Virus record (IMG/VR): IMGVR_UViG_3300045837_000213
Location: 29,432-93,431 of that record
Origin: a virus
Taxonomy: Duplodnaviria; Caudoviricetes
DNA length: 64,000 bases
Direction: 5' to 3' (one strand)
Numbering within the stretch: the first letter of the stretch is position 1; every line of letters begins with the position of its first letter. This document shows positions 1 through 64,000 of the stretch, piece by piece. The notes below the pieces were generated by a model that was given only the letters and a program-made list of their open reading frames with translations, ran no database searches and was not told the origin of the DNA. The translations under genes and the position numbers were made by a program.

Positions 1-426
1 CTCCAGGTCGGCGCGGTCGCTTTGATGGACGCGAGCGGCGGTCATTTTTCCAACGTCGTCGGCCCACTCTCCTCCGGCGGCCTTATCATCCGCGAAGGCG
101 GAAGGATGCGGCTCACCGAAGCCGGTCGCGCGCGCGCGCACGTGCCCGACCGCGTCGCCACCCTCGGCGAGTATCATGACGTGCTGCGCGCGCGCGTCCT
201 GAAGGCACGCTCTGCTTCGAGGCGCACGGTTGACATCCTCAACGTCGTCATCTCGCGCGGGGGCGAACCCGTCTCGAACGAGGAGATCGGCGAGGAGGTC
301 GGAATTGACCACATGGGCGGCCACTTCTCGAACACGATAGGGCCGCTCTCGACGCTCGGCTTGATAAGGCGCTCGGGCGGCCTCGTCTATCCGACAGAGA
401 TTCTTTTCCCGGAGGGGCTGCGATGA
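1..426 (+). CDS. 5'-truncated protein with two C-terminal winged-helix-like repeats (possibly the end of a DUF87/HerA-like ATPase)
   Basis: Frame is open from base 1; duplicated motif GGHFSNxxGPLSxxGLI. Confidence 0.5.
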   Translation, partial: LQVGAVALMDASGGHFSNVVGPLSSGGLIIREGGRMRLTEAGRARAHVPDRVATLGEYHDVLRARVLKARSASRRTVDILNVVISRGGEPVSNEEIGEEVGIDHMGGHFSNTIGPLSTLGLIRRSGGLVYPTEILFPEGLR

Positions 427-656
427 AAATTCTGACGCCCTGCAACGCCGAAGAGCTGACCGCCGACCTCTCGAAGAGGATTCGTGAGCGGGGTCGTGAC
501 GGCCTGAGCCTTTCTTCGCTCGACGGGGTGGACGCCTACCTCGCCGGCGGACTCACGCTGCGCGGTGACGTGAAGCTCGTCACGCGCACGAGCGGACAAT
601 TCCTCGTGTGGCTCGACACGCGTCCCGCCACGCCGCCGGTCTTCGTCGAGGAATGA
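423..656 (+). CDS. hypothetical protein
   Basis: ATGA overlap with the upstream stop; GC-rich codon usage. Confidence 0.6.
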   Translation: MKILTPCNAEELTADLSKRIRERGRDGLSLSSLDGVDAYLAGGLTLRGDVKLVTRTSGQFLVWLDTRPATPPVFVEE

Positions 657-666
657 AAAGAAAAAA

Positions 667-1149
667 ATGAAGGTCATCTTCCTCGACTTCGACGGAGTAA
701 TCATCCTCCCTCACTCGCAGGGCAAGTCCGGCAGCCGCTCGCGCGCCGACGACCGGGCCGTCAAGCACCTCAATTCCATCATCAGTCGCACGCGCGCCAA
801 GGTCGTCGTCTCTTCCGCCTGGCGCGGGCGCTTCAAGGCACCGCTGAAACGGTTACTACAGGGGTGGGGCGTCCGCTGCACCGTCGCGGGCGTCACCCCG
901 CGCAACCGTCGGCGCGCCTGGGTCTATGGCCCTGAAGACGATCTGCGACAATTCAACATATCGGGGCCGCGCGGCGCGGAGATCATCGCCTGGCTGCGCG
1001 GGCACCCCGAGGTCGAGTCCTTCGTCATCCTCGACGACGACTCGGACATGGCTTGCGTCGCGCATAAGCTTGTCAAGACCGATTTTATGACCGGCCTCAC
1101 AGCCGAGCACGAAGAGCGCGCCGTGAGGATGCTACGAGGTGAGTCGTGA
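667..1149 (+). CDS. HAD-family phosphatase (Swiss-army-knife RNA-repair type)
   Basis: KVIFLDFDGV, VVSSAWR, RGAEI and FVILDDDSDM motifs. Confidence 0.85.
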   Translation: MKVIFLDFDGVIILPHSQGKSGSRSRADDRAVKHLNSIISRTRAKVVVSSAWRGRFKAPLKRLLQGWGVRCTVAGVTPRNRRRAWVYGPEDDLRQFNISGPRGAEIIAWLRGHPEVESFVILDDDSDMACVAHKLVKTDFMTGLTAEHEERAVRMLRGES

Positions 1150-1370
1150 AACAGGACTGGACGGTCGAAGGGACGGTCTGGCTCGCCGGCGGCGGGACGA
1201 AGGAGGTCTATCAAACATGGGAGGGCGTCGGCCTTGCCCGAGCCGACGACATGCTCGAACAACTCGCACATGATTACATCCTCAAGCCGAACGTCAAGGC
1301 CGTTGACTTCAAGGCCACGGCGCTGGGCGAAGAAGGGACATCTATTCTGGTGAGGCAGCAGTGGAAGTGA
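1146..1370 (+). CDS. hypothetical protein
   Basis: GTGA overlap with the HAD gene stop. Confidence 0.6.
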   Translation: MKQDWTVEGTVWLAGGGTKEVYQTWEGVGLARADDMLEQLAHDYILKPNVKAVDFKATALGEEGTSILVRQQWK

Positions 1371-1536
1371 AAAGCGAAGGCGGCGGGAATTTTGGGATCC
1401 CCGCCGCCTTCCGATGTCGCGCTCACCGTCCTCACCCCGGCAAGCGCTGCTGCGGATACGTTCAGCACCCGCGCTTGTTGGGAGGGATGATAGCCACATC
1501 CCTCGGCCATGTCAAAGCAACGCGGAGGGATGATAG

Positions 1537-1917
1537 ATGCACTACCAATGCGCCCCCGACCCGGATCAAGTACTCGCGCAGCGCCGGCTTTCAGACGGGC
1601 GCGTGCTCGCCGTCTTCCACGACCCCCGCACCGAGCAGCGCGTCGTCACCGAGCGGGCCGTCCACGAGGTCGAAGCCTCGGGCGGGCGCGTGCTCCTCGA
1701 ATACGAGCGCCCCCGCGTCGCCACGTTCAAGCTGCCGGGCGACGACTATTTTCTCGTCATCACCGACGACGCCGGGGAGCCGGAGAAGTGGCGGACTCTT
1801 TGCTCCCGCGCCACGGAAGACGCGATCCGCCGCGCGTTCTTACATTTCAGGGAGGGGGACGATGAAAGACGCATTAACCAGGCCGAAGTTCACCCGCGCC
1901 GCCGCGCTACTGACTAG
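1537..1917 (+). CDS. hypothetical protein
   Basis: Most protein-like of the three overlapping frames; GGAGG upstream. Confidence 0.5.
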   Translation: MHYQCAPDPDQVLAQRRLSDGRVLAVFHDPRTEQRVVTERAVHEVEASGGRVLLEYERPRVATFKLPGDDYFLVITDDAGEPEKWRTLCSRATEDAIRRAFLHFREGDDERRINQAEVHPRRRATD

Positions 1918-2320
1918 CCTCGCGCCGCTGGCCGACTACCGGCTCGTACCGCACGCGTTTCTATTCTGCGCGCTCATGTTCGCGCCGATGGGGCAGCCGT
2001 TCGTCGCCTGGTGCTGCGTCGTCTTCGCATTCCTCTTCCGATACGACGCGGGACGATGCCGGCACCGGCGAGCGACGTTCGTGAGGAACATCTACGGCGA
2101 TGAGATCAACGCGACGGGCGCACGCAGTTGGTGGGAGTGCGACGGCTGCGGCGAGTTCTTCACGCGGGATGTGCTGGTCGCGACGGAGTGCGAGATGAAA
2201 GCGGTCGGCGCAACCGCCGAAGAGAGCGAGGCGAAAACAGCCTCGCTCGCCGAGTATGTGCGGATGGACGCTTCTGGAAAGATGTCCTTCCTGCGAGGGG
2301 GTGGGAGGATCATAGACTGA
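1862..2320 (+). CDS. hypothetical membrane protein with CxH/CxxC motifs
   Basis: GGAGGGGG RBS before ATG; hydrophobic stretch; WECDGCG. Confidence 0.5.
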   Translation: MKDALTRPKFTRAAALLTSLAPLADYRLVPHAFLFCALMFAPMGQPFVAWCCVVFAFLFRYDAGRCRHRRATFVRNIYGDEINATGARSWWECDGCGEFFTRDVLVATECEMKAVGATAEESEAKTASLAEYVRMDASGKMSFLRGGGRIID

Positions 2321-2369
2321 CCCTCCCGCCTCTGCGATTCACGGCGGGCGCGGCGAGCGCCTTCCCGGC

Positions 2370-2894
2370 TCACGACGCCGGCTGCTGCGAAACCTTCACC
2401 TGCTTCGCCTCGTCCGTATAGACCTTGATCTCAGTCCCCGGCTTGATCTCGGCCTGCTTGCCGTGCTTCAGAAGCCCGACGGGGCCGAAGAGCACCACGA
2501 GCGCGATGGTCGCCCCGGTCTTGTCGTCGCCCGACTTGCCCTTCGACGACCGGAGCTTCACCGACTGGCCGTCGGCGGTCGTGGTCGATTCGACGCGGAG
2601 TTGGAGCTGGCCGCCCCGGCCCATCATGCCGGCCTTCTTCGCCTTCACGATGACGCCCTTGACGAGCGCCCCCTTGGCGATCACGACCTGGCCGTTGACC
2701 CGCACGTCCTCGACCACCTTGAGCGTGACGGAGTCGCCCTCCGTCGAGGTCTTGCTCGAAAGCGCCTCGGTCGTCGCCGCCGTCAGCTCCGTCCCTTCAG
2801 GCACGGCGACTTCGCCCGCGTCCTGTGCGCGTGCGGCGGCGAGGGGCGCGGAGAGAAAAGCGAGCAGCAGAAAGAGTGTGACTAAGTTTTTCAC
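2370..2894 (-). CDS. secreted beta-rich protein (moron)
   Basis: GTG start after AAAGGA; signal peptide; PEGTEL...LSSKT...VVIAKGA pattern. Confidence 0.7.
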   Translation of the reverse strand: MKNLVTLFLLLAFLSAPLAAARAQDAGEVAVPEGTELTAATTEALSSKTSTEGDSVTLKVVEDVRVNGQVVIAKGALVKGVIVKAKKAGMMGRGGQLQLRVESTTTADGQSVKLRSSKGKSGDDKTGATIALVVLFGPVGLLKHGKQAEIKPGTEIKVYTDEAKQVKVSQQPAS

Positions 2895-3167
2895 GGGGGA
2901 TGTTCCTTTCGCGGTTACGCTGAGGTCAAAGGTGGGCGCCGCCCCTACCGAGGCGGCGCCGGATTCAGTACGGTCGCGGCGCAGGAATGTAGCAGAGGGA
3001 GGTCGGAAAGGGAAGGCCGCGCGGGGGCGCATGACGAGCCAAACATTTTGCATAACGAATTGCGCCCGGCGTGGTATCATCGCCGCCGTTCGCAAGTACG
3101 CGCGCCGGCTACCGATACGCAGGCGCTTCCCCATTCCACTTTGCTTAAACGAAAGGAGCTTTCACGG

Positions 3168-3452
3168 ATGAAGTACCAAGCAGCTTTCCTCGCGCTCGTT
3201 GCGCTGATCACTGTCAGCCTGCACGCCAACCCCGTCATCATCGAGACGGGCGGCGACCGCCTCGAGGTCAACGGCGTCGACGAGGAGAACGCCCTCTTCA
3301 CCTGCCGCGCCGTCGACCGGGTCGGCCAGACGGTGCAGGGCGGCCCGACGACGCTCCCCTTCGAGCGCCAGTACTGCGACCTGATCCTTCCGCGCATCAA
3401 GTGGGCGGAGACGGAGCGCGCGGCTGCCGCCGGGGCGGGCAACAACACCTAG
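3168..3452 (+). CDS. small secreted protein
   Basis: AAGGAG RBS; N-terminal signal peptide MKYQAAFLAL. Confidence 0.65.
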   Translation: MKYQAAFLALVALITVSLHANPVIIETGGDRLEVNGVDEENALFTCRAVDRVGQTVQGGPTTLPFERQYCDLILPRIKWAETERAAAAGAGNNT

Positions 3453-3547
3453 CGCCCTCGCACACCCACGGACGAGGCACGCGCGGGCGCGGCGCCACGT
3501 CAACCGTTCGATCAACACTTCAGCGAAAGGAGCATCAGGCGAAGGAC

Positions 3548-3670
3548 ATGGCCGACAAAAAGAAGACCGGCGGTCAGGGCGCGAAGAAGCCCCAGGCCCA
3601 GGGCACGCAGCCGAAGACGGGCAAAGGCACCGGCGGCAAGATGAAAGGCACCGGCGGCAACAAGAAGTAG
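3548..3670 (+). CDS. 40-aa Lys/Gly-rich basic peptide
   Basis: AAGGA RBS; followed by a terminator. Confidence 0.55.
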   Translation: MADKKKTGGQGAKKPQAQGTQPKTGKGTGGKMKGTGGNKK

Positions 3671-3698
3671 CCGCGCGGGGCTAAAGGCTTCCACACGC

Positions 3699-3745
3699 GA
3701 AAGAGGGGCGACGCCGTCGGACACGGCGTCGCCCCTCTTTCTTTC
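3699..3745. terminator. probable bidirectional intrinsic terminator
   Basis: 19-bp stem GAAAGAGGGGCGACGCCGT/ACGGCGTCGCCCCTCTTTC between convergent genes. Confidence 0.8.
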
Positions 3746-3760
3746 ATCAGCCGCGCCGCC

Positions 3761-4318
3761 TCAATCCGGCCGCGCGGAAGATTTACGCACGCGTTTCACT
3801 TTGGGCTTCTCGCCAGCGGAGGCGCGGGGGAGTTTACGCCTGGCGGGAGGAGCGTCTGAAGGCGTCTGTGGCGGCTCGCTCTCGACGGCAGGTGCCGGGG
3901 CCTGCCCGTCTGAAGCTTCGAGCGCGAGCATACAATCCGGGTCGTAAGAAATCGTCACCCAGCGCTCCGCGCCGATAGACCAGGCGGCGATCTTCTCGCC
4001 GGCAAGAGGGTCGCGGCTCCAGTCGTACCAGAACCAACGCCGCTCGCCCCCCACAGCGACGCATACCGTGTTGCCGTAGAAAATGTTGCCCGGGTTGTTC
4101 GTCGCGTCGTCGAGGAGCCACCTGCCGCAGTAGAAGCCGGTAAGTGTCACGGGCGCGGAGTGCTCGTGTGACTTGGCGGCGGCGAACGTGAATCCGCCAG
4201 CCGGAGTGCAGGCGATGCCGGCGGGGTCGGAGGGCGAGGCACACTGAGCGGAAGCTGACGTGACCGCCAGCAGGAAGAGCGCGGCCAGTAAGGCCGGGCG
4301 CTTGAAAAGGTTCGTCAA
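3761..4318 (-). CDS. secreted hypothetical protein
   Basis: Signal peptide ending ASA-Q; AGGAG RBS; Cys/Trp-rich core. Confidence 0.65.
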   Translation of the reverse strand: MTNLFKRPALLAALFLLAVTSASAQCASPSDPAGIACTPAGGFTFAAAKSHEHSAPVTLTGFYCGRWLLDDATNNPGNIFYGNTVCVAVGGERRWFWYDWSRDPLAGEKIAAWSIGAERWVTISYDPDCMLALEASDGQAPAPAVESEPPQTPSDAPPARRKLPRASAGEKPKVKRVRKSSARPD

Positions 4319-4403
4319 GGGGATATTTCTCCTTTCGGCTAGGCGCGGACGGACGGCGCACGCCTTCAGGCGCGCGGGCGGAATTGTCGGAGCCGGGAAG
4401 GGT

Positions 4404-4859
4404 TCAGGACTGCGGGGCCGCTTCGGCGGTTGCTTCGGCGTCGCCCTCTCCGGAGAGTTCGGGGAAGAGCCAATAGAGTGCCGCCATGCAGGCCGGCAGC
4501 GGCGCGGGGTCGAAATCTTCGGCCTTGAGTCTGACCGCCGGCAGCGTCACCTCCTCGTCGCCGAGCGCTTCGATCTGCGCCTCCCACTCCTCGCGCTTCG
4601 CGCGGTCGGGGAAGCGGAAGTTCTGGCCGTCGTCGGTCTCGCCCAGGGAGCGCGCGAGCTTGATCTTCTGCTCGTCGTAAGACTCGAGTTCGACCGTCGC
4701 GCCGCGCGCGAGGCGCGCGAGGCGGATCGAAGTGGCGGCCTGCTTGGGTTGGGTGTTGGCGAGGGTGTTCAGCCAGTTCCTCGCGCCCACCAGCTCCTTC
4801 ATCTTCAGCGTGTCTGTGCCCGCCTTCCGGTTGATCGCCTCCTGCAGTTTGTCGCCCAC
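4404..4859 (-). CDS. tail-fibre-associated protein
   Basis: GAGGAGG RBS; directly downstream of the tail fibre gene. Confidence 0.6.
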   Translation of the reverse strand: MGDKLQEAINRKAGTDTLKMKELVGARNWLNTLANTQPKQAATSIRLARLARGATVELESYDEQKIKLARSLGETDDGQNFRFPDRAKREEWEAQIEALGDEEVTLPAVRLKAEDFDPAPLPACMAALYWLFPELSGEGDAEATAEAAPQS

Positions 4860-4926
4860 GTCCGCCTCCTCAGAAATAAGATGGCCGCGCCGGCGCGCAG
4901 CACGTTATTCAAAATAGCACACGGAG

Positions 4927-7900
4927 CTATGCGGGCGGCAAGTCCGCCGCCGTTAATGTCCCGGAGGTGCAGCGTCTGAGTTCCCGGACCTGACGCTCCA
5001 ACTTCGCTACCCTACTTTCGTGGTCGAAGAGATATAGGTATGCCTCTTCGACCGAGGCCAGTAGCGCGTCGCCGCCACTGAAGAGTCCGTGTCCGGCGGT
5101 CTGCCCGAAACGCGGCAGGTGCCACCAAGTGCGCGCGAACTCTTCGACCGCTTCGAGCGGCCTCAATCCGGCGTACTCTCTCGCCCCGTCATGATCAATA
5201 AACCTCTCCACCTTCCCCGTGGCCCAGTGCTCCAACACGTAGTCGGGGTTCGTATAACTCGCGCCGTTTTTGTACATGTCCCCCGACACGTTGACGGTCC
5301 CCGCGCCCTTGCTGCTCCCCGTCGCCGTACCCAGGAACACCCCGCCGTCCTGCGCGATGGTCAGGTCGGCGTGACCCCTGGAGTTGTTGTCGCAGAAGAA
5401 CGCGATGGCGTTATTGCCGCCGCTGACTTGCGACTGGTTGAAAATCTCCAGGTTGCCCCGCCGCGTGGAGAGAGCGCTGGTGCTGTTGATGACCTCAAAC
5501 AGCCCACTGCCACGTGAGGTCGTGCCGTCGCCCAGCTGGAAATACTGAAAGCTCGCCGTGTCGGTCGTATAGATTTGGACGTATGCCGTGCCGGAAGAGG
5601 CGCTGAAAGCGCCGTCGCCGCGCACGTCGAGCATGGCGATGGGCGCGGCGTTACTCCCTACCGTTAATCCCGATAGGGAACCCGCGTCAGCGTACACCCG
5701 TGCGTCAGACGAAGTGCCGCCGCTCAACTTGAGCAGAGCGGATTGCGTGCCCGCGTAATTCCACGCCTTCAGGACGAGCGCGCCCGTCGTGTTGGTGCTG
5801 CTGCCGGCGGCGGTGATACTGGCCTGAGAAATTACGTTGGTCGAGTCGTCTTTTGCCTGAATGGCGAGTATGTTCGCTCCGCCTGAGTTTTGCCAATAAG
5901 CGGAGCCAAAGCCGCTATTCGTCGGGACGTTAACGATCAGCGCGCCACTCGCCGAGTCCGTACGACCCACGACGAGATTTCCGCTCGTCGCGTCAATCTT
6001 GAGAAGCTGGTTGCCCGATGAGAGACCATAGAGACCCGTGCGATCCATCCAGACGCCCGTCCCGGCGCTTGCGGAAGTCGGCGGCGTCGTGCCGAGGGCG
6101 AACGAGCCGCTTGACGAACTGATCGTGACCGCGCCGGTGAAGCTGCCGGACGTGGCTGTGATCGCGCCGGAGATGGTCGCGCTTGTCGCCGTCAGATTGC
6201 CCGACGAATCCAGCGTGAAGTTCGCCGCCTTGATGAGTACCTTAGACGAGTCCCATTGCAGATAATTGTTAGCGTCTTTATAAAGAGACAGACGGCCCGA
6301 ATTCGCGCCCTCAAGATAAACGCCCGCGTTCGCGCCGTAAGAGGTGGGTGGAGTCGCGCCCATCGAAATGTACTCGCCAGTGTTGTCCACATAGACGTGC
6401 GTTGACGAGATGCGGCTACTGCTCAACGTCCACCCGGCTATCGAACCGCCGCTGGCTATGACGTTTCCGCTGGTCGCGTCAATCCTGAAGATTCGGAGGC
6501 CGCCGTTCAGCGCGTACAGACCCGTCCTGTCGAGCCACAGGCCGGTGCCGTGGAGGGAGTCGGTGGGCGGGAGCGACCCGATAGAGATTGAGCCGCTTGA
6601 CGAACTGATCGTGAGCGGCCCGGTGATCGAGCCTGACGTGGCGGTGATCGCGCCGGAGACGGTCGCGCCCGTGGCCGTGATCTGCCCGCTCGTCGCGTCA
6701 AGGATGAAATTCTGAGTTCCCGCGTTGAGTCCGAAGATGCCCGTGCGGTCAACCCAGATGCCCGTGCCGTGTGTCGCATCAGTGGGCGGCGTCGTGCCTA
6801 ATGTGAAGGCCGCGCCCGAACCGGACACCTGCATCTTGCCGACGAGGAACATCCCCTGCGAGGCATCCAACTGAATCATGTTGTTGCCCGCAGAGTCGTT
6901 GATGTTCAGCACGCCGGCGGACGTGAGCTGGATGCGGTTGGTCGTGTTGAGGCGAATGTCAACCTCGCCCGACGAGATGCGGACGTTGCTCTGCCCCGCC
7001 GCGACCTGCCCGACCGTGATGTTGCCGGCGGCGTCTATCTGCTGGACGACAGTAGAGAGTCCGTTGATAGTGCGGTAGCCGTTCGTGCTGTCAATCGTGA
7101 CGTGAGTCTTGCCCGCGGCGTATTCGCCCAGCGCGATGCCGACGGTTGAAGCCGTGTAACCGTAGAAGCCCACCAATTCGCCGAACGCGGCGTGCTCCGT
7201 GATGTCATTCCACGTAGAAGAATTTCTCTTCCAGAGAACTTGAGTTGGCCCGACCTGCCCCTTGTTGTAATAGACGCGCCGCGCGGATTGTTGAGGCGTC
7301 GTAGCCCATGAGGTGAAGGCGGAGATTCTGACCCTGACCCAAAACGCGGATTGAGAGTTGACCGTGCTGCTCGCCCAGCTTGTGAGACTCGAAGCCGTCC
7401 ACTCGAACCCTTGCCAGCCGGTCGCCTTCCAATCTCCGTTCGTGTTGCCGACGAAGGTAGGGGTAAAGCTCGTCCAGGCCGAACCGTTCCAGTACTCCCA
7501 CACGAGAGTCGCGCTGTAACTCGCGGCGGTCGTGACGTTGAAATACAAGTTGTTCCAACTCGTATTCTGGACGCCGAAATAGATAGCGCCGTTGAGGACG
7601 TTCGCCGAATCGCCGAAGGGCGACCAGTTGGCGGAGGCTGCGTAGTTTGACGAGAACGCGGGCGCTGCCGTGGCGTTGTAGATGAAGTCGGGCGCGACGC
7701 TGACGGTCGAATGAAGGGAGAAAATGTCCCAGTAGCCGTTACCGGCCTGGCCCGTGTCCAAAGCGGCGTCGCCCGCGTTCCACGCGTTCGCGCCTGTGCC
7801 GTCCAGGTTGCGCGCGACTGAATACTGATACCCCCCGGTGACAGTCGAGGGGCCGGAGGTGACCCGCATGAACTCAAGGCTGCCGGACTCCTCGAAGCGA

Positions 7901-10080
7901 AGGATGTCGCCGCTCTGCAAATTGTTGCGCTTGACGTTGACGGTCGTGTCGGAGGTGGCGACCGCCGCGATGAGTTGTGCGGAAGGGGCGATTAAGAATG
8001 CTCCGTCCGTCGTCACTTGGCTGTCCAGGGTGACGAGATTCTGCACGACGAGTTCGGCGGCGTAGATTGATTTGAACTTCTTTGAGAGTTGGCCGAGGTC
8101 GGTGTTGTAGGCCGTGACAACGCCTAACCGTGTGCCCGCGAGAGAAACGGTCGCGTTGTTGAGCGTCGCCGTTCCGGTCGCGGCTCCTATGTTCAACGTC
8201 GTCGCCGCGCCCGCGAAGTTCAGCGTCGTCGTCACGGTGTTATAGAGGTTGAGCGACGCCGAGTTGCTCTGAATGGTCGAGGCGTTGAGGTTGATGGTCG
8301 GGTTGTTGACAGTGAACGTGCCCGAAGACGCGCCGACGTTGATGGCGGTCGCAGCCCCGCCGAAGTTCAGGGTCGTCGTCGCCGTGTTGTAGAGCGCGAG
8401 CGTCGCCTGGTTGGTCTGGATTGTAGATGCGTTGATGGAGACGGTCGTCGAAGCGCCCGCGCCCATCGAGAGCGACGTGGCCGCGCCCGCGAAGTTCACC
8501 GTGGTCGCGGTCGTATTGATGAGGTTGAATGTTGCGTTCAGGGCGAGAAGGTCGGCCAGCGTCGTCTGGCTGCTCGCGTTGGTCGCCAGAATTGTCGAGG
8601 CCGCGCCCGCGCTCGTCGTCGTGACCGCGTGGACGTGGTCGCGGTGCGCGAAGACTAAAGACGTGCCCGGCGACGCCGCGCCCGTGGAGAGAGTCGCGGG
8701 GTCGGACGCGTCCAGAACGGTCTTCCACGCAGGCTCGGTGTCTCCGTTCGCCACGCCCAGCACGTTGAGGACGTTCGCCGCCGGGACGCTGATAGCCAGG
8801 CGCGACCACTTCGGCGTCGCGCCCTGACCCGTGATGATGTCGCCGCGCACCACGGACGCGGCGGTCGTGTCTCCGTGGTAGGCCGACAGAAGATTGACTG
8901 TGCCCCACGCAGGGTCTGTGCCGTTGCTCGTGAGCAGAGTATTCGCCGCACCGACACCGAGCCGCGCGTTGTCCGTGGCGTTGCGCGTGAGTAGATCGCC
9001 GCGCGCCGTCAATGGAGAGAGCGCGTTGAAGGCGGCGAGCGCCGTGGCCTGACCCGTGCCGCCGTAGGCGACGGAGACGGGCGTCGCCTGCCACGTGCCG
9101 GTCGTGATGGTGCCGACCGTGGCGATGTCAGTGCCGACGAGCTTGCTCGCCGAGATTGAGCCGGCGAGCATCGCGTTCGTCACGCCGCCCGTCGAGATCG
9201 AAAAAGAGTTGCCCGTCAGCGACAGCCCCGCGCCGGCGACGTAGGTGCCCGCGCCGCCCGTCTGCGTGAACTGAAGCGCGGTCGTGCCGACCGTGATCGT
9301 GTCGTTCGTGCAAGTCCACCACGTGTCTTGATTGACTGTGCCCGCGCGCACGGGGAACGTCGCCGAGACCAACTCCGCGCCCGTCTGGCCGTCCGCCGCG
9401 CGCGTCAAAGCCGAGCCCGCGCCGCCAAAGACATAGACGCCGTTCTCGCTCGCCGTCGCCTGGTTCTTCAACAGCACGCGGTCGCCGCTGTTGAGCGTCA
9501 CGCCGTCGAGAGACGACGGCGCGGAGGAGAGGGTGACGTTCGCCGTCGAGGCGGCAACCACGTCCTGCTTCCACTTCAACCCGACGATTGAATTGTCGAC
9601 GTAGGTCTTCGTCGCGTGCTGCGACGCGGCGCGCGTCGAGGAGTTGGCCGAGAGCGTCACGTCGTCATCCAACTGTGAAGATTGCAGGCAGGCGTTCAAC
9701 TGCGCCTGCGCGTCCGAAGTGAGGTTGGCGACGTAGCCCAGAGCGGTCGTCGTCACCGGCGAGGACGTGACGTTCTTCGAGCCGTCCGTGACGACCACGC
9801 GCGAGGCCGTGCCGGAGGCGAGCACCGGCGAGACGCCGAAAGTGGCCGCCGAGTTGAAAGTGTGCGGCGCCGTCCACGTCGGCGAGATGCCCTGGTCGAG
9901 CGCGAGGCGCGCGTCCGACCTCAGCGCCGTGCCCGCCGTGCCCGGGTCGGCGGTCAGCCCGACGGCGACGGAAGGCGTGCCGAAGGAGACGTCGGTCAGC
10001 ACGCCGGAAGGGGCCTTCCAGACGCCGCAGTTGTTCGAGGCGTCCCACGTGTAAACGTAGCCGTCGGATGAGAGAGGCAT
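4927..10080 (-). CDS. long tail fibre / receptor-binding protein
   Basis: 1717 aa, Thr/Ser/Gly/Ala-rich; DRVLLKNQ...ENGVY motif; internal repeats; C-terminal PDYV...HLP...EEAYLYL chaperone-like domain. Confidence 0.85.
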   Translation of the reverse strand: MPLSSDGYVYTWDASNNCGVWKAPSGVLTDVSFGTPSVAVGLTADPGTAGTALRSDARLALDQGISPTWTAPHTFNSAATFGVSPVLASGTASRVVVTDGSKNVTSSPVTTTALGYVANLTSDAQAQLNACLQSSQLDDDVTLSANSSTRAASQHATKTYVDNSIVGLKWKQDVVAASTANVTLSSAPSSLDGVTLNSGDRVLLKNQATASENGVYVFGGAGSALTRAADGQTGAELVSATFPVRAGTVNQDTWWTCTNDTITVGTTALQFTQTGGAGTYVAGAGLSLTGNSFSISTGGVTNAMLAGSISASKLVGTDIATVGTITTGTWQATPVSVAYGGTGQATALAAFNALSPLTARGDLLTRNATDNARLGVGAANTLLTSNGTDPAWGTVNLLSAYHGDTTAASVVRGDIITGQGATPKWSRLAISVPAANVLNVLGVANGDTEPAWKTVLDASDPATLSTGAASPGTSLVFAHRDHVHAVTTTSAGAASTILATNASSQTTLADLLALNATFNLINTTATTVNFAGAATSLSMGAGASTTVSINASTIQTNQATLALYNTATTTLNFGGAATAINVGASSGTFTVNNPTINLNASTIQSNSASLNLYNTVTTTLNFAGAATTLNIGAATGTATLNNATVSLAGTRLGVVTAYNTDLGQLSKKFKSIYAAELVVQNLVTLDSQVTTDGAFLIAPSAQLIAAVATSDTTVNVKRNNLQSGDILRFEESGSLEFMRVTSGPSTVTGGYQYSVARNLDGTGANAWNAGDAALDTGQAGNGYWDIFSLHSTVSVAPDFIYNATAAPAFSSNYAASANWSPFGDSANVLNGAIYFGVQNTSWNNLYFNVTTAASYSATLVWEYWNGSAWTSFTPTFVGNTNGDWKATGWQGFEWTASSLTSWASSTVNSQSAFWVRVRISAFTSWATTPQQSARRVYYNKGQVGPTQVLWKRNSSTWNDITEHAAFGELVGFYGYTASTVGIALGEYAAGKTHVTIDSTNGYRTINGLSTVVQQIDAAGNITVGQVAAGQSNVRISSGEVDIRLNTTNRIQLTSAGVLNINDSAGNNMIQLDASQGMFLVGKMQVSGSGAAFTLGTTPPTDATHGTGIWVDRTGIFGLNAGTQNFILDATSGQITATGATVSGAITATSGSITGPLTISSSSGSISIGSLPPTDSLHGTGLWLDRTGLYALNGGLRIFRIDATSGNVIASGGSIAGWTLSSSRISSTHVYVDNTGEYISMGATPPTSYGANAGVYLEGANSGRLSLYKDANNYLQWDSSKVLIKAANFTLDSSGNLTATSATISGAITATSGSFTGAVTISSSSGSFALGTTPPTSASAGTGVWMDRTGLYGLSSGNQLLKIDATSGNLVVGRTDSASGALIVNVPTNSGFGSAYWQNSGGANILAIQAKDDSTNVISQASITAAGSSTNTTGALVLKAWNYAGTQSALLKLSGGTSSDARVYADAGSLSGLTVGSNAAPIAMLDVRGDGAFSASSGTAYVQIYTTDTASFQYFQLGDGTTSRGSGLFEVINSTSALSTRRGNLEIFNQSQVSGGNNAIAFFCDNNSRGHADLTIAQDGGVFLGTATGSSKGAGTVNVSGDMYKNGASYTNPDYVLEHWATGKVERFIDHDGAREYAGLRPLEAVEEFARTWWHLPRFGQTAGHGLFSGGDALLASVEEAYLYLFDHESRVAKLERQVRELRRCTSGTLTAADLPPA

Positions 10081-10087
10081 GTGCTTG

Positions 10088-13000
10088 TTACCCGGTGGCG
10101 GTCGAGGCGAGACCCGGCGAGCCGTCGAACATCTCGCAGACCTCGACGGTCAATGCGGAGGGGATCGTGCCGCCGCCCCCCGTGTTGAAGTCCTGCTGCT
10201 GCATGGCGCGCGTGTAGGTGAAGGAGCGCGCCTGCGTATGATCCACGCGCGCCTGGAGAGCGTCCTGCGCCTCGCCCGAAAGCTGACCGACGGTGGCCTG
10301 CGCCTGGTAGGGCCAGCGCACGGGCGAGACGTTGGCGACGAAGATCGGCTTCGAGAGGTCTCCGACGTAGAAGCGGATGACGCCGCTGGCGACCTCAATC
10401 GCGCACGGGGTACCTGCCACGGCGATGCGCTTCGATGAGTCGAAGGCGACTGAGCAGGGGCGCAGGTAGAGCACGCCCGACGCGACCACGGCGTCGAGAG
10501 AGCAGAAGGCCGGCGAGGGGACGAGAGCGGGGTAGCTCATCGTGAAGCTCGCGGGTGTGCCCGAGAGAGAGACAGGCGTGCCGTTCGGGATGAGCGCGAT
10601 CTGAAAGCGCCCCTCCGTGGCGTTCACGACGTAGTAAGCGCCGCTCAGGGGTGAGGCGGAGTTGAAGACCACCTGGTCGCCGTTCTGCCAGTAATGATCG
10701 GGCGCGACGATCTCATTCGTCGCCGTGTCGCGCCCGCACGCCACGGTCGCGCCCACAAGGCGGAACTGGAGCGGCGGGTAGTGCGTGCCGAGCGTGAAGT
10801 GGACTAACGAGTCGCCGTAGATGATCTGGCCGGCCTGGAAGTCGCACGTGTGCGTCGCGTCGCCCGCGGTCGAGAGCGTGCCGTCTTCCGCGACCGAGGC
10901 GATTGAGGACGTGCCGAAGAGGTACTGCCACGCGAGCGGTTCGGAGTAGCCCGTCTCGACGTAGTGCGTGCGAATCAGGGTCGCGCCGTTGAAGACGCGG
11001 ACGCGATAGACCTCGGCGACGCCGCCCGGGCCGAGCGAGCCGCGCCGGCCCTTATCCCAGGAGGCCGTCAGAGGCGAGCCGTTCGACGCGTCGAGTCGCG
11101 TGAGCTTGAGGTTCGACGGCTGCGGCAGGAAGGCGTCGGCCTGGAACGTGTACGAGGTCGCGGGCACGGTCGCGATGTCCGCGCCGGCGGCGACGAACTT
11201 ATGGTCGCGCGCGACGAGCGCCTCCGACGCGTCCACCGGCAGGAACTTGAGCGCGTCGTCCAGGACGAGCAGCCGCTCGCTCGACGAGTGCCCGCTCATC
11301 GCCGTCTGGTCTTGCGCGCGGTTGACGAGGTTCGAGAAGCGCCAGCGGTTCGCGTAGCCGCCCAGTTGCGTCGCCGTCTTGTATTGCAGGCGCTCCGACC
11401 CGACCATCAGGCGGCCCAAACCGGCCGCGATGTCCGCGTCAGTGAAGCTGGCCGTCGGCTGCACCGTCCCGTAGATGTCGGCGTCTATTGTCTCGCTCCC
11501 GGTGTTCGTCGCCGCCAACGTCGTGGCGCAGACGCCGACGCACGCGTAGCGCGTCAGGTCGCACTCCTTCCTGTAACCCGCGCCGCGGTCGACATTGACC
11601 GCGCAGCCGCGGAACGGGGCCTGCTCGTAAGAGGCGACGCCTACGTAGTAGCCCTCCTTGCCCGTCGCCGCGTCTTCCGCCGTGAGGTAGTCGGTCTCGG
11701 CGAACTGCCCGACGAGAGTCGGCGGGAAGAAGACGGCGGGCGGCGTCCACGTCGGGGGCAACAGGTTCACGGGTTCGTGGTACTGCGCGCCGGCGACGAA
11801 GACGCCCTTGAAGGCGAGCGAGCCGGGCACGGGCCCCGTCCGCTCGGAGACTCTCACCGTGTAGGTCGTGTCGCCGTCGTCTAATTCGAGAACGGTCGCG
11901 GCGGTCGCGACGAGGTACTGGTGCGGCAGGTCGAATTCGACGGCGTAGCGCCCCTCCGTCCACGCGGTCTCGCCGAGGCGCCGGGCGACCGCCGCGACCT
12001 CGTCGGGCGAGAGCGCCATCAGCGTCGTCGCCTGCTGCGGCGTCTGCGAGGTCGTCTCGTCGCGCATCCACGAGCGCGTGACGTTCATAAATTCCGCGTT
12101 CGGGTCGTAGGCCGTGAGGTCTATGCGGCGCGGCAGCTCCACGTCGTTGAGCTTGACGCTCGTTCGAACCAGCTTCGGCGCGTCGTTCGACTGCGAGTCG
12201 CCGCCCGCCTTCTGCGCGCCGAAGCCGAGGTGGTCGGGCGGCACGTGGTAGCTGGCCGCGCCCCCGCGAAGCACGGCAGTCACCGCGCCGCCTATGTGCG
12301 CGAAGTCGAAGCCCCACCGAATCTGGAGCGTCTGCGCGGCGATCTGTTTCAGCGAGGCGGGCTGCGTGACGGCCATGCCGCGCACGTAGAGAGAGGAGAG
12401 AGCCGAAAAGTCGTAGTCGGCGGTGAGCGCGCCCGAGCGCACGGCGAGGTCGTCGAGGACGGCCTGCGCCGTGATGATTGATTTCGAGCGCAGGACGGCG
12501 GTGAAGTTCGGCACCCTCTGATAGTTCGTGAGGTTGAAGCGCTCCAACACGAGGTAGCAGCGCCCCTTGTACGCGGGCGCGACCGGAAGCCCGGAGCCGT
12601 ATTCGACGGGGAACTGTGTCTGCCAGTAGGCGTCAATTATGGGGTCGGGGAGTTGCGCCTCGTTGCCGGGGTAGAAGCGGAGTGCGGAGAACGCGCCGCC
12701 GACGACCGTGGCCGAGACCATGCCCGTCGTGTCGGGCGCGGGGACGATCGAGAAGTTGGCCGCCGGGTTGTCACGGTAAACCGGGTCGAGCGGCGAGGGC
12801 GGCGCGAGGTGGTTGATCGTGGGCGGCGTGACGGGCGTCGGGTTGACCGCGCCCGTCACGCCGGGCACGCTCACCGTCAGCTTGTCGAGGAGCAGCGTCG
12901 TCGAGGAGAGATTTGTGACCTTAATCGTGTTGAGCGCGCCGGAGGCGAGCGCGAACGGCGCGGAGAAGTAGCCGAGCGCATAGACGCCGCCCGTCGAGTT

Positions 13001-13693
13001 CAACGTCGTCGTGAAGGTCGAAGTGCCGGCCGCGCCCGACCAGTCGAACCTGACCGAGACCGCCGCCGCCGCCGAGTAGAAAAAGTTGAGGCGGTAAGCA
13101 GCGCCGTTGCCGACGACGCCGTTGAATTGCAGCGACGCGTTCAGCCCCATCGAGACGGCCTTGCCGCCCGACGCCGCGGCGTCCGTGATCGTGGTCGCGC
13201 CGCCCGCCGGGGTGTTCCCCACGTATTCGGCCTCGTATGAGCCGAAGGCTTCGGGGATGCCCAGTTGCGGGCGGATGTCGTAGATGAGGTCGGCGTCGGC
13301 GTAGAGCGCGAGCAGTTCGCACTCGGTGTCGGCGAACATGATGCCGATGTCGGCCTCGTAATTGTCGTTGATGATTTGGGTCGAGCGCGCGCCCTTGCCC
13401 GACCCTTGCGTCTCGGTCGTCGTCGTCTGGAATTTCCTGATGTCGCTTAAATAGACGACGTTTCCGGCGATGCGAAACCCGTGCGCGCTCCCGTCGGGCT
13501 GCACGCCCCCATAAACCAGCGGGATCATCGAGCCGTATTCGCTATCCTGTATCTGAACAGAGCCGGAGAGTTGGCCGCGCTCCTGGGCTTTCGGCTTCGG
13601 CGTTAATAAATAATTTAATGTGAACTCCGCCGCTGAGGTTGCGGCTGCGACCGCAGCAACGAGGAGTATACTTCCTGAGATCGGATCGGCCAT
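10088..13693 (-). CDS. tail tip / host-specificity protein (GTA-like), with a CBM-like YEAE insert
   Basis: YGSMIPLVYG...RIAGNVVY, PAYKGRCYLVLE and RVPNFT motifs; follows DUF2460-DUF2163-NlpC. Confidence 0.85.
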   Translation of the reverse strand: MADPISGSILLVAAVAAATSAAEFTLNYLLTPKPKAQERGQLSGSVQIQDSEYGSMIPLVYGGVQPDGSAHGFRIAGNVVYLSDIRKFQTTTTETQGSGKGARSTQIINDNYEADIGIMFADTECELLALYADADLIYDIRPQLGIPEAFGSYEAEYVGNTPAGGATTITDAAASGGKAVSMGLNASLQFNGVVGNGAAYRLNFFYSAAAAVSVRFDWSGAAGTSTFTTTLNSTGGVYALGYFSAPFALASGALNTIKVTNLSSTTLLLDKLTVSVPGVTGAVNPTPVTPPTINHLAPPSPLDPVYRDNPAANFSIVPAPDTTGMVSATVVGGAFSALRFYPGNEAQLPDPIIDAYWQTQFPVEYGSGLPVAPAYKGRCYLVLERFNLTNYQRVPNFTAVLRSKSIITAQAVLDDLAVRSGALTADYDFSALSSLYVRGMAVTQPASLKQIAAQTLQIRWGFDFAHIGGAVTAVLRGGAASYHVPPDHLGFGAQKAGGDSQSNDAPKLVRTSVKLNDVELPRRIDLTAYDPNAEFMNVTRSWMRDETTSQTPQQATTLMALSPDEVAAVARRLGETAWTEGRYAVEFDLPHQYLVATAATVLELDDGDTTYTVRVSERTGPVPGSLAFKGVFVAGAQYHEPVNLLPPTWTPPAVFFPPTLVGQFAETDYLTAEDAATGKEGYYVGVASYEQAPFRGCAVNVDRGAGYRKECDLTRYACVGVCATTLAATNTGSETIDADIYGTVQPTASFTDADIAAGLGRLMVGSERLQYKTATQLGGYANRWRFSNLVNRAQDQTAMSGHSSSERLLVLDDALKFLPVDASEALVARDHKFVAAGADIATVPATSYTFQADAFLPQPSNLKLTRLDASNGSPLTASWDKGRRGSLGPGGVAEVYRVRVFNGATLIRTHYVETGYSEPLAWQYLFGTSSIASVAEDGTLSTAGDATHTCDFQAGQIIYGDSLVHFTLGTHYPPLQFRLVGATVACGRDTATNEIVAPDHYWQNGDQVVFNSASPLSGAYYVVNATEGRFQIALIPNGTPVSLSGTPASFTMSYPALVPSPAFCSLDAVVASGVLYLRPCSVAFDSSKRIAVAGTPCAIEVASGVIRFYVGDLSKPIFVANVSPVRWPYQAQATVGQLSGEAQDALQARVDHTQARSFTYTRAMQQQDFNTGGGGTIPSALTVEVCEMFDGSPGLASTATG

Positions 13694-13903
13694 TTTGTGA
13701 GAAAAAGAAAAATGCCAGTGGGCAGACGTAGAGGTCTGCCCCCGCTGGCATTTTCGAGGTTCCGTTTTTTCCTTGATTATAGGTCGCGGTTCGCCGTCGC
13801 GGCCCGATCAGGAGTGACGCGCGTTGCGCGCGCTGTTAATACCATGCATTATAGCCGCGCCACTTGTCAATTTGTTTCTCACGAATGGTAAAGGAGGCGA
13901 AAA

Positions 13904-14356
13904 ATGACGCGAATTTTTGCGATGGCCCTACTTTTCTCAGCCTTCGCCCTGGCGCATGGCGCTCCGCAAGTCGCCGACAGGCCAGCAGGTAAGGCCACGG
14001 TCTATTTTTACAGGCTCAAGGAGTCGGGGCCCTACATCAAGACCAAGACGAGTGTTTACTGCGACGATGAAAAGCTGGCGGAGATAGGGAACGAGAGATA
14101 TTTCGCCGCCATGCTCGAACCCGGCATTCACACGTTCAGGTCAACAGATAAGCAGAGCGGCATCGAGAAAGAATTGAAGGCTGGCGAGGTCTATTATGTG
14201 AGAATCGAAATGAATTTGACCCGGATTAAATTATTCCGCAAGCCACCTTTCAGGGTGGCGACCGTCGAGCCTGAGCAGGGTAAGTATGAGGTAAAGCGAT
14301 TGAAGCCCATAAGTGAAGGTGATGTTAAGAACCATGAGAAGGTGACATTGCGGTAA
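13904..14356 (+). CDS. DUF2846-like secreted/envelope protein (moron)
   Basis: Signal peptide; ATVYFYR...LEPGIHTF...LKAGEVYYVRI; low GC; AAGGAGG RBS. Confidence 0.7.
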   Translation: MTRIFAMALLFSAFALAHGAPQVADRPAGKATVYFYRLKESGPYIKTKTSVYCDDEKLAEIGNERYFAAMLEPGIHTFRSTDKQSGIEKELKAGEVYYVRIEMNLTRIKLFRKPPFRVATVEPEQGKYEVKRLKPISEGDVKNHEKVTLR

Positions 14357-14596
14357 TTACAATTTAGGCTCGCGCTCGTGGACGTATCTCTCAAGGCAAG
14401 TGTAGCCGTCCGCTTTGGCTTGTGCGGCGTAGCCCCTGAGCCTGGCGATGATCTGCTCCGGCGTGCCCCGCGTCGTGTCATTCAAGATCGCCGCCGCCGA
14501 GAGCACGTCACCCCGCGTAAACTCGAACTCGTCTATGACGAGGAGTAAAGCGTCCTCCAACTCCGGCCTGCCCGTGTAGTAAAACCCCCCGCTCAC
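14357..14596 (-). CDS. hypothetical protein
   Basis: GTGA overlap with the upstream HTH gene. Confidence 0.55.
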   Translation of the reverse strand: MSGGFYYTGRPELEDALLLVIDEFEFTRGDVLSAAAILNDTTRGTPEQIIARLRGYAAQAKADGYTCLERYVHEREPKL

Positions 14597-14805
14597 TTCT
14601 TCCCGCCTTTCTTTGTTGATGGCCGCCCGCCCTTATCAGGCGTGAACTCTTGAAGGTCGCGGCGTGAGATGAATTTCTTTCCCGCGATTTCAATGAATGG
14701 GAGTTTACCTTGTCTTACTAGATGGCTAATCGCCTGTTTGGTAGTGCCGCGCTCTTCCGCGGCCTGCGTGATTGTAAGGAGTTCTTCGGGGTCTATTTTC
14801 ACCAT
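14593..14805 (-). CDS. helix-turn-helix DNA-binding protein (excisionase/MerR-like), probable cassette regulator
   Basis: LLTITQAAEERGTTKQAISHLVRQGKLP; basic GGRP tail; start chosen downstream of a -10 box. Confidence 0.8.
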   Translation of the reverse strand: MVKIDPEELLTITQAAEERGTTKQAISHLVRQGKLPFIEIAGKKFISRRDLQEFTPDKGGRPSTKKGGKK

Positions 14806-14811
14806 ATACCT

Positions 14812-14932
14812 ATTATACATACCTTTTGCCGGATGACAATATGTTATGCAAATTAAATATGCGGCTTGGCAATAAATCTCTTGCCTTCCGACAAAAGGTT
14901 ATTTATAATCCTTTTGTCGCTAGACAAAAGGA
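14812..14932. promoter_or_regulatory. divergent sigma70-type promoters with repeated operator-like motif
   Basis: + strand TTGCCT(14881)-17-TATAAT(14904); - strand TTGTCA-16-TATAAT (14839 to 14812); four CCTTTTGYC/GACAAAAGG copies. Confidence 0.7.
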
Positions 14933-14945
14933 AAGGCGGGCGAAC

Positions 14946-15074
14946 ATGGAAGACAAGAAAGAGCAGAAGCAGGAGACGCCGGAGGAGCGGGCCGAGCGGC
15001 AGGAGCTTAACCGGCGGATGTTCGAGTGGTTCTACGGCTACTGCGGCCAGATGGAGACGACGGTTCTATGTTAA
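14946..15074 (+). CDS. small hypothetical protein
   Basis: First ORF after the promoter; purine-rich RBS. Confidence 0.45.
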   Translation: MEDKKEQKQETPEERAERQELNRRMFEWFYGYCGQMETTVLC

Positions 15075-15427
15075 GGAAATTTCGTCCCATTACGCTCATC
15101 ACCCCTTTACAGGCGGCCACGCTTCTCGGCGTTGACCGCGCGGAACTCTTCAGGCGTTCGGGAGTCGCGGCGCACCTGGCGAAGGTGCGCCAAGGGAAAC
15201 GCTTCTCTTTCGTCCTCGAAGAAGTCGAGGCTCTCAGAAAGGAGTTACTTATGGATTACGTGATTCTATTGGCCCGCGACCCAAGCTCGCTCGCCTCTCA
15301 GGTAAACGACCTTATCAAGCGCGGGTGGCAGCCTCAGGGCGGCGTCGCCGCGAGCGAAGTTCACGAGGAAGGGACGGCGGCAGCGACGCAGTGGGCGCAG
15401 GCGATGGTTAAGCCCCAGTCGGAGTAA
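15068..15427 (+). CDS. HTH-like domain in frame with a DUF1737-like domain (internal start at 15251)
   Basis: QAATLLGVDR; AAGGAG before ATG 15251; VNDLIKRGWQPQGGV. Confidence 0.6.
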   Translation: MLRKFRPITLITPLQAATLLGVDRAELFRRSGVAAHLAKVRQGKRFSFVLEEVEALRKELLMDYVILLARDPSSLASQVNDLIKRGWQPQGGVAASEVHEEGTAAATQWAQAMVKPQSE

Positions 15428-15458
15428 ACGAACATTCCTCAGGAAGGGAGAGGGATTC

Positions 15459-15872
15459 ATGGCACAACGGGAAAGCACGGACGATATGTATTCATTACTC
15501 AAGAGGCGTTTCGACTGCTCGGAGCGGGCCGCGCTCGTCAGGCGGAAATTCGAGGTGCTGACGGTCGGGCGCGTCTCTTACCTGATTCAGTCAATCGTCT
15601 CCGAGGAGCAGGACACCTTCAAAGAGAGGTTCAACCGCCCGATCACCTTCGAGCAGGCGAAGGAGTTGGCGTCGCGGCTCCTGACGGGCGACTTCGGCGG
15701 CGGCGACGGGCAGATTCACGCCCTCATCGAGCTAATCGTCGGGATCGCCTACGAGGAGGATCACGTCGAGCGCGAACGGCTTGCGATGAGCGCTATCCGC
15801 GAGGCGTTCTTTTTCTCGGAGGCCCACGACGAAGCTTTGAACCAATTTTTCCATTGCGGGCCGAAGCAATGA
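15459..15872 (+). CDS. hypothetical protein
   Basis: GGAGAGG RBS; coupled to the HNH gene. Confidence 0.65.
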   Translation: MAQRESTDDMYSLLKRRFDCSERAALVRRKFEVLTVGRVSYLIQSIVSEEQDTFKERFNRPITFEQAKELASRLLTGDFGGGDGQIHALIELIVGIAYEEDHVERERLAMSAIREAFFFSEAHDEALNQFFHCGPKQ

Positions 15873-16174
15873 GGCGAAGATTGACTCAGGCGGAAAAGTT
15901 GCGACGGCTCTTCCAAAGGCGTCGTATGGCTACGGCCCGGCGGATGCTACGCCGGGCCGCGTCATACGGCGTAAGGGCCGAACATGTGACCCTCGACGAG
16001 ATCATCGAGCGCGACGGAACGCGCTGCCACCTTTGCGGCTTAGAAACAGACGTGGACGATAGGACTCACGACCACGTTGTGCCTCTCGTCAGGGGCGGGG
16101 AGCATACGACTATCAACTTACGCATCGCCCACAGGCGGTGTAATTCAATGAAGGGCGGTAAGAGTCACGCCTGA
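15869..16174 (+). CDS. HNH endonuclease
   Basis: RDGTRCHLCG...DHVVPLVRGGEH...NLRIAHRRCNSMKG. Confidence 0.9.
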   Translation: MRRRLTQAEKLRRLFQRRRMATARRMLRRAASYGVRAEHVTLDEIIERDGTRCHLCGLETDVDDRTHDHVVPLVRGGEHTTINLRIAHRRCNSMKGGKSHA

Positions 16175-16193
16175 TTCTAAAACGAGTTTTCTT

Positions 16194-16273
16194 GGGCGGG
16201 CATGGCTCGGTGAGGTAGGGCAACGCATGGAACGGTTTGGCCCGGCGCAGTATGGCCTGGCAAGGCATGGTTC
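16194..16273 (+). repeat. GGY-NN pentamer array 1 (16 units; putative guide RNA)
   Basis: GGGCG GGCAT GGCTC GGTGA GGTAG GGCAA CGCAT GGAAC GGTTT GGCCC GGCGC AGTAT GGCCT GGCAA GGCAT GGTTC. Confidence 0.9.
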
Positions 16274-16288
16274 AAACGCAAAAGGAGC

Positions 16289-16918
16289 ATGAGAATGTCA
16301 AACATCGTCAAGGCGAAAATCACGATCAGGGGTATGCGTCCGCTCTTACAACATCATTTCGGGCCGGACGCGTTGCCTTTGGAAAAGCAGGAGAAAGACG
16401 GCGTGGCGGGGAACTCGCCCAACGAGTGGCGGAAGACGGCGATGGTCACTAAAGACGGCCAGCTTTACCTTGAGCCGACCTACGCCTTTGCCACAATCCG
16501 CGACGCGGCGAAGTACACGAAAAAGGGGAGAGGCTCACTCCAAACCGCCGTCGCCGCCACCCTTCAAGTGCTGGACGACAGGATTTTGATTGATAGGTTT
16601 TTTCCGGGCTTCCCGAACGGACATGCCTTCGACATCCAGAAGGTCGAGCCGCCTTCGCTCGACAGGGAGCTTCCGGTTTACCTCGACGTGCAGTCTGTGA
16701 GGAATCCGACCACCAAAGCCCGCAACGTCAGGTACAGGGTGGCCGCATCCTCCGGCTGGTCGTGTTCGTTTACGATCATGTTCGACAAGACAGTCGTTGA
16801 CCGTAACCAGATGCAAGCTGTCCTTAATGACGCCGGCACTCTCGTCGGTATTGCCGACGGCAGAAGCGTTGGGTTTGGCAGGTTTTCCGTTGAAGCTTTC
16901 GACTTCTTAGAGTCTTAA
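16289..16918 (+). CDS. stand-alone Cas7/RAMP-like RNA-binding protein
   Basis: N-terminal strand ITIRGMRPLL; WSCSFTI; C-terminal Gly-rich loop GIADGRSVGFGRF; AAGGAG RBS (start 16289 or 16295); no other cas genes in the window. Confidence 0.8.
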   Translation: MRMSNIVKAKITIRGMRPLLQHHFGPDALPLEKQEKDGVAGNSPNEWRKTAMVTKDGQLYLEPTYAFATIRDAAKYTKKGRGSLQTAVAATLQVLDDRILIDRFFPGFPNGHAFDIQKVEPPSLDRELPVYLDVQSVRNPTTKARNVRYRVAASSGWSCSFTIMFDKTVVDRNQMQAVLNDAGTLVGIADGRSVGFGRFSVEAFDFLES

Positions 16919-16921
16919 CGC

Positions 16922-16987
16922 GGTGAGGCGGGGCAGGGTTCGGTATGGCGGGGCTTGGCGGTGGCCGGGCTTGGCGAGGCAAGGTCA
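16922..16987 (+). repeat. GGY-NN pentamer array 2 (13 units; putative guide RNA)
   Basis: GGTGA GGCGG GGCAG GGTTC GGTAT GGCGG GGCTT GGCGGT GGCCG GGCTT GGCGA GGCAA GGTCA. Confidence 0.9.
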
Positions 16988-17057
16988 CATACTGAAATCT
17001 GCTTCGGTCGCTCCACGGTCGAGGGCTTCGAGTTCATAGATTCATAAAGTTCCACTC

Positions 17058-17144
17058 GGCTTGGCTGCGGCTTGGCTGGTCATGGCAGGCTTCGGCTCGG
17101 TAGGGCAAGGCGATGGCAGGTTTGGGCTTGGCTAGGCGAGGAAC
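17058..17144 (+). repeat. GGY-NN pentamer array 3 (17 units; putative guide RNA)
   Basis: GGCTT GGCTGC GGCTT GGCTG GTCAT GGCAG GCTTC GGCTC GGTAG GGCAA GGCGAT GGCAG GTTTG GGCTT GGCTA GGCGA GGAAC. Confidence 0.85.
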
Positions 17145-17146
17145 GA

Positions 17147-17443
17147 ATGCCCAAGAAGCGACAGCCGCGCGAAATCTGGCTTAAGACGAAGCGCAGAATC
17201 TACGAGCGAGACGGGGGCTTATGTCAATACCCGTCTGGCAAGCATCCTGTCGCATTTGAGGAATCACATTGCGACCACATCCAGAGCGGGAAGCGAGCAA
17301 CGAACGCCGATAGCAACCTCCGAACTCTCTGCCGGATGCATCACGTCTTGAGAGCAGATAAGCGGCACAGGGGGCTAGTTGCCGCTGCCCTCCGAGATGG
17401 TATTATTGATGCCGGCTGGCGCAGTCAGGTATGGGAAGATTGA
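17147..17443 (+). CDS. HNH endonuclease
   Basis: RDGGLCQYP...HCDHIQSG...NADSNLRTLCRMHH; GAGGA RBS before MPKKRQ. Confidence 0.85.
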   Translation: MPKKRQPREIWLKTKRRIYERDGGLCQYPSGKHPVAFEESHCDHIQSGKRATNADSNLRTLCRMHHVLRADKRHRGLVAAALRDGIIDAGWRSQVWED

Positions 17444-17452
17444 ATTTCACGG

Positions 17453-17522
17453 GGCATGGCAGTGTTCGGCTAGGGTAGGTTAGGTTCGGCAAGGCGTGGC
17501 TCGGTAAGGCGTGGCAAGGAGA
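17453..17522 (+). repeat. GGY-NN pentamer array 4 (14 units; putative guide RNA)
   Basis: GGCAT GGCAG TGTTC GGCTA GGGTA GGTTA GGTTC GGCAA GGCGT GGCTC GGTAA GGCGT GGCAA GGAGA. Confidence 0.9.
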
Positions 17523-17553
17523 AAGGGCGGATGAACTCCGCCCTTTCTATTTT
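17520..17553 (+). terminator. intrinsic terminator closing the RAMP/HNH operon
   Basis: AGAAAGGGCGGA-TGAAC-TCCGCCCTTTCT followed by ATTTT. Confidence 0.85.
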
Positions 17554-17637
17554 GAAGTGATCGGGGCGCGTTGGCTATGGCGAACCCGCGCCCCTCCGGT
17601 GATAAGAAAATGCCAGCACAACCTTACCACCAAAACT

Positions 17638-18120
17638 TCACACGTCTTCTAGCGCGGCTATTTCGCGGACTCGGAACGCCGAAACATTAAAAATCGGATC
17701 AGTCCAGCGGCCTTCCGTCACACACCGCGTGGCGCGATAACGGTAGGCGTGAACGCAGCGCAGATTGTCCACCTCGTTAAGCGTCACGACTCCACAATGC
17801 TTTGCCGGTTCATTCAACCTATAGCAACGGGTCACTACATCGCCGGGCCTTGCGTCCCGCCAATGTTGCAGCCTCACCATGTGCTCGGCGAGTTTCGTAT
17901 CTAACAAGTCGCCTTCGGGAACGATATGGTATTCATAATCGTGTAGCTCGAAACCGCAGATGTCTGCCGCCGCCAGCAATACGCCCAAACAATCAAAGCC
18001 GACATCGCGCGAGCGACCCCGGTAGGCATACGGCGAGCCGACGAGGGAGCGCGCCGCGGCGACGAAGGCCGCGCGCAGCTCGTCCGCCGTCGGGTTAGGT
18101 GTGAGGGTTATTTCGGCCAC
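17638..18120 (-). CDS. NlpC/P60 tail-associated peptidase
   Basis: AARSLVGSPY...GFDCLGV...KHCGV...VHAY; GTG start overlapping the DUF2163 stop. Confidence 0.85.
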   Translation of the reverse strand: MAEITLTPNPTADELRAAFVAAARSLVGSPYAYRGRSRDVGFDCLGVLLAAADICGFELHDYEYHIVPEGDLLDTKLAEHMVRLQHWRDARPGDVVTRCYRLNEPAKHCGVVTLNEVDNLRCVHAYRYRATRCVTEGRWTDPIFNVSAFRVREIAALEDV

Positions 18121-18920
18121 GAGTAGAGTTTGTTTCTGCCGGGGATGGCCGGCTCGCCGCGGAAGAATTCTGCCCGCCCCTTCTTGATGCAGGCGGGGAA
18201 GGTGTGCGCGCAGCCTTCGGAGAGGACGACCGTGTCGCCTATGGCGACGGCGTGCCTCATGTTCTCGACGAGCTGCACGGTGAGCGTCCCGCCCGACTGA
18301 GAACTGTTGCTGATCTGACCCGACAGGCCGTTGTTCGCGCCGGACGTGAAGGTGATCTTGCCGCGCTGGTAGTAGTTGTCTTCCGGCTCGGTGAGCGTAA
18401 ACGTCACGACGTCGCGCGCGGTGAAGCCGGTCACGGTCGCCGTCGCCTTGTTGGGCGTCGCGCCGCACTGTGTCGAGCCGAAACCCGTGCGGCACGTGTC
18501 CTGGTAGGTGTCCCCGACCGGCTGGTTGAAGAGGAGCGCCACGTCGAGGATTTCGCACTTCATCGCGCCGGCGTCATAGACGACCGAGTTGAGCACCCCG
18601 CGCCACGTCTCCTCGACCGTCCCCGTGTCCCAGCGGTACTTCCTGATCTCGACGCGCGCGCCGTCCCACTTGCCGCCCAACAGGTCTTCCTTCGTCACCC
18701 CGGCTGCGCTCATCGAAAGCCCGATCTCCATGTTTCCGGGTTCGAGGTTTTCGACCTGCTGCTCCTGCGAGGGGCGCAGGTCGGCGACCGCGTATGTGAC
18801 TCCCGCGTAGGTGACCGGGCGCGTCGCGCTCGTCACGTCCACGCCCGAACCGTCCAAGGCGATCAGGCGCCAGAGCGTCGTGTACCGGGAGAGCTGCGTG
18901 ATGTCTATGGTCGCGGGCAT
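18108..18920 (-). CDS. DUF2163 / BR0599-type tail hub protein
   Basis: CRTGFGSTQCG, FTSGANNG and GCAHTFPAC...FRGEPAIPG motifs. Confidence 0.85.
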   Translation of the reverse strand: MPATIDITQLSRYTTLWRLIALDGSGVDVTSATRPVTYAGVTYAVADLRPSQEQQVENLEPGNMEIGLSMSAAGVTKEDLLGGKWDGARVEIRKYRWDTGTVEETWRGVLNSVVYDAGAMKCEILDVALLFNQPVGDTYQDTCRTGFGSTQCGATPNKATATVTGFTARDVVTFTLTEPEDNYYQRGKITFTSGANNGLSGQISNSSQSGGTLTVQLVENMRHAVAIGDTVVLSEGCAHTFPACIKKGRAEFFRGEPAIPGRNKLYSWPK

Positions 18921-18934
18921 GAGGGAACGGCGGG

Positions 18935-19017
18935 TGGTATCAAACCGGCATCAAACTGGTATCAAACTGGTATCAACCAAGGTTTATCAAGAGAGCTTTA
19001 TCAACATTGGTTGATAC
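18935..19017. repeat. 11-bp tandem TGGTATCAAAC repeats plus further TATCAA sites
   Basis: Four tandem units at 18935-18978, two TTTATCAA, one inverted copy at 19007-19017. Confidence 0.8.
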
Positions 19018-19671
19018 TCATTCCCGGTCTTCTATCAGCAGAAGTTCGGGCTGCTCGCCGAGCGCCTTTTTGGTCGAGACGGCGAGCTTAAACAACTCCC
19101 AATCGACCTCGTCGTCCTTGAAGCGGACGGGCACGTAGAAATTCCCGTCCCACGTCGGAGCTGCCGCCGGCGGCGAGGTGAACGTCACCAGCCCCGTCGT
19201 GTAATCAATCGAGTAGCCGGAGGTGACGAGCGCGTTGGAGTCGTAGATGAGTACCGTGCCCGATTGAGGGCGAGTGATCTTGCGCGCGTGCGTGCGGTAG
19301 GAATTCGAGTAGAGCTTTTGCAGTTGGAAGACGGTCGTCGAGCCGCCGTAGCTCTCCGCGACGCCCTGCTCGAAGCAGCCGCCCGAATTCGGTATCACGT
19401 CCTGCGTGTGAATGACCGAATAGTCCGACCAGTCGGTCAGCAGGAAAGAGATCTCCGGCCCGTTGCAGGCGTAGAAGAAGGCGCGCACCAGGCGCACGTG
19501 GTCGAGCGTGCGGATGCCCGGCGTGCAGTCGAACGTGTGGCGCGAGTCCTGCCACAGCGGGGTGCGTACCTCGACGCCCGACGTGCCCTCCTGGATGTCG
19601 GTCGAGAACTGCACGCCGCCGCCGATCTTCTGCACGTTGTTTAAGGGGAAGACAACGGGATCCACAGCCAT
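19018..19671 (-). CDS. DUF2460 (TIGR02217-like) distal tail protein
   Basis: SGVEVR..LW, FLLTDWSDY, FQLQKLY and FYVPVRF motifs. Confidence 0.85.
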   Translation of the reverse strand: MAVDPVVFPLNNVQKIGGGVQFSTDIQEGTSGVEVRTPLWQDSRHTFDCTPGIRTLDHVRLVRAFFYACNGPEISFLLTDWSDYSVIHTQDVIPNSGGCFEQGVAESYGGSTTVFQLQKLYSNSYRTHARKITRPQSGTVLIYDSNALVTSGYSIDYTTGLVTFTSPPAAAPTWDGNFYVPVRFKDDEVDWELFKLAVSTKKALGEQPELLLIEDRE

Positions 19672-19700
19672 CTCAAATCACCTTCATGCGTTTGTATGCA

Positions 19701-22700
19701 TTAAGCGGGTTGGAATTGGAGGAGCTGCGCGCGGGCGGCGCGCCCGATCTGGCGGCCCGTCTTGCGCGCGCGCCCGCGCCCGGCTGACGTGTCCTCGTCG
19801 GCGCGGACGAAGACCTGCACGGCCCCGACCGAGACGCCGCCGCCGAAGGAAGAGCGCGACGCGTAAGACGGCGGCGTGTAGCCGGAGGCGAAACCGCCCG
19901 CGGCGAACGACCCGCCGCTGAGGCCCGTCATGCCGAGATAAGCCGCGAGCAGTTGCCTCATGCGACCGCGCTGCGCCGGGTCGGTCGTCAAGACGACCTC
20001 GTCGTAGCCGCCCTCGGCCACGCGGATGAAGCGCCCGCCCGGTCGCGCGCCGAAGATGCCGCCCGACGCGGCGTAGCCCGACGACGTGTCGGGATTGATG
20101 CCCGTCGGGTCGTCGGCCATCGTGCCGCCCGACGAGTCGTGCGGCTTGAAGAGTCCGTTGGTGAGTCCCGAAATGAAGCCGATGCCGGCGGCGGCGAGCA
20201 AGCCTTTCCAGAACGACCCTTGCGCCGCGCCCGCCGCGAGAACAGCCGCGATCGAGAGCATCGTCGAGACGATTGACTGCCCGACGCTCATCAGCGTCTT
20301 CGACTGCGCCTCGCCGGTCTTGCCGATCTGCGCGACCGAATTCTTCCACCCGTCGTTGATGGCCGTCGTGGCGGCGTGCCCCGCGCTTGAGACCGCTGAG
20401 GCGTCGGCCTTCTGAGAGTTGTTGTTGCCGCCGAGGTTGAAGAGTCGGCTGATCATCGCGCCGAACAGGCCGAAAGGCCCCAGCGCGCTCTGAACGCCGC
20501 TCTGCTGTCTCGGCTGTTGCGTCGTGCCCGTCGCCGAGCCGGGCAGCGGCGTGTTCGTCAACTGTCGGAGCAACGTCATCAGCTTCGATTCGAGCAGGTT
20601 CTCTTCCATCTTGATAATCATGTTGAGGAAGTCCTGCCCGATCTGCTGGAACATCGCCTTCCAGCCCTTCGTCCGAAGGGTCTGGAGCGCGCCGTCGATC
20701 AAGGAGATGGCCTTGTCGGCCATCTGCTTGAGCCGGTCGTTCTGCTTGGCGATTAAATCGTCCAACAATGCCAACTGACGGACGTTAGAGGATTGGCGCA
20801 CCGCCTCCATCTCGTCATCAAGGGCCTTCAACTTTTCGAGTTTTTTAACTCCGTCCTGTTCGGTCGCCTCAGTCGTCTCGCGCTCAAGTTGTAGCTCGCG
20901 TAACTTTCTCTCCTGCTGCAACTGCTCGCCTTCGAGGTCGAACTGGTACTGCTTCTGCCAGAGCGCCTGCTTGTTCTTACCCGACGCCTCCATCACCTTC
21001 AACAGCGCTTCCTGCGCCGAGCGCTGGTCTTCGGCGGTCGCGTCGGTGATCTCGGCGAGAGACTTCCTGTAGTTCTGCAACGTCGAGAGGTCGTCGGCGA
21101 CCGCCGTCTGCTCGTCCTTGTTGAATTGGGCGAACGCCTGCTTGCGTTGCAGGAAGAACGCCTTGATCTGGTCGATGGCCTCCTGCGCGGCCTCCGGGTT
21201 CGACGCGTTGGCGAGGATGGTCTTGAACGCGTCCTGCATCCCCTCGCTGTTCGTCGCGTTCACCGCGTCGTTGACCGCCTGCGAGATCATCTCCGCGAGG
21301 TCGAGGTCGGGGCCCGAGAGCGCCGACACCTCGCCCGCCCCGCCCATCGCGTGCGTGAGCGCGCCTTCGAGGACTTTGCCCTGCGCCTCGGCGACGGCGC
21401 CTAAGGCCGTGAAGCGCGCGCGCATCGCGGCGACGTGCGTCGTCGTTCCCGCCTCGATCTGGAGCTGGAGTTCCGCGTCCTGCGCGCGCTGCGCCTCTTC
21501 GAGTAAAGAGACCGCCGATTGCGCGAACTTCTGCTGTATGTCATAGCGGTGTTGTTCGCCCTCGGCGGTGTACTGCGAGAGTTTGTCCTGGTGCTCGCGC
21601 TCGGCGGCCTGCTCGCGCTGGCGGATGTCTTTGAGCTTAACGTCGCGCTTCGCGCCGTCGAGTCCGGCGGCGGCCGCCTCTTCCGCCTTGAAGCCGGCCC
21701 GCACGGCCTTGTAGCGCTCGTCTTCGAGTTGTTTGAGCGTCGAGACGTAGGACTCGTAATCGGTGAGGTTCTGGTCGAGGAAGCGCTTGGCGATCTGGTT
21801 GCCCTGCTGATAGACCGACTCTGCCTCGCGCAAGTCTATCTGCGCTGATTCCAGCGCGGCGTCGGCCATCTCGTTGCCGGCCTTGCGCCCCTTGCGGCCG
21901 CCGCCCGACTTCTCGCCCATCAGCCCGGAGACGTGTTTCGCATAATCATCTTGCGCCTTCTTCGTCGCGGCTTTGACAGCGGCATCGGCCTGCATCAGCC
22001 CGAGCATGAAAGGCGACGGCGGCTGCGCCAGGCCCCGCGCGAGCGCCGAGCCGACGCCCGCGTTGCCGCGCGCGTAATAGTCCTGCGCCGCCCTCTCGCG
22101 CATCGCGTATGGCGCGGTGAATTTGCCGCCCGAAGCGGCGCGCTCTTCCGACGTGCGCCCGTCGCCCGACGCGTAACCGCTGACCGCCTGAATGACCGAG
22201 AGTGCCGCGCGCCACGCGACGGCCACCTCGTGCGCCTTCTCGATGACGGCCAGCGCGACGCCGCCGACGATCTGCCCCCACGTCCTGAAATCGTCGCCGT
22301 TCTGAGAGAGCCACTTCGAGAGGTTGTCGAAGAGCGCCTCGAAGATGGGCATGACCTCCTCGCCCACCTTGACTTTCATCACGTCGAACTGCGCGGCGAG
22401 CAACTTCTGCTTGGCCTCGAACTCCTGCGCCGCCGCCGCGTCCTTGTCCGACAGCACCGCGCCGAGGTCTTCGAGGTGCTTGATGAACGTCGGCAGGTCG
22501 CCGTGCGCCTGCGCGATGATCGCCAGCATCGCCTTGCCGCCGCGCCCGAACGCCTCCATCGCCAGTGCCGTCTTCGTCGTGCCGTCAGGCAGCTTCGACA
22601 GGACGGTGAACATCCCTTCGAGCGCCTTCTGGTTGTCGCGCACGTCCACGTTCGCGTCCTTCAAAACGCGCGACAGTTTCGACGACTTCTCGGCGCCGGC

Positions 22701-23699
22701 CTCTAACTTCTTCTCGAAGATGCCGAGGCCTGCGCCGATCTGATTGAACGAGACGCCGACCTGTGAGGCGGCCACGTCGAGCGCGTTCAGTTCGTGCGCC
22801 GTGTAGCCCGTCTCCATCGAGAGGTCTTTGTATTTCGCCCCGACCTCGGCGGCTGAACTGGCGAGCTGATAAGCGCCGTACACGACGCCGACAGACGCGG
22901 CGGCGACCGCCGCGAGTGCCGCGACGACGAGGAGTAGCGGCCCGGAGACTTCGCCCAGCATGGCGACGAGGCCGCCGCCGGCGGAGGCCAGCCCGGCCAG
23001 CCCCTGCTCTGCCGTCGAGGCCGCGCCCTTCAGAGACGCCAGTTCCTTCTCCGTGTCGGCGATCTGAACTTTCGTGTTGCCGAGCGCGCGCGTCGCGCTG
23101 CGCTCCATGTTCCCGAACTTGGCGGCGGCGCGGTCGACCTCGTTCGCCAACTCCTGCGAGATGCCGCCCGTCGCGCCGAGAATGAGCGCGTCACGTTCTT
23201 TCGCGCCCGCCGTGTTGTTGTAGTTGCGGAGAAAATCGGAGGAGAAGCTCTGCCCCGTGCGGCGCTGGAGGTCGTCGACCAGCCGCTGCGTGCCGCCGGC
23301 GAAGTCCGACGTGATGAGCGACGCCTTGGCGCGCAGCGAGGCGAGTTTCGATTCGAGGCCGACTATCGACATACCCAACTGCTCGACCTGCTTGCGCGCC
23401 GACACAATCGCCGTCTCGCTGGCCTGCCCCGCCGTGAAGAAGCTCTGTCGCAGGGATGAGGCGCGCCGCTCGACCTGCGCGAGCACGCCGCCGACTAAGG
23501 GCACGCGCTGGAGTATGCGCGCCGTCGCCTGGTCGAGTCCGGTGAACGCCTGCGAGCCGACGCGCGAGTAGGTGCGGTCAATTCTGGCCGCCGCGTCGCC
23601 GAGGCTGCGCTCCATGCGCGCGAGCTTGGCCTCGACCGGCGTGATGTCGGCGTCGGCGGTGACGAGGATCGAACCTATTTCGTTACCGGCTAAGTCCAC
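19701..23699 (-). CDS. tape measure protein
   Basis: 1332 aa, Ala-rich helical; C-terminal AEGGYDEVV...FAAGG; position in the tail operon. Confidence 0.9.
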   Translation of the reverse strand: MDLAGNEIGSILVTADADITPVEAKLARMERSLGDAAARIDRTYSRVGSQAFTGLDQATARILQRVPLVGGVLAQVERRASSLRQSFFTAGQASETAIVSARKQVEQLGMSIVGLESKLASLRAKASLITSDFAGGTQRLVDDLQRRTGQSFSSDFLRNYNNTAGAKERDALILGATGGISQELANEVDRAAAKFGNMERSATRALGNTKVQIADTEKELASLKGAASTAEQGLAGLASAGGGLVAMLGEVSGPLLLVVAALAAVAAASVGVVYGAYQLASSAAEVGAKYKDLSMETGYTAHELNALDVAASQVGVSFNQIGAGLGIFEKKLEAGAEKSSKLSRVLKDANVDVRDNQKALEGMFTVLSKLPDGTTKTALAMEAFGRGGKAMLAIIAQAHGDLPTFIKHLEDLGAVLSDKDAAAAQEFEAKQKLLAAQFDVMKVKVGEEVMPIFEALFDNLSKWLSQNGDDFRTWGQIVGGVALAVIEKAHEVAVAWRAALSVIQAVSGYASGDGRTSEERAASGGKFTAPYAMRERAAQDYYARGNAGVGSALARGLAQPPSPFMLGLMQADAAVKAATKKAQDDYAKHVSGLMGEKSGGGRKGRKAGNEMADAALESAQIDLREAESVYQQGNQIAKRFLDQNLTDYESYVSTLKQLEDERYKAVRAGFKAEEAAAAGLDGAKRDVKLKDIRQREQAAEREHQDKLSQYTAEGEQHRYDIQQKFAQSAVSLLEEAQRAQDAELQLQIEAGTTTHVAAMRARFTALGAVAEAQGKVLEGALTHAMGGAGEVSALSGPDLDLAEMISQAVNDAVNATNSEGMQDAFKTILANASNPEAAQEAIDQIKAFFLQRKQAFAQFNKDEQTAVADDLSTLQNYRKSLAEITDATAEDQRSAQEALLKVMEASGKNKQALWQKQYQFDLEGEQLQQERKLRELQLERETTEATEQDGVKKLEKLKALDDEMEAVRQSSNVRQLALLDDLIAKQNDRLKQMADKAISLIDGALQTLRTKGWKAMFQQIGQDFLNMIIKMEENLLESKLMTLLRQLTNTPLPGSATGTTQQPRQQSGVQSALGPFGLFGAMISRLFNLGGNNNSQKADASAVSSAGHAATTAINDGWKNSVAQIGKTGEAQSKTLMSVGQSIVSTMLSIAAVLAAGAAQGSFWKGLLAAAGIGFISGLTNGLFKPHDSSGGTMADDPTGINPDTSSGYAASGGIFGARPGGRFIRVAEGGYDEVVLTTDPAQRGRMRQLLAAYLGMTGLSGGSFAAGGFASGYTPPSYASRSSFGGGVSVGAVQVFVRADEDTSAGRGRARKTGRQIGRAARAQLLQFQPA

Positions 23700-23719
23700 G
23701 GCGCTCCCTTATTGAGGCG

Positions 23720-23817
23720 GTCATGAGTGATGGGTAATGAGTGATGGGTGATGAGTGATGAGTGATGGGTAATGAGTGATGGGTGACGGGTGATGAGTGA
23801 TGAGTGACGGGTGACGA
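23720..23817. repeat. heptamer tandem repeat (GTRAYGR) x14
   Basis: GTGATGA/GTGATGG/GTAATGA/GTGACGG units, intergenic. Confidence 0.9.
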
Positions 23818-23838
23818 GTCGGAAATGAGGCGCGGGCC

Positions 23839-24467
23839 TCACTCTCCGGCGTCTTCGCTTTCGAGGTCGGCCCGCTGCTTCTCCAGCTCGAGGGCGATCC
23901 TCTCGCCCTCGGCCTCCGCCCAGTCGGCGGCGAGCGCCCACTGGGTGATGTAGGCGGGCGCGCCGGCCAGCTCCTCGACCGTATAGGCGCCCTTGTAGTA
24001 ACGGCACGCGCGAACCAGCGGGTACCAGTCGGGGACGCTCCCCACGTCCCCGCCGGTGCCGAGGTAATTCGCTAGCTCTGCGCGCTCGGAGGGTTTGCCT
24101 GCGCGCCCAAAAACGTCGTCACGTCCTTGAGGAGCGTGATCAGCAGCGGGTAGGAGAGCTGCGCGAGGTTTTCATACGTGGGCGGGAAGGGCGCGTCGTG
24201 GAGCGTGACCTCTTCGCCGTCGCCGTCCTTCCACGACTCGATGAGGTCGGCCAGAAGCTGCGCCGACTCGTCCTTGACCTCCGGCTCGTGGTCGGTGCCG
24301 GCCTCCGCGCCCTGCTCGGCCTCGGCCTGCGCCTTCGAAGCGAGCAGGATGGCCTTCGCCTTGTAAGCGGGCGTGAGCTTCTCGGTGAAGACCTGCATCA
24401 CGAAGGTCAGATTTTTGTAGGTCGAGCGCGCCTCGGCGGTGCTCTTCAAAAGGTTTGCTAAGTCCAC
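23839..24467 (-). CDS. tail assembly chaperones G (24072-24467) and GT (via -1 frameshift)
   Basis: Between tail tube and tape measure genes; slippery A AAC CCT at 24096-24090 leads in frame into the 23839-24045 ORF. Confidence 0.75.
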
Positions 24468-24585
24468 TATCCGTTTCTCCTTGGTTGTGGTGAGTGGTCG
24501 GGTGAAGCGACGGGGCCGCGCCGGCGGCGAGGACGAGGAAGTCATGCGCCGCCGGCGCGCCGGGCCGCGCTATGGGGTGCGGGCT

Positions 24586-25005
24586 TTAGTAAGTCGCGCG
24601 CGTGACCGCGCCCGAAATCTGAAAGTCCGCCGTGAAGGAGACGAGCGCGTTCTGCGCGCCCGACTTCTTGAACGACGTGCAGTAGCAGTTGCCCGTGTAT
24701 TTGACGTTGCCCGTGGCGCTCCCCTGCGGCCCCAGCTCGAACGCGACCGGTGTGGCGAAGCCGAGGAGCGCGCCGAGGTGGCCGTCGAGCGCGGCTGTCC
24801 AGTTGCCGCCGCCCGAGAACTTGTTGTCCTTGAAGCCGACCTCGAAGGTCTTGTCGGTGTCCTGGAAGGCGGTCGATTCCGCCATGTCCACCGCCTCGTC
24901 GAAGTCGAGCGTCTTGAAGTTGTTGCTGCGGTCGGTAACCACAGACGGCGCGCCTTGCGTGCCGATCTTGACGACGTATTTGCGTGAGTGAACAGCGCTG
25001 CCCAT
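24586..25005 (-). CDS. major tail tube protein
   Basis: AGGAG RBS; KYTGNCY...VSFTADFQISGAVT. Confidence 0.8.
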   Translation of the reverse strand: MGSAVHSRKYVVKIGTQGAPSVVTDRSNNFKTLDFDEAVDMAESTAFQDTDKTFEVGFKDNKFSGGGNWTAALDGHLGALLGFATPVAFELGPQGSATGNVKYTGNCYCTSFKKSGAQNALVSFTADFQISGAVTRATY

Positions 25006-25101
25006 GTTGAGGTTCTCCTGTTGAGGGTTGAGGGTTGAACGGGGCGGCGCTCGTCGGCGTGGGCGAGCGCCGGATGCTGGCGGCTGGGGTTCGTGCGCCC
25101 C

Positions 25102-25860
25102 TTAGAACGGGTTGAGCGCGAAGGAGACGGCGAAGGTCGCGCCGTTCGTGCCGGTGAAGGTCCAGGTCGCGCGGACGTAGCGGCGCACGTTTCCGGCGAC
25201 CGAGATCGGCTGGCCGCCAAGGGCGGTCACGGCGTTGAAAGTGCCGACGGTCGCCCAGCCCGTCAGCCCGTCCGCCGAGTCCTCGATCTGGACGGCGAGC
25301 GTGGTGGCCGAGCCGACGACGGTCGCGTGCAGGTTGGCGCGAAAGCCGACCTGGGAGGCCGCCCCAAGGTCGAGGACGGCGGACGAGGCGTTCGTCGTGC
25401 GGGCGAGCAGTCGCGCGAGCGTGTAGCCGTAGCGAAGGCCGCCGTCCGCCTGCATGTCGGCCATGCAGGAGATGAGGTTGTCCGCCGGCGCCTGCACGCT
25501 GTAACGCGTGAGCTTCGTCGAGAAGAGCGTCGCCGAGACGCCGTCCGCCGCCATCCCCTCGTGGGCGACGGTCACGGCGTAGGCTTGCGTGGCGACGCCG
25601 ATGATCTGCGAGAGGACGTCGTCGACCAGGTCCCGGTTGAGCGGGTTGGCGTCGCCGGCGTTCGCGGAGAAGAGGCCGGAGAGCGACGCCTTGCCGTCGG
25701 GCACGGCGGGCGCGAACGACTTGTCGTTTGTCGGCTCGTCGAAGCAGGTCGAGTCGAGCGCCGCCGCGCTGCCCTCCGTGTCGACTTTGTTGAAGAAGTT
25801 CGAGAGGTCGTAGCCGTCGACGAGGACTTTCGTCTTCCGTGAGTGAATTGCGCTGCCCAT
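25102..25860 (-). CDS. second tail-tube-like protein with C-terminal extension
   Basis: Starts MGSAIHSRK like the adjacent tube gene; AGGAG RBS; C-terminal RRYVRATWT. Confidence 0.65.
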   Translation of the reverse strand: MGSAIHSRKTKVLVDGYDLSNFFNKVDTEGSAAALDSTCFDEPTNDKSFAPAVPDGKASLSGLFSANAGDANPLNRDLVDDVLSQIIGVATQAYAVTVAHEGMAADGVSATLFSTKLTRYSVQAPADNLISCMADMQADGGLRYGYTLARLLARTTNASSAVLDLGAASQVGFRANLHATVVGSATTLAVQIEDSADGLTGWATVGTFNAVTALGGQPISVAGNVRRYVRATWTFTGTNGATFAVSFALNPF

Positions 25861-25901
25861 CTTTGAGGTTCTCCTGTTGAGGGTTGGCGGTTTCGAGCTG
25901 C

Positions 25902-26372
25902 TTACGGCCTGTCCACCAGGATCTCGAAGCGAACGCCCTGGCTCACCTGGTCGCGCGCGTTCGGCCCCTGGCTCGCCGCGGGCGGGACTCCCGTGTAGGG
26001 GCGGCAGTTGAGGAGTTCGTACCCGGCGATGGAAAGCTGCGCGTCGGTGAGGACGCGCCGGACGTGGCCGACCAGAGTCGAGCAGATCTGCTCGCCCGTC
26101 ATCACGCCGTCGCGGTCTTCGGCCCAGGCCGTGAACTCGTAGGGGTATCGCTCCTCGGCCGGGCCGCCGAACGTGTAGCCGTATCCGGGCGTGAGCGCGC
26201 GGAAGGTGACGAACGGGAGCGGAGTCCCGTCGTCGGCCTGCACGTTCCAGACTCCGCCCTGCGGCGCGCCCTGCTGCCCGAACAGCGAGACGTAGAACGC
26301 GCCGAGTTGCAGGTCGCCGGCGAGCGCCGCGTAGAGCGCTTCGTTGATCGGGTCTGTCGCGTCGTCGGCCAT
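25902..26372 (-). CDS. tail terminator (DUF3168-like)
   Basis: ALYAALAGD...PLPFVTF...GVRFEILV; gene order. Confidence 0.7.
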   Translation of the reverse strand: MADDATDPINEALYAALAGDLQLGAFYVSLFGQQGAPQGGVWNVQADDGTPLPFVTFRALTPGYGYTFGGPAEERYPYEFTAWAEDRDGVMTGEQICSTLVGHVRRVLTDAQLSIAGYELLNCRPYTGVPPAASQGPNARDQVSQGVRFEILVDRP

Positions 26373-26774
26373 TTAGTTGAGGGCGAAGATTTGGGCGAGG
26401 TCGCGGTTGAGAGAGTCGCGGCACGCCTCGAAGGCGGCCAGGAGGAAGGGGTTGCCGGCGTAGTGGCCGTTGCCGTTATGTACCCACAGCGCGTAAGGCG
26501 CGGTATAGGCGACCGACTTGGCGACGCCGGACTGCCGCCCGTCGCCGACGGTGCTGGCGTAGTCAATGATCTGCCCGGACTTCTTGAGGAAGTCGGGGTG
26601 AGGGTTCCCCTGCGCGTCAACGTATTGGCGGTCGCCGACGTTGACTAACTGCTGCGAGATGGCGAGGACGTTTCTGGCCCACGCGTTGATGCATCGGCCC
26701 GCGCGCGGCCTCAGCTGCTGACGCAACTCCGCGACGCGGTTGCGCTGCGTGACCTTGTACTGGATGAAGGGCAT
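26373..26774 (-). CDS. HK97 gp10-like neck/tail completion protein
   Basis: YTAPYALWVHNG...NPFLLAA. Confidence 0.7.
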   Translation of the reverse strand: MPFIQYKVTQRNRVAELRQQLRPRAGRCINAWARNVLAISQQLVNVGDRQYVDAQGNPHPDFLKKSGQIIDYASTVGDGRQSGVAKSVAYTAPYALWVHNGNGHYAGNPFLLAAFEACRDSLNRDLAQIFALN

Positions 26775-26814
26775 CCCTCGTCACCACGGCTTTTTCAAAC
26801 ATCGCCCCGCGCCC

Positions 26815-27240
26815 TCAGCGCGCCGCGCTGTTCTGCTCCTCGACCGTGACGATCTCGCGCACCACGCCGTTGAGGATGACGGAGCGCACGACCTCGACCT
26901 CCGTGACGGCGGGCTGCTCGCCGCGGGCGAGGATGGTCAGCTTGTCGAGGGTCGTGCAGTCGACGGAGGCCGCGCACAGCACGCGGCGGAAGATGACGGG
27001 AACTCTTCGCTTGGCGGCGATCTGCTCGAGTTCCAGCCCGCGCCGCTCCATCGTCGAGACGGCGAGGGCGGAGAAGGGGGTCTGAGTCGTCGCCGTGTAG
27101 CGTTTGATCGTGCCGCCGCGACCGTCGGAGACCGGGGCCGCCGAGCGAAGCACGTAGAAGGAGTCGGTGCCTTCGGCGGCGGCCAGCGCCGCGACGGTCG
27201 GGGCGAGGCGGTCGAGGAGTTTTCCGAGTGCGAGCGACAT
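26815..27240 (-). CDS. head closure protein
   Basis: SDGRGG motif; position after the adaptor. Confidence 0.6.
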   Translation of the reverse strand: MSLALGKLLDRLAPTVAALAAAEGTDSFYVLRSAAPVSDGRGGTIKRYTATTQTPFSALAVSTMERRGLELEQIAAKRRVPVIFRRVLCAASVDCTTLDKLTILARGEQPAVTEVEVVRSVILNGVVREIVTVEEQNSAAR

Positions 27241-27246
27241 TTCCCT

Positions 27247-27774
27247 TTACGCCCTCACGATGCGCACGCCGCCCGGCCCGGCGGTCAGCCACGGCGCGAT
27301 GAAGTTCAGCACCCGCGGCGGCAGGTCGTCCTCGTTGGGGAGTTGCTCCCTCATCTCGAATTCCAGGACGTTCGCGACGTGGAGCGACTTGAACTGCCTG
27401 AGGGCCTGGTCGACGACGAGCGTCGGGTCCTGCCTGAGGTAGAAGAGCGCCAGCTCGCAGCAGGCGAACTTCACCGGCGGGATGACGTTCTCCTGCGGGT
27501 AGAAGTAGCCGTGGTCGTCTTCGAGCCAGAAGCGCGGGTGCTTCAGGGCCTGCGTGACGTGAGTCGGGAGCGAAACCCACTGGAGGCGTTCGAGCCTGCG
27601 CGTCGCCTTGCACAAAGCCTGCTCCTTCTTCAGGAGGTCGGGCGGGTTCGTGTTGACGAGCGCGTTCCACTCCGCCGCGTAGAGTTCGCCGCCGAAGTAG
27701 TCGTCGGCGAACTCCACGGTGCAGTAGCTGTTGGAAGTCGTCCCGCCTTCGGTCGCGTCAAAGAGGAATGCCAT
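27247..27774 (-). CDS. head-tail adaptor (DnaT-like phage family)
   Basis: NSYCTVEFADDYF...QALKHPR...IPPVKFACCELAL. Confidence 0.8.
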   Translation of the reverse strand: MAFLFDATEGGTTSNSYCTVEFADDYFGGELYAAEWNALVNTNPPDLLKKEQALCKATRRLERLQWVSLPTHVTQALKHPRFWLEDDHGYFYPQENVIPPVKFACCELALFYLRQDPTLVVDQALRQFKSLHVANVLEFEMREQLPNEDDLPPRVLNFIAPWLTAGPGGVRIVRA

Positions 27775-27898
27775 CTGCCGGTACCCGGATGAGAGGAAGC
27801 GGGGCGCGTCAAGGAGAGGAACCCGCGCCCCGGCGGCGCCGACCTGGTGGGGGAGCGCGCGCGGTGTGTGGCGCGCGCGCAGCCAGCGCCGGAGAGGT

Positions 27899-28219
27899 TT
27901 ACTTAGCCGCGGGCGTTTCGGCCTCGGCCTTCGCCTCGGATTCCTTCCTGGCCTTCGCCTCGGCGTCTGCCTTAGCTTTGGCTTCCGCCTTCGCCTTGGC
28001 CTGCGCCTCGCGCTTCGCTTTGGCCTCCGCCTCAGCCGCGGCCTTGGCAGCCTCTTCAGCCTCCGCCTTAGCTTTCGCTTCAGCCTCGGCGCGCTCGCGC
28101 TCGGCGTCCTCGAAGAGCTTGTGCGTCGAGGCGTCGAAGTCGCTCTCGTTGATCGTGGCGAAGCCGCTCGGCGCGCCTTCGTGCGCGATCCTTACTGTCG
28201 GAACCTTCATGGTCGTCAC
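27899..28219 (-). CDS. small capsid-associated protein with Ala/Glu/Lys repeats
   Basis: INESDFDASTHKL followed by AEAKAK repeats. Confidence 0.7.
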   Translation of the reverse strand: MTTMKVPTVRIAHEGAPSGFATINESDFDASTHKLFEDAERERAEAEAKAKAEAEEAAKAAAEAEAKAKREAQAKAKAEAKAKADAEAKARKESEAKAEAETPAAK

Positions 28220-28378
28220 GTCTCTCCCTTGTTGAGTCGAGTGGGTGAAATTCCTGCGCGGAAGTTAAGGCCCAGCGTCTTCCGGGAATCGCTTACGTTT
28301 TCTCATATCACCGTGGGGTTAATGAGAATACAAAGAACCCCCGGAAGACGATTGCCTTAACCTATTCGCCGGAGGCTG

Positions 28379-29512
28379 TTAACCCAGAAGGATGGCGGCG
28401 TGGTCGGGCTTGATGAGGGCGACCCCCCAAGCAAGGCTCAGCTCGTAACGCACCCTTCTATATTGCGGATAAACCGCCACCTCAAATGAGAGGCCGGAAC
28501 GCGGATCGGTAATGATCTCGCGGTCGGTCGCCATGTCGCCCTCCTCGGGGAGTGCGGGCGGCCTGGCGACGAGGATCACGGCGCTGCGGTGGAAGGCCAT
28601 GTTCGCCGTGTAGGAGTTGCCCACGGTCAGGGCGTCCGACGCCGAGTGCGCCAGGCGCAGGCCCGGCGAGTTCAGCACGATTGAGCCGGGCGCGTTGATG
28701 CCCGTGCCGACCACGTACTTGTTCGCGTCGCCCGCGATGGTCACGATGTCGCCGGCGTTGACGTTGCCGGTGCCGGTGATGAGCGCGATGGACGTGTCCT
28801 TCACGGCCTGGTTGGCGGAGAGGACGTAAGAAGCGCCGTTGCCCTTCGTGACCTGCTTGATCTGCGCGGACTCGCGGATCTGCATGCCGAAGAGGTTCAG
28901 GAGGACGCCCTGGCGGAGCAGCTCGTCGCCGCCCGCCTCGTTCGCCTTCGTCAACTGCGTGTTCGAGCGCATGTTGGCGCCGGCGTTCGTGTCGATGATG
29001 AGGTGCACGTCGCCCTCGGGCGCGCCGTTGTCCTTGAGGATCTTGAGGACCTGCGCGGCGTCGCCGACGCCCGTGGCGAACGGGGTCGTGCCGGCGGTGC
29101 CGTAGGCGCGGGAGGCGCGGTTGAAGAGGCCGGCCAGGTCAGACTCGACCTCGTTGCAGGCGGCGCGCATTGCCTGCGCGATCTGCTGCACCTTGATCGA
29201 GCGGTAGCCGACGCCGGTGTTCATTCCCTTCTGCTCCTCACCCTGCCAGCGGAAGGGGAAGGTGCGCGACTTGGTGATCGAGAGCGTCGTGTTGCCCACG
29301 GTCTGGTCGCCGGTGTCGGGCGGTAAGCTTCCGGGCGTGGTGTTCTCGCCCGTCGAGGCCGGCGTGACGGGCACGCGGATCGTCTGGTTGAGCGCGGCGC
29401 GCTCGGCGGATGCGTCGAGCGTGACAGCCGGTATGAAGCCGACTAATTCACGACTCACAATGTCCAGGGCCTCGTAAAGGTCCGGAAACATATTCGACAA
29501 ACTGTTGGCCAT
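28379..29512 (-). CDS. major capsid protein (P22 coat-like)
   Basis: 377 aa after the scaffold gene; ALDIVSRELVGFI...NMAFHRSA...LAWGVALIKP. Confidence 0.85.
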   Translation of the reverse strand: MANSLSNMFPDLYEALDIVSRELVGFIPAVTLDASAERAALNQTIRVPVTPASTGENTTPGSLPPDTGDQTVGNTTLSITKSRTFPFRWQGEEQKGMNTGVGYRSIKVQQIAQAMRAACNEVESDLAGLFNRASRAYGTAGTTPFATGVGDAAQVLKILKDNGAPEGDVHLIIDTNAGANMRSNTQLTKANEAGGDELLRQGVLLNLFGMQIRESAQIKQVTKGNGASYVLSANQAVKDTSIALITGTGNVNAGDIVTIAGDANKYVVGTGINAPGSIVLNSPGLRLAHSASDALTVGNSYTANMAFHRSAVILVARPPALPEEGDMATDREIITDPRSGLSFEVAVYPQYRRVRYELSLAWGVALIKPDHAAILLG

Positions 29513-29639
29513 GTTGAGGTTTCCTTTTTGGTGGGTTGAGGTCGGTTGGTGTCGTGGGGGGCGCGCGCGCTATGCGGACGCGCCCCGCTTTCACGAACTC
29601 GTGGGCCGCGGTCTATGGAAGGCCGCGGGCGTTCTTGTT

Positions 29640-30419
29640 TTAGTCTTCGACCTTGCCGCCTTCCTTGAAGAAGGTCATGCGCTCCTGCGCGCCCATCTGC
29701 TCGAACTCCTGCCGCTTGACAGACTTCTTCGAGGAGCCGCCCGCCGCGCCGCCCGCCGGCGAGCCGGAGCCGGAGCCGCCGGTCGGCGCGTAGAACTTGG
29801 GCTTCTGCTCCTTGAACTGCTTGCCGAAGAAGTCTTCGAGCGAAGAGCCGGAGTCTTTGCCGTCCGCGCCGAGGACGACGACCTGGCCCTCCTGCGAGAG
29901 GTCGAAGCGCGAGGCGGTGAGGGTCATCACGTCCTCGATGTCGTCGGCGAGCACGCCCGCGTGGAGCGCGGCGGCCCGCACCTTGTCGTCGAGTTGAAAC
30001 TTGCGGAGCGCGCGGTCGCGCTCGGCGATCGTCGCGTCGCGCGCCTCGATCTCCTTGATCTTGGCGTCGAGGGCCTTCTGCGCCTTATCGCGCTCGGCGG
30101 CGAGCAGCTCTTCGAACTTGCCCTTGTCCTTGAGCTTCTTCTCCTCGGCGTCGGCGAGCGCCTGCAAGGCCTCGCGCGCTTTGTCGGGGTCGATGTCCTT
30201 GTAGCGCTCGTAATCGCCCTTGAGCCGCTCGATCTCTTTATTCGCCGTCCGGCGGGCCTCGCGCTCGCGCTCCAGCGCCGTGCGCAGCTCCGCGCCGTCG
30301 TCGATCTCGATCTCGTCGAGGTGGAACTTCTTGTCTTCTCCTTCGGTGTACCTGCCGCGATATGCCTCCGGCACGTCGTTCAGGCTGTCGACTACTGACT
30401 TGAGTGTGATTTTCGGCAT
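29640..30419 (-). CDS. capsid scaffolding protein
   Basis: Charged coiled coil; GSGSG linker; upstream of the capsid gene. Confidence 0.8.
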   Translation of the reverse strand: MPKITLKSVVDSLNDVPEAYRGRYTEGEDKKFHLDEIEIDDGAELRTALEREREARRTANKEIERLKGDYERYKDIDPDKAREALQALADAEEKKLKDKGKFEELLAAERDKAQKALDAKIKEIEARDATIAERDRALRKFQLDDKVRAAALHAGVLADDIEDVMTLTASRFDLSQEGQVVVLGADGKDSGSSLEDFFGKQFKEQKPKFYAPTGGSGSGSPAGGAAGGSSKKSVKRQEFEQMGAQERMTFFKEGGKVED

Positions 30420-30833
30420 TGTGAGCACCGCTCCTTTGCGCGGGGTCGCGACGGGCGCCGCCCGGTCGCTTTGTGGTGGGTAATTGGTGGGTCGTCTTGC
30501 GGGCTAAAGAAAAACCGCCCGCCATTAACGAAACTGCCCCGTGAGTCATCCCGACTCTTGGGCGGCTTGGTTAATCGCGGGCGGAGCGGTTTTCCGGTCG
30601 GCCCGTCTGTGCTGGAGCGCTCTCGTCAGCTCTGCCGCCGCGCCGGCCTGCGCGAGGCTCGTGCGGCGGAGGCGTTCGAGCGCCTTAATGACCTTAGCAT
30701 AGTCGGCGTCCGATCCGTCAAGCAAATTATTCAAATCGCATTGCTCGTTGTGCATGGCGGGCGCGGGAAGTCTCTTTCCGTGAGGCCCTTAACTTGGGAA
30801 AGAATTTTTGGAAGGAGGGGAGTCGGGCCGCCT

Positions 30834-31130
30834 TCAGGCGGCGGCCTGCGGTTCGAGGTCTGCGGCCTTGGAGAAGGAGAGGAGCGTCACGGGGAGGCCT
30901 TTCTTATCCCAGTCCGTCAGCGTGGTGAATTCCGCCGTGTCGCCGACCTTGAGGGCGCGGTACAGGCGGTCGAAGTCTTCCGCGGGGATGATGGCGGAGA
31001 GCGTGGCGTGCCTGGTCTGGCCTTCAACGTCACGGCCCGTGACGATGTAAACGACGCGCGCGGGGCGGTCGCCCTCCGCGGCCTTGATGGCCGTGATCCT
31101 TCCTCGGCTTGTGGCCCGCGTTTCGCTCAT
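30834..31130 (-). CDS. hypothetical protein (possible partner of the MuF C-terminal domain)
   Basis: ATGA overlap with the upstream gene. Confidence 0.6.
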   Translation of the reverse strand: MSETRATSRGRITAIKAAEGDRPARVVYIVTGRDVEGQTRHATLSAIIPAEDFDRLYRALKVGDTAEFTTLTDWDKKGLPVTLLSFSKAADLEPQAAA

Positions 31131-32188
31131 CGCTTCCCCCTCGGCGGCAGCCGTCGATTAAGAGGCGGCAAATCTGGAGGGGCTACTCCGGTGCCTCCGG
31201 TTTGGACATTCACCCCCCGCAATAGATCGTAAATGGCTATCTGATTATAACGGCGCGCGAGGTCCTCGGCGACTGTTTTTTCGACCGTGGCGACCAGGTC
31301 GAGGTAGGTCAACTCTTCAGTCGGGTTGAACCAGCTCCCGACCGAATAGCGTGAGTCCTTCAAAAGCTCCAGGTTGTCGACGATGAAGGATTTGACTTTC
31401 CCTGTCGGGAGGGCGCGACCGGGATATTGCCGGGTGATCTCGCCGTTCGGGAAAGGGGAGACGGCGAAAAGCGGTAGCCCTCGCATGTCGCCTCTGAACG
31501 GGTTGACGGTCGCGCCGCCTTTCGACTCGTGAAGCGTGACCACCTTCTCGGCAATCGCGCCTATGTTGACGGAGCGGAATTCGACCTCGCACCGGCAAAA
31601 CTGCATACACTCCTGCGAGCCGATCTCTTCCAGCTCGTCGAGCGGCACCCACGAAAGCGCCTCCTGCTCCACACACCCGTCGCAGTGCTCGGTCGCGACC
31701 GCGCCCGTCTGCCGCCGCGCCTCTACCAACTGCTCCGTGTCAGCCATGCGCCCGGCCATCGTCCGCCAGAAGGCGACGCGGGCGTTCGCCGCGTAGGAGG
31801 CGGCGCGCGACCGCACCAGCCCCGAAGTGATCCTCAGGCGACCGGAGCTGAGGTCGCGGGCGAATGATTCGAGGTGCGTGTACTCCTTCTTCAGTCTTGC
31901 GCCGACCCGGCCCCAGTCCGCCTTCGTCATCTGACTGAAGCCGCCGGCGGCAGCCGCCGCGCTCACGGCGTGGAGCGAGCGGAGTTCGGCGCGCATCCCC
32001 TGCTGAAACTCTTTCGTGGTGATCGCGCCACGCTGGAGGTCGGCGGCGAGCGCGCGCATCCGCGAGGCCGCGCGGCGGTTCACGGAGTCGAGCGCGCGCA
32101 TCACGTCCGGGCGCGGCACGTACCGGCCCGTCGAAGTGTCGCGGTAGCGCAGCGAGAGTCTGTCCCAGGCGTAGCGCGGATTAAGCAT
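31127..32188 (-). CDS. minor head (MuF-like) protein with C-terminal extension
   Basis: HCDGC...CMQFCRC motif followed by about 150 extra aa. Confidence 0.65.
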   Translation of the reverse strand: MLNPRYAWDRLSLRYRDTSTGRYVPRPDVMRALDSVNRRAASRMRALAADLQRGAITTKEFQQGMRAELRSLHAVSAAAAAGGFSQMTKADWGRVGARLKKEYTHLESFARDLSSGRLRITSGLVRSRAASYAANARVAFWRTMAGRMADTEQLVEARRQTGAVATEHCDGCVEQEALSWVPLDELEEIGSQECMQFCRCEVEFRSVNIGAIAEKVVTLHESKGGATVNPFRGDMRGLPLFAVSPFPNGEITRQYPGRALPTGKVKSFIVDNLELLKDSRYSVGSWFNPTEELTYLDLVATVEKTVAEDLARRYNQIAIYDLLRGVNVQTGGTGVAPPDLPPLNRRLPPRGKR

Positions 32189-32199
32189 CGGAGACTGTG

Positions 32200-32766
32200 T
32201 CAGGTGTGGAGGACGGTGAAGGGCGAGCGCACCGACGCGTTGCAAGCCTCGGAGCATTCGAGCGCGATCTCGAGCTTGCGCCGGGCCGGGATCTCCTTGA
32301 ATGGGAGGAGCGCGAGAAGTGCGCCCCGCGCTTCCGGGCCGCCCGACCCAGCGGTCGCTATCTCGCCGGCGTTAAGGCCGACGTTGTAATCGCTCTCGAG
32401 GGTGAAGAGGCGCGCGCCGCAGGCGACGACCATCTCCGACTGCTGGTTGCTCCGTTCGGAGCCGACCTGCACGATCTCGGCGACGCCCTCCTCCTTCAGC
32501 ACGAACCGCAGGGCCGGGATGAACTTGCCGACGAGAAAAGCCTCGAACTCCGAATCGGTCTTCAGGCCGCGCGGTAGGGGCGGCGGCTGGAAGAGGTGGC
32601 GCAGCACCTGCATCTGGCGGTAGCTGCCGGCGCAGCCGAAGACGTAGCCGCGGTTGAAGAAGACCTTCGGCTGGCGGCGCACGATGAGGTCGTTGTTGTA
32701 AGTGGCCGCGGCGTCGCCCCCCACGTAAGCTTTGCCGCCTTCGACGAATGCTGCGATACAAGTCAT
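32200..32766 (-). CDS. HslV/proteasome-beta-like Ntn peptidase
   Basis: N-terminal (M)TCIAA, GGDAA, PKVF, GCAGS and AGSGG motifs. Confidence 0.75.
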   Translation of the reverse strand: MTCIAAFVEGGKAYVGGDAAATYNNDLIVRRQPKVFFNRGYVFGCAGSYRQMQVLRHLFQPPPLPRGLKTDSEFEAFLVGKFIPALRFVLKEEGVAEIVQVGSERSNQQSEMVVACGARLFTLESDYNVGLNAGEIATAGSGGPEARGALLALLPFKEIPARRKLEIALECSEACNASVRSPFTVLHT

Positions 32767-32951
32767 CAGTTTTCAGGTTCGGCTTCGAGAAGGGCCGCGA
32801 GGAAGGGGCTGGCGCGGCGCACGTAAGCGCGCGCCTCCGACGGGTCGCGCGACAGTTTTTCGGCGTCCTCGCGCGCGAGCCGTTCGATCTGTGCGGGAGT
32901 CCACTGCTCGCCCTTGCCCGGACGCGCCGGCGACTCAGGTTCTTTCTTCAT
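32766..32951 (-). CDS. hypothetical protein
   Basis: TGATG coupling to the next gene. Confidence 0.5.
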   Translation of the reverse strand: MKKEPESPARPGKGEQWTPAQIERLAREDAEKLSRDPSEARAYVRRASPFLAALLEAEPEN

Positions 32952-33000
32952 GTCCGAGGGCTATTTGCGGAATGCGGAATCGAGACGTTGAAAAAAAAGT

Positions 33001-34575
33001 TCACGACGCTGGCACGCCGTCCTCTTCCTCCTGCTCGGTCGGCCCGGGCGGGTCGCCGTTCTCGGCCTGCGCCTTCCGCACGACGGCAGGCTTCGCCGAC
33101 GCGCCCGCGCCGAATAGGCGCTCCATCTCCTCCACGGGGTCGAAGTCTGCCGGTAGCGCGTCCGCGTTCTGCATGATCGACCAGAGGGTTTCCAGCGAGA
33201 GCTGCGATTCCATGACCATCTGGCTGTAGGCCTGTACCTGCTGCGGCGTGAGCAGGAGGCTGCGGAGGTGTCCGCCCCAGGTGGCCGTCCCGCCCGACTT
33301 CTCGCCGAGGTAGGCGGCGTGGAACGAAAGACACGCCTCGAGCGCGTCCCGGCCCGAACGCACGATGGTCTCTAACTGCGAGGACTCCTGCGAGAAGTCG
33401 ATGACCGTTTCGGTGGCCGTCGCCGCGGCCTCGGGGCGCGAACTTAAGACCGAGAGGCCGAGCGCGGCCATCTCGGCGCGCACGTCCTGGAGGTCGGTGC
33501 GCGCCACCTCGAGCGACTTGCCCTGCGGCTCCATGTACTTCGCTTCGCCGCCCATCGGGATGTCGAGTCCGAAGCCCGAGCCGACCGCCTGCTGCGGCGA
33601 CTGCGTGTTGCGCCCGATGAAGACCGGGATCGGGAACCCGGCCTTGTGGAGCGACGCGTCATAGTCCGAGCGCTTCTGGTAATACTTGATGTTGATGAGC
33701 GCGAGGTCGAGTAAGACCGGCTGGCTCGTGAGGAAGCCCGTCTGCTGCCCGTACACGACGGCGACGGGGATGCGCTCGAACGGCACGCGAGGACCGCCCG
33801 TCTTGCTGCCGCGCATGCAGACGCCTTCACCGGCGTCGGCGAACGTGACTTGGCCCGACTTAGGGTCGACGACCTTCCTCTTCAGCTCCCAGCGCGCGCG
33901 GTACTTCTGCCCGCCAGTCACCGAGTCTTTGTATTCTTCGAGAAAGAACGTCCGATACTGGTAGGCAGGCGCGGAGCCGTAGCGGCCCTGCCGCTCGCTC
34001 ACCTGCTCCTCGAAGGTGATCTGACCGATCTCCAGCTCGCCGTTGATAATGACGGGAATGAAATTGACCGCCTGGTTTGCCTTGTATTTCGTCCAGTAGG
34101 GTCGGAGTCCCATCTTCTGCTCGGCCTCGGCGTTCGCCGCCTCGCCCTGCTGCATGTCGACGAGAATGAAGGCGTGCCCCTCGAAGGCGTCGGTCAGAAC
34201 GCGCTTCATGAAGACGTCGAGGTGGGTGCCGGCGAGGTCGATGTTCTCGACTTGACCCTCGACGCCGGCCTCCTCGTCGCCCCTGATCGCCGCCGGCACG
34301 TCCTCCCCGAGGACTGGCCCCTTCTTACATGCCATGCCGACGAGGCCGCCGACGGTGCGGTTGTAGGCGTTGAAGAAAGTGGCCGTCTTCAGCCGGTCTT
34401 CGTAATCGTCCTTGTGCTCGGCGGGGAATTTGGGGAGGTATTTCTCCCGCTTCGAGCGCATGTGGAGCGTGCCTGCCGCGACGTCCGAGCAGATCTGCCA
34501 TGCGGGCTGCATCTGCGCGTAGGCGGGCGACTGGTAATCGGGCTTGTCGTAAGGCTGTTTAATCTCTTCTGTCAT
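33001..34575 (-). CDS. portal protein (DUF4055 type)
   Basis: YLPKFPAE...YEDRL..ATFFN; LLDLALINIKYYQ; follows the terminase. Confidence 0.9.
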   Translation of the reverse strand: MTEEIKQPYDKPDYQSPAYAQMQPAWQICSDVAAGTLHMRSKREKYLPKFPAEHKDDYEDRLKTATFFNAYNRTVGGLVGMACKKGPVLGEDVPAAIRGDEEAGVEGQVENIDLAGTHLDVFMKRVLTDAFEGHAFILVDMQQGEAANAEAEQKMGLRPYWTKYKANQAVNFIPVIINGELEIGQITFEEQVSERQGRYGSAPAYQYRTFFLEEYKDSVTGGQKYRARWELKRKVVDPKSGQVTFADAGEGVCMRGSKTGGPRVPFERIPVAVVYGQQTGFLTSQPVLLDLALINIKYYQKRSDYDASLHKAGFPIPVFIGRNTQSPQQAVGSGFGLDIPMGGEAKYMEPQGKSLEVARTDLQDVRAEMAALGLSVLSSRPEAAATATETVIDFSQESSQLETIVRSGRDALEACLSFHAAYLGEKSGGTATWGGHLRSLLLTPQQVQAYSQMVMESQLSLETLWSIMQNADALPADFDPVEEMERLFGAGASAKPAVVRKAQAENGDPPGPTEQEEEDGVPAS

Positions 34576-34580
34576 GGTCG

Positions 34581-36329
34581 TTAAATCCTGAACTGGGATA
34601 CTCCCCAATCCTGGTTGGGGAAGATGAAATCCGGGGCGACGCAGAGGACGAACCCGTCCCCGTCGTCGGGGCTGCGGCCCAGGCGCTTCGGCTTGCGGAA
34701 ATCGACTTTCGATTCGAGCTTCTTGACGTCCACGCCCTTGTGGTTGACCCAGCCGTACTGGCGCTCGCACAGGTCGGCCTCGAGTGTCTCAGGCGGGTTC
34801 TCGACGCGGACGGCTTTCAGGGTCTCCGCGGCCTGCGCGTGCATCTCGGTGACGAGGTCGGCGAAGGACTGCTCGTCGTGCGCCGCGGCGTTGAAGTGGA
34901 CTTCGAGGACGCGGAAGTCCGTGAAGGCGCGCAGCAGCTCGGCGTCCGCCTTCACCTTGTCGATGACGCCGCCGCCGAAGCCGCCGCCGCCGTCGACGCG
35001 GACGTGGAGGCTGCGGACGCCGAGGCGGGCGAGCGCGAGCGCGTGTTCTCGAATCACGCGCGCGTACTCGTTCGTGTCCTGCTTCCGGAACTGCGCCGCG
35101 CGCCAGACGGAGCCGCGGTGGCGGACGAACAGCGTCCCGTAATCACGCCCGAAGCGCGCCACGTCTACGCCCATGCGCGCGCGCGCCGGGTCTTCTGACG
35201 GGGCCGGGCGCTTGCAGGCTGACTCGAAACGACCGACGGTGATGAGGGTGTTGTCGGAGATGTTGGCGGGGGCGACGCCGAGCACGCGGAACATGAATTC
35301 CGCGTCCGGCTTGAAGACGGTTCCCGGCGCGTGCGTCTCGCCCTTGAGGGTGACCGGGTACCCGAGCGCGAAGGTGAGGTCGTCGTCCGAGTGCGCGGCG
35401 GCGACCTCGCAGTGCTTCTCGATCATCTCCTCGACGTACTGGCGGCGCACCGCGCCCGGCACCTCCTCGCGGCCCTCGACGACGTTCGGGTGGTGGAGGC
35501 AGGAGATGCGGAAGGACTTAACGTTCGTCGCGCCCTTGAGCTTGTGGAAGCGCGAGGAGCGCGTGCGCGGGTTCGCCAGCATGACGACGACCGAGATGCC
35601 GCCCGATGTCATCGAGTCGACGGCGTTGAAGACGTAGTCGTCAATGCCCTCCGCCTCGTCGAGGACGAAGATCTGGTACCGCTCGTGCTGGCCGTGGATG
35701 CGCTCCGTGCCCTGGCCGCCGGCGTTGTTGGTGGCGCGCCCCTTGATGAAGTGGTTGTCCGCGAGGTGGAGTTCGAGGTCGAGTATTCTGCCGGGCAGTC
35801 CCTTATCGCGCCGGTCGGCCTTGACCTCCTTAAACAGCAGGTCGTGGATCTGCGCGTAGCCGGGCGCGAGGCAGTAGCCCGTGACCGGGGAGAAGTGGTC
35901 GAAGAAGTGGTTGACGATGCCGGACGCGAGCTTGGTCTTGCCGACGGTATGGCCGGCCTCGACGCGGATGCGGTTCTTGATGGTCTGGCCGGGCTGCCAG
36001 TATCGCAAATTTGCGATGTCGATTTGGCCGGCCTCGAAGGCGGCGCGCTCGTGCTGCTGCCGCAGGCAGAGGACGTAAGCGTCGAGGACTTCCTGCTGGC
36101 CCGGGTGTTCTGCGTCGCCGCGCCACGGCTCCCAGCCGAGGTGTCGCTTGATGTAGGCGCGCGGGTCGTAGCGCGTCGCCTCGAAGCGGCGCGACTGGTC
36201 GCCCGGCCCGTACACCTTCAACGCGTGTTGAGCCGCCGCCTCGCGGAACTGGGGCGGCAGCCGTTTTATCCGGTTGATAACGTCTTCCCTACTTAGAAGA
36301 GCCATCAGCAGGGGGGTCAGGAAGGTCAT
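34581..36329 (-). CDS. terL: terminase large subunit
   Basis: AGHTVGKT (Walker A), FVLDEAEG (Walker B), GVDVARFGRD, SPDDGD. Confidence 0.9.
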   Translation of the reverse strand: MTFLTPLLMALLSREDVINRIKRLPPQFREAAAQHALKVYGPGDQSRRFEATRYDPRAYIKRHLGWEPWRGDAEHPGQQEVLDAYVLCLRQQHERAAFEAGQIDIANLRYWQPGQTIKNRIRVEAGHTVGKTKLASGIVNHFFDHFSPVTGYCLAPGYAQIHDLLFKEVKADRRDKGLPGRILDLELHLADNHFIKGRATNNAGGQGTERIHGQHERYQIFVLDEAEGIDDYVFNAVDSMTSGGISVVVMLANPRTRSSRFHKLKGATNVKSFRISCLHHPNVVEGREEVPGAVRRQYVEEMIEKHCEVAAAHSDDDLTFALGYPVTLKGETHAPGTVFKPDAEFMFRVLGVAPANISDNTLITVGRFESACKRPAPSEDPARARMGVDVARFGRDYGTLFVRHRGSVWRAAQFRKQDTNEYARVIREHALALARLGVRSLHVRVDGGGGFGGGVIDKVKADAELLRAFTDFRVLEVHFNAAAHDEQSFADLVTEMHAQAAETLKAVRVENPPETLEADLCERQYGWVNHKGVDVKKLESKVDFRKPKRLGRSPDDGDGFVLCVAPDFIFPNQDWGVSQFRI

Positions 36330-37002
36330 CGGGGGAAATGCCCAGCAGCGCCGCGAGCGCGTTCCGGGAGTTGACGTTGACGTTTATGGAGCCGAGGTTG
36401 TAGAGCGCGTCGATGCGCTCCAGTGGTTTGGCGGCGGCCTGGAGGAAGCGGGGGTCGCCGACGAGCTGCGCCTTCTTCCGCCTGAGCTTGACCTTGGTCG
36501 CGCCGGAGATCTCGACGCGGCGCGAGCGCTCGCGCGTCGAGAGGAGTTCCGAGAGCGGGCCGTCTATTTCCTCGGCCAACTGGCCGACGGTCGTCTGGAG
36601 GCCGACGGTCTCCTTGTCCTCCTGGATTTCGCTGACCTCGCCCTTCGAGCGCTCGTAGTCGTTGCGCGCCGTCTCGTAGAGGTCTTCGTAGCGCGCGAGC
36701 TGTCTGGCGCGCACGGTCTCCATCGCGTCGAGCGAGCGCTCCCGCAGTTCCTTCAGGATCGCCCTGACGTCGTAGTCGATCATCTGGCGCGTGAGCGCGT
36801 ACGGCTCACGCACCGCCGGGATGGCCTCGTCGGCTTCTAGTTCGGCGAGTGAGGCCAGCGCCTTCTGGTATTCGTCCTTCCGCCGCTGGTTGAGGATGTC
36901 GGCGACGCGCTGGTGGGTGATGGAGCGGTGGCGCACGAGGAGTTGTGCGATCTCCTCGCGGTCGCGCTCGACCTCCCATTTTTCGCGTTTGGTCTCGGCC
37001 AT
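36289..37002 (-). CDS. probable terminase small subunit
   Basis: HTH-like N-terminus; directly upstream of terL. Confidence 0.65.
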   Translation of the reverse strand: MAETKREKWEVERDREEIAQLLVRHRSITHQRVADILNQRRKDEYQKALASLAELEADEAIPAVREPYALTRQMIDYDVRAILKELRERSLDAMETVRARQLARYEDLYETARNDYERSKGEVSEIQEDKETVGLQTTVGQLAEEIDGPLSELLSTRERSRRVEISGATKVKLRRKKAQLVGDPRFLQAAAKPLERIDALYNLGSINVNVNSRNALAALLGISPDDLPDPPADGSSK

Positions 37003-37010
37003 GAGGTGTT

Positions 37011-38270
37011 TCAGGCGACTTGCGCTGCCGCGTGTGGGTCATTCTTGTGGCGGAGGAGGTGCTGCTGGAGCGAAGCCACCGAGACGGCTGCCTCCGCCCT
37101 CTCGGAGAAGGCGGTAGCCAGCCCGGGCGCGTGGCCGGGGAAGAAGTGTGAGAAGAGGCGCGCGGCCTGCTCGCGCGTCGCGTTGCCGAATTCCACCTCG
37201 ACGTCCACCCTGCCGGGCCGGATGAGAGCCGGGTCGAGGCGCTCCTTGTGGTTGGTCTTCATGACGACGATGAGGCCCTCGCGCGCCGCGACGCCGTCGA
37301 GCGCGTTCAGCAGCCCCGAGAAGGTGATCCCGCGCTCCGAGTCCTTACCCTCCTTCAGCTCGCGACGCGCCGCCGCGTCCACGTCTTCGAGGAGGATGAC
37401 GGCGCCCTCCCTGGCCGTCGAGAAGAGTTGCGCGAGCGACTCGTCCGAGGGCACGCCGGCGAGCGAGAGCGCGTAGAGGTGGAGGCCCAGGTGTGAGGCG
37501 ACGGCGGCGATGACCGAACTCTTGCCGGAGCCGGGCACGCCGTGGAAGAGGTAGCCGCGCCGGTAGGGGATGCCGCGGCGCGTGTACCACTCGCGCGAAA
37601 CGAGGAACTCGTGCACGTCGGCGACGAGCATTTCGGTCGTGCCGCCGGGCAGGATGACGGAGTCGAGCGGTCGCGGCGGCACGGGCCCCGTCCGCTCCCA
37701 GCAGCCCCAGTTCGACGCGAACAGTTCCGGCTCGGCCTTCGCCGCCGACAGGAAGGACTCGCGCGCGTCCTCGATGATCTGCCTCGCCACCGACTGCGAA
37801 CGACCTATGACACGGATGTTATAAGTCTCGCGCCGCCGAAGTGCGGCGAACGCGCCCTCCTCGTGGGCGGGCCCAGCGCCGCCGCCCGACTGTTCGCGGT
37901 CACGGTGGAACCAGACGAGCCGCCCGCGGTAGACGAAGAAGTGATTGCCGGGGGCCGGCGTCAGCACCACGACCGGCTTCTGACCTTCTTTGCCGCGCGA
38001 AGTGGTCAGCGAGAGGCGCGTCGCGCGCCGCGAATAGGGGTGAGCGTCGAGCCACGCGGTCAGCCACTCGAAGGCCGGGTCGGAGTTCATCACGTCGACG
38101 GAGACGGTGAACCGCAGCTTGAGCCAGTTCCAGAGGTCGTTAGGCGCGCGGCGGAAGAGCGCCATCAGCGCGCCGACGGCCATCATGATGAGGCCGCCCG
38201 AAAGGAACGGGTTGCCGGCTGACGACGTGATTTCTGAAATTCCGTTCACCGAAGCAAACTCCTGAGGCAA
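37011..38270 (-). CDS. BCS1-like AAA+ ATPase
   Basis: TM segment; PAPGNHFFVYRG; GIPYRRGYLFHGVPGSGKSS, LLEDVD, TFSGLLNALDGV, LDPALIRPGRVD; start uncertain. Confidence 0.85.
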   Translation of the reverse strand: MPQEFASVNGISEITSSAGNPFLSGGLIMMAVGALMALFRRAPNDLWNWLKLRFTVSVDVMNSDPAFEWLTAWLDAHPYSRRATRLSLTTSRGKEGQKPVVVLTPAPGNHFFVYRGRLVWFHRDREQSGGGAGPAHEEGAFAALRRRETYNIRVIGRSQSVARQIIEDARESFLSAAKAEPELFASNWGCWERTGPVPPRPLDSVILPGGTTEMLVADVHEFLVSREWYTRRGIPYRRGYLFHGVPGSGKSSVIAAVASHLGLHLYALSLAGVPSDESLAQLFSTAREGAVILLEDVDAAARRELKEGKDSERGITFSGLLNALDGVAAREGLIVVMKTNHKERLDPALIRPGRVDVEVEFGNATREQAARLFSHFFPGHAPGLATAFSERAEAAVSVASLQQHLLRHKNDPHAAAQVA

Positions 38271-38328
38271 ACCGGCGGTGAGGGAGCAGTCCCGTCGGGG
38301 ACGGCGTGAGAAGTGCGCGCGGTGAGAG

Positions 38329-38973
38329 CTATGCCGCCGAAGGCAGCGGCCTGACCTCTATCCCGTCTCCCGGCAGACGCGTGACGGTCGCGCCCTTCCA
38401 CCCGTGTATGTCGCGCTGTGTTTCCACGGGTTTGCGGTACGGGACGCGGTCTGACTGCGACGCGATCAGCCTCTTGCGGCGGATGATCGCCTGGAGGAGG
38501 CGCAGCGACTTCGAGCGGAAGGCCGGGCAGACCCGCTTGAGGAAGGAGCGCGAGGCGCGCCCGGCGAGCAGCCCGTCTTCAACGGGGTCGGGCGTAAGCC
38601 GTGCGCGCGCTGCGGCGCGCATCCGGTTGCAACGCTTCTCGTCGTCGATGAAGGTTTGCGCGGCGTACAGCTCCGTCAGGGTCGCGCGGTCGCGGTGCTT
38701 CTTCGACCGGGCGAGAAGGCGCGCGCGCTTCGCCTGGTGGGCGCCGTACCCTTTGGGCAGCCCGCGCGTGTTCTTGCGCGCGCCGCCGAGTTCGGCGTTG
38801 CGGATGTCGCGGACGAAGCGGGCGGCGATCGCGCCCTCGAAGGTGCCGGGCCGCGCGCTCACCTCCGCGTCGAGGCTCTCGCGCGCGGCCTTCGTGCGCC
38901 CGTCAGAGGCGGCCTGGCCGTAGAGCGACGAGACGGCGTGCTTGAATTTGGAGAAGAGTTGTTTGAGCTTCAT
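38329..38973 (-). CDS. hypothetical basic protein
   Basis: GAGGAG RBS; operon orientation. Confidence 0.5.
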   Translation of the reverse strand: MKLKQLFSKFKHAVSSLYGQAASDGRTKAARESLDAEVSARPGTFEGAIAARFVRDIRNAELGGARKNTRGLPKGYGAHQAKRARLLARSKKHRDRATLTELYAAQTFIDDEKRCNRMRAAARARLTPDPVEDGLLAGRASRSFLKRVCPAFRSKSLRLLQAIIRRKRLIASQSDRVPYRKPVETQRDIHGWKGATVTRLPGDGIEVRPLPSAA

Positions 38974-39030
38974 CGGGCGGGGTTGCTCCTCTGTTGGTCT
39001 TGCTGAAGGGAAGGTCGGGGCGGAGTGAAT

Positions 39031-39726
39031 CTAGCGGCGGCTCCTGCTCCTCTGGATGAGGTTGTAGAACTCGGCGCGCGCCGACGGGCGGAGCAGGAAC
39101 TGGCCGCGCAGCACGGCGTTGTTCATCGAGCCGGGCGTGCGGATGCCGCGCATCGTCATGCAGGTGTGCATGCCGTTCTCGCAAAGCACCGCGACGTCGC
39201 GCATCCGCGTGACCGCCATGACCTCGTCGGCGATCTGCTCGGCGATTGACTCCTGAGTCTGGAGCCGGTGGCAGACCTGGTGGGCGATGCGCGCGAACTT
39301 CGAGAGGCCGAGCACGCGCCCCTGCGCGATGTAGCCGACCGAGATGTCGGTGTAGAAGGGGAGCATGTGGTGCGCGCAGATAGACCACATCCTCATGTCG
39401 GAGACCGTGACCATCTGGCCGGTGACTTTCTCCTCGGCGAACGAGGTATCTACAGTGCCCGGGTCCCAGCCGAGGAATTCCTTGTAGAAGCGGGCGACGC
39501 GGCGTGGCGTGTCGCGCAGGTCTTCGCGCGAGAGATCCTGGCCGGTCGCTTCGAGGATCATGCGGACGGCGATCTCGATGGTCGTCGTGTCAACCTGGCC
39601 GGACTCTTTGGCATAGTCGTCGTAGCCGTCTTCGATTTCGCCGGTGTCGCGGGCCTCGTCGATTCGCCCCGTGAACAAAGAGGCAAGGTGCTCGACGTTG
39701 ATCTCGTTTCTTTTCTGCTTGTCCAT
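39031..39726 (-). CDS. folE: GTP cyclohydrolase I
   Basis: DTPRRVAR, SICAHHMLPF, GLSKFARI, RLQTQE, HTCMTMRG. Confidence 0.95.
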   Translation of the reverse strand: MDKQKRNEINVEHLASLFTGRIDEARDTGEIEDGYDDYAKESGQVDTTTIEIAVRMILEATGQDLSREDLRDTPRRVARFYKEFLGWDPGTVDTSFAEEKVTGQMVTVSDMRMWSICAHHMLPFYTDISVGYIAQGRVLGLSKFARIAHQVCHRLQTQESIAEQIADEVMAVTRMRDVAVLCENGMHTCMTMRGIRTPGSMNNAVLRGQFLLRPSARAEFYNLIQRSRSRR

Positions 39727-39762
39727 CAGTCCGTGAATGGGGTGTGGCGCGGTGTGGGTGAG

Positions 39763-39960
39763 TCAGTCTTGTCTTGTAACGCGCGGGTCGGGCCGGAGGA
39801 GGTTGTTGCGGACTTCGTAGTCGCGGGTTTCGCCGTCCGTGTTCGCGGGGTGGATGTAGAAGCTGACGCGCCCGCGCTCGTCAATGCCGGCGCGCAGCGT
39901 GTGGTCGATGACGCCGCGCGCCAGGGCGTCTTTAAGATACTTTTCGAGCGTCTTGTCCAT
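39763..39960 (-). CDS. hypothetical protein
   Basis: Operon orientation; AAGGAG upstream. Confidence 0.55.
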   Translation of the reverse strand: MDKTLEKYLKDALARGVIDHTLRAGIDERGRVSFYIHPANTDGETRDYEVRNNLLRPDPRVTRQD

Positions 39961-39974
39961 CGGAGGAGTGCTCC

Positions 39975-40526
39975 TTAGCGGCGGATGATCACTTCGCCTT
40001 CGGCGTCAATCTCGACGTCGGCGACGGCCTCGAGGGAGATCACGGGGAGTTCGCGGGCGTTGACGTCAACGGTCACGCGGCGGAGGAAATTTGTGATCTC
40101 GGTCTCGCCGACGAAAACGCGCGTATCCTTGCCGTGCGCCCCGACAAAGACCTTCATGCGCGCCCGCGCATGAAGGTCTTTGTCGGGGCGCCTCCTCGAC
40201 GATCTGGCGGTGCTGGGGTTGTCACTCGCCGCGAGCGCTTCGACGAGGCGCGGGCAGTCGGCGATCTCGACCTCTTCCGGCTCGGCCCGTTTCCTTTTCT
40301 CGACCTCGCGCCGCTCGAAGCGGAGCATGAGCAAATAGCTCGTCTGATCTATTTCGCACTCGACGGCCTCAGCTCCGAAGGGCGTCGTGTCGAGCAGGTT
40401 TAAGCTCACGTAGATGTCGGTGACCTGCGCCGCGCCGCTCTCGATGTCGTCGGCAAGTTTGCGCAGTTGTGAGGCGGCAGCACTCTGCGCTTCCGGCTCC
40501 AATGCGTTGATTGAAGTTTTTCTCAT
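39975..40526 (-). CDS. hypothetical protein (contains a 56-bp palindrome)
   Basis: ORF in operon orientation. Confidence 0.5.
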   Translation of the reverse strand: MRKTSINALEPEAQSAAASQLRKLADDIESGAAQVTDIYVSLNLLDTTPFGAEAVECEIDQTSYLLMLRFERREVEKRKRAEPEEVEIADCPRLVEALAASDNPSTARSSRRRPDKDLHARARMKVFVGAHGKDTRVFVGETEITNFLRRVTVDVNARELPVISLEAVADVEIDAEGEVIIRR

Positions 40527-40554
40527 TCTGAGCCCTTTACTTCTTCGCCGCGCG

Positions 40555-40701
40555 TCATCGGTTGTTTTCGGAGAGGAGGTCGCGCCAGAAAGCGGCTGTC
40601 TCCGACAGTTCGTCGGGTCGCGCGACCTCGTGCGAAAAGGCCAGAGTGCCGTCGAGGTCGACGCCGATCCACCCGCGCTCGCTATCGTTTTGGTTTCCCA
40701 A
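40555..40701 (-). pseudogene. truncated HAD-phosphatase-like remnant (48 aa)
   Basis: Hand translation MGNQNDSERGWIGVDLDGTLAF...; HAD motif I only. Confidence 0.55.
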
Positions 40702-40707
40702 AGTAAC

Positions 40708-41499
40708 TTACCTGCCTTGCTCGTTCTTCCACAGCAACGTGTGCAACTGCGGGATTATCGAGACGTCATGCCAGCGGTCTTTCGCCGCGCGCTCCACGAC
40801 CCAGCGGGCGCGCTCGAGCACGCCCTCCGTGTCGAACTCGTGTTCGCCGTCCCTGTTCCACCGCGCGCCGGCTGGCGGCGTATGGTTGCCCGGCGTGACG
40901 AAGAAGGGGATCGAGAGCGGGCGCGCGAAGTGCTCGCAGACGGCGCGCGCGAACTCGTAATCCTCCTCGCTCATCACGACCACCTTCAGCGACAGGTGCG
41001 TGTGACGCGGCTCCGCGCCGACTATGCGGATGCGCGCCGCGTTGACGCAGTCGCGCAGGCGCCACGGCCTGAAGAGGACGCCTGAGCTGGGCGGCTTCGG
41101 GCTGAGGACGATGTGGTCGAGCCGGTTGAACCAGGGCTTCGCGACGTTCCCCTGAGTCTCCATCGAGAAGGCGTAGCCGAGTTCGCGCCCGACGTCTAAG
41201 AGAGCGTGCAGAGGCTGGAGCGCGGGATTGCCGCCCGAGAGCGTGACCAGGCACGGGACGCCCCCGGAAAGGCGGCAGACTTCGAGCATGACCTCGTCAG
41301 CCGTCATCGGCTTCCAGTCGCCTTTGTGAGCGGGGTCGACGGCGTGCATCGAGTCGCACCAGGCGCAGCGGTCGTTGCAGCCGCCCGTGCGGACGAAGAC
41401 CGTCATGCGCCCGGCCTGGGCGCCTTCGCCGCTCAGAGTCGGGCCGAAAATCTCGGAGATTAAAATCGTGTCTCTCACTTCTTGAGGCACCGCTTGCAC
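40708..41499 (-). CDS. queE: 7-carboxy-7-deazaguanine synthase (radical SAM)
   Basis: EIFGPTLSGEG, FVRTGGCNDRCAWCDS, SGGNP, METQG, LSPKPPSS, PQLH. Confidence 0.95.
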   Translation of the reverse strand: MQAVPQEVRDTILISEIFGPTLSGEGAQAGRMTVFVRTGGCNDRCAWCDSMHAVDPAHKGDWKPMTADEVMLEVCRLSGGVPCLVTLSGGNPALQPLHALLDVGRELGYAFSMETQGNVAKPWFNRLDHIVLSPKPPSSGVLFRPWRLRDCVNAARIRIVGAEPRHTHLSLKVVVMSEEDYEFARAVCEHFARPLSIPFFVTPGNHTPPAGARWNRDGEHEFDTEGVLERARWVVERAAKDRWHDVSIIPQLHTLLWKNEQGR

Positions 41500-42107
41500 G
41501 TGACGAGCCTTTCTTCCCTCGTGCCGGTGATCTGCATTGATGACCAGCGCCGCCAGCGCCGGCGGTCGTCAATGCCGCAGGCCGTGCGCGGCGGCCTGCC
41601 GACCAATTTATGAATCGCGCCGAGTTTCATCGGAAAAGGAAAGTCCATGCCGGCGCTGACGGGTGCTGGAGCCGCCAGAGGGCGAAGTCGATCAGCCACG
41701 AGGCGGCGAGGATGATTGCAGCCGCGAGCACGACGCGGGCGGGGCCCAGATTCGCGGCATGTCTTCTCATTTGTGGAAGCTGTTAAAGAGCGGCGAGACG
41801 CAGAGGCCGTTGATGAAGACGGCGACGATGGGGAGGCCGACCCCGTAGTCGGGTATGGCCTGGACGACGTGGACGCTCTCGCGCCTCCATTCGGCGGTGC
41901 AGAACTCGACCATCTCCTCGCGCGACTTCACGGTCGCGACAGCCTGGTAAGCGCCCGTGCGCTTGTCGAAAGTCTCGATGCTGTAAGTGGTCATTCGTTC
42001 AGGCCGCAATAAACGGTCACGATCTCGCAAAACGCCGTCGGGGCCGACGATGAAGCGGCGGCAGGGGACGAGGGTCGGCAGTCGGGTGGCTACGGCGGGC
42101 ATCGGGT

Positions 42108-43094
42108 TCAGCCGAGGAATCGGGCCCACGCCTTCGCCGAGGCGCGGTCGTAAGCGCGGAGCGCGCGCCGGTTGAGCCACGCTCCGAAGCGCCCGAAGGA
42201 GAGGGCCGTCCGCAGCGCGGCGACCTGGTCGCCGACGTCGTTCGGGTCGGCCTGGAACAGCCACGGCACCCAGGAGATCGCCGGGCTGACGACGACGGGC
42301 GTGCCCGCGGCGACGGCGTCAGCCGTGACGATGTTGAAGGTCTCCGTGTAGCTGACCTGCATCAGCACGTCCATCTCCGCGAGCACGGAGAGGAACTGTT
42401 CGTGCGGGTACCACTCGTGCTCGACGAGACGGTGGGGCCCCGCGGCGAAGAGCGCGCGCAGGTTCTTCAGCGCCTCGGCGCCGCGCTGCTCGACCCTCGC
42501 CGCGTTGACGTGGAAGCGGAGGGTTTTACCTTCCTCCTCGGCGAAGTGGATGGCCGCTACCGCCTGGTTGAGCTGGTTCTTCAGCGGGCGGATCGCGCCG
42601 AAGCAGCCGACATCGAGGGCGCGGGAATCAGTGAAGCGGCGCGGGAGTCTACCGGCGGGCGCGGGGTAGCGGTTCGGCAGGTACGTGACCTCGCGCGAGA
42701 GGACGAGGGAGAGTTCGCGCGCCGTGTCCGCGGCGTTCGCGGCGACGGCGACTTTCCGGTCGTAGCGGCGGAGCCAGTCGAGCGCGATCCCCTCCTCGGC
42801 GAGGAACGGCGTCTTGCTGTGCACGCGCACGACCCAGCGGACGCGCGGGTGCAGCCGGACGAGCACGGCCATCTTTTCGGGGACGACCCACAGCGCATCG
42901 ACGACGACCACGTCGGGGCGCTCCCGCGCGACGAGGCCGTCGATGGAGTTGTTGTCGACGACTTCGCGCACCAAAGCGAGGTGCCCTTCGCAGTTGAGCG
43001 CGAAGGCGGCGAGCCGCGCCGAGTTCAAGAGGCCCCATGAGTTGCCGGAGCCGGCCATGCGCCGGTGCTCTTTGATGATGAAAAGAATCTTCAC
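42108..43094 (-). CDS. glycosyltransferase (GT-B, family 4-like)
   Basis: GCFGAIRPLKNQ; QVSYTETFNIVTADAVAAGTPVV. Confidence 0.8.
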   Translation of the reverse strand: MKILFIIKEHRRMAGSGNSWGLLNSARLAAFALNCEGHLALVREVVDNNSIDGLVARERPDVVVVDALWVVPEKMAVLVRLHPRVRWVVRVHSKTPFLAEEGIALDWLRRYDRKVAVAANAADTARELSLVLSREVTYLPNRYPAPAGRLPRRFTDSRALDVGCFGAIRPLKNQLNQAVAAIHFAEEEGKTLRFHVNAARVEQRGAEALKNLRALFAAGPHRLVEHEWYPHEQFLSVLAEMDVLMQVSYTETFNIVTADAVAAGTPVVVSPAISWVPWLFQADPNDVGDQVAALRTALSFGRFGAWLNRRALRAYDRASAKAWARFLG

Positions 43095-43152
43095 TTGCTG
43101 TCCCTTGAAGGCGGGCGGAGGAAAGTCGGGGCGCGATTACAGCGGGCGGCGG

Positions 43153-43635
43153 TTAAAGGATGGAGTCGGAGAGAAGTTCCTGAAGGCTGAAGATGAAGTC
43201 GTCCGACCTCGCGCCGCGGAACTGGACGACTGTGCGAGAGTGCTCCTCGCAGACGACGATTCGGGACGGGAGGTCGGCCCTGAATTCGCTCACGGTCTTC
43301 CCCGGCGTCTCGCTGACGCGCACGGCGACGACCGGCCACGCCTGCGTCCCCGCGACCCACTCGAAGATGTGGCGCGCGAGGTTCTCGGCGGTCGGGTTGA
43401 AGGAGAACTGCTCGTTCAGGTCGCGGTGATCCATGCGCGACGTGAGGTATTCGGCGAGCGGATTGAGGCCGCCGTAGTCGACGACGAAGCCGTGCTCGTT
43501 AAGCTCGTCGGACGAGATCTCGACCTCGACCTCGTAATTATGCCCATGCTTGCGCCCGCACTGGTGGCCGTCGGGCATACCGACGAGCTGGTGCGAGGCG
43601 GCGAAGGGGCCCAATTTTTTTATGATCGTGTACAT
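43153..43635 (-). CDS. queD: 6-carboxytetrahydropterin synthase
   Basis: FAASH, CGRKHGHNY, DHRDLN, PTAENLA, VSETP. Confidence 0.95.
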   Translation of the reverse strand: MYTIIKKLGPFAASHQLVGMPDGHQCGRKHGHNYEVEVEISSDELNEHGFVVDYGGLNPLAEYLTSRMDHRDLNEQFSFNPTAENLARHIFEWVAGTQAWPVVAVRVSETPGKTVSEFRADLPSRIVVCEEHSRTVVQFRGARSDDFIFSLQELLSDSIL

Positions 43636-43732
43636 GAGAGTGAAAGGGATGCCGAGTCTTCTCCGACTATCGGCGTCACGGTCGCCCCGGTACGGCCTCG
43701 TGCAGCGTGTGCGGGGCGCGGTGATCTCAATT

Positions 43733-44503
43733 TCAGTCCAGGCCTCCGAGGACGGCCATCTCCCTGCGCCAACGGAAGCGCGCGCGGCGCTCAAGTTCCA
43801 GGTACCAGTCGACTTCCGCGCGCAAGTTCGTGTTCTCGCTCCCGCGCACGCTCATCCTCCCGCCGTATGAGAGCCAGCGCCCGAACTTCGACGGCCCCAC
43901 GAGCCACGTCGTCGCGTCCACCGAGTGCCAGGGGAGCGCCATCAACTGGCGCTCGCTGCCGAAGCCGAAGCCGTGAATCTTTTTGGGCCAGACGCGTGCG
44001 AAGCACTGCTCGGCCCACTGGAGCTTCGAGGCGGCGTTGGCGTAGGCGACGCCTCCGAGGGCGATGCGCGGGTAGTCGCGCGCCATCTGCTCGAGTGCCT
44101 CCCACGGCTCGCCGGCGTGGAAGCAGGGGATTGCGGGGACGCCCTGGCGCCACATCTCCTCTGTGTTGCGGAGTGAGGCTTTCCAGTCGCCGATCACGTC
44201 GAGCGCGAAGACGCCGGTGAGTTGTTTGTCTTCCGCGAGCAGTTTTTTGGCGAGGTCGATGTAGTCCTGGAGCTTGATCTCCGTGCCGCTGTTGTAGGCG
44301 GAGAAGGCCCCGGAGTCGAGCACGTAGTCGCGGAAGGTGATGTCGGGGCGGGCCAGCTCGAACTGGTGGAGATAGACGTAGGAGACGAGGAGCGCCGGGA
44401 CGGGTTCGCCCGCTGGCCGCGCGCAGAGTCCCGACTTGAGGACCTGGTTCGCGCCGCCGAAGGCGAGGCGTACTGTCGGGGCTTGTAACTCGTCACTCAT
44501 CAC
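43733..44503 (-). CDS. TGT/DpdA-like transglycosylase
   Basis: LDSGAFSA, LDVIGD, PCFH.GE, IALGG, KIHGFG, SVDATTW; adjacent to queD. Confidence 0.75.
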   Translation of the reverse strand: MMSDELQAPTVRLAFGGANQVLKSGLCARPAGEPVPALLVSYVYLHQFELARPDITFRDYVLDSGAFSAYNSGTEIKLQDYIDLAKKLLAEDKQLTGVFALDVIGDWKASLRNTEEMWRQGVPAIPCFHAGEPWEALEQMARDYPRIALGGVAYANAASKLQWAEQCFARVWPKKIHGFGFGSERQLMALPWHSVDATTWLVGPSKFGRWLSYGGRMSVRGSENTNLRAEVDWYLELERRARFRWRREMAVLGGLD

Positions 44504-44557
44504 TCGTCACTCGTCGCCTGTGGCTCTTATGCAAATATGCGAGTCGAATTCGCATAA

Positions 44558-45439
44558 TCATTCGCAGCCGGGCGTGTCTTCTTCTTCCGACTCCGGCAGT
44601 GTCCCGCGCACGCGCTCGAACTCGGCGAGCGCCTCGTCGCGCGACGGTGCGCCGCTCAGATAATCCGCGGCGAACAATTCCACGCAGCGCCCTTCGCTCA
44701 AACTCATATCGCCGCTGACGAGCCGGACGCGCTCGACGGCTTGGTCGATCACAGTTCTCATGTTTGGGGTCACTATGATCGGAGCGCAGCGGTCGGCGCG
44801 GTCGCCCTCTTCCAAATCAGTATGGGGGTCTTCGGAGCCGCGTTGCTTCGGCGCGCGCTGGCCCTCCAACACTTCGGCGGGCTTCCACTCGGCGTTGAGG
44901 AGCGGCTTCAGCTCGTGATCGTCGAAGCCGAACTCTTCGCCCGAGAATTCGAGATCGCCGCCGTCGAACTCGTCCTTGGAAGACTGGATGTTTTCGGCGA
45001 GCTGCCTGTAGTCCCACTGAGAGGAGAGACCCGTGGCGTTGTCGGCCACGGCGTAGGCTGTCGCCTCCGCGCCTTCGAGGTTCGAGACCTCGTACCAGAT
45101 GTGCGACCAGCCTTCGAGTTCGGCGGACTCGTGCGTGCCGTTGCCCTTCAGAATCTTCCCCGCGCGGTCGACGATGATCGGCGACTGCTGGCCGCGCGCG
45201 CCGCGCCGCAGCGAGGCCCTGATGTGGCGGAGGTTTTTGTCCTGGTGAAGCCTCGCATTCTGCGGGTCGCGCGTGAAGGCGGAGAGCGGCGCGATCAGCC
45301 GGCGCGGGTCCGGGTGCGTCGGCTCGCCGTGGTACGGCGGATAGACGAGCACCCCGAAGTCGACCGCCGGCGTCTCGACCGGGGCCGAATCTTCTACGCG
45401 AGCGCTCACGTATTCTTTTTCTTCGCCGCTTCTCTTCAT
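44558..45439 (-). CDS. ParB/Srx-like N-terminal domain protein
   Basis: DPQNARLH...GQQSPIIVD...GNGT...AYAVADN. Confidence 0.8.
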   Translation of the reverse strand: MKRSGEEKEYVSARVEDSAPVETPAVDFGVLVYPPYHGEPTHPDPRRLIAPLSAFTRDPQNARLHQDKNLRHIRASLRRGARGQQSPIIVDRAGKILKGNGTHESAELEGWSHIWYEVSNLEGAEATAYAVADNATGLSSQWDYRQLAENIQSSKDEFDGGDLEFSGEEFGFDDHELKPLLNAEWKPAEVLEGQRAPKQRGSEDPHTDLEEGDRADRCAPIIVTPNMRTVIDQAVERVRLVSGDMSLSEGRCVELFAADYLSGAPSRDEALAEFERVRGTLPESEEEDTPGCE

Positions 45440-45771
45440 CGCGTCTTGGCGCGCCCGTCGAGGAGCGCCTTTCTCACCTCGCGCACGTCCGCCTGGATGG
45501 ACTTGAGCTGGTCTTCTTCGGACTGCCAGTGCGCCTCCTGCTCACCGCGCGGGACGATCTCGCGCTTCAACTCCTCGCGCTCCCGGACGCGGTCGAGCCG
45601 GTTCTGCTCGATGTTGTGTTCCGCCGTGCCGAGGCGCGAATAAAGCGTGCCGTAAGTGGCGCCGATGGTGACGAGTGTGCCCACGACGGCGATCAGCAGG
45701 GTGATCACAATGTGGGCCAGCTTGAGGTGTGAGGCGGCTGTGTGGCTGCCGGTCAGGTGAGTGCTTTCCAT
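45436..45771 (-). CDS. single-TM coiled-coil lysis-region protein (holin-like)
   Basis: One TM segment then coiled coil; in the lysis cassette. Confidence 0.5.
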   Translation of the reverse strand: MESTHLTGSHTAASHLKLAHIVITLLIAVVGTLVTIGATYGTLYSRLGTAEHNIEQNRLDRVREREELKREIVPRGEQEAHWQSEEDQLKSIQADVREVRKALLDGRAKTR

Positions 45772-45814
45772 GAGGTCGAGGGCCTTTCTTGAGGGGTCGT
45801 GCGGCGGCCTCCGG

Positions 45815-46264
45815 TCAGAGGCCGTAAATCTTGAGGAGGATGAGCGCGGCGTATCCGGCTTCGAGGAGGAGCTTCTGCTTCCGCAACTTCTTCACCTGCG
45901 CCCGTGCCTGGTCGCGCTCCGACGTCACTTCCCCGAGCTGCTGCTTCAACTCCGCGACGGCATCGTTGAGGCTCTTTACCTCCGCCTTCAGGCCGCCCAG
46001 TTCGAGCAGAACGTCCTTGTACGCCTCGGAGAGAGTCTGGCCGGAGCGCTCCATCGCGGCGACCTGCTCGTCGAGCGCTGAGATGCGCGCAGTCTTGACG
46101 GCGATCAAATCCTCGTCGGCACGCACGCGCTCGGCGAGGACTTTGATTACCTTATTTTTCTCGGCACCCGACAGGACGGACGTTGACTGACTTGAGTTCT
46201 GTGCAAACGTCGTCGTCAGTAATAGCAGGCTCGTCAGAAGTAGAGCGGCGGCTCGCTTCAACAT
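45815..46264 (-). CDS. secreted coiled-coil protein (spanin-like)
   Basis: Signal peptide; overlaps the upstream gene by about 110 nt. Confidence 0.5.
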   Translation of the reverse strand: MLKRAAALLLTSLLLLTTTFAQNSSQSTSVLSGAEKNKVIKVLAERVRADEDLIAVKTARISALDEQVAAMERSGQTLSEAYKDVLLELGGLKAEVKSLNDAVAELKQQLGEVTSERDQARAQVKKLRKQKLLLEAGYAALILLKIYGL

Positions 46265-46628
46265 AGCGGCGCGTGGCCTCCTCGTCCTTTATGCGCGCGT
46301 CTACCGCGCGGCTGCGGGCGCGCGTGACGGCGCGCTCCTGTTCCTGGTAGCGGCCTTCCGCCTCGCGCCGGTCGGCCTCCGCGTTCGCGGCGTCTCCGGC
46401 GGCCTTGTCCGCCGCGCCGAGGTCGGCTGAGACGTTCGCGTTGTGCTGAGAGTCGCGCCTCTCCGACGCGTTGCCCTGGAAGACGGCGCGCGCGGCCCCG
46501 AAGAGGAAGAGCGCGACGAGCACGAGAACAACGAGCGTCACGCCGACCGCTTTCCACTCGGTCGGGTTGAGGCTGTGCACGACGCGGACGACCTTCGAGG
46601 CGTCCGACTTCACGTCTTCAGCTTGCAA
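46152..46628 (-). CDS. i-spanin-like membrane protein
   Basis: N-terminal TM plus helical domain after the endolysin. Confidence 0.55.
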   Translation of the reverse strand: MQAEDVKSDASKVVRVVHSLNPTEWKAVGVTLVVLVLVALFLFGAARAVFQGNASERRDSQHNANVSADLGAADKAAGDAANAEADRREAEGRYQEQERAVTRARSRAVDARIKDEEATRRYVEASRRSTSDEPAITDDDVCTELKSVNVRPVGCREK

Positions 46629-47625
46629 GTGCGCCCTCCTTGGCCGCGCTCAGGGCGACGACCGCCCAGCGGCGCAGGTCGGCGCGGTTGCGCCAGGCGA
46701 CGTACAGGAGGAAGAGCGCGAGGACGGCCACGAGCAGGTAGGCCGAAAGCTCTCCGGCCTTGAGCGCCGAGCCGAGCCACGCCCCCGCCTCGACGACGCG
46801 CGAGCCCGACTTCGCCCAGAGCGATTTCGACTGCTCGGCGATGGCCGAAGACGGCGTCGCCTCGGCGAGGTCGATGTAGCTCGCCGCCTTCGACTGCTCG
46901 GCGACGTGCGCGGCCTCTGCCTGGGCCTGCACCTCCGGCGACTTGTCGGCGATCTTCAGCTCGATGGGGTCGTGCGTCTCCGGGGTCGGGATGACGGGCG
47001 AGGCGGCGATCCGGTGGGCGAGAACCTGAGAGGCCGTCACCGCGGATGGCGCGCGGTCGAGGACGGCCAGGCAGCGCCAGTAGTTCTGGACGCGCTCCGC
47101 TAGCCCGTTCGTGCCGCCGTTAATGCGCCGGCAGATCGAGGTGAGCGTGCGCTGCTCCGCCGCGTCGCGCACCCCGCGCAGGCAGTCGGCCAGCTCATTC
47201 AGGTGCTTGTCGCTCCAGAAGAAGGCCGCGGAGAGGCAGGCGTTGTCGGTCTGTTCGAGTAGCTCCGGGTGGTCGAGCAGGTCGAGGCCGAGGGCCTTTC
47301 CCACGCGCGCGTAGTTGGCGCGGCCCGTGGTCTGGATGTAGCCGCGCCCCATGAACTTTTCGCCGTCGCCCGGCTGCGTGTTGCCGAGGTCTTTGCGCCC
47401 TTCGTAGCGCTCCTGCGTCGGCGTCGGGCCCCAGATCTCGCGGGCGTAGCGGAACCCTTCCGACTCCTTGAGCAGGTTGGCGACGAAGGCGGCGACGCGC
47501 ACGCGCGTAGTGATCCCGAAGCGGAGCATCGCCGCGTTCAGGGCCGGCAGGAGTTGGGCGCGCTTCGCCGGGCCGACGGTCGGGGCTATGAGGCGGAACT
47601 GTTCGTCAGTAAGCTGAATGTCCAT
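46618..47625 (-). CDS. endolysin, glycoside hydrolase family 19, with C-terminal TM
   Basis: LGNTQPGDGEKFMGRGYIQTTGRANY; INGGTNGLAER. Confidence 0.9.
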   Translation of the reverse strand: MDIQLTDEQFRLIAPTVGPAKRAQLLPALNAAMLRFGITTRVRVAAFVANLLKESEGFRYAREIWGPTPTQERYEGRKDLGNTQPGDGEKFMGRGYIQTTGRANYARVGKALGLDLLDHPELLEQTDNACLSAAFFWSDKHLNELADCLRGVRDAAEQRTLTSICRRINGGTNGLAERVQNYWRCLAVLDRAPSAVTASQVLAHRIAASPVIPTPETHDPIELKIADKSPEVQAQAEAAHVAEQSKAASYIDLAEATPSSAIAEQSKSLWAKSGSRVVEAGAWLGSALKAGELSAYLLVAVLALFLLYVAWRNRADLRRWAVVALSAAKEGALAS

Positions 47626-48002
47626 CGGGTGTTTACTCTCTTCGCATGACCTTTACCTTGAGAAAATGACCGGTCGCGCGCGCCGCACGAATCGTCAGTG
47701 AACTTCGGCAGGCTCGAAGAAATCTCGGAGTCTTCAAGGTTCGGAAGGTGACGGGTTTGGCGGGTCGCTCTTTAGCGATGGTAAGACGCGCGGTCGCGCG
47801 CGAAATTGAAAGGAGCGCCGTCGCACACCGCATTATGCGATGTGACTAACACGTTAAACAACATAGCAGAGCGGCGTGGGTGCGCGCAACTGGCTTTTTT
47901 TCGGAGGTACGGTCTGAGAGGGGATTGCCTGATTTTCCCGCCCGAATGAGGGCGAAAGGCGGGCGATCATAAAATCATATGATTCTATGATTTTGCATGA
48001 TT

Positions 48003-48335
48003 TCAGCCGATCAGGTCGTCGGCGAACATCTTCCCGATGTCCTCGTCGGAAGACGCTTCCCGTCGCCGCTCGAATTCCTGATTAACCACGTCGAGCGCCG
48101 CCCTCGTCGCCGGAAGCGCCGAGGCCATCGCGTCGTTAAAGAGCCGCACCAGCTCGTGGTAGGGAGACGACAGGAGTTGTTGTATGAGGGCGTTTCGGTC
48201 TGCCACGTTTTCAGCGCGCGCAACGATGAAGTCGGTGCGAGCGCCGACCGCCAGGCCCTGACCGGCTAGTTCTATCCAGAAGGCCTCCTGGACGGTCAGC
48301 TCGCTGGTTGAAAATTTCAGTTCGATCATCGTCAA
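48003..48335 (-). CDS. hypothetical protein
   Basis: GAGG RBS; protein-like composition. Confidence 0.5.
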   Translation of the reverse strand: MTMIELKFSTSELTVQEAFWIELAGQGLAVGARTDFIVARAENVADRNALIQQLLSSPYHELVRLFNDAMASALPATRAALDVVNQEFERRREASSDEDIGKMFADDLIG

Positions 48336-48407
48336 ACCTCGGTCATTGTCCCGGCGTCGAGAATCTTCATGCAGTCCTCACAGACGAAGACACGCCTGCG
48401 CCTCTTA

Positions 48408-49523
48408 TCAATCCCAATTGGCGGTAGAGAGAAAAAGTTGCTCGTCGGATTTGAGCATGAGCATCTGCGCGATGAGCTGGTCGGCCATCGGGAGGGCGTA
48501 GGCGTTCGGCGGCAACGCGCAGAGTCGCACCGGGCGTTTGAGACCTTTGCCCATCATCGTGACGTTATATGACCGCGCGCGCGCAGATAGTTGATAGCGA
48601 TAACCCGACTGCCCGGTGATTGTGAAATGCCCGTGGCGGTCGAGTGATTCGCGCTGCTCTTCGGTAAGAAGGGATCGAAGGAGGGCGTCGGCGCGTTCTT
48701 CCATCGCGGGCGTGATAGCCGATGTCTTCTCACGACCGAAGTCCATGCCGACGAGAGCATGAAGATGCCTCTCCGTCTCAGGATTCATTCGGTGCGTGAA
48801 GCCGCCGCGTGTACGCAAGTCGTGACGATCGATGGCCGGGCGCGCGGCGTAATTCAGCGCGTCGGTCGGGTCATCATGTTGCGCTCGCGGTATCCCGACG
48901 TGCGGCTGGCCGGGCTGGCGACGGCCCATCTCGACGAAGGCGGCGTACTGCGCCGCAGAGCGCAACGTCCCACCCTCGATTGTGATTTGTGGCAGGCGCA
49001 GATCTTCGACGCGCGGCATCTGGACGCGCGCTCCTCGACCGAAGGGAGCGTCGGGCCGGCGAAGCGCAGTCATCACGCGCGACGCCTCGACGGCCTGCGC
49101 CGCGAACTTTTCGAGCGCGCTCGACATCTCGGCGCGCAGACGTTGCGTGATGGTAAGCACGAGTCCCGCCATGACCTCGAAACTGTGACGCGCCGCGTCA
49201 GCGGAATGAATCTGCTGTCGGGCGAGCATCGTGAATTCTTCGGTGAACTCCCATTGCTCGGCGCGGTCGCCGCAGTCGAGCCGCGCCGTCACCGTATAAG
49301 GGCCGTATGCATAAGGCTCGGCGCGCGTCTCCAGATCGGTGAGAATGGGCGCGTGCGGCGGCGGGTCTGGCTCGACATACGCCGACGGCTCGCGCCACGC
49401 GCGGGCGTCGAAGACGCTCACGTCGTGAATCGCGCCGCGCCGCCCCCTGACCTCGACGGAACTCACCATCGGCAGCGCCGGGATGTCGGGGTCGAGATCA
49501 GCGGGCCGGCTGATTTCTCTCAT
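48408..49523 (-). CDS. hypothetical phage protein
   Basis: Long ORF; C-terminal LCALP...ADQLIAQMLML; start uncertain. Confidence 0.6.
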   Translation of the reverse strand: MREISRPADLDPDIPALPMVSSVEVRGRRGAIHDVSVFDARAWREPSAYVEPDPPPHAPILTDLETRAEPYAYGPYTVTARLDCGDRAEQWEFTEEFTMLARQQIHSADAARHSFEVMAGLVLTITQRLRAEMSSALEKFAAQAVEASRVMTALRRPDAPFGRGARVQMPRVEDLRLPQITIEGGTLRSAAQYAAFVEMGRRQPGQPHVGIPRAQHDDPTDALNYAARPAIDRHDLRTRGGFTHRMNPETERHLHALVGMDFGREKTSAITPAMEERADALLRSLLTEEQRESLDRHGHFTITGQSGYRYQLSARARSYNVTMMGKGLKRPVRLCALPPNAYALPMADQLIAQMLMLKSDEQLFLSTANWD

Positions 49524-49844
49524 GTTGTAGGCGCGGACGGCCACTGCGACGATTAACCGCCGACGAGCGTGCGAAACATGAAGACCGACTCGGCGGCGCG
49601 CGCGTCCTCTTCGCAACGCAGCACGCGACCGGCGGGTATCTCGGCCTCGCCGCCCTTGAAGTCCGCGGGCACTTCGACGGCGGTGAATCCGTTGCCGAAC
49701 AGAGTCGCGAGGACGCCCGATTGCACGGCCTCCGTGACGGGCAGCGTCGTGTGACCGGCGTCGGGGAGGCCGAAGCGGTTGGCGTCCGCCTGCGAGAGCA
49801 GGACGTGGAGTTTTCTATCGCTCATCATTTGCTCCCTGGAATGG

Positions 49845-50129
49845 TTAAAGCACGATCTCTTCATGGTCGAATACGTCATGACCATCAGGACGTGCGACGC
49901 CCGAAAAGCCCGTGCGTAGAATCTTCACGTCGGCGCGATCTCTCGCCGCCGGCGTCCAGTAGGCGAAGCAGGACTGCCACCAAATCGAGTCGCCGGGCCT
50001 GATCAATTCGGAGTCTGCGTTGCGCTCGACGTAGATCGTGCAGGTGTCCTTCGGGTAAGTCTTATCGCGGATGTTGAGCCAAATCCTCTCGCCTACCTCG
50101 ACGACTTCGATGACGGTTCCTCCGACCAT
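49845..50129 (-). CDS. hypothetical protein
   Basis: GGAGAGG RBS. Confidence 0.6.
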   Translation of the reverse strand: MVGGTVIEVVEVGERIWLNIRDKTYPKDTCTIYVERNADSELIRPGDSIWWQSCFAYWTPAARDRADVKILRTGFSGVARPDGHDVFDHEEIVL

Positions 50130-50529
50130 GACCTCTCCCTTCGCACGGCTCGAAAATAGAAGCCCCCGCAGTCGCTATCCTGCCTGGAAGCCGCGAACCT
50201 CTTTAACGGGGAGGGGCGGCGGTCGGGTGCCACCTATGTGTTCAGCGACACCAGGGGCCCAGTTGTCAAAGGTCGGGACTCGCGGGTGCAGCCCTCGCAT
50301 CGGCATATAGCCCGCTGCGGCGCGCGCGGGAATTCCCGCGGACGCCCGCCAGGGAGTTGCATCGCGCGGCCACCCTTGGCCTTCGGGAGCCGCCCTGGCC
50401 CTGACGCCTGACCGGCGAGCCGTTGTTCTCGGGATGCCACGAGCGTCGCCAGCCCGGTTGCCGCCGCGAAGAGTAGCCCCAGGCTCGGACCTCGATGCAG
50501 GTCTCGCGGCGGCCAAACTCAAATACCTC

Positions 50530-50913
50530 TCAAGGAGCCTCGACGAGTTCGACCACCGGCTCGTCGGCGGAAGGGTAGGCGTCATAGACGCCGAACTCAT
50601 CCTCGAAGGCGAAGAAGCTGACGCGCAAATCTTTCGCCTCCTCCTCCGACATACCTTCCGACTCGACGTAGCGCCTCTTCGCCTCAGCCGGCTCCACGTC
50701 GAGGTAGGCGCGCTTCACGCCCATGTGGCCGATGATGACCAGCGTGTGCTGGCGCGACGGCCTGCGCTCGAGGTGGCGCGTCAGGATCATCTCGACCTGC
50801 TGCATGAGAGTGCGGTGATCCTGCACGGCCTCAGCCTTGAGCCGCCGCTTCAGCTCTTCGGTGATGTATCCGCCGATGTAGCCGGTCTTCCTTCTCATGC
50901 CCTCGCCGCTCAA
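50530..50913 (-). CDS. ribbon-helix-helix-like DNA-binding protein
   Basis: YIGGYITEELKRRLKAEAVQDHRTLMQQVEMIL. Confidence 0.6.
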   Translation of the reverse strand: MSGEGMRRKTGYIGGYITEELKRRLKAEAVQDHRTLMQQVEMILTRHLERRPSRQHTLVIIGHMGVKRAYLDVEPAEAKRRYVESEGMSEEEAKDLRVSFFAFEDEFGVYDAYPSADEPVVELVEAP

Positions 50914-50948
50914 TCACTCCGCCGCCAGGCGAAAAGTTAACTTGAAAT

Positions 50949-53522
50949 TCAAGCGCCGTTTTTGTGCGCGAACTCGTCGTGGTCGAGCGCAAGTATTCGC
51001 CGCCGCGACGCCTCGAAAAGCTTGGCGATGTTGTTGTTCTCGTGAGTGCGAAGCCTGCCCGTGAGGAATTTCTTTTCGACCTCGGCGACGACGTTCGACG
51101 CCTCGACCTTCAAGTCGATCATGCTCTGGCGCGTAAACTCGCGCGTGTCGGTCTGCGCTGTCCGTTGCGGCGAGTGCGGGCAAGCTTTCGAGATGGGTAT
51201 TACCGTCGTATCGCAGTCGAACCCGACCGATAGATGGCAGATTGCGTGCAGGTTGACGTTGGGAGTCTGTACGACTCTGAGCGTCGCCCCGACGAGGACG
51301 CTCGCGCAGTAGCCGATGGGCGTCGGCCAGTTGAAAGTAATCGTCTCTTGGAGGTCGTAGCAATCCGCCGCTTGGTTCGGCCCCGGCTGCGTCGCGCCAG
51401 CCGAGTTGTTGACGTAGCCGCCTGACGCGTAAATGTGCGTCGCCGCAATCGCGTCGCGATAAGAGGCGGCGACCTTCGAGCGAAAAAGCGGCGCGTCGAA
51501 CTGCCAATAACCTTGCCGCGGCGAGACGGAGGGCGCTTCAACCCAACGGCTCGCGGCGTCGTAGCAGCTCTGCACGCGGTCGGCGAACTCTTCGGGCGAG
51601 ATCGGGGTCGCGGCGCTAGAGAGCGCCGGTCTATCTTCGGACAGCTTGAAGTCCTCGACGAGGGCGTATGCCATGCCGCGGTATGCTGGCTGCTCATCAC
51701 ACTTGTCCTTCATGCTGAGAACGAGGCGTGGGGAAGATACCACCTGCTTCGAAGCCGTGAGCTTCTTTTCCAGATCTTCGTTGCACTGCCGCAGGTACTT
51801 GACCTCATCCTGTGTCTTCTTGAGCTGTTGATGTAGCTCGTTAGCATCAACGAAGCCGCCGCGCCCGGCGAGACGCATGACGACGTGCTCGGTGTAGAGG
51901 TCGGCGAGCATCGCACGCACGTTTGACTCGCTGAACCCGTGTTCGGCAATCTCCGGCACCAACCTCTCGAAAAAGGCTTCGACGAACATGCCGGGCGAGA
52001 TAAGGCCGGGACTCGGCAACGTCATCTCGGAGAAGAGCGCGGCCACCTTCTCTCGAAACATGCCGGAGTTGAAGGTCGCGCCGCTGCGGGTGAAGGATTC
52101 GAGGCGCGCGAGGTCTATGAGTTTGGCGAAGTGTTCGCCGCTGACGACCGTGAAAGGTCGCCCGTCCTGCCTTGGAAGCCCCGACGGATAACACACCGGG
52201 CAATAGATGCCCTCGAAGTCGCCGTGCATCTGACAGCGCAGGCCGGGGCGAGGCGTCTGGTCGGGGTTGCCGTGTCGCGTGATGCCGGCACAAGAGATGA
52301 TTGACGCGGGTGTGTTGCAATAGAAGCAGGCGAGATCGGGGATGCGCCCGTCAACACACCACACAGTCTGCTCCCTCTGCAAACGGCAATTCTCGCAGCG
52401 GGCGACCAACTCGGCGCTGTATTCGTCGGACGGCTTGCCACAGGTCGTGACGTAGAAAATTGCGGGGCGCTGACCGGACAGAAAGCCGGTCATGTCGAGA
52501 TATGCGTTGCGTCGCGGCAGAACCTTGAACCATTCGGGCGACTCGGCTAACCCTTCGCCCTCAAGCCCCAGCGCGCGCGCCTCGGCCTTTGAGACTTCGA
52601 GAATCGCGCTCAGATCGCCGGTCGCCACCGCCTCATCCATCATCGCGTTGAAACGAGAGAGTGCGAGCGATAGATCATCGCGCACTTTCGGGTCTGTCGG
52701 GTCAATAGCCACTAATCTGTCGCGCGCGACGAGCGCAGACTTCTCGGCCTCTTCGATTATCGCGACCATGCGTTGCTGGCGTTCGACGGCCTCGGCGATC
52801 TCGTCAACGCGGGAGAGAGAGTCGGCATCCATCGCGTCGCGCAGCTTGGCCTTGATGGCGGCGACGCGCTCGGCTTCGGTCATCGCCTTCGCTTCGTCCC
52901 CATAGCCGAAATTGACGGTGAAAGACCCGTCTCTAAGGCCGGGATAGAGGTCGCCGTGATGCCCGTCGCAGACGCACTCCTCAAGGTTATGGCCGTTGGC
53001 GCACTGGCCGATGACAACGAAGCCGGAGCACTTGCAGCCGGGCGCGGTGCAGGCACGCCCGCGTGCCGTCTCTTCGCCGGTGTGACGCGAGCGGTAGTGC
53101 TGGCAGGAGATGAGGCCGCAGCCGGCGTCCTCGGCGAATTCAGGCGCGGGCACGAACACGCCAACATCTCTGAACACCATCCCCCCGCCGTCACATTGAA
53201 CATCGCCCGCGCCGGCAGTAATGCCGCCGTGCGCGTCCATCATCGCGACCGCCTTCGTCTGGCCGTCTCTGAACACAAGCACGTCGCCGTCCTCGGCCTC
53301 GGTGAGTGCGTGCACCACATCTTCGCCGCGCGCCGGTCTGTTCTGCGCATCCCAAAAGGTCAGCGTCAGAAACTCGGGCTTGAGCGCGCCGTTAGGGTCG
53401 TGCGCGTCAACAACACGCGAGTAGCCGCGCGGAGGTTCTGTGCCCTTCGGTACGCGAAACGCGATGCCGTCGCGCTCGCGCATGATCACGTCGCTATCTT
53501 CCGGTCGCTTCTGTTCGCCCAT
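50949..53522 (-). CDS. large hypothetical protein with several Cys clusters
   Basis: 857-aa ORF; multiple CxxC/CxC motifs. Confidence 0.65.
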   Translation of the reverse strand: MGEQKRPEDSDVIMRERDGIAFRVPKGTEPPRGYSRVVDAHDPNGALKPEFLTLTFWDAQNRPARGEDVVHALTEAEDGDVLVFRDGQTKAVAMMDAHGGITAGAGDVQCDGGGMVFRDVGVFVPAPEFAEDAGCGLISCQHYRSRHTGEETARGRACTAPGCKCSGFVVIGQCANGHNLEECVCDGHHGDLYPGLRDGSFTVNFGYGDEAKAMTEAERVAAIKAKLRDAMDADSLSRVDEIAEAVERQQRMVAIIEEAEKSALVARDRLVAIDPTDPKVRDDLSLALSRFNAMMDEAVATGDLSAILEVSKAEARALGLEGEGLAESPEWFKVLPRRNAYLDMTGFLSGQRPAIFYVTTCGKPSDEYSAELVARCENCRLQREQTVWCVDGRIPDLACFYCNTPASIISCAGITRHGNPDQTPRPGLRCQMHGDFEGIYCPVCYPSGLPRQDGRPFTVVSGEHFAKLIDLARLESFTRSGATFNSGMFREKVAALFSEMTLPSPGLISPGMFVEAFFERLVPEIAEHGFSESNVRAMLADLYTEHVVMRLAGRGGFVDANELHQQLKKTQDEVKYLRQCNEDLEKKLTASKQVVSSPRLVLSMKDKCDEQPAYRGMAYALVEDFKLSEDRPALSSAATPISPEEFADRVQSCYDAASRWVEAPSVSPRQGYWQFDAPLFRSKVAASYRDAIAATHIYASGGYVNNSAGATQPGPNQAADCYDLQETITFNWPTPIGYCASVLVGATLRVVQTPNVNLHAICHLSVGFDCDTTVIPISKACPHSPQRTAQTDTREFTRQSMIDLKVEASNVVAEVEKKFLTGRLRTHENNNIAKLFEASRRRILALDHDEFAHKNGA

Positions 53523-53526
53523 CTGC

Positions 53527-54042
53527 TTATAGCTCCTCGCTCTCGTGTTTCTCTTCGCGCGTGTTGCTTGTATAACCCGTCATCGTCGTCGGCGAAGAAT
53601 TGTACGGCGAGGGCGGCGCGACGCCGGCCGGGGCTTGGCCGGTTTCGTTGATGAGTAAATGCTCGCGCAGGATGCGGTTGCCGAAGGGGATTTTGAACAA
53701 CTCGACGGCGAGCGCGAGTTTCTCCTCGGCGCACGTCCGTTGCAGCTCCAGAAAGCGCGCGTCGGACTCGCGCAAAGAGATGGCGCGCTCGCGCTCGGCG
53801 CACTTCGCCTCTCTCTCGGTCATGCGCTTGTCGCGCTCGACGAGTTGCGCGTTCTCCGAACGCAGGCGTTCATTCTCTTTGGCGAGCGACGCGTTGCCTT
53901 GGTACAGTTCTTTGATCTGGACTAACGCCTCGTCGGCGCGGCGAAGGTACATCCGCAACTCGCCCGAAAGCATCCCCGGCAGATGTTTGTTGATGGCCTC
54001 GCTCAACTCGGCGCTGAGCGTCGGTTTATTCTCATCACTCAT
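53527..54042 (-). CDS. coiled-coil hypothetical protein
   Basis: AAGGAG RBS. Confidence 0.65.
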   Translation of the reverse strand: MSDENKPTLSAELSEAINKHLPGMLSGELRMYLRRADEALVQIKELYQGNASLAKENERLRSENAQLVERDKRMTEREAKCAERERAISLRESDARFLELQRTCAEEKLALAVELFKIPFGNRILREHLLINETGQAPAGVAPPSPYNSSPTTMTGYTSNTREEKHESEEL

Positions 54043-54057
54043 GGCAATCGCTCTCCT

Positions 54058-54426
54058 TTATTTAGCTTCCGGCTCTTCGGTCGCTTGAGCTTCCTCGCCT
54101 TCCGCCGCCTTACCTGAAGCCAACACCTGCGCCGCCGGCGCGGTCGCCTCAGGCGCAGGATCTTTCGTCGCCTTCGCCTCCTCGCGCTTAATGAGCTGCG
54201 CGACCGCGACCATCTCAGAGCGCGGGCCGTAAGAGACGAGCGAACTCGTCCCGACGACGGCTACCGTGCCGTCACGGTATTTGATCGCGTCGCCTACTTC
54301 CGGCGAGTGTGGCCCCGGCGGCTGCCAGTCGAGGCCGTCGAAGAGCGCGAAGGAAAATGTCTTCGGCGCGTCCACGGTTGTTCGCGCCGAGCCAATGCTT
54401 AGATTGCCCTGTTCTTCTGCCCCCAT
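54058..54426 (-). CDS. hypothetical protein
   Basis: GAGGA RBS before MGAEEQ. Confidence 0.55.
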   Translation of the reverse strand: MGAEEQGNLSIGSARTTVDAPKTFSFALFDGLDWQPPGPHSPEVGDAIKYRDGTVAVVGTSSLVSYGPRSEMVAVAQLIKREEAKATKDPAPEATAPAAQVLASGKAAEGEEAQATEEPEAK

Positions 54427-54440
54427 CGTCTCTGTCCTCC

Positions 54441-55061
54441 TCAGGCTGCCTTTCGATCTATGAAGCCGGCGAACCCGCCGATCAGCGCGGGCGCGTAATG
54501 AAACCGATAGCCGTCGCACCTGCCGAGTACTCGAATACGCCCGTCCACGACCTTCGAGAAGTTGATCGACTTCACCACGCCTGGCATTGCGCGCTTGACG
54601 TTCGTGTGCCAGATGTAGGCCCAGTCGGCCTGCACCCAATACACGTTCATCGTGCGCTTCTCCAGCACCATGAAGCCGCTGTAAGGGTTGCCGCCGGCGA
54701 AAGACGAATAAAGGTCTTCGATCTGCTTCGGTTTGAAATTCTCGTAAGAGATCGAAGCCCCGGCGAACTCCTTGGCGTCGAACTGCACGGCCCAGCAGCC
54801 GACCGAGCCGACGTAGTCGGGCGCGCTCTTCCGCCTCATCAGCAGTCCGCCCTCGGCGGTGCGCGCGCGGCATTCGGGCGTCTGCTTCTCCCACAGCCAT
54901 CGGTCGGCGAACGCCCACTCGTTGCGGACGGAATAGACCTTGCCCCAGCGCCGCGACTCGTACCACGCGTGAGTCCGGTCGAGGATGTCCTGCCAGATGC
55001 GCCCGCGGTTGCCCTGAGGCTCGCGCCGGTTCACGCCGGCGAGTTGTAGCTGTTCGCCCAT
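54441..55061 (-). CDS. recU: RecU-like Holliday junction resolvase
   Basis: NRG...KSAPDYVG...FDAKE...Q pattern. Confidence 0.75.
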   Translation of the reverse strand: MGEQLQLAGVNRREPQGNRGRIWQDILDRTHAWYESRRWGKVYSVRNEWAFADRWLWEKQTPECRARTAEGGLLMRRKSAPDYVGSVGCWAVQFDAKEFAGASISYENFKPKQIEDLYSSFAGGNPYSGFMVLEKRTMNVYWVQADWAYIWHTNVKRAMPGVVKSINFSKVVDGRIRVLGRCDGYRFHYAPALIGGFAGFIDRKAA

Positions 55062-55071
55062 TCACTCTTCC

Positions 55072-55767
55072 TCAGGCGGCCACCGGCTGCTCACTACCTG
55101 CCCTTCGCGGAAAGAAGCCCGCCTGCGGCTCGGCGTCCGTGGCGGCCTCCTTGATGAGTTCTCCAAGCCCCAGCGTCGGCACCGGCGTGTCGTTGACCTC
55201 CTCGACGAGCGCGGAGTGGTAGCGCACGAACTTCCGCACCAGGTCGGGGTCGTAGAAGGAGCCGCTGCCCTGCACGATGATCTCGAGCGTCTCCTGCGCC
55301 GACATCGCCCCGCGGTATGGCCGGTCGTTGGCGAGCGCGTCATAGCAGTCGGCTATCGAGATGATCCGGGCGAGGAGCGGTATCCTCAGCCCGTTCAGCC
55401 CGTCCGGGTACCCGCCGCCGTCCCAGCGCTCGTGGTGCGCTCGCACGGCCTTCCAGACCTTTTCACTGAAGCCGGCGGCCCGCGCCAGCTCGCCGCCGTT
55501 CGCGGCGTGCGCCTGCATCTCACGGAACTCTTCCGGCGTCAGGCGGTCGGGCTTGTTCAGGACGTATTCGCTCACACGCACCTTGCCGATGTCGTGCAGC
55601 GTCGCCGCTTGCGCTAAATACCGGCGGTCGCGAAGCGTCAGGCTGTCCACCTGCCTACCCAGTCCCACGGCCATCACCGCGACGCGGTGGGAGTGCGCGC
55701 GCACCGACTGGTCTTTCGCCTCCAGCGCCAAACTGAGGGCGTTCAATACCTGAGTGTTCCTGGGCAT
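55072..55767 (-). CDS. HD-GYP cyclic dinucleotide phosphodiesterase
   Basis: HSHRV, LHDIGK, HHERWDGGGYPDGL, IADCYDAL...RPYR. Confidence 0.9.
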   Translation of the reverse strand: MPRNTQVLNALSLALEAKDQSVRAHSHRVAVMAVGLGRQVDSLTLRDRRYLAQAATLHDIGKVRVSEYVLNKPDRLTPEEFREMQAHAANGGELARAAGFSEKVWKAVRAHHERWDGGGYPDGLNGLRIPLLARIISIADCYDALANDRPYRGAMSAQETLEIIVQGSGSFYDPDLVRKFVRYHSALVEEVNDTPVPTLGLGELIKEAATDAEPQAGFFPRRAGSEQPVAA

Positions 55768-56157
55768 AACGGGGCGAACTTGTCTTCAGTCATCGGTCGA
55801 AACCACGGGCAAGAACGGGTATCTCAGCGCCGCCTCGGTCATCGCGGGAGGGTTCGGGCGGCTGGGAGCGAGGGGAACATCCCCCCTAATTAAGATGAAG
55901 GATTAATAGTCGGCTGTCAATAAACTATGCAAAACGGTCGGTAAATTATGCGGACTTGAGATGAGACTTTAGAGGGCGGGGATGCAATCAGGCCGATGGA
56001 GGCGGCCTTTGTGCGGAAATCTTACGCGCGTGAAATGCAAACTCTTGAGGCAAACTGAAGGACATTCAGTCAGGCGTGACAAAACATAGAAATATATTCA
56101 GAGAATCAAAGGCCGTGAAAATAATTCGGCTATTTCAAAAATAGTGTTGAAGGGCAG

Positions 56158-57465
56158 CTAAAAGCGCCCTTCCTCAAGTTCGGTGGTCAGTGTTGATATG
56201 TCGGTCCCGAAGTTGAGCGTATGAGGAGGAAGCATCTCAAGCGAGGTACTAGAGGGCCAGCCGTCGCGCTGGTAGCGTGGCTTGCGCGTCTTGTGCAGGC
56301 GGCGCGTGTGGAGGGCCTTGGCGCGGATCACGTCGAAGGAGTAGCCGCGACCGAGTTTGTTCGTCAGTTTAATGAGTCCGTTCAGGCACTCGGTGAAAGC
56401 ATTGGTAACGCCGCCGGTGCCGAAGTAGTTGAAGATGTACTGCTCCCAGTTTTTGACCGCCCTCCGCAGCTCCGCGAAGTCGTCGCGCAACTCTGCCGGG
56501 ATACGCTCAGACCACTCGCGGTAGATGCGCCTCGCCTCGTCAGAGGTCTCCGCGTCGTAGATCGCGTAGAAGTCCTCCTTGAGCCTGTGCGCGACTCCCA
56601 AGACGGGATAGCTCTTGACGAGCGCGTCAACCTTGATGAGTTGCTCAGCCGTCAGGTCTTTCTCTCGCTTCTCGAAGAGCCTGCGCGAGCCGGTGAGACG
56701 CCGGCGCTGGCGGTCTGGCAGTGCCTTACCGACTCTCTTCCTCACGCCGTCGAAGGCATAGTTGGCGTAGCGGACGACGTGGAACTTGTCTATCACGATG
56801 ACGGCACGGGGCAGGGCTTCGCGCGCGGCGTCGCGGTAGCCGGGCCACATGTCTATCGCCACGTAGCGCACTCGCTCGTAGTCGTCCATCCTCAGCAGCC
56901 TGTTCTTGACCGTCGCCTTGTTGCGGTCGGGCAGGAGGTCGAGGATGGTGCGCTCTGCGACGTTGGCGAGGACGGCGCACGGTCGCCTCAGCAGCGTCAA
57001 CTCGTCGAGGCCCAAGATTTCTGGCGTCTCGAACTTCACGCTCTTGTCGAGTTCGGCGACGTGCTCGGCGAAGAGGTTGATTATCGTCTGGTAGCTGTAG
57101 CCGGTCTCGCGCGCAACGTCAACGAAGGTGCGGTCTCGGGCCTCTCGCCCGATGTACTCGACGAGTCGGTCGGTCGCGGAGTGAAGCTTCGAGACTCCGG
57201 GCAACTCAGGCGAGAAGGTCTTCTGACACTTCTTGCACTGATACCTTTGACGCTTGGTGTGGATGCCGACGCGCTTCCCGTGCGCCGGCAGGTCCATGAT
57301 GATCTGGTCGTAGGTGCCGAACTTGCGATTCTCGGTGTAGTTGGAGCAATGAGGACAGATGACGAAGGCAGGCTCGTTGGCCTGCGCCGTCACCTTGTAG
57401 TCGTGTTCATTCTGCTCGACGGGTGGGGTGACAGTCCAGCCCGGAAGGTTGAGGATGTCAGTCAT
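56158..57465 (-). CDS. ISL3-family transposase
   Basis: CPHC...CKKC zinc finger; LGLDE, AIDMW, DKFHVV, TNAFTECLN. Confidence 0.95.
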   Translation of the reverse strand: MTDILNLPGWTVTPPVEQNEHDYKVTAQANEPAFVICPHCSNYTENRKFGTYDQIIMDLPAHGKRVGIHTKRQRYQCKKCQKTFSPELPGVSKLHSATDRLVEYIGREARDRTFVDVARETGYSYQTIINLFAEHVAELDKSVKFETPEILGLDELTLLRRPCAVLANVAERTILDLLPDRNKATVKNRLLRMDDYERVRYVAIDMWPGYRDAAREALPRAVIVIDKFHVVRYANYAFDGVRKRVGKALPDRQRRRLTGSRRLFEKREKDLTAEQLIKVDALVKSYPVLGVAHRLKEDFYAIYDAETSDEARRIYREWSERIPAELRDDFAELRRAVKNWEQYIFNYFGTGGVTNAFTECLNGLIKLTNKLGRGYSFDVIRAKALHTRRLHKTRKPRYQRDGWPSSTSLEMLPPHTLNFGTDISTLTTELEEGRF

Positions 57466-58396
57466 GCTTGAGTCCTATCAGCATCGGCTCTATCCAGATC
57501 GTCTTATGCCGCGTTCGGCCCGCGCCCACGGCCTGCCGGCGGAAGTGCCCGCGCCGCCAATGGGGCCGCGGGCTGGCGTGCGTGCCGCCCTGCGCGGTGG
57601 CTTCGGCGCGCGCGATGCGGTAGTCGCGCCCGACGACGTTGGGCGTCCACAACTCGACGCCGCTCTTCTTGTGCGTGCCGTCGCGCGCCCCGCGCGCGAG
57701 CAGTGCCGGCCTCGCCTCAAGCCCTAGCAACACGCGGAACACAACTCCGCTCAGGTCGCGCAGGAACTCGCCCTCGGAGGCGGCGAGCGGCAGGTCGAAG
57801 ACCCCGCTGCGCGTGTGTGTGCCCAGGAGCAACTCGTCCGTGGCGACGTAAGGCGCGGTCGCGGCGTTAAGCACGCGGTCGAGCATCGGCATCGTCTCGG
57901 CCTCGTGGCAGGCCGTGAAGACGATGAACACGTCCCCGTCGAGCGCGACCTGCCCGCCGCCGGGAACCGAGAGGCGCTCGCCCGCCCTGACGCGGGCGTA
58001 CCCGGCGAAGGCAATCTCGCCGTCCGTGGGGTGGCGCATGAAGCCGCGCGGGAACATGAGGAGGGCCGCCTCGAAGGGCAAATGGATGTCCTGCCAGCGC
58101 GTCTCTGGCGGCGGCTCCGACTGTGCGAGAGCCGCGAGCAGCTCCGGCGCGAGGAAGAGCGCCGGCGTCTGGTAGCGCGCCAAGACGCACCCCGCGATGG
58201 CGATGTCTCGCGCCGTCGCCGCCGAGCTGCGGTAGCCCCGCTCGCGCACCATCATGGCCGCGCTTGTGAGCGCCGCGGCGGCCACTTTGGGGGAGCCCCA
58301 CGCTTCGGCGCGGCGGTACATGCGCGGGTAATAGAGCCGCCACAGTTCGTGCTCCAGCCGCGGCGCGCTCTCAACGATAGTTTGGTAGATGGTCAT
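57458..58396 (-). CDS. hypothetical passenger protein
   Basis: C-terminal SPRPHWRRGHFRRQ...IWIEP. Confidence 0.7.
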   Translation of the reverse strand: MTIYQTIVESAPRLEHELWRLYYPRMYRRAEAWGSPKVAAAALTSAAMMVRERGYRSSAATARDIAIAGCVLARYQTPALFLAPELLAALAQSEPPPETRWQDIHLPFEAALLMFPRGFMRHPTDGEIAFAGYARVRAGERLSVPGGGQVALDGDVFIVFTACHEAETMPMLDRVLNAATAPYVATDELLLGTHTRSGVFDLPLAASEGEFLRDLSGVVFRVLLGLEARPALLARGARDGTHKKSGVELWTPNVVGRDYRIARAEATAQGGTHASPRPHWRRGHFRRQAVGAGRTRHKTIWIEPMLIGLKHD

Positions 58397-58623
58397 TCAT
58401 CCTCCATCTGCCAATCGGCGCGCAGACGCCGAGCTATCTCACGCAGGTCGTTGCGGCCATCCTTCTCGGCTCGGCGCTCTACGGAGAGGACGAAGCTGAG
58501 GCGCATATTCGCCAGCATGTGCGGCGGGGGCGGACTCGCGCCGGCGCGCAGCACGGAAAGGAAATATCTCCACCATTCGCGGCGGCACTTCCACGCTTCC
58601 ATCCAAGTCTGTTGTGCGTACAT
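58393..58623 (-). CDS. hypothetical passenger protein
   Basis: ATGA coupling. Confidence 0.45.
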   Translation of the reverse strand: MYAQQTWMEAWKCRREWWRYFLSVLRAGASPPPPHMLANMRLSFVLSVERRAEKDGRNDLREIARRLRADWQMEDE

Positions 58624-58756
58624 GAGATTAAGGTTGGGCGCGCCCGCCCTCCCGTGGAAAGTAACGACCGCTTACGCGACCGGCGTCGCACGTCAGACGC
58701 TCATACGACCCTTGCGGGTCGGGCGGAGCCACAGGAGGACAAGGCGCATAAGAAGC

Positions 58757-59536
58757 TTACACCCCCTGACCGGCGGAGGCCAGCTCAACGGCCTCGTCAA
58801 TAAGAGACGGGTCGGGCGCGGGCCAGCCGTCGTCGTCAAAGGGATTACTCTCGCAGCCGTCGCTTTGGGTGTCGCACTCAAGTTCGCCTTCGGAGTCCAC
58901 GTCGAACATCGCCCCGGCGACCTTCTCTCCGAGCACGTAGGCGTCCACCGTGATGAGCGCGTGCCCCGCATTGACGCTCTCCGTCACTTCGTAGCGGTAC
59001 TCCGGTGCCACCTCGTCGGCGTACTTGCCCTCCTCGTACTCCACCGAGTTGAGCCCCTGCTCGCCGTTGGCGGGGTTCTGCGCCCACGTGTCGGTGACGC
59101 GCTCGGTGCCGCAGTAGATGCAGACCTCGTGGATACGGACGCCGCCGCCGTGCCCGAACACGCCGGGGTTCTCCTTGATGCCGCCGACCAGCTCAATCGG
59201 CGACTGCCAGTCATGGTCATCGCCGCGGGAGTCGGTGCAGGACGGCTCGTCCGGCTCAATCGTGATGGTGATGTACTCGCGGTCGGCCTCAATCCTGCCG
59301 GTGCCGTCGCACGAGACGCACTCCTTTTCCTCATCCGTCGCGTCGTCAGCGGCGTTTTCGTCTTCGCCGCTGCCCTCACACATGACGCAACGCGGAGTCA
59401 CGCATACGCTGACCCACGTCGTCTTCTCGCCCTCGCCCCAGTCGCCGCCGTCAACGTATTCCTGCGCCGCGTCCTGCGCGCTCTCGGCCTCGATCTCCAG
59501 TTCGGCGTTGCCGTCGTTGCAATAGTATGTGGTCAT
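58757..59536 (-). CDS. acidic Cys-rich passenger protein
   Basis: AAGGAG RBS; CVMCEGSG and CVSCDGTG (DnaJ-type zinc motifs). Confidence 0.7.
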   Translation of the reverse strand: MTTYYCNDGNAELEIEAESAQDAAQEYVDGGDWGEGEKTTWVSVCVTPRCVMCEGSGEDENAADDATDEEKECVSCDGTGRIEADREYITITIEPDEPSCTDSRGDDHDWQSPIELVGGIKENPGVFGHGGGVRIHEVCIYCGTERVTDTWAQNPANGEQGLNSVEYEEGKYADEVAPEYRYEVTESVNAGHALITVDAYVLGEKVAGAMFDVDSEGELECDTQSDGCESNPFDDDGWPAPDPSLIDEAVELASAGQGV

Positions 59537-59620
59537 TGTCTCCGCTCCTTCTGTGGGGCCATAGCCCCTGTCGCCCCTTCGGATCGCCGTCGCCCGGCCT
59601 CGCTTAATTGCGATGGACTA

Positions 59621-59648
59621 ATTATACAGATTTCCCGGAGCGTGTCAA
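59621..59648 (-). promoter_or_regulatory. consensus sigma70 promoter driving cargo and transposase
   Basis: TTGACA-16-TATAAT on the minus strand. Confidence 0.7.
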
Positions 59649-59723
59649 CACTTATTTTGAATTTTTCTTATGACTGTACAAAGCGGAATTTAGAGGATGG
59701 TCAACAGGGATTTTGAAATAGCC

Positions 59724-60027
59724 CAACTACTTCGGCACGGGTGGAGTTACCAACGCCTTTACCGAGTGCCTGAACGGACTCATTAAACTGACGAACAAAC
59801 TCGGTCGCGGCTACTCCTTCGACGTGATCCGCGCCAAGGCCCTCCACACGCGCCGCCTGCACAAGACGCGCAAGCCACGCTACCAGCGCGACGGCTGGCC
59901 CTCTAGTACCTCGCTTGAGATGCTTCCTCCTCATACGCTCAACTTCGGGACCGACATATCAACACTGACCACCGAACTTGAGGAAGGGCGCTTTTAGCTG
60001 CCCTTCAACACTATTTTTGAAATAGCC
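59724..60027 (+). pseudogene. inverted 304-bp copy of the ISL3 transposase 3' end and IR
   Basis: Reverse complement of 56128-56431. Confidence 0.9.
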
Positions 60028-60138
60028 AAAATTAGGGACGACGCAGAACACGATTTTCCAGATGGGAGCTTGAGACGCTTCCAATCGAGAAACCGGCAAT
60101 GCTCGACTTGGCATTACAGGCGTTGGAGGCACGGCAGA

Positions 60139-60567
60139 ATGGGACTCAAACCAAAAAGCGGCGCACATAGTGTCCACGCTCTGGCGTACCATCTCGTCTG
60201 GTGCGTGAAGTATCGCCACACGCTCCTGACCCGCGAGATTGGCGATAGGGCGAAAGAGATAATCTCCGAGATAGCGCAAGAAATTGATGCTGAGATTATC
60301 GAGATTGAAACGGACACAGACCACGTCCATGTGGTCGTGAGACTCAAGCCGACGCACACACTGTCGAGCGTATTCCATCGCTTCAAGGGCGGTTCGGCGC
60401 GCAGACTCTTTCAGGAATTTCCACACCTCCGCAGAAGACTTTGGGGCGGGCATCTGTGGAGTCCATCGAAGTACGCCGTCACGGTCGGCGGCGCGCCTAT
60501 CGAAGTGCTCAAGAAATATGTTCGCGAACAACGTGCTCAAATGGAAGACCTCCCAAGCGTCGAATGA
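60139..60567 (+). CDS. tnpA: IS200/IS605 HUH transposase
   Basis: YHLVWCVKYR, DHVHV, FKGGSAR, LWSPS, KYVREQ. Confidence 0.95.
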   Translation: MGLKPKSGAHSVHALAYHLVWCVKYRHTLLTREIGDRAKEIISEIAQEIDAEIIEIETDTDHVHVVVRLKPTHTLSSVFHRFKGGSARRLFQEFPHLRRRLWGGHLWSPSKYAVTVGGAPIEVLKKYVREQRAQMEDLPSVE

Positions 60568-60638
60568 TTCAAGTTATCGTTCAAGCCTCGCCCGCCTTCT
60601 GAGAAGCCCCGCCGCTTTCTTGGAAGGCGGGGAGAGCT

Positions 60639-60839
60639 TCACTTCCTGCCCTTCTTCGTGCTCTTGCGCGGCCTTCCCATCTGAGGCGGCTTAAACGTTT
60701 TCAGGTCTGATTCTGGAATAACCCAGTCTCGTCCGACCTGCTGGGCGTTAGGGAAACGCCCCTGCCTGCACCACAGCCTCACGGTCGAAACGTCCACGTT
60801 AAGGCGCGCGGCAACTTCCGAAGTCGAATGTAGCTTCAT
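60639..60839 (-). CDS. HTH DNA-binding protein (excisionase/MerR-like)
   Basis: STSEVAARLNVDVSTVRLWCRQGRFP...GRDWVI; GRP tail. Confidence 0.85.
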   Translation of the reverse strand: MKLHSTSEVAARLNVDVSTVRLWCRQGRFPNAQQVGRDWVIPESDLKTFKPPQMGRPRKSTKKGRK

Positions 60840-60847
60840 GGGAGTGA

Positions 60848-60938
60848 ATGCTAACCAGTCAGGAATGTTTTGTCAATAAAAAGTTTCTCGCATGCGCGAA
60901 ATTAGAGGTTGCACAAAGTTTCTCGCGTGCGTTATACT
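60848..60938. promoter_or_regulatory. divergent promoters with two 17-bp operator-like repeats
   Basis: - strand TTGACA-17-TAGCAT; + strand TTGCAC-18-TATACT; AAAGTTTCTCGCRTGCG at 60880 and 60915. Confidence 0.7.
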
Positions 60939-60982
60939 TCGCATTGTCAGTTGGTTATGCAAAACAAACAAGGAGCTACACG

Positions 60983-61600
60983 ATGAAAAAGACGGCGAAA
61001 GCGAACAAGACGACGGCGGCGGCGGAGAAGGCCGCGCGCGAGGCGCGCAACTCGGGCAAACCGGCGCGCAAATCAAAGGCGGCGCGCGAGGCCGCCGAGC
61101 AGGTCAGGGCGCTGACGGGCGCGAATGACGGCGCGGAGGCCGCCGGGGAAGGGCAGGCCGCGCAGGTTGAGTCGCGCGAGGCCGAGGTCGCGCGCGCGGC
61201 GGAGATGGGAGTCACCCTCGCCGAGAACGAATACCTGACGCGCCCCGAAAACCTGCCCGAAGGCGCGACGGTGAAGAAGGTCGTCCGGCGCGACGGCCAG
61301 AAGCTGCCGGAGCCGATCTACAAGGTCGAGTTTCCCGAGGCCGCGCGGCAGTCCGCGCCTGAGAAGCGCGCGCGCAAGGCCAAGCAGGACGCCTCGCCGC
61401 GCAAGGGCTGGGCGGAGCAGTCGGTCGAGGGCGAGCGCGCGCAGGCCGTCCTCAAGAAGCTCCAGAAGGGGACGCGCCAGAAGCCGGTCTTCGCGGCGAA
61501 GGAACTCAACGACCACGAGCGCCACCTCGCGCGCCGGCTCTTCGCGCACGGCCTCATCCGGCGGGACAAGTTCGAGCAGGGAATCGGCTACTTCGCGTGA
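60983..61600 (+). CDS. basic Ala/Lys-rich hypothetical protein
   Basis: AAGGAG RBS; first gene after the promoter. Confidence 0.7.
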   Translation: MKKTAKANKTTAAAEKAAREARNSGKPARKSKAAREAAEQVRALTGANDGAEAAGEGQAAQVESREAEVARAAEMGVTLAENEYLTRPENLPEGATVKKVVRRDGQKLPEPIYKVEFPEAARQSAPEKRARKAKQDASPRKGWAEQSVEGERAQAVLKKLQKGTRQKPVFAAKELNDHERHLARRLFAHGLIRRDKFEQGIGYFA

Positions 61601-61672
61601 GTGGCCGCCGGCGGCGCGGCGCCCTCTTTTGTTGCGCGCCGCGCCGCGTTATCTCAACCGTGGAGGTGAATC

Positions 61673-61876
61673 TTGGAAGTTGAGGATTACGTGGTGCTGC
61701 TGGCGACCGACCCGTCGAGCCTGAGCAGCCAGGTCAACAAACTCATCGCTCAGGGGCGCGATGACAAAGGACTCAGGTGGCAGCCGCAGGGCGGCGTCGC
61801 CATCAGCGAGATTCACGAGGAAGGGACGGGGGAGTCCACGCAGTGGGCGCAGGCGATGGTTAAACGCACCGAATAG
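61673..61876 (+). CDS. DUF1737-like protein
   Basis: Paralog of 15251-15427 (WQPQGGVA.SE.HEEGT....QWAQAMVK). Confidence 0.7.
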   Translation: MEVEDYVVLLATDPSSLSSQVNKLIAQGRDDKGLRWQPQGGVAISEIHEEGTGESTQWAQAMVKRTE

Positions 61877-61990
61877 CCATGCGCTCTGCAACACTCCCCC
61901 CGAAAGGGGCAAGATAGCACTCAGGCCGAATCGTTGGAGCGATTCGGCCTTCGAGTTTCAGGCTAATGGGTTAGCCGGAAAGTAACCACA

Positions 61991-62815
61991 ATGAGGAAAC
62001 ATTACCAGAAGAAGAGTAACGCGACAACAGCCGCGCAACCTGCTTGGGCCGACCTCCTCAAGGAGGCGGTCGAGAAGCCGGGCCGCATCCTCGAGGCTTA
62101 CAGCTACTTCCACAACTACAGCCTCGGCAACCAGCTCCTCGCGCTCCACCAGTGCGCGCTGCGCGGACTCAGGCCCGGCCCGGTCTCGACATATCAGGGC
62201 TGGCAGAGCCTCACGCGGCAGGTGCGAAAGGGCGAGCGCGCGATAGTGCTCTGCATGCCGGTCACACGCAAGGTAGGCGCCGAAGGCGTGGCTGAAGGCG
62301 CCGACGACGCCCGCGTCGTTATCAATTTCATCTACCGCCCCAACTGGTTCGTGCTCTGCCAGACCGACGGCGAGGAGCTTCCGCCGGCGGAGACGCCCCG
62401 GTGGGACAGGGCACGCGCCCTCCGGTCGCTCGGCGTCGAGGAGATTCCTTTCGACGAGACGAACGGCAACATTCAGGGCTACGCGCGCAAGCGGCAGATC
62501 TCCGTCTCGCCCATCGCGGCGCTTCCCCACAAGACGACCTTTCACGAACTGGCTCACGTCCTCCTCGGGCACACGGGCGACGCGTCCTTCGCCGACTCCG
62601 AGCACACGCCGCACAACCTGATGGAGGCGGAGGCCGAGGCGGTCGCGCTGCTCTGCTGCGAGAGCCTCGGCCTCGAGGGCGCGGAGTACGCGCGCGGCTA
62701 CATCCAGAACTGGCTCAAAGGCGACGTGATACCGGAGAAGAGCGCGCAGAAAATTTTTCGCGCCGCCGACTCTATCCTGAAAGCCGGCGCGTCGGGCGGG
62801 AAGGAGGTCGCATGA
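61991..62815 (+). CDS. ArdC-like ssDNA-binding antirestriction protein
   Basis: FHNYSLGNQLL, WQSLTRQVRKGERA, HELAH, EAEAVA, YIQNW. Confidence 0.8.
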   Translation: MRKHYQKKSNATTAAQPAWADLLKEAVEKPGRILEAYSYFHNYSLGNQLLALHQCALRGLRPGPVSTYQGWQSLTRQVRKGERAIVLCMPVTRKVGAEGVAEGADDARVVINFIYRPNWFVLCQTDGEELPPAETPRWDRARALRSLGVEEIPFDETNGNIQGYARKRQISVSPIAALPHKTTFHELAHVLLGHTGDASFADSEHTPHNLMEAEAEAVALLCCESLGLEGAEYARGYIQNWLKGDVIPEKSAQKIFRAADSILKAGASGGKEVA

Positions 62816-63429
62816 CCGTGAAGACACGAACGCGAAACAACGTCGCACTGACGACCGAGTTCGTCTATTACGACCGCGCGACTGGCCGACCACACTTCGG
62901 CCCCGGCTCTGTCAGGAAGTACACGGCGCAGGAGGCCGCGGCCATCGAGCGCAACTTCGCCGACACCGGCACAGGCTTGCGCGAAATCACCCCCTTCGAC
63001 CGCGTCATGCTTGCGCTCGGTCGGGCCGCTCTCGAAGACGCGGACATTCACCGCGTGACCTTCAAGGGGCGGCGCGGCTACCACGAACACCTGAACGGCC
63101 TCGAAGGATTCGTCGCCGTGCAGCGGGGCGGCGGCGGCCCTCAATGCTTCCGCGCCGACGGCTCGAAGATGTGCGTTGTGATCATTGAGGGCGAGTTGAA
63201 GTACTCCGTCATAGAGTCGCTTTGGCCGCGCGAGCGGAAGGCGCCGGACGGCGAAGAGGTTAAACCTCGGAAGCCGCGCGCCTCGAAGAAGGCCGTCAAG
63301 TTCAACACCAAACACAAGGCGGCCAAAGGCAGGCGCGCGACTAAGGGCGGTGAAGAGATAACACGCCAGCCGGACGCGTCTTCGGCGCTCAAGCGCAACG
63401 CCGAGGCGGGAAGGGGGTTGAAGCGATGA
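62812..63429 (+). CDS. hypothetical protein
   Basis: AGGAGG RBS; ATGA coupling. Confidence 0.6.
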   Translation: MTVKTRTRNNVALTTEFVYYDRATGRPHFGPGSVRKYTAQEAAAIERNFADTGTGLREITPFDRVMLALGRAALEDADIHRVTFKGRRGYHEHLNGLEGFVAVQRGGGGPQCFRADGSKMCVVIIEGELKYSVIESLWPRERKAPDGEEVKPRKPRASKKAVKFNTKHKAAKGRRATKGGEEITRQPDASSALKRNAEAGRGLKR

Positions 63430-63719
63430 ATCAGGCTCGCGTTTTCCCTGAGCAATTCTCGCCGGGCCGCATATCCATCACGCCCGGCGCGCGCGACGCG
63501 ATAGCCAAGTCCGGCGAAGACCCGCTCTCCTTCCTTGGGCGACACGTCACCGGCGACTGGGGCGACCTCTGCGACGAGGACAAGCGGCAGAACGACTTCT
63601 CGCTCGAGAACGGCTTCCGGCTTCTGAGCGCATACCACACACGCGCCGGCGTGAAGCTCTGGATTATCACCGAGCATGACAGGAGTACGACGACGATCCT
63701 TCTGCCCTCGGAGTATTAG
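63426..63719 (+). CDS. conserved plasmid/phage-type hypothetical protein
   Basis: RHVTGDWGDL...RLLSAY...WIITE.DRS.TTILLPSEY. Confidence 0.8.
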   Translation: MNQARVFPEQFSPGRISITPGARDAIAKSGEDPLSFLGRHVTGDWGDLCDEDKRQNDFSLENGFRLLSAYHTRAGVKLWIITEHDRSTTTILLPSEY

Positions 63720-63763
63720 CTGTCAGGTGTTAGCTGTCAGACGTCAGATGTCAGTTAAGAGAT

Positions 63764-63797
63764 GAAAGAGGCGGCCCCAATGGGGCCGCCTCTTTTC
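63764..63797. terminator. intrinsic terminator
   Basis: AAAGAGGCGGCCCCA/TGGGGCCGCCTCTTTT. Confidence 0.8.
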
Positions 63798-63880
63798 GTG
63801 AGCGGAGCCTTGACGTGGACAAAATAGCCCACCCCAATCGTGCAAGTTTTTTATCCGCGCAATATACGAAACCGGGTTCA

Positions 63881-63930
63881 TACCGGGGGCGGGACTCGAA
63901 CCCGCACGGCCCTCAGGGCCAACGGATTTT
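63881..63930 (-). tRNA. tRNA-Leu (NAA) 3' exon
   Basis: Reverse complement AAAATCCGTTGGCCCTGAGGGCCGTGCGGGTTCGAGTCCCGCCCCCGGTA: long variable arm, T-loop, discriminator A. Confidence 0.85.
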
Positions 63931-64000
63931 CTTACCACCACGGCTTTCGCCGCCCGCCGCGAACGGCGGTTTGTGGTCTGGACTATACCTTCACCTTTTT
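63931..64000 (-). ncRNA. group I intron 3' part, inserted in the tRNA-Leu anticodon
   Basis: S element GAAGGTATAGTCC, P9-like hairpins, terminal G at 63931. Confidence 0.8.

What the first reader, a model, noticed from the sequence alone, without database searches (positions are those of the whole stretch)
17058..17124. Array 3 decodes to the tape-measure gene at 20740-20777
NN series: TT TG TT TG AT AG TC TC AG AA GA AG TG (first two variable bases used for the two 6-nt units). Gapped + strand from 20740: TT TG TT GC AT AA TC TC AA AA GC AA TG. That gives 8/13 exact dinucleotides and 20/26 bases. The guide is compatible with QLSLLDDLIQKQN and the gene encodes QLALLDDLIAKQN. Three mismatches are Leu CTn in the guide versus TTG/TTG/TTA in the gene, codons that are otherwise uncommon in this GC-rich gene.
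Basis: partly seen in the sequence, partly recalled or inferred. Interest (0 to 1): 0.9.

Follow-up and report, generated by a model that had tools for sequence, protein, structure and literature searches.

The report
VIPR guide RNA against rival tape-measure
This 67-base stretch is a guide RNA of a phage VIPR system (a CRISPR-like system first described in 2026 preprints) whose variable letter pairs, read two bases on and one base off, spell a site in the tape-measure gene of rival phages, while the phage's own copy of that site carries mostly silent codon changes that spoil the match.

Summary
The 13 NN dinucleotides of array 3 match the + strand at 20740-20777 (two read, one skipped) at 20/26 bases. 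This is the best hit in the window on either strand; the next best is 16. The skipped base is always codon position 3 of the tape-measure gene.

All four Leu codons in the site are TTR, against 24 of 129 in the whole gene (p=0.001). Two related tape-measure genes match the guide better than the resident does (24/26 and 23/26).

The phenomenon is already published. It is a VIPR system (bioRxiv 10.64898/2026.04.26.720920, .720927 and 2026.10.15.759431): a small RAMP protein (Vipr) plus GGY-NN vrRNAs that read dsDNA with a 1-nt skip. Here the 207-aa neighbour is a Vipr homologue with a Cas7-like fold, and its only PDB sequence hit is SUSP1 Vipr.

This scan has met VIPR in other genomes before.

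Possibly new: this clade always carries a 98-aa HNH gene. Its guides aim at genes flanking the cassette's own insertion site in a cassette-less relative. The resident escapes by Leu/Ser/Arg codon-family switches. That suggests RNA-guided homing or exclusion, which is untested.

The parts
17058..17124 (+). vrRNA 3 guide region: 13 GGY-NN units (two are 6 nt)
   Evidence: The NN series matches tape-measure sites under the 1-nt skip rule.
17125..17144 (+). 3' tail or handle of vrRNA 3 (GGCTT GGCTA GGCGA GGAAC), running into the HNH ribosome-binding site
   Evidence: A conserved terminal motif (about GGYAAGRCAAGG) ends arrays across the family. These units do not match the target in any phage.
20739..20777 (-). 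Near-cognate (escaped) site for vrRNA 3 in the resident tape-measure gene, codons 975-987 (QLALLDDLIAKQN), 20/26 NN match
   Evidence: The homologous sites in L086 and L087 match 24/26 and 23/26.
19701..23699 (-). Tape-measure protein gene (1332 aa)
   Evidence: PHROG tape-measure families, E 6e-16 to 2e-10. Lies upstream of DUF2460, Gp84, NlpC/P60 and the tail-protein gene.
16295..16918 (+). vipr gene (207 aa, RAMP/Cas7-like)
   Evidence: 1314 homologues. Foldseek top hits are Csm3/Cas7 at E 8e-7; VIA Z 9.4. The family profile hits PDB 36pp 'SUSP1 Vipr protein' at E 1.1e-8. BLASTP to SUSP1 Vipr gives E 4e-11.
16194..16273 (+). vrRNA array 1 (16 units)
   Evidence: Resident site 13437-13477 matches 21/28. 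The L087 tail-gene site matches 25/28, and 21/22 over the first 11 units.
16922..16987 (+). vrRNA array 2 (13 units)
   Evidence: Units 1-11 match the G-loop region of vipr genes in many other loci at 18/20 to 20/22, against 16/20 for its own vipr.
16988..17057 (+). Relic of a vipr 3' end (FGRSTVEGFEFIDS*) between arrays 2 and 3
   Evidence: Translation compared with the intact C-terminus GFGRFSVEAFDFLES*.
17147..17443 (+). HNH nuclease gene (98 aa), the conserved accessory gene of this clade
   Evidence: PHROG HNH families at E about 1e-9. A homologue lies just downstream of vipr in 50 of 50 loci that have at least 900 nt of room.
17453..17522 (+). vrRNA array 4 (13-14 units)
   Evidence: The first 11 units match the NlpC/P60-like gene of L087 at 21/22. 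The resident's homologous site 17920-17952 matches only 14/22.
17515..17554 (+). Hairpin closing the cassette transcript (likely terminator)
   Evidence: RNA fold -24 kcal/mol, z -5.2. The consensus terminator scan did not flag it.
13437..13477 (-). Near-cognate (escaped) site for vrRNA 1 in the tail-protein gene, with TTA/AGC/AGG where L087 has CTC/TCC/CGC
13658..17744 (+). Lower-GC island holding the cassette; absent from the collinear relative L087
   Evidence: blastn blocks: L087 108-6810 aligns with window 24447-17745, and L087 6953-10757 with window 13657-9870. GC is 0.56 against about 0.65.

Best explanation
Array 3 is a vrRNA of a VIPR system. By analogy with the published SUSP1 and P. 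fulva systems, it is transcribed with the cassette on the + strand. Copies of the 207-aa Vipr protein coat it, one protomer per pentamer. Each protomer sequesters a GGY and presents the NN dinucleotide. The 13 NN pairs then pair with double-stranded DNA, skipping every third base.

Its cognate target is a 13-codon site in the tape-measure gene of phages related to the resident. There the skipped base falls on the codon wobble position. The resident's own site has 6 of 26 mismatches, below the 80% NN match the VIPR authors use to call a target. Three of the six are Leu TTR-for-CTN switches, so the resident is probably immune.

Shown here: the code, the better match in relatives, the codon anomaly, Vipr homology and fold, and HNH linkage. 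Inferred from the literature: RNP formation, DNA binding and silencing. Inferred only: any cleavage by the HNH protein.
For: 1. The match is the window-wide best: 20 against 16, p about 0.003 for the fixed guide and about 0.02 for the local score.
2. The homologous tape-measure sites in L086 and L087 match 24/26 and 23/26, with 0 of 200 permutations reaching that.
3. Two other guides of the same cassette hit the same cassette-less relative L087. Array 1 matches the tail gene at 25/28. Array 4 matches the NlpC/P60-like gene at 21/22. Array 2 hits rival vipr genes at up to 20/22.
4. Only the 1-nt skip in the correct unit order gives a signal across 93 arrays: 17 with p<=0.02, against 0-1 in the controls.
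5. The skipped base is codon position 3 in most significant hits.
6. The resident site holds 4 of 4 TTR Leu codons (p=0.001). All 4 conserved Leu columns are family-switched against L087, where the gene-wide rate is 38 of 202.
7. The 207-aa protein is a Vipr. PDB 36pp SUSP1 Vipr is the only sequence hit (E 1.1e-8). BLASTP gives E 4e-11, and R143/D188/R190 align with SUSP1 R138/D177/R179, which contact GGY. The fold is Cas7/Csm3-like. Hits in 117 Ounavirinae phages sit next to arrays as in the paper.
Against: - There are no expression data for this contig, so RNA ends and processing are unknown.
- No 26/26 target was found. Exact-pattern scans of viral and genome collections found nothing. Only two homologous tape-measure genes are on hand, both from metagenomes.
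- The guide's TCn (Ser) codon is GCn (Ala) in all three phages.
- The resident site at 77% (79% with one extra upstream unit) lies just under the 80% threshold, so some self-binding cannot be excluded.
- Leu/Ser/Arg family switches are common between these genomes, at 19% of conserved columns. The escape reading therefore rests on local clustering, and TMP residues 927-936 form another cluster of four.
- The AF2 model is only moderate: pLDDT 65, pTM 0.67.
Confidence: 0.9

Rival explanations
1. Same VIPR guide, but the function is RNA-guided homing or marker exclusion rather than silencing alone. The Vipr-vrRNA complex marks sites in cassette-less relatives. The always-linked 98-aa HNH protein cuts there. 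Recombinational repair then copies the cassette, together with the immune flanking alleles, into the rival genome.
For: - An HNH homologue lies downstream of vipr in 50 of 50 loci with room.
- The island is absent from the collinear relative L087.
- The cognate sites of arrays 1 and 4 lie about 190 and about 177 nt on either side of that empty site.
- Significant same-contig near-matches cluster at cassette edges in 7 loci of at least 4 kb: Fisher 5.7e-5, against 0.014 for the control. L089 is a further case.
- Resident alleles carry escape changes, as in classical homing-endonuclease immunity.
Against: - No cleavage data exist.
- The published VIPR systems act by binding and repression.
- Array 3's own target is 3.1 kb from the insertion site, far for homing.
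- The control arrays also show a mild edge bias.
- How a cassette would acquire guides for a new site is unknown.
- An earlier bold reading of a VIPR locus in this scan partly fell on later checking.
Confidence: 0.35
2. Autoregulation: vrRNA 3 binds the resident's own tape-measure site despite six mismatches and tunes or blocks the phage's own tail operon.
For: - The best hit in the contig is in the resident's own operon.
- 77-79% NN match is close to the 80% cut-off.
- Several relatives have 85-94% matches over 8-10 units to adjacent genes.
Against: - Relatives without the cassette match better than the resident for three guides.
- Resident sites show changes that lower the match: synonymous family switches at arrays 1 and 3, and amino-acid changes at array 4.
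- The authors report that disturbing NN pairing abolishes silencing, and that no self-hits reach 80%.
Confidence: 0.05
3. Chance resemblance: the arrays are structural or protein-binding repeats with no guide role, and 20/26 is a lucky hit among many implicit trials.
For: - The single-array p-value after sub-range correction is only about 0.02.
- Arrays 2 and 4 have no significant hit inside the window.
Against: - Homologous sites in two other phages improve to 23-24/26 instead of regressing.
- Three other guides find strong targets outside the window.
- The family-wide signal appears only with the 1-nt skip.
- The rule has been shown experimentally for homologous systems.
Confidence: 0.02

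Closest known systems
VIPR systems (Vipr + vrRNA), type II of Escherichia phage SUSP1 and the Pseudomonas fulva prophage; bioRxiv 10.64898/2026.04.26.720920, 10.64898/2026.04.26.720927, 10.64898/2026.10.15.759431; PDB 36pp
   Same: - A small RAMP protein of about 200 aa with conserved thumb Arg and G-loop Asp/Arg.
- GGY-NN pentamer arrays of 13-16 units placed upstream and downstream of vipr.
- A conserved 3' end on each array.
- The 1-nt skip rule, with the skip on the wobble position.
- Targets on either strand, in rival phage genes and in rival vipr genes.
- No self-hit at 80% or above.
   Different: - Only about 30% identity to Ounavirinae Vipr, with significant alignment only in the C-terminal third.
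- The accessory gene is a 98-aa HNH nuclease, not the DNA-binding vap1.
- The 3' tail is a short GGYAAGRCAAGG-like motif. The SUSP1 pseudoknot tail was not looked for.
- The cassette sits inside a GTA-like tail operon, and its guides point at that operon in relatives.
Nuclease-associated VIPR types (III-V) of the same preprint
   Same: Vipr plus vrRNAs plus a predicted nuclease. An HNH domain is listed among vap proteins.
   Different: The preprint describes types III and V as enriched in defence islands and serving host immunity. Here, and in most related loci seen, the cassette lies in phage structural-gene regions. I could not assign the type because no supplementary tables are held.
Free-standing HNH homing endonucleases of phages (e.g. 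T4 mob and other intergenic HEGs; from general knowledge)
   Same: - A nuclease-bearing insertion between conserved genes.
- Presence/absence polymorphism among relatives.
- Recognition sites near the empty site.
- A resident protected by sequence differences, with tolerance of wobble variation.
   Different: Recognition here would be by RNA guides on a RAMP filament, not by the nuclease's own DNA-binding domain. Cleavage is not shown.
Class 1 CRISPR Cas7 backbones (Csm3, Cmr4, Cas7)
   Same: RAMP fold (Foldseek E 8e-7, Z about 9). One protomer per repeat of guide, with thumb-mediated interruption of pairing.
   Different: 5-nt period with 2 paired bases, against a 6-nt period with 5 paired. 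No CRISPR repeats, Cas1/Cas2 or other cas genes nearby. Guides are hard-wired tandem repeats.

Membership tests
VIPR system | Vipr protein: small single-RRM RAMP with G-loop and thumb, homologous to SUSP1 Vipr | tested here: met
   - The family profile hits PDB 36pp 'SUSP1 Vipr protein' at E 1.1e-8, the only PDB hit.
- BLASTP gives 42% identity over residues 142-200, E 4e-11.
- tblastn finds 117 Ounavirinae phages at about 30% identity over 94-97% of the length.
- The fold matches Csm3/Cas7.
VIPR system | vrRNAs of about 9-16 tandem GGY-NN pentamers flanking vipr on the same strand | tested here: met
   Four arrays of 13-17 units lie in the window. Across 82 loci there are 102 arrays on the vipr strand against 13 on the other.
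VIPR system | Conserved 3' tail after the variable repeats | tested here: inconclusive
   A conserved terminal motif (about GGYAAGRCAAGG) is seen across the family. Its secondary structure or pseudoknot was not examined.
VIPR system | NN dinucleotides specify targets with exactly one skipped base | tested here: met
   In the window only gap 1 gives p of about 0.02 (arrays 1 and 3). Across the family, 17 of 93 arrays reach p<=0.02 with gap 1, against 0-1 of 93 for gap 0, gap 2, reversed order or swapped bases.
VIPR system | Skipped base falls on the codon wobble position of protein-coding targets | tested here: met
   The skipped base is codon position 3 at the array 3 and array 1 sites and in most significant hits in relatives.
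VIPR system | Natural targets at 80% NN match or above in competing elements; no self-target at 80% or above | tested here: met
   Array 3 matches 92% in L086 and 88% in L087, against 77% in the resident. Array 1 matches 89% in L087 against 75%. Array 4 matches 95% in L087 against 64%.
VIPR system | Adjacent accessory (vap) gene | tested here: met
   A 98-aa HNH gene lies downstream of vipr in 50 of 50 loci with room.
VIPR system | vrRNA expression, RNP formation and dsDNA binding or silencing | not testable with these tools
This needs bench work.
CRISPR-Cas (class 1) | Repeat-spacer array with 6-nt Cas7 periodicity, plus adaptation and other cas genes | tested here: not met
   The arrays have a 5-nt period with 2 variable bases. 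The neighbouring ORFs scanned gave only HNH, DUF2846 and tail families.
Free-standing phage homing endonuclease cassette | Nuclease-bearing insertion present in some collinear genomes and absent from others | tested here: met
   The island 13658-17744 is replaced by about 140 nt in L087. L087 shows no Vipr, HNH or arrays.
Free-standing phage homing endonuclease cassette | Nuclease cleaves the cassette-less allele near the insertion point and the cassette is copied in | not testable with these tools
   Only guide matches about 180-190 nt on either side of the empty site are shown. No cleavage or inheritance data exist.

The most novel reading that the evidence does not exclude
The Vipr-HNH clade is an RNA-guided homing or marker-exclusion element. 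Its hard-wired guides recognise, through codon positions 1-2, conserved sites on both sides of the cassette's own insertion point in cassette-less relatives (about 180-190 bp each side in L087), and further into the same tail operon (the tape-measure gene). The HNH protein cuts there. The carrier is immune because its alleles have switched Leu/Ser/Arg codon families, the only silent escape from a wobble-skipping guide, or have changed residues. None of the three VIPR preprints mentions homing or this escape route.
Probability: 0.3. Interest if true: 0.8.

Novelty: new member of a known kind. Interest (0 to 1): 0.45.

Why it matters
[quoted passage not shown] Three guides of one cassette match the tail operon of a cassette-less relative at 88-95%. 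The carrier's own copies match at 64-77%, partly through synonymous Leu/Ser/Arg codon-family switches.

This shows how a genome can silently evade a guide that ignores wobble positions. It also explains the rare TTA/TTG/AGG/AGC codons at these target sites in GC-rich phage genes.

The strict HNH linkage and the flank-directed guides raise a testable idea: some VIPR cassettes may spread or exclude rivals by guided cleavage.

Tried and rejected
Searches that found nothing or could not run:
- Exact gapped-pattern searches for the array 3 target found nothing. I tried the full 13 units, then a version allowing the L086/L087 variants, in viral contigs and genome contigs.
- The search for related loci with the tape-measure segment in viral contigs found no relative (after a frame slip).
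- blastn of the cassette against isolated phages gave no match.
- Rfam gave nothing above chance; PrrB/RsmZ at E 0.7 was ignored.
- The held genome is only this 93-kb contig, so no host prophage targets could be sought.
- The records behind L086 and L087 are not held for whole-contig search.
- P0009's contig had no DNA on hand.
- The consensus terminator scan missed the hairpin after array 4, although it folds at -24 kcal/mol.

Ideas considered before the code was verified, then dropped:
- A TRAP-like or CsrA-like protein-titrating RNA.
- Two-tier G-quadruplex repeats.
- Small-terminase or cos-site binding repeats next to HNH.
- Phased DNA-bending repeats.
- A translated minus-strand ORF through the array.

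None of these explains the coded matches.

My automatic array finder merges neighbouring arrays and sometimes runs through the HNH gene (for example L058 and L077). Unit counts for very long 'arrays' are therefore unreliable.

Full report
**Observation.** The stretch 17058-17124 is 13 head-to-tail units of GGY plus two variable bases; two units are 6 nt long. The variable pairs read TT TG TT TG AT AG TC TC AG AA GA AG TG.

I scanned every position of both strands. This is the single best hit, at 20 against a next best of 16. Permuting the order of the 13 units reaches 20 in only 5 of 1500 trials. I then used all 16 units with a local score, so that the choice of sub-range is paid for. The same site is still first, with p about 0.02. 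Gaps of 0 or 2 bases give nothing.

The target lies in a 1332-aa minus-strand tape-measure gene, at codons 975-987, QLALLDDLIAKQN. Every skipped base is a third codon position.

**Context.** The window carries a GTA-like tail module on the minus strand: tape measure, DUF2460, Gp84, NlpC/P60 and a Phage-tail_3 protein. A lower-GC island on the + strand interrupts it.

The island holds, in order:
- an HNH gene (15854-16174);
- array 1;
- a 207-aa gene (16295-16918);
- array 2;
- a relic of the 207-aa gene's 3' end;
- array 3;
- a second HNH gene (17147-17443);
- array 4;
- a strong hairpin.

**Relatives.** The 207-aa protein has 1314 homologues and no Pfam family. In 82 loci fetched around homologues, GGY-NN arrays lie on the gene's strand 102 times and on the other strand 13 times. 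A homologue of the 98-aa HNH protein follows the gene in 50 of 50 loci that have room for it.

I decoded 93 non-redundant arrays against their own contigs:
- With a 1-nt skip, 17 arrays have p<=0.02.
- With no skip, a 2-nt skip, reversed unit order or swapped bases, 0-1 arrays do.

Most significant hits put the skipped base on codon position 3. Most lie in genes directly beside the cassette.

**The decisive test for this finding.** Two tape-measure homologues exist in the protein collection, 69% identical in this region. I fetched their contigs as L086 and L087.

Array 3's 13 pairs match the homologous site at 24/26 in L086 and 23/26 in L087, against 20/26 in the resident. No permutation out of 200 reached these scores.

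| | Codons at the site |
|---|---|
| Guide | CAn CTn TCn TTn CTn GAn GAn CTn ATn CAn AAn CAn AAn |
| L087 | CAA CTC GCG CTG CTC GAC GAC CTC ATC CGG AAG CAG AAC |
| Resident | CAG TTG GCA TTG TTG GAC GAT TTA ATC GCC AAG CAG AAC |

(All.)

So three of the resident's six mismatches are synonymous Leu TTR-for-CTN switches. In the whole gene 24 of 129 Leu codons are TTR, but in the site 4 of 4 are (Fisher p=0.001). Against L087, all four conserved Leu columns in the site are family-switched, where the gene-wide rate is 38 of 202.

**The sister arrays behave the same way.** L087 is collinear with the window at 72-77% identity but lacks the island. About 140 nt stand in place of window 13658-17744. 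No Vipr, HNH or array is present in L087.
- **Array 1** matches the L087 tail gene at 25/28, and at 21/22 over the first 11 units. The resident reads TTA AGC ... AGG where L087 reads CTC TCC ... CGC for the same Leu, Ser and Arg.
- **Array 4** matches the L087 NlpC/P60-like gene at 21/22. The resident site has changed residues (FELHDYEYHIV against FETFDYFYDLI) and matches 14/22.
- **Array 2** matches the G-loop region of vipr genes in many other loci at up to 20/22, against 16/20 for its own gene.

**What it is.** A literature search found the system already described. These are VIPR systems:
- bioRxiv 10.64898/2026.04.26.720920 gives the discovery, the 1-nt skip rule, wobble alignment, targets in rival phages and rival VIPRs, seven types and accessory vap genes that include nucleases.
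- bioRxiv 10.64898/2026.04.26.720927 gives cryo-EM structures. One Vipr protomer binds each repeat, the GGY is sequestered, the NN is presented, and an R-loop triplex forms.
- bioRxiv 10.64898/2026.10.15.759431 covers phage-satellite competition.

Membership was tested rather than assumed:
- The family profile's only PDB sequence hit is 36pp, 'SUSP1 Vipr protein' (E 1.1e-8).
- BLASTP to the SUSP1 protein gives 42% identity over residues 142-200 (E 4e-11). R143, D188 and R190 align with the SUSP1 residues R138, D177 and R179 that hold the GGY.
- tblastn finds 117 Ounavirinae phages. One of them shows the published layout of one upstream and three downstream arrays.
- An AlphaFold model (pLDDT 65, pTM 0.67) matches Csm3/Cas7 proteins: Foldseek E 8e-7 with 107 hits at E<=1e-3, and Z 9.4.

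**How it most likely works.** By analogy with the characterised systems, vrRNA 3 is coated by Vipr and binds the tape-measure site of related rival phages on double-stranded DNA. It is indifferent to wobble changes. The carrier's own site, at 77% NN match, falls under the 80% the authors use to call a target. They report no self-hits above that level. These steps are inferred from homology; nothing here shows expression or binding.

**What may be new.** The three preprints' main texts do not mention homing, HNH-dependent cleavage or codon-family switching as an escape route. In this clade:
- the HNH gene is invariably linked to vipr;
- the cognate sites of arrays 1 and 4 lie about 190 and about 177 nt on either side of the empty site in L087;
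- near-self hits in other loci crowd the cassette edges, with Fisher 5.7e-5 in 7 loci of at least 4 kb, though controls also show a mild bias at 0.014, and L089 adds another case.

This is the geometry of a homing endonuclease cassette with an RNA-guided recognition module. I rate it at about 0.3. There are no cleavage data. Array 3's own target is 3.1 kb away. An earlier bold reading of a VIPR locus in this scan partly fell on later checking.

**Verdict.** The thing itself is a new member of a kind published in 2026, and this scan has met VIPR in several other genomes already. Interest is moderate. The code is no longer a surprise, but the guide, cognate-target and escaped-self triad and the HNH and flank geometry are worth a specialist's attention.

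Noticed in passing
window 16988-17057: Between arrays 2 and 3 lies a relic of a vipr 3' end (FGRSTVEGFEFIDS*, against the intact GFGRFSVEAFDFLES*). Like the intact gene, it is followed directly by an array. This suggests guides are gained by recombination between cassettes at the vipr 3' end.
   Followed up: partly
window 15854-16174: The first HNH gene (106 aa; Pfam HNH E 5e-9) has homologues in only 2 of 82 related loci, unlike the 98-aa HNH that is always present. It may be a separate free-standing homing endonuclease riding in the island.
   Followed up: partly
window 13700-13760 and 17600-17615: AAAATGCCAG / CTGGCATTTT occurs near both edges of the island. The left copy is part of a long hairpin that looks like a two-way terminator. 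Possible junction repeats of the insertion.
   Followed up: no
window 20890-20920 (TMP codons 927-936): A second cluster of four Leu/Arg codon-family switches against L087 (codons 927, 931, 933, 936) lies about 40 codons upstream of the array 3 site. It could be the scar of escape from another, unseen guide, or chance.
   Followed up: no
L007 4227-4291; window 16778-16815: One array in L007 matches a conserved site in the vipr genes of dozens of loci at 20-24 of 24-26 bases, including this window's vipr at 21/26. This looks like an anti-VIPR guide.
   Followed up: partly
L066 1980-2100, L070 10912-10986, L060 10902-11159 -> L067 5604-5701: Guides from three different contigs converge on one about 100-nt stretch of L067 at 37/38, 29/30 and 26/28. 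These are near-perfect cross-phage targets.
   Followed up: no
L038 934-1063 -> L038 1126-1193: A 23-unit guide spells codons 2-24 of the tail-like gene that starts 60 nt downstream of the cassette (33/46). It matches the homologue in L045 better (37/44).
   Followed up: partly
window 23723-23819: A 7-nt tandem repeat (ATGAGTG, about 14 copies; also read as 21-nt units) sits just upstream of the tape-measure start. Unexplained.
   Followed up: no
window 27918-28087: An imperfect 6/18/24-nt periodic GCC-rich repeat, probably a coding low-complexity region on the minus strand.
   Followed up: no
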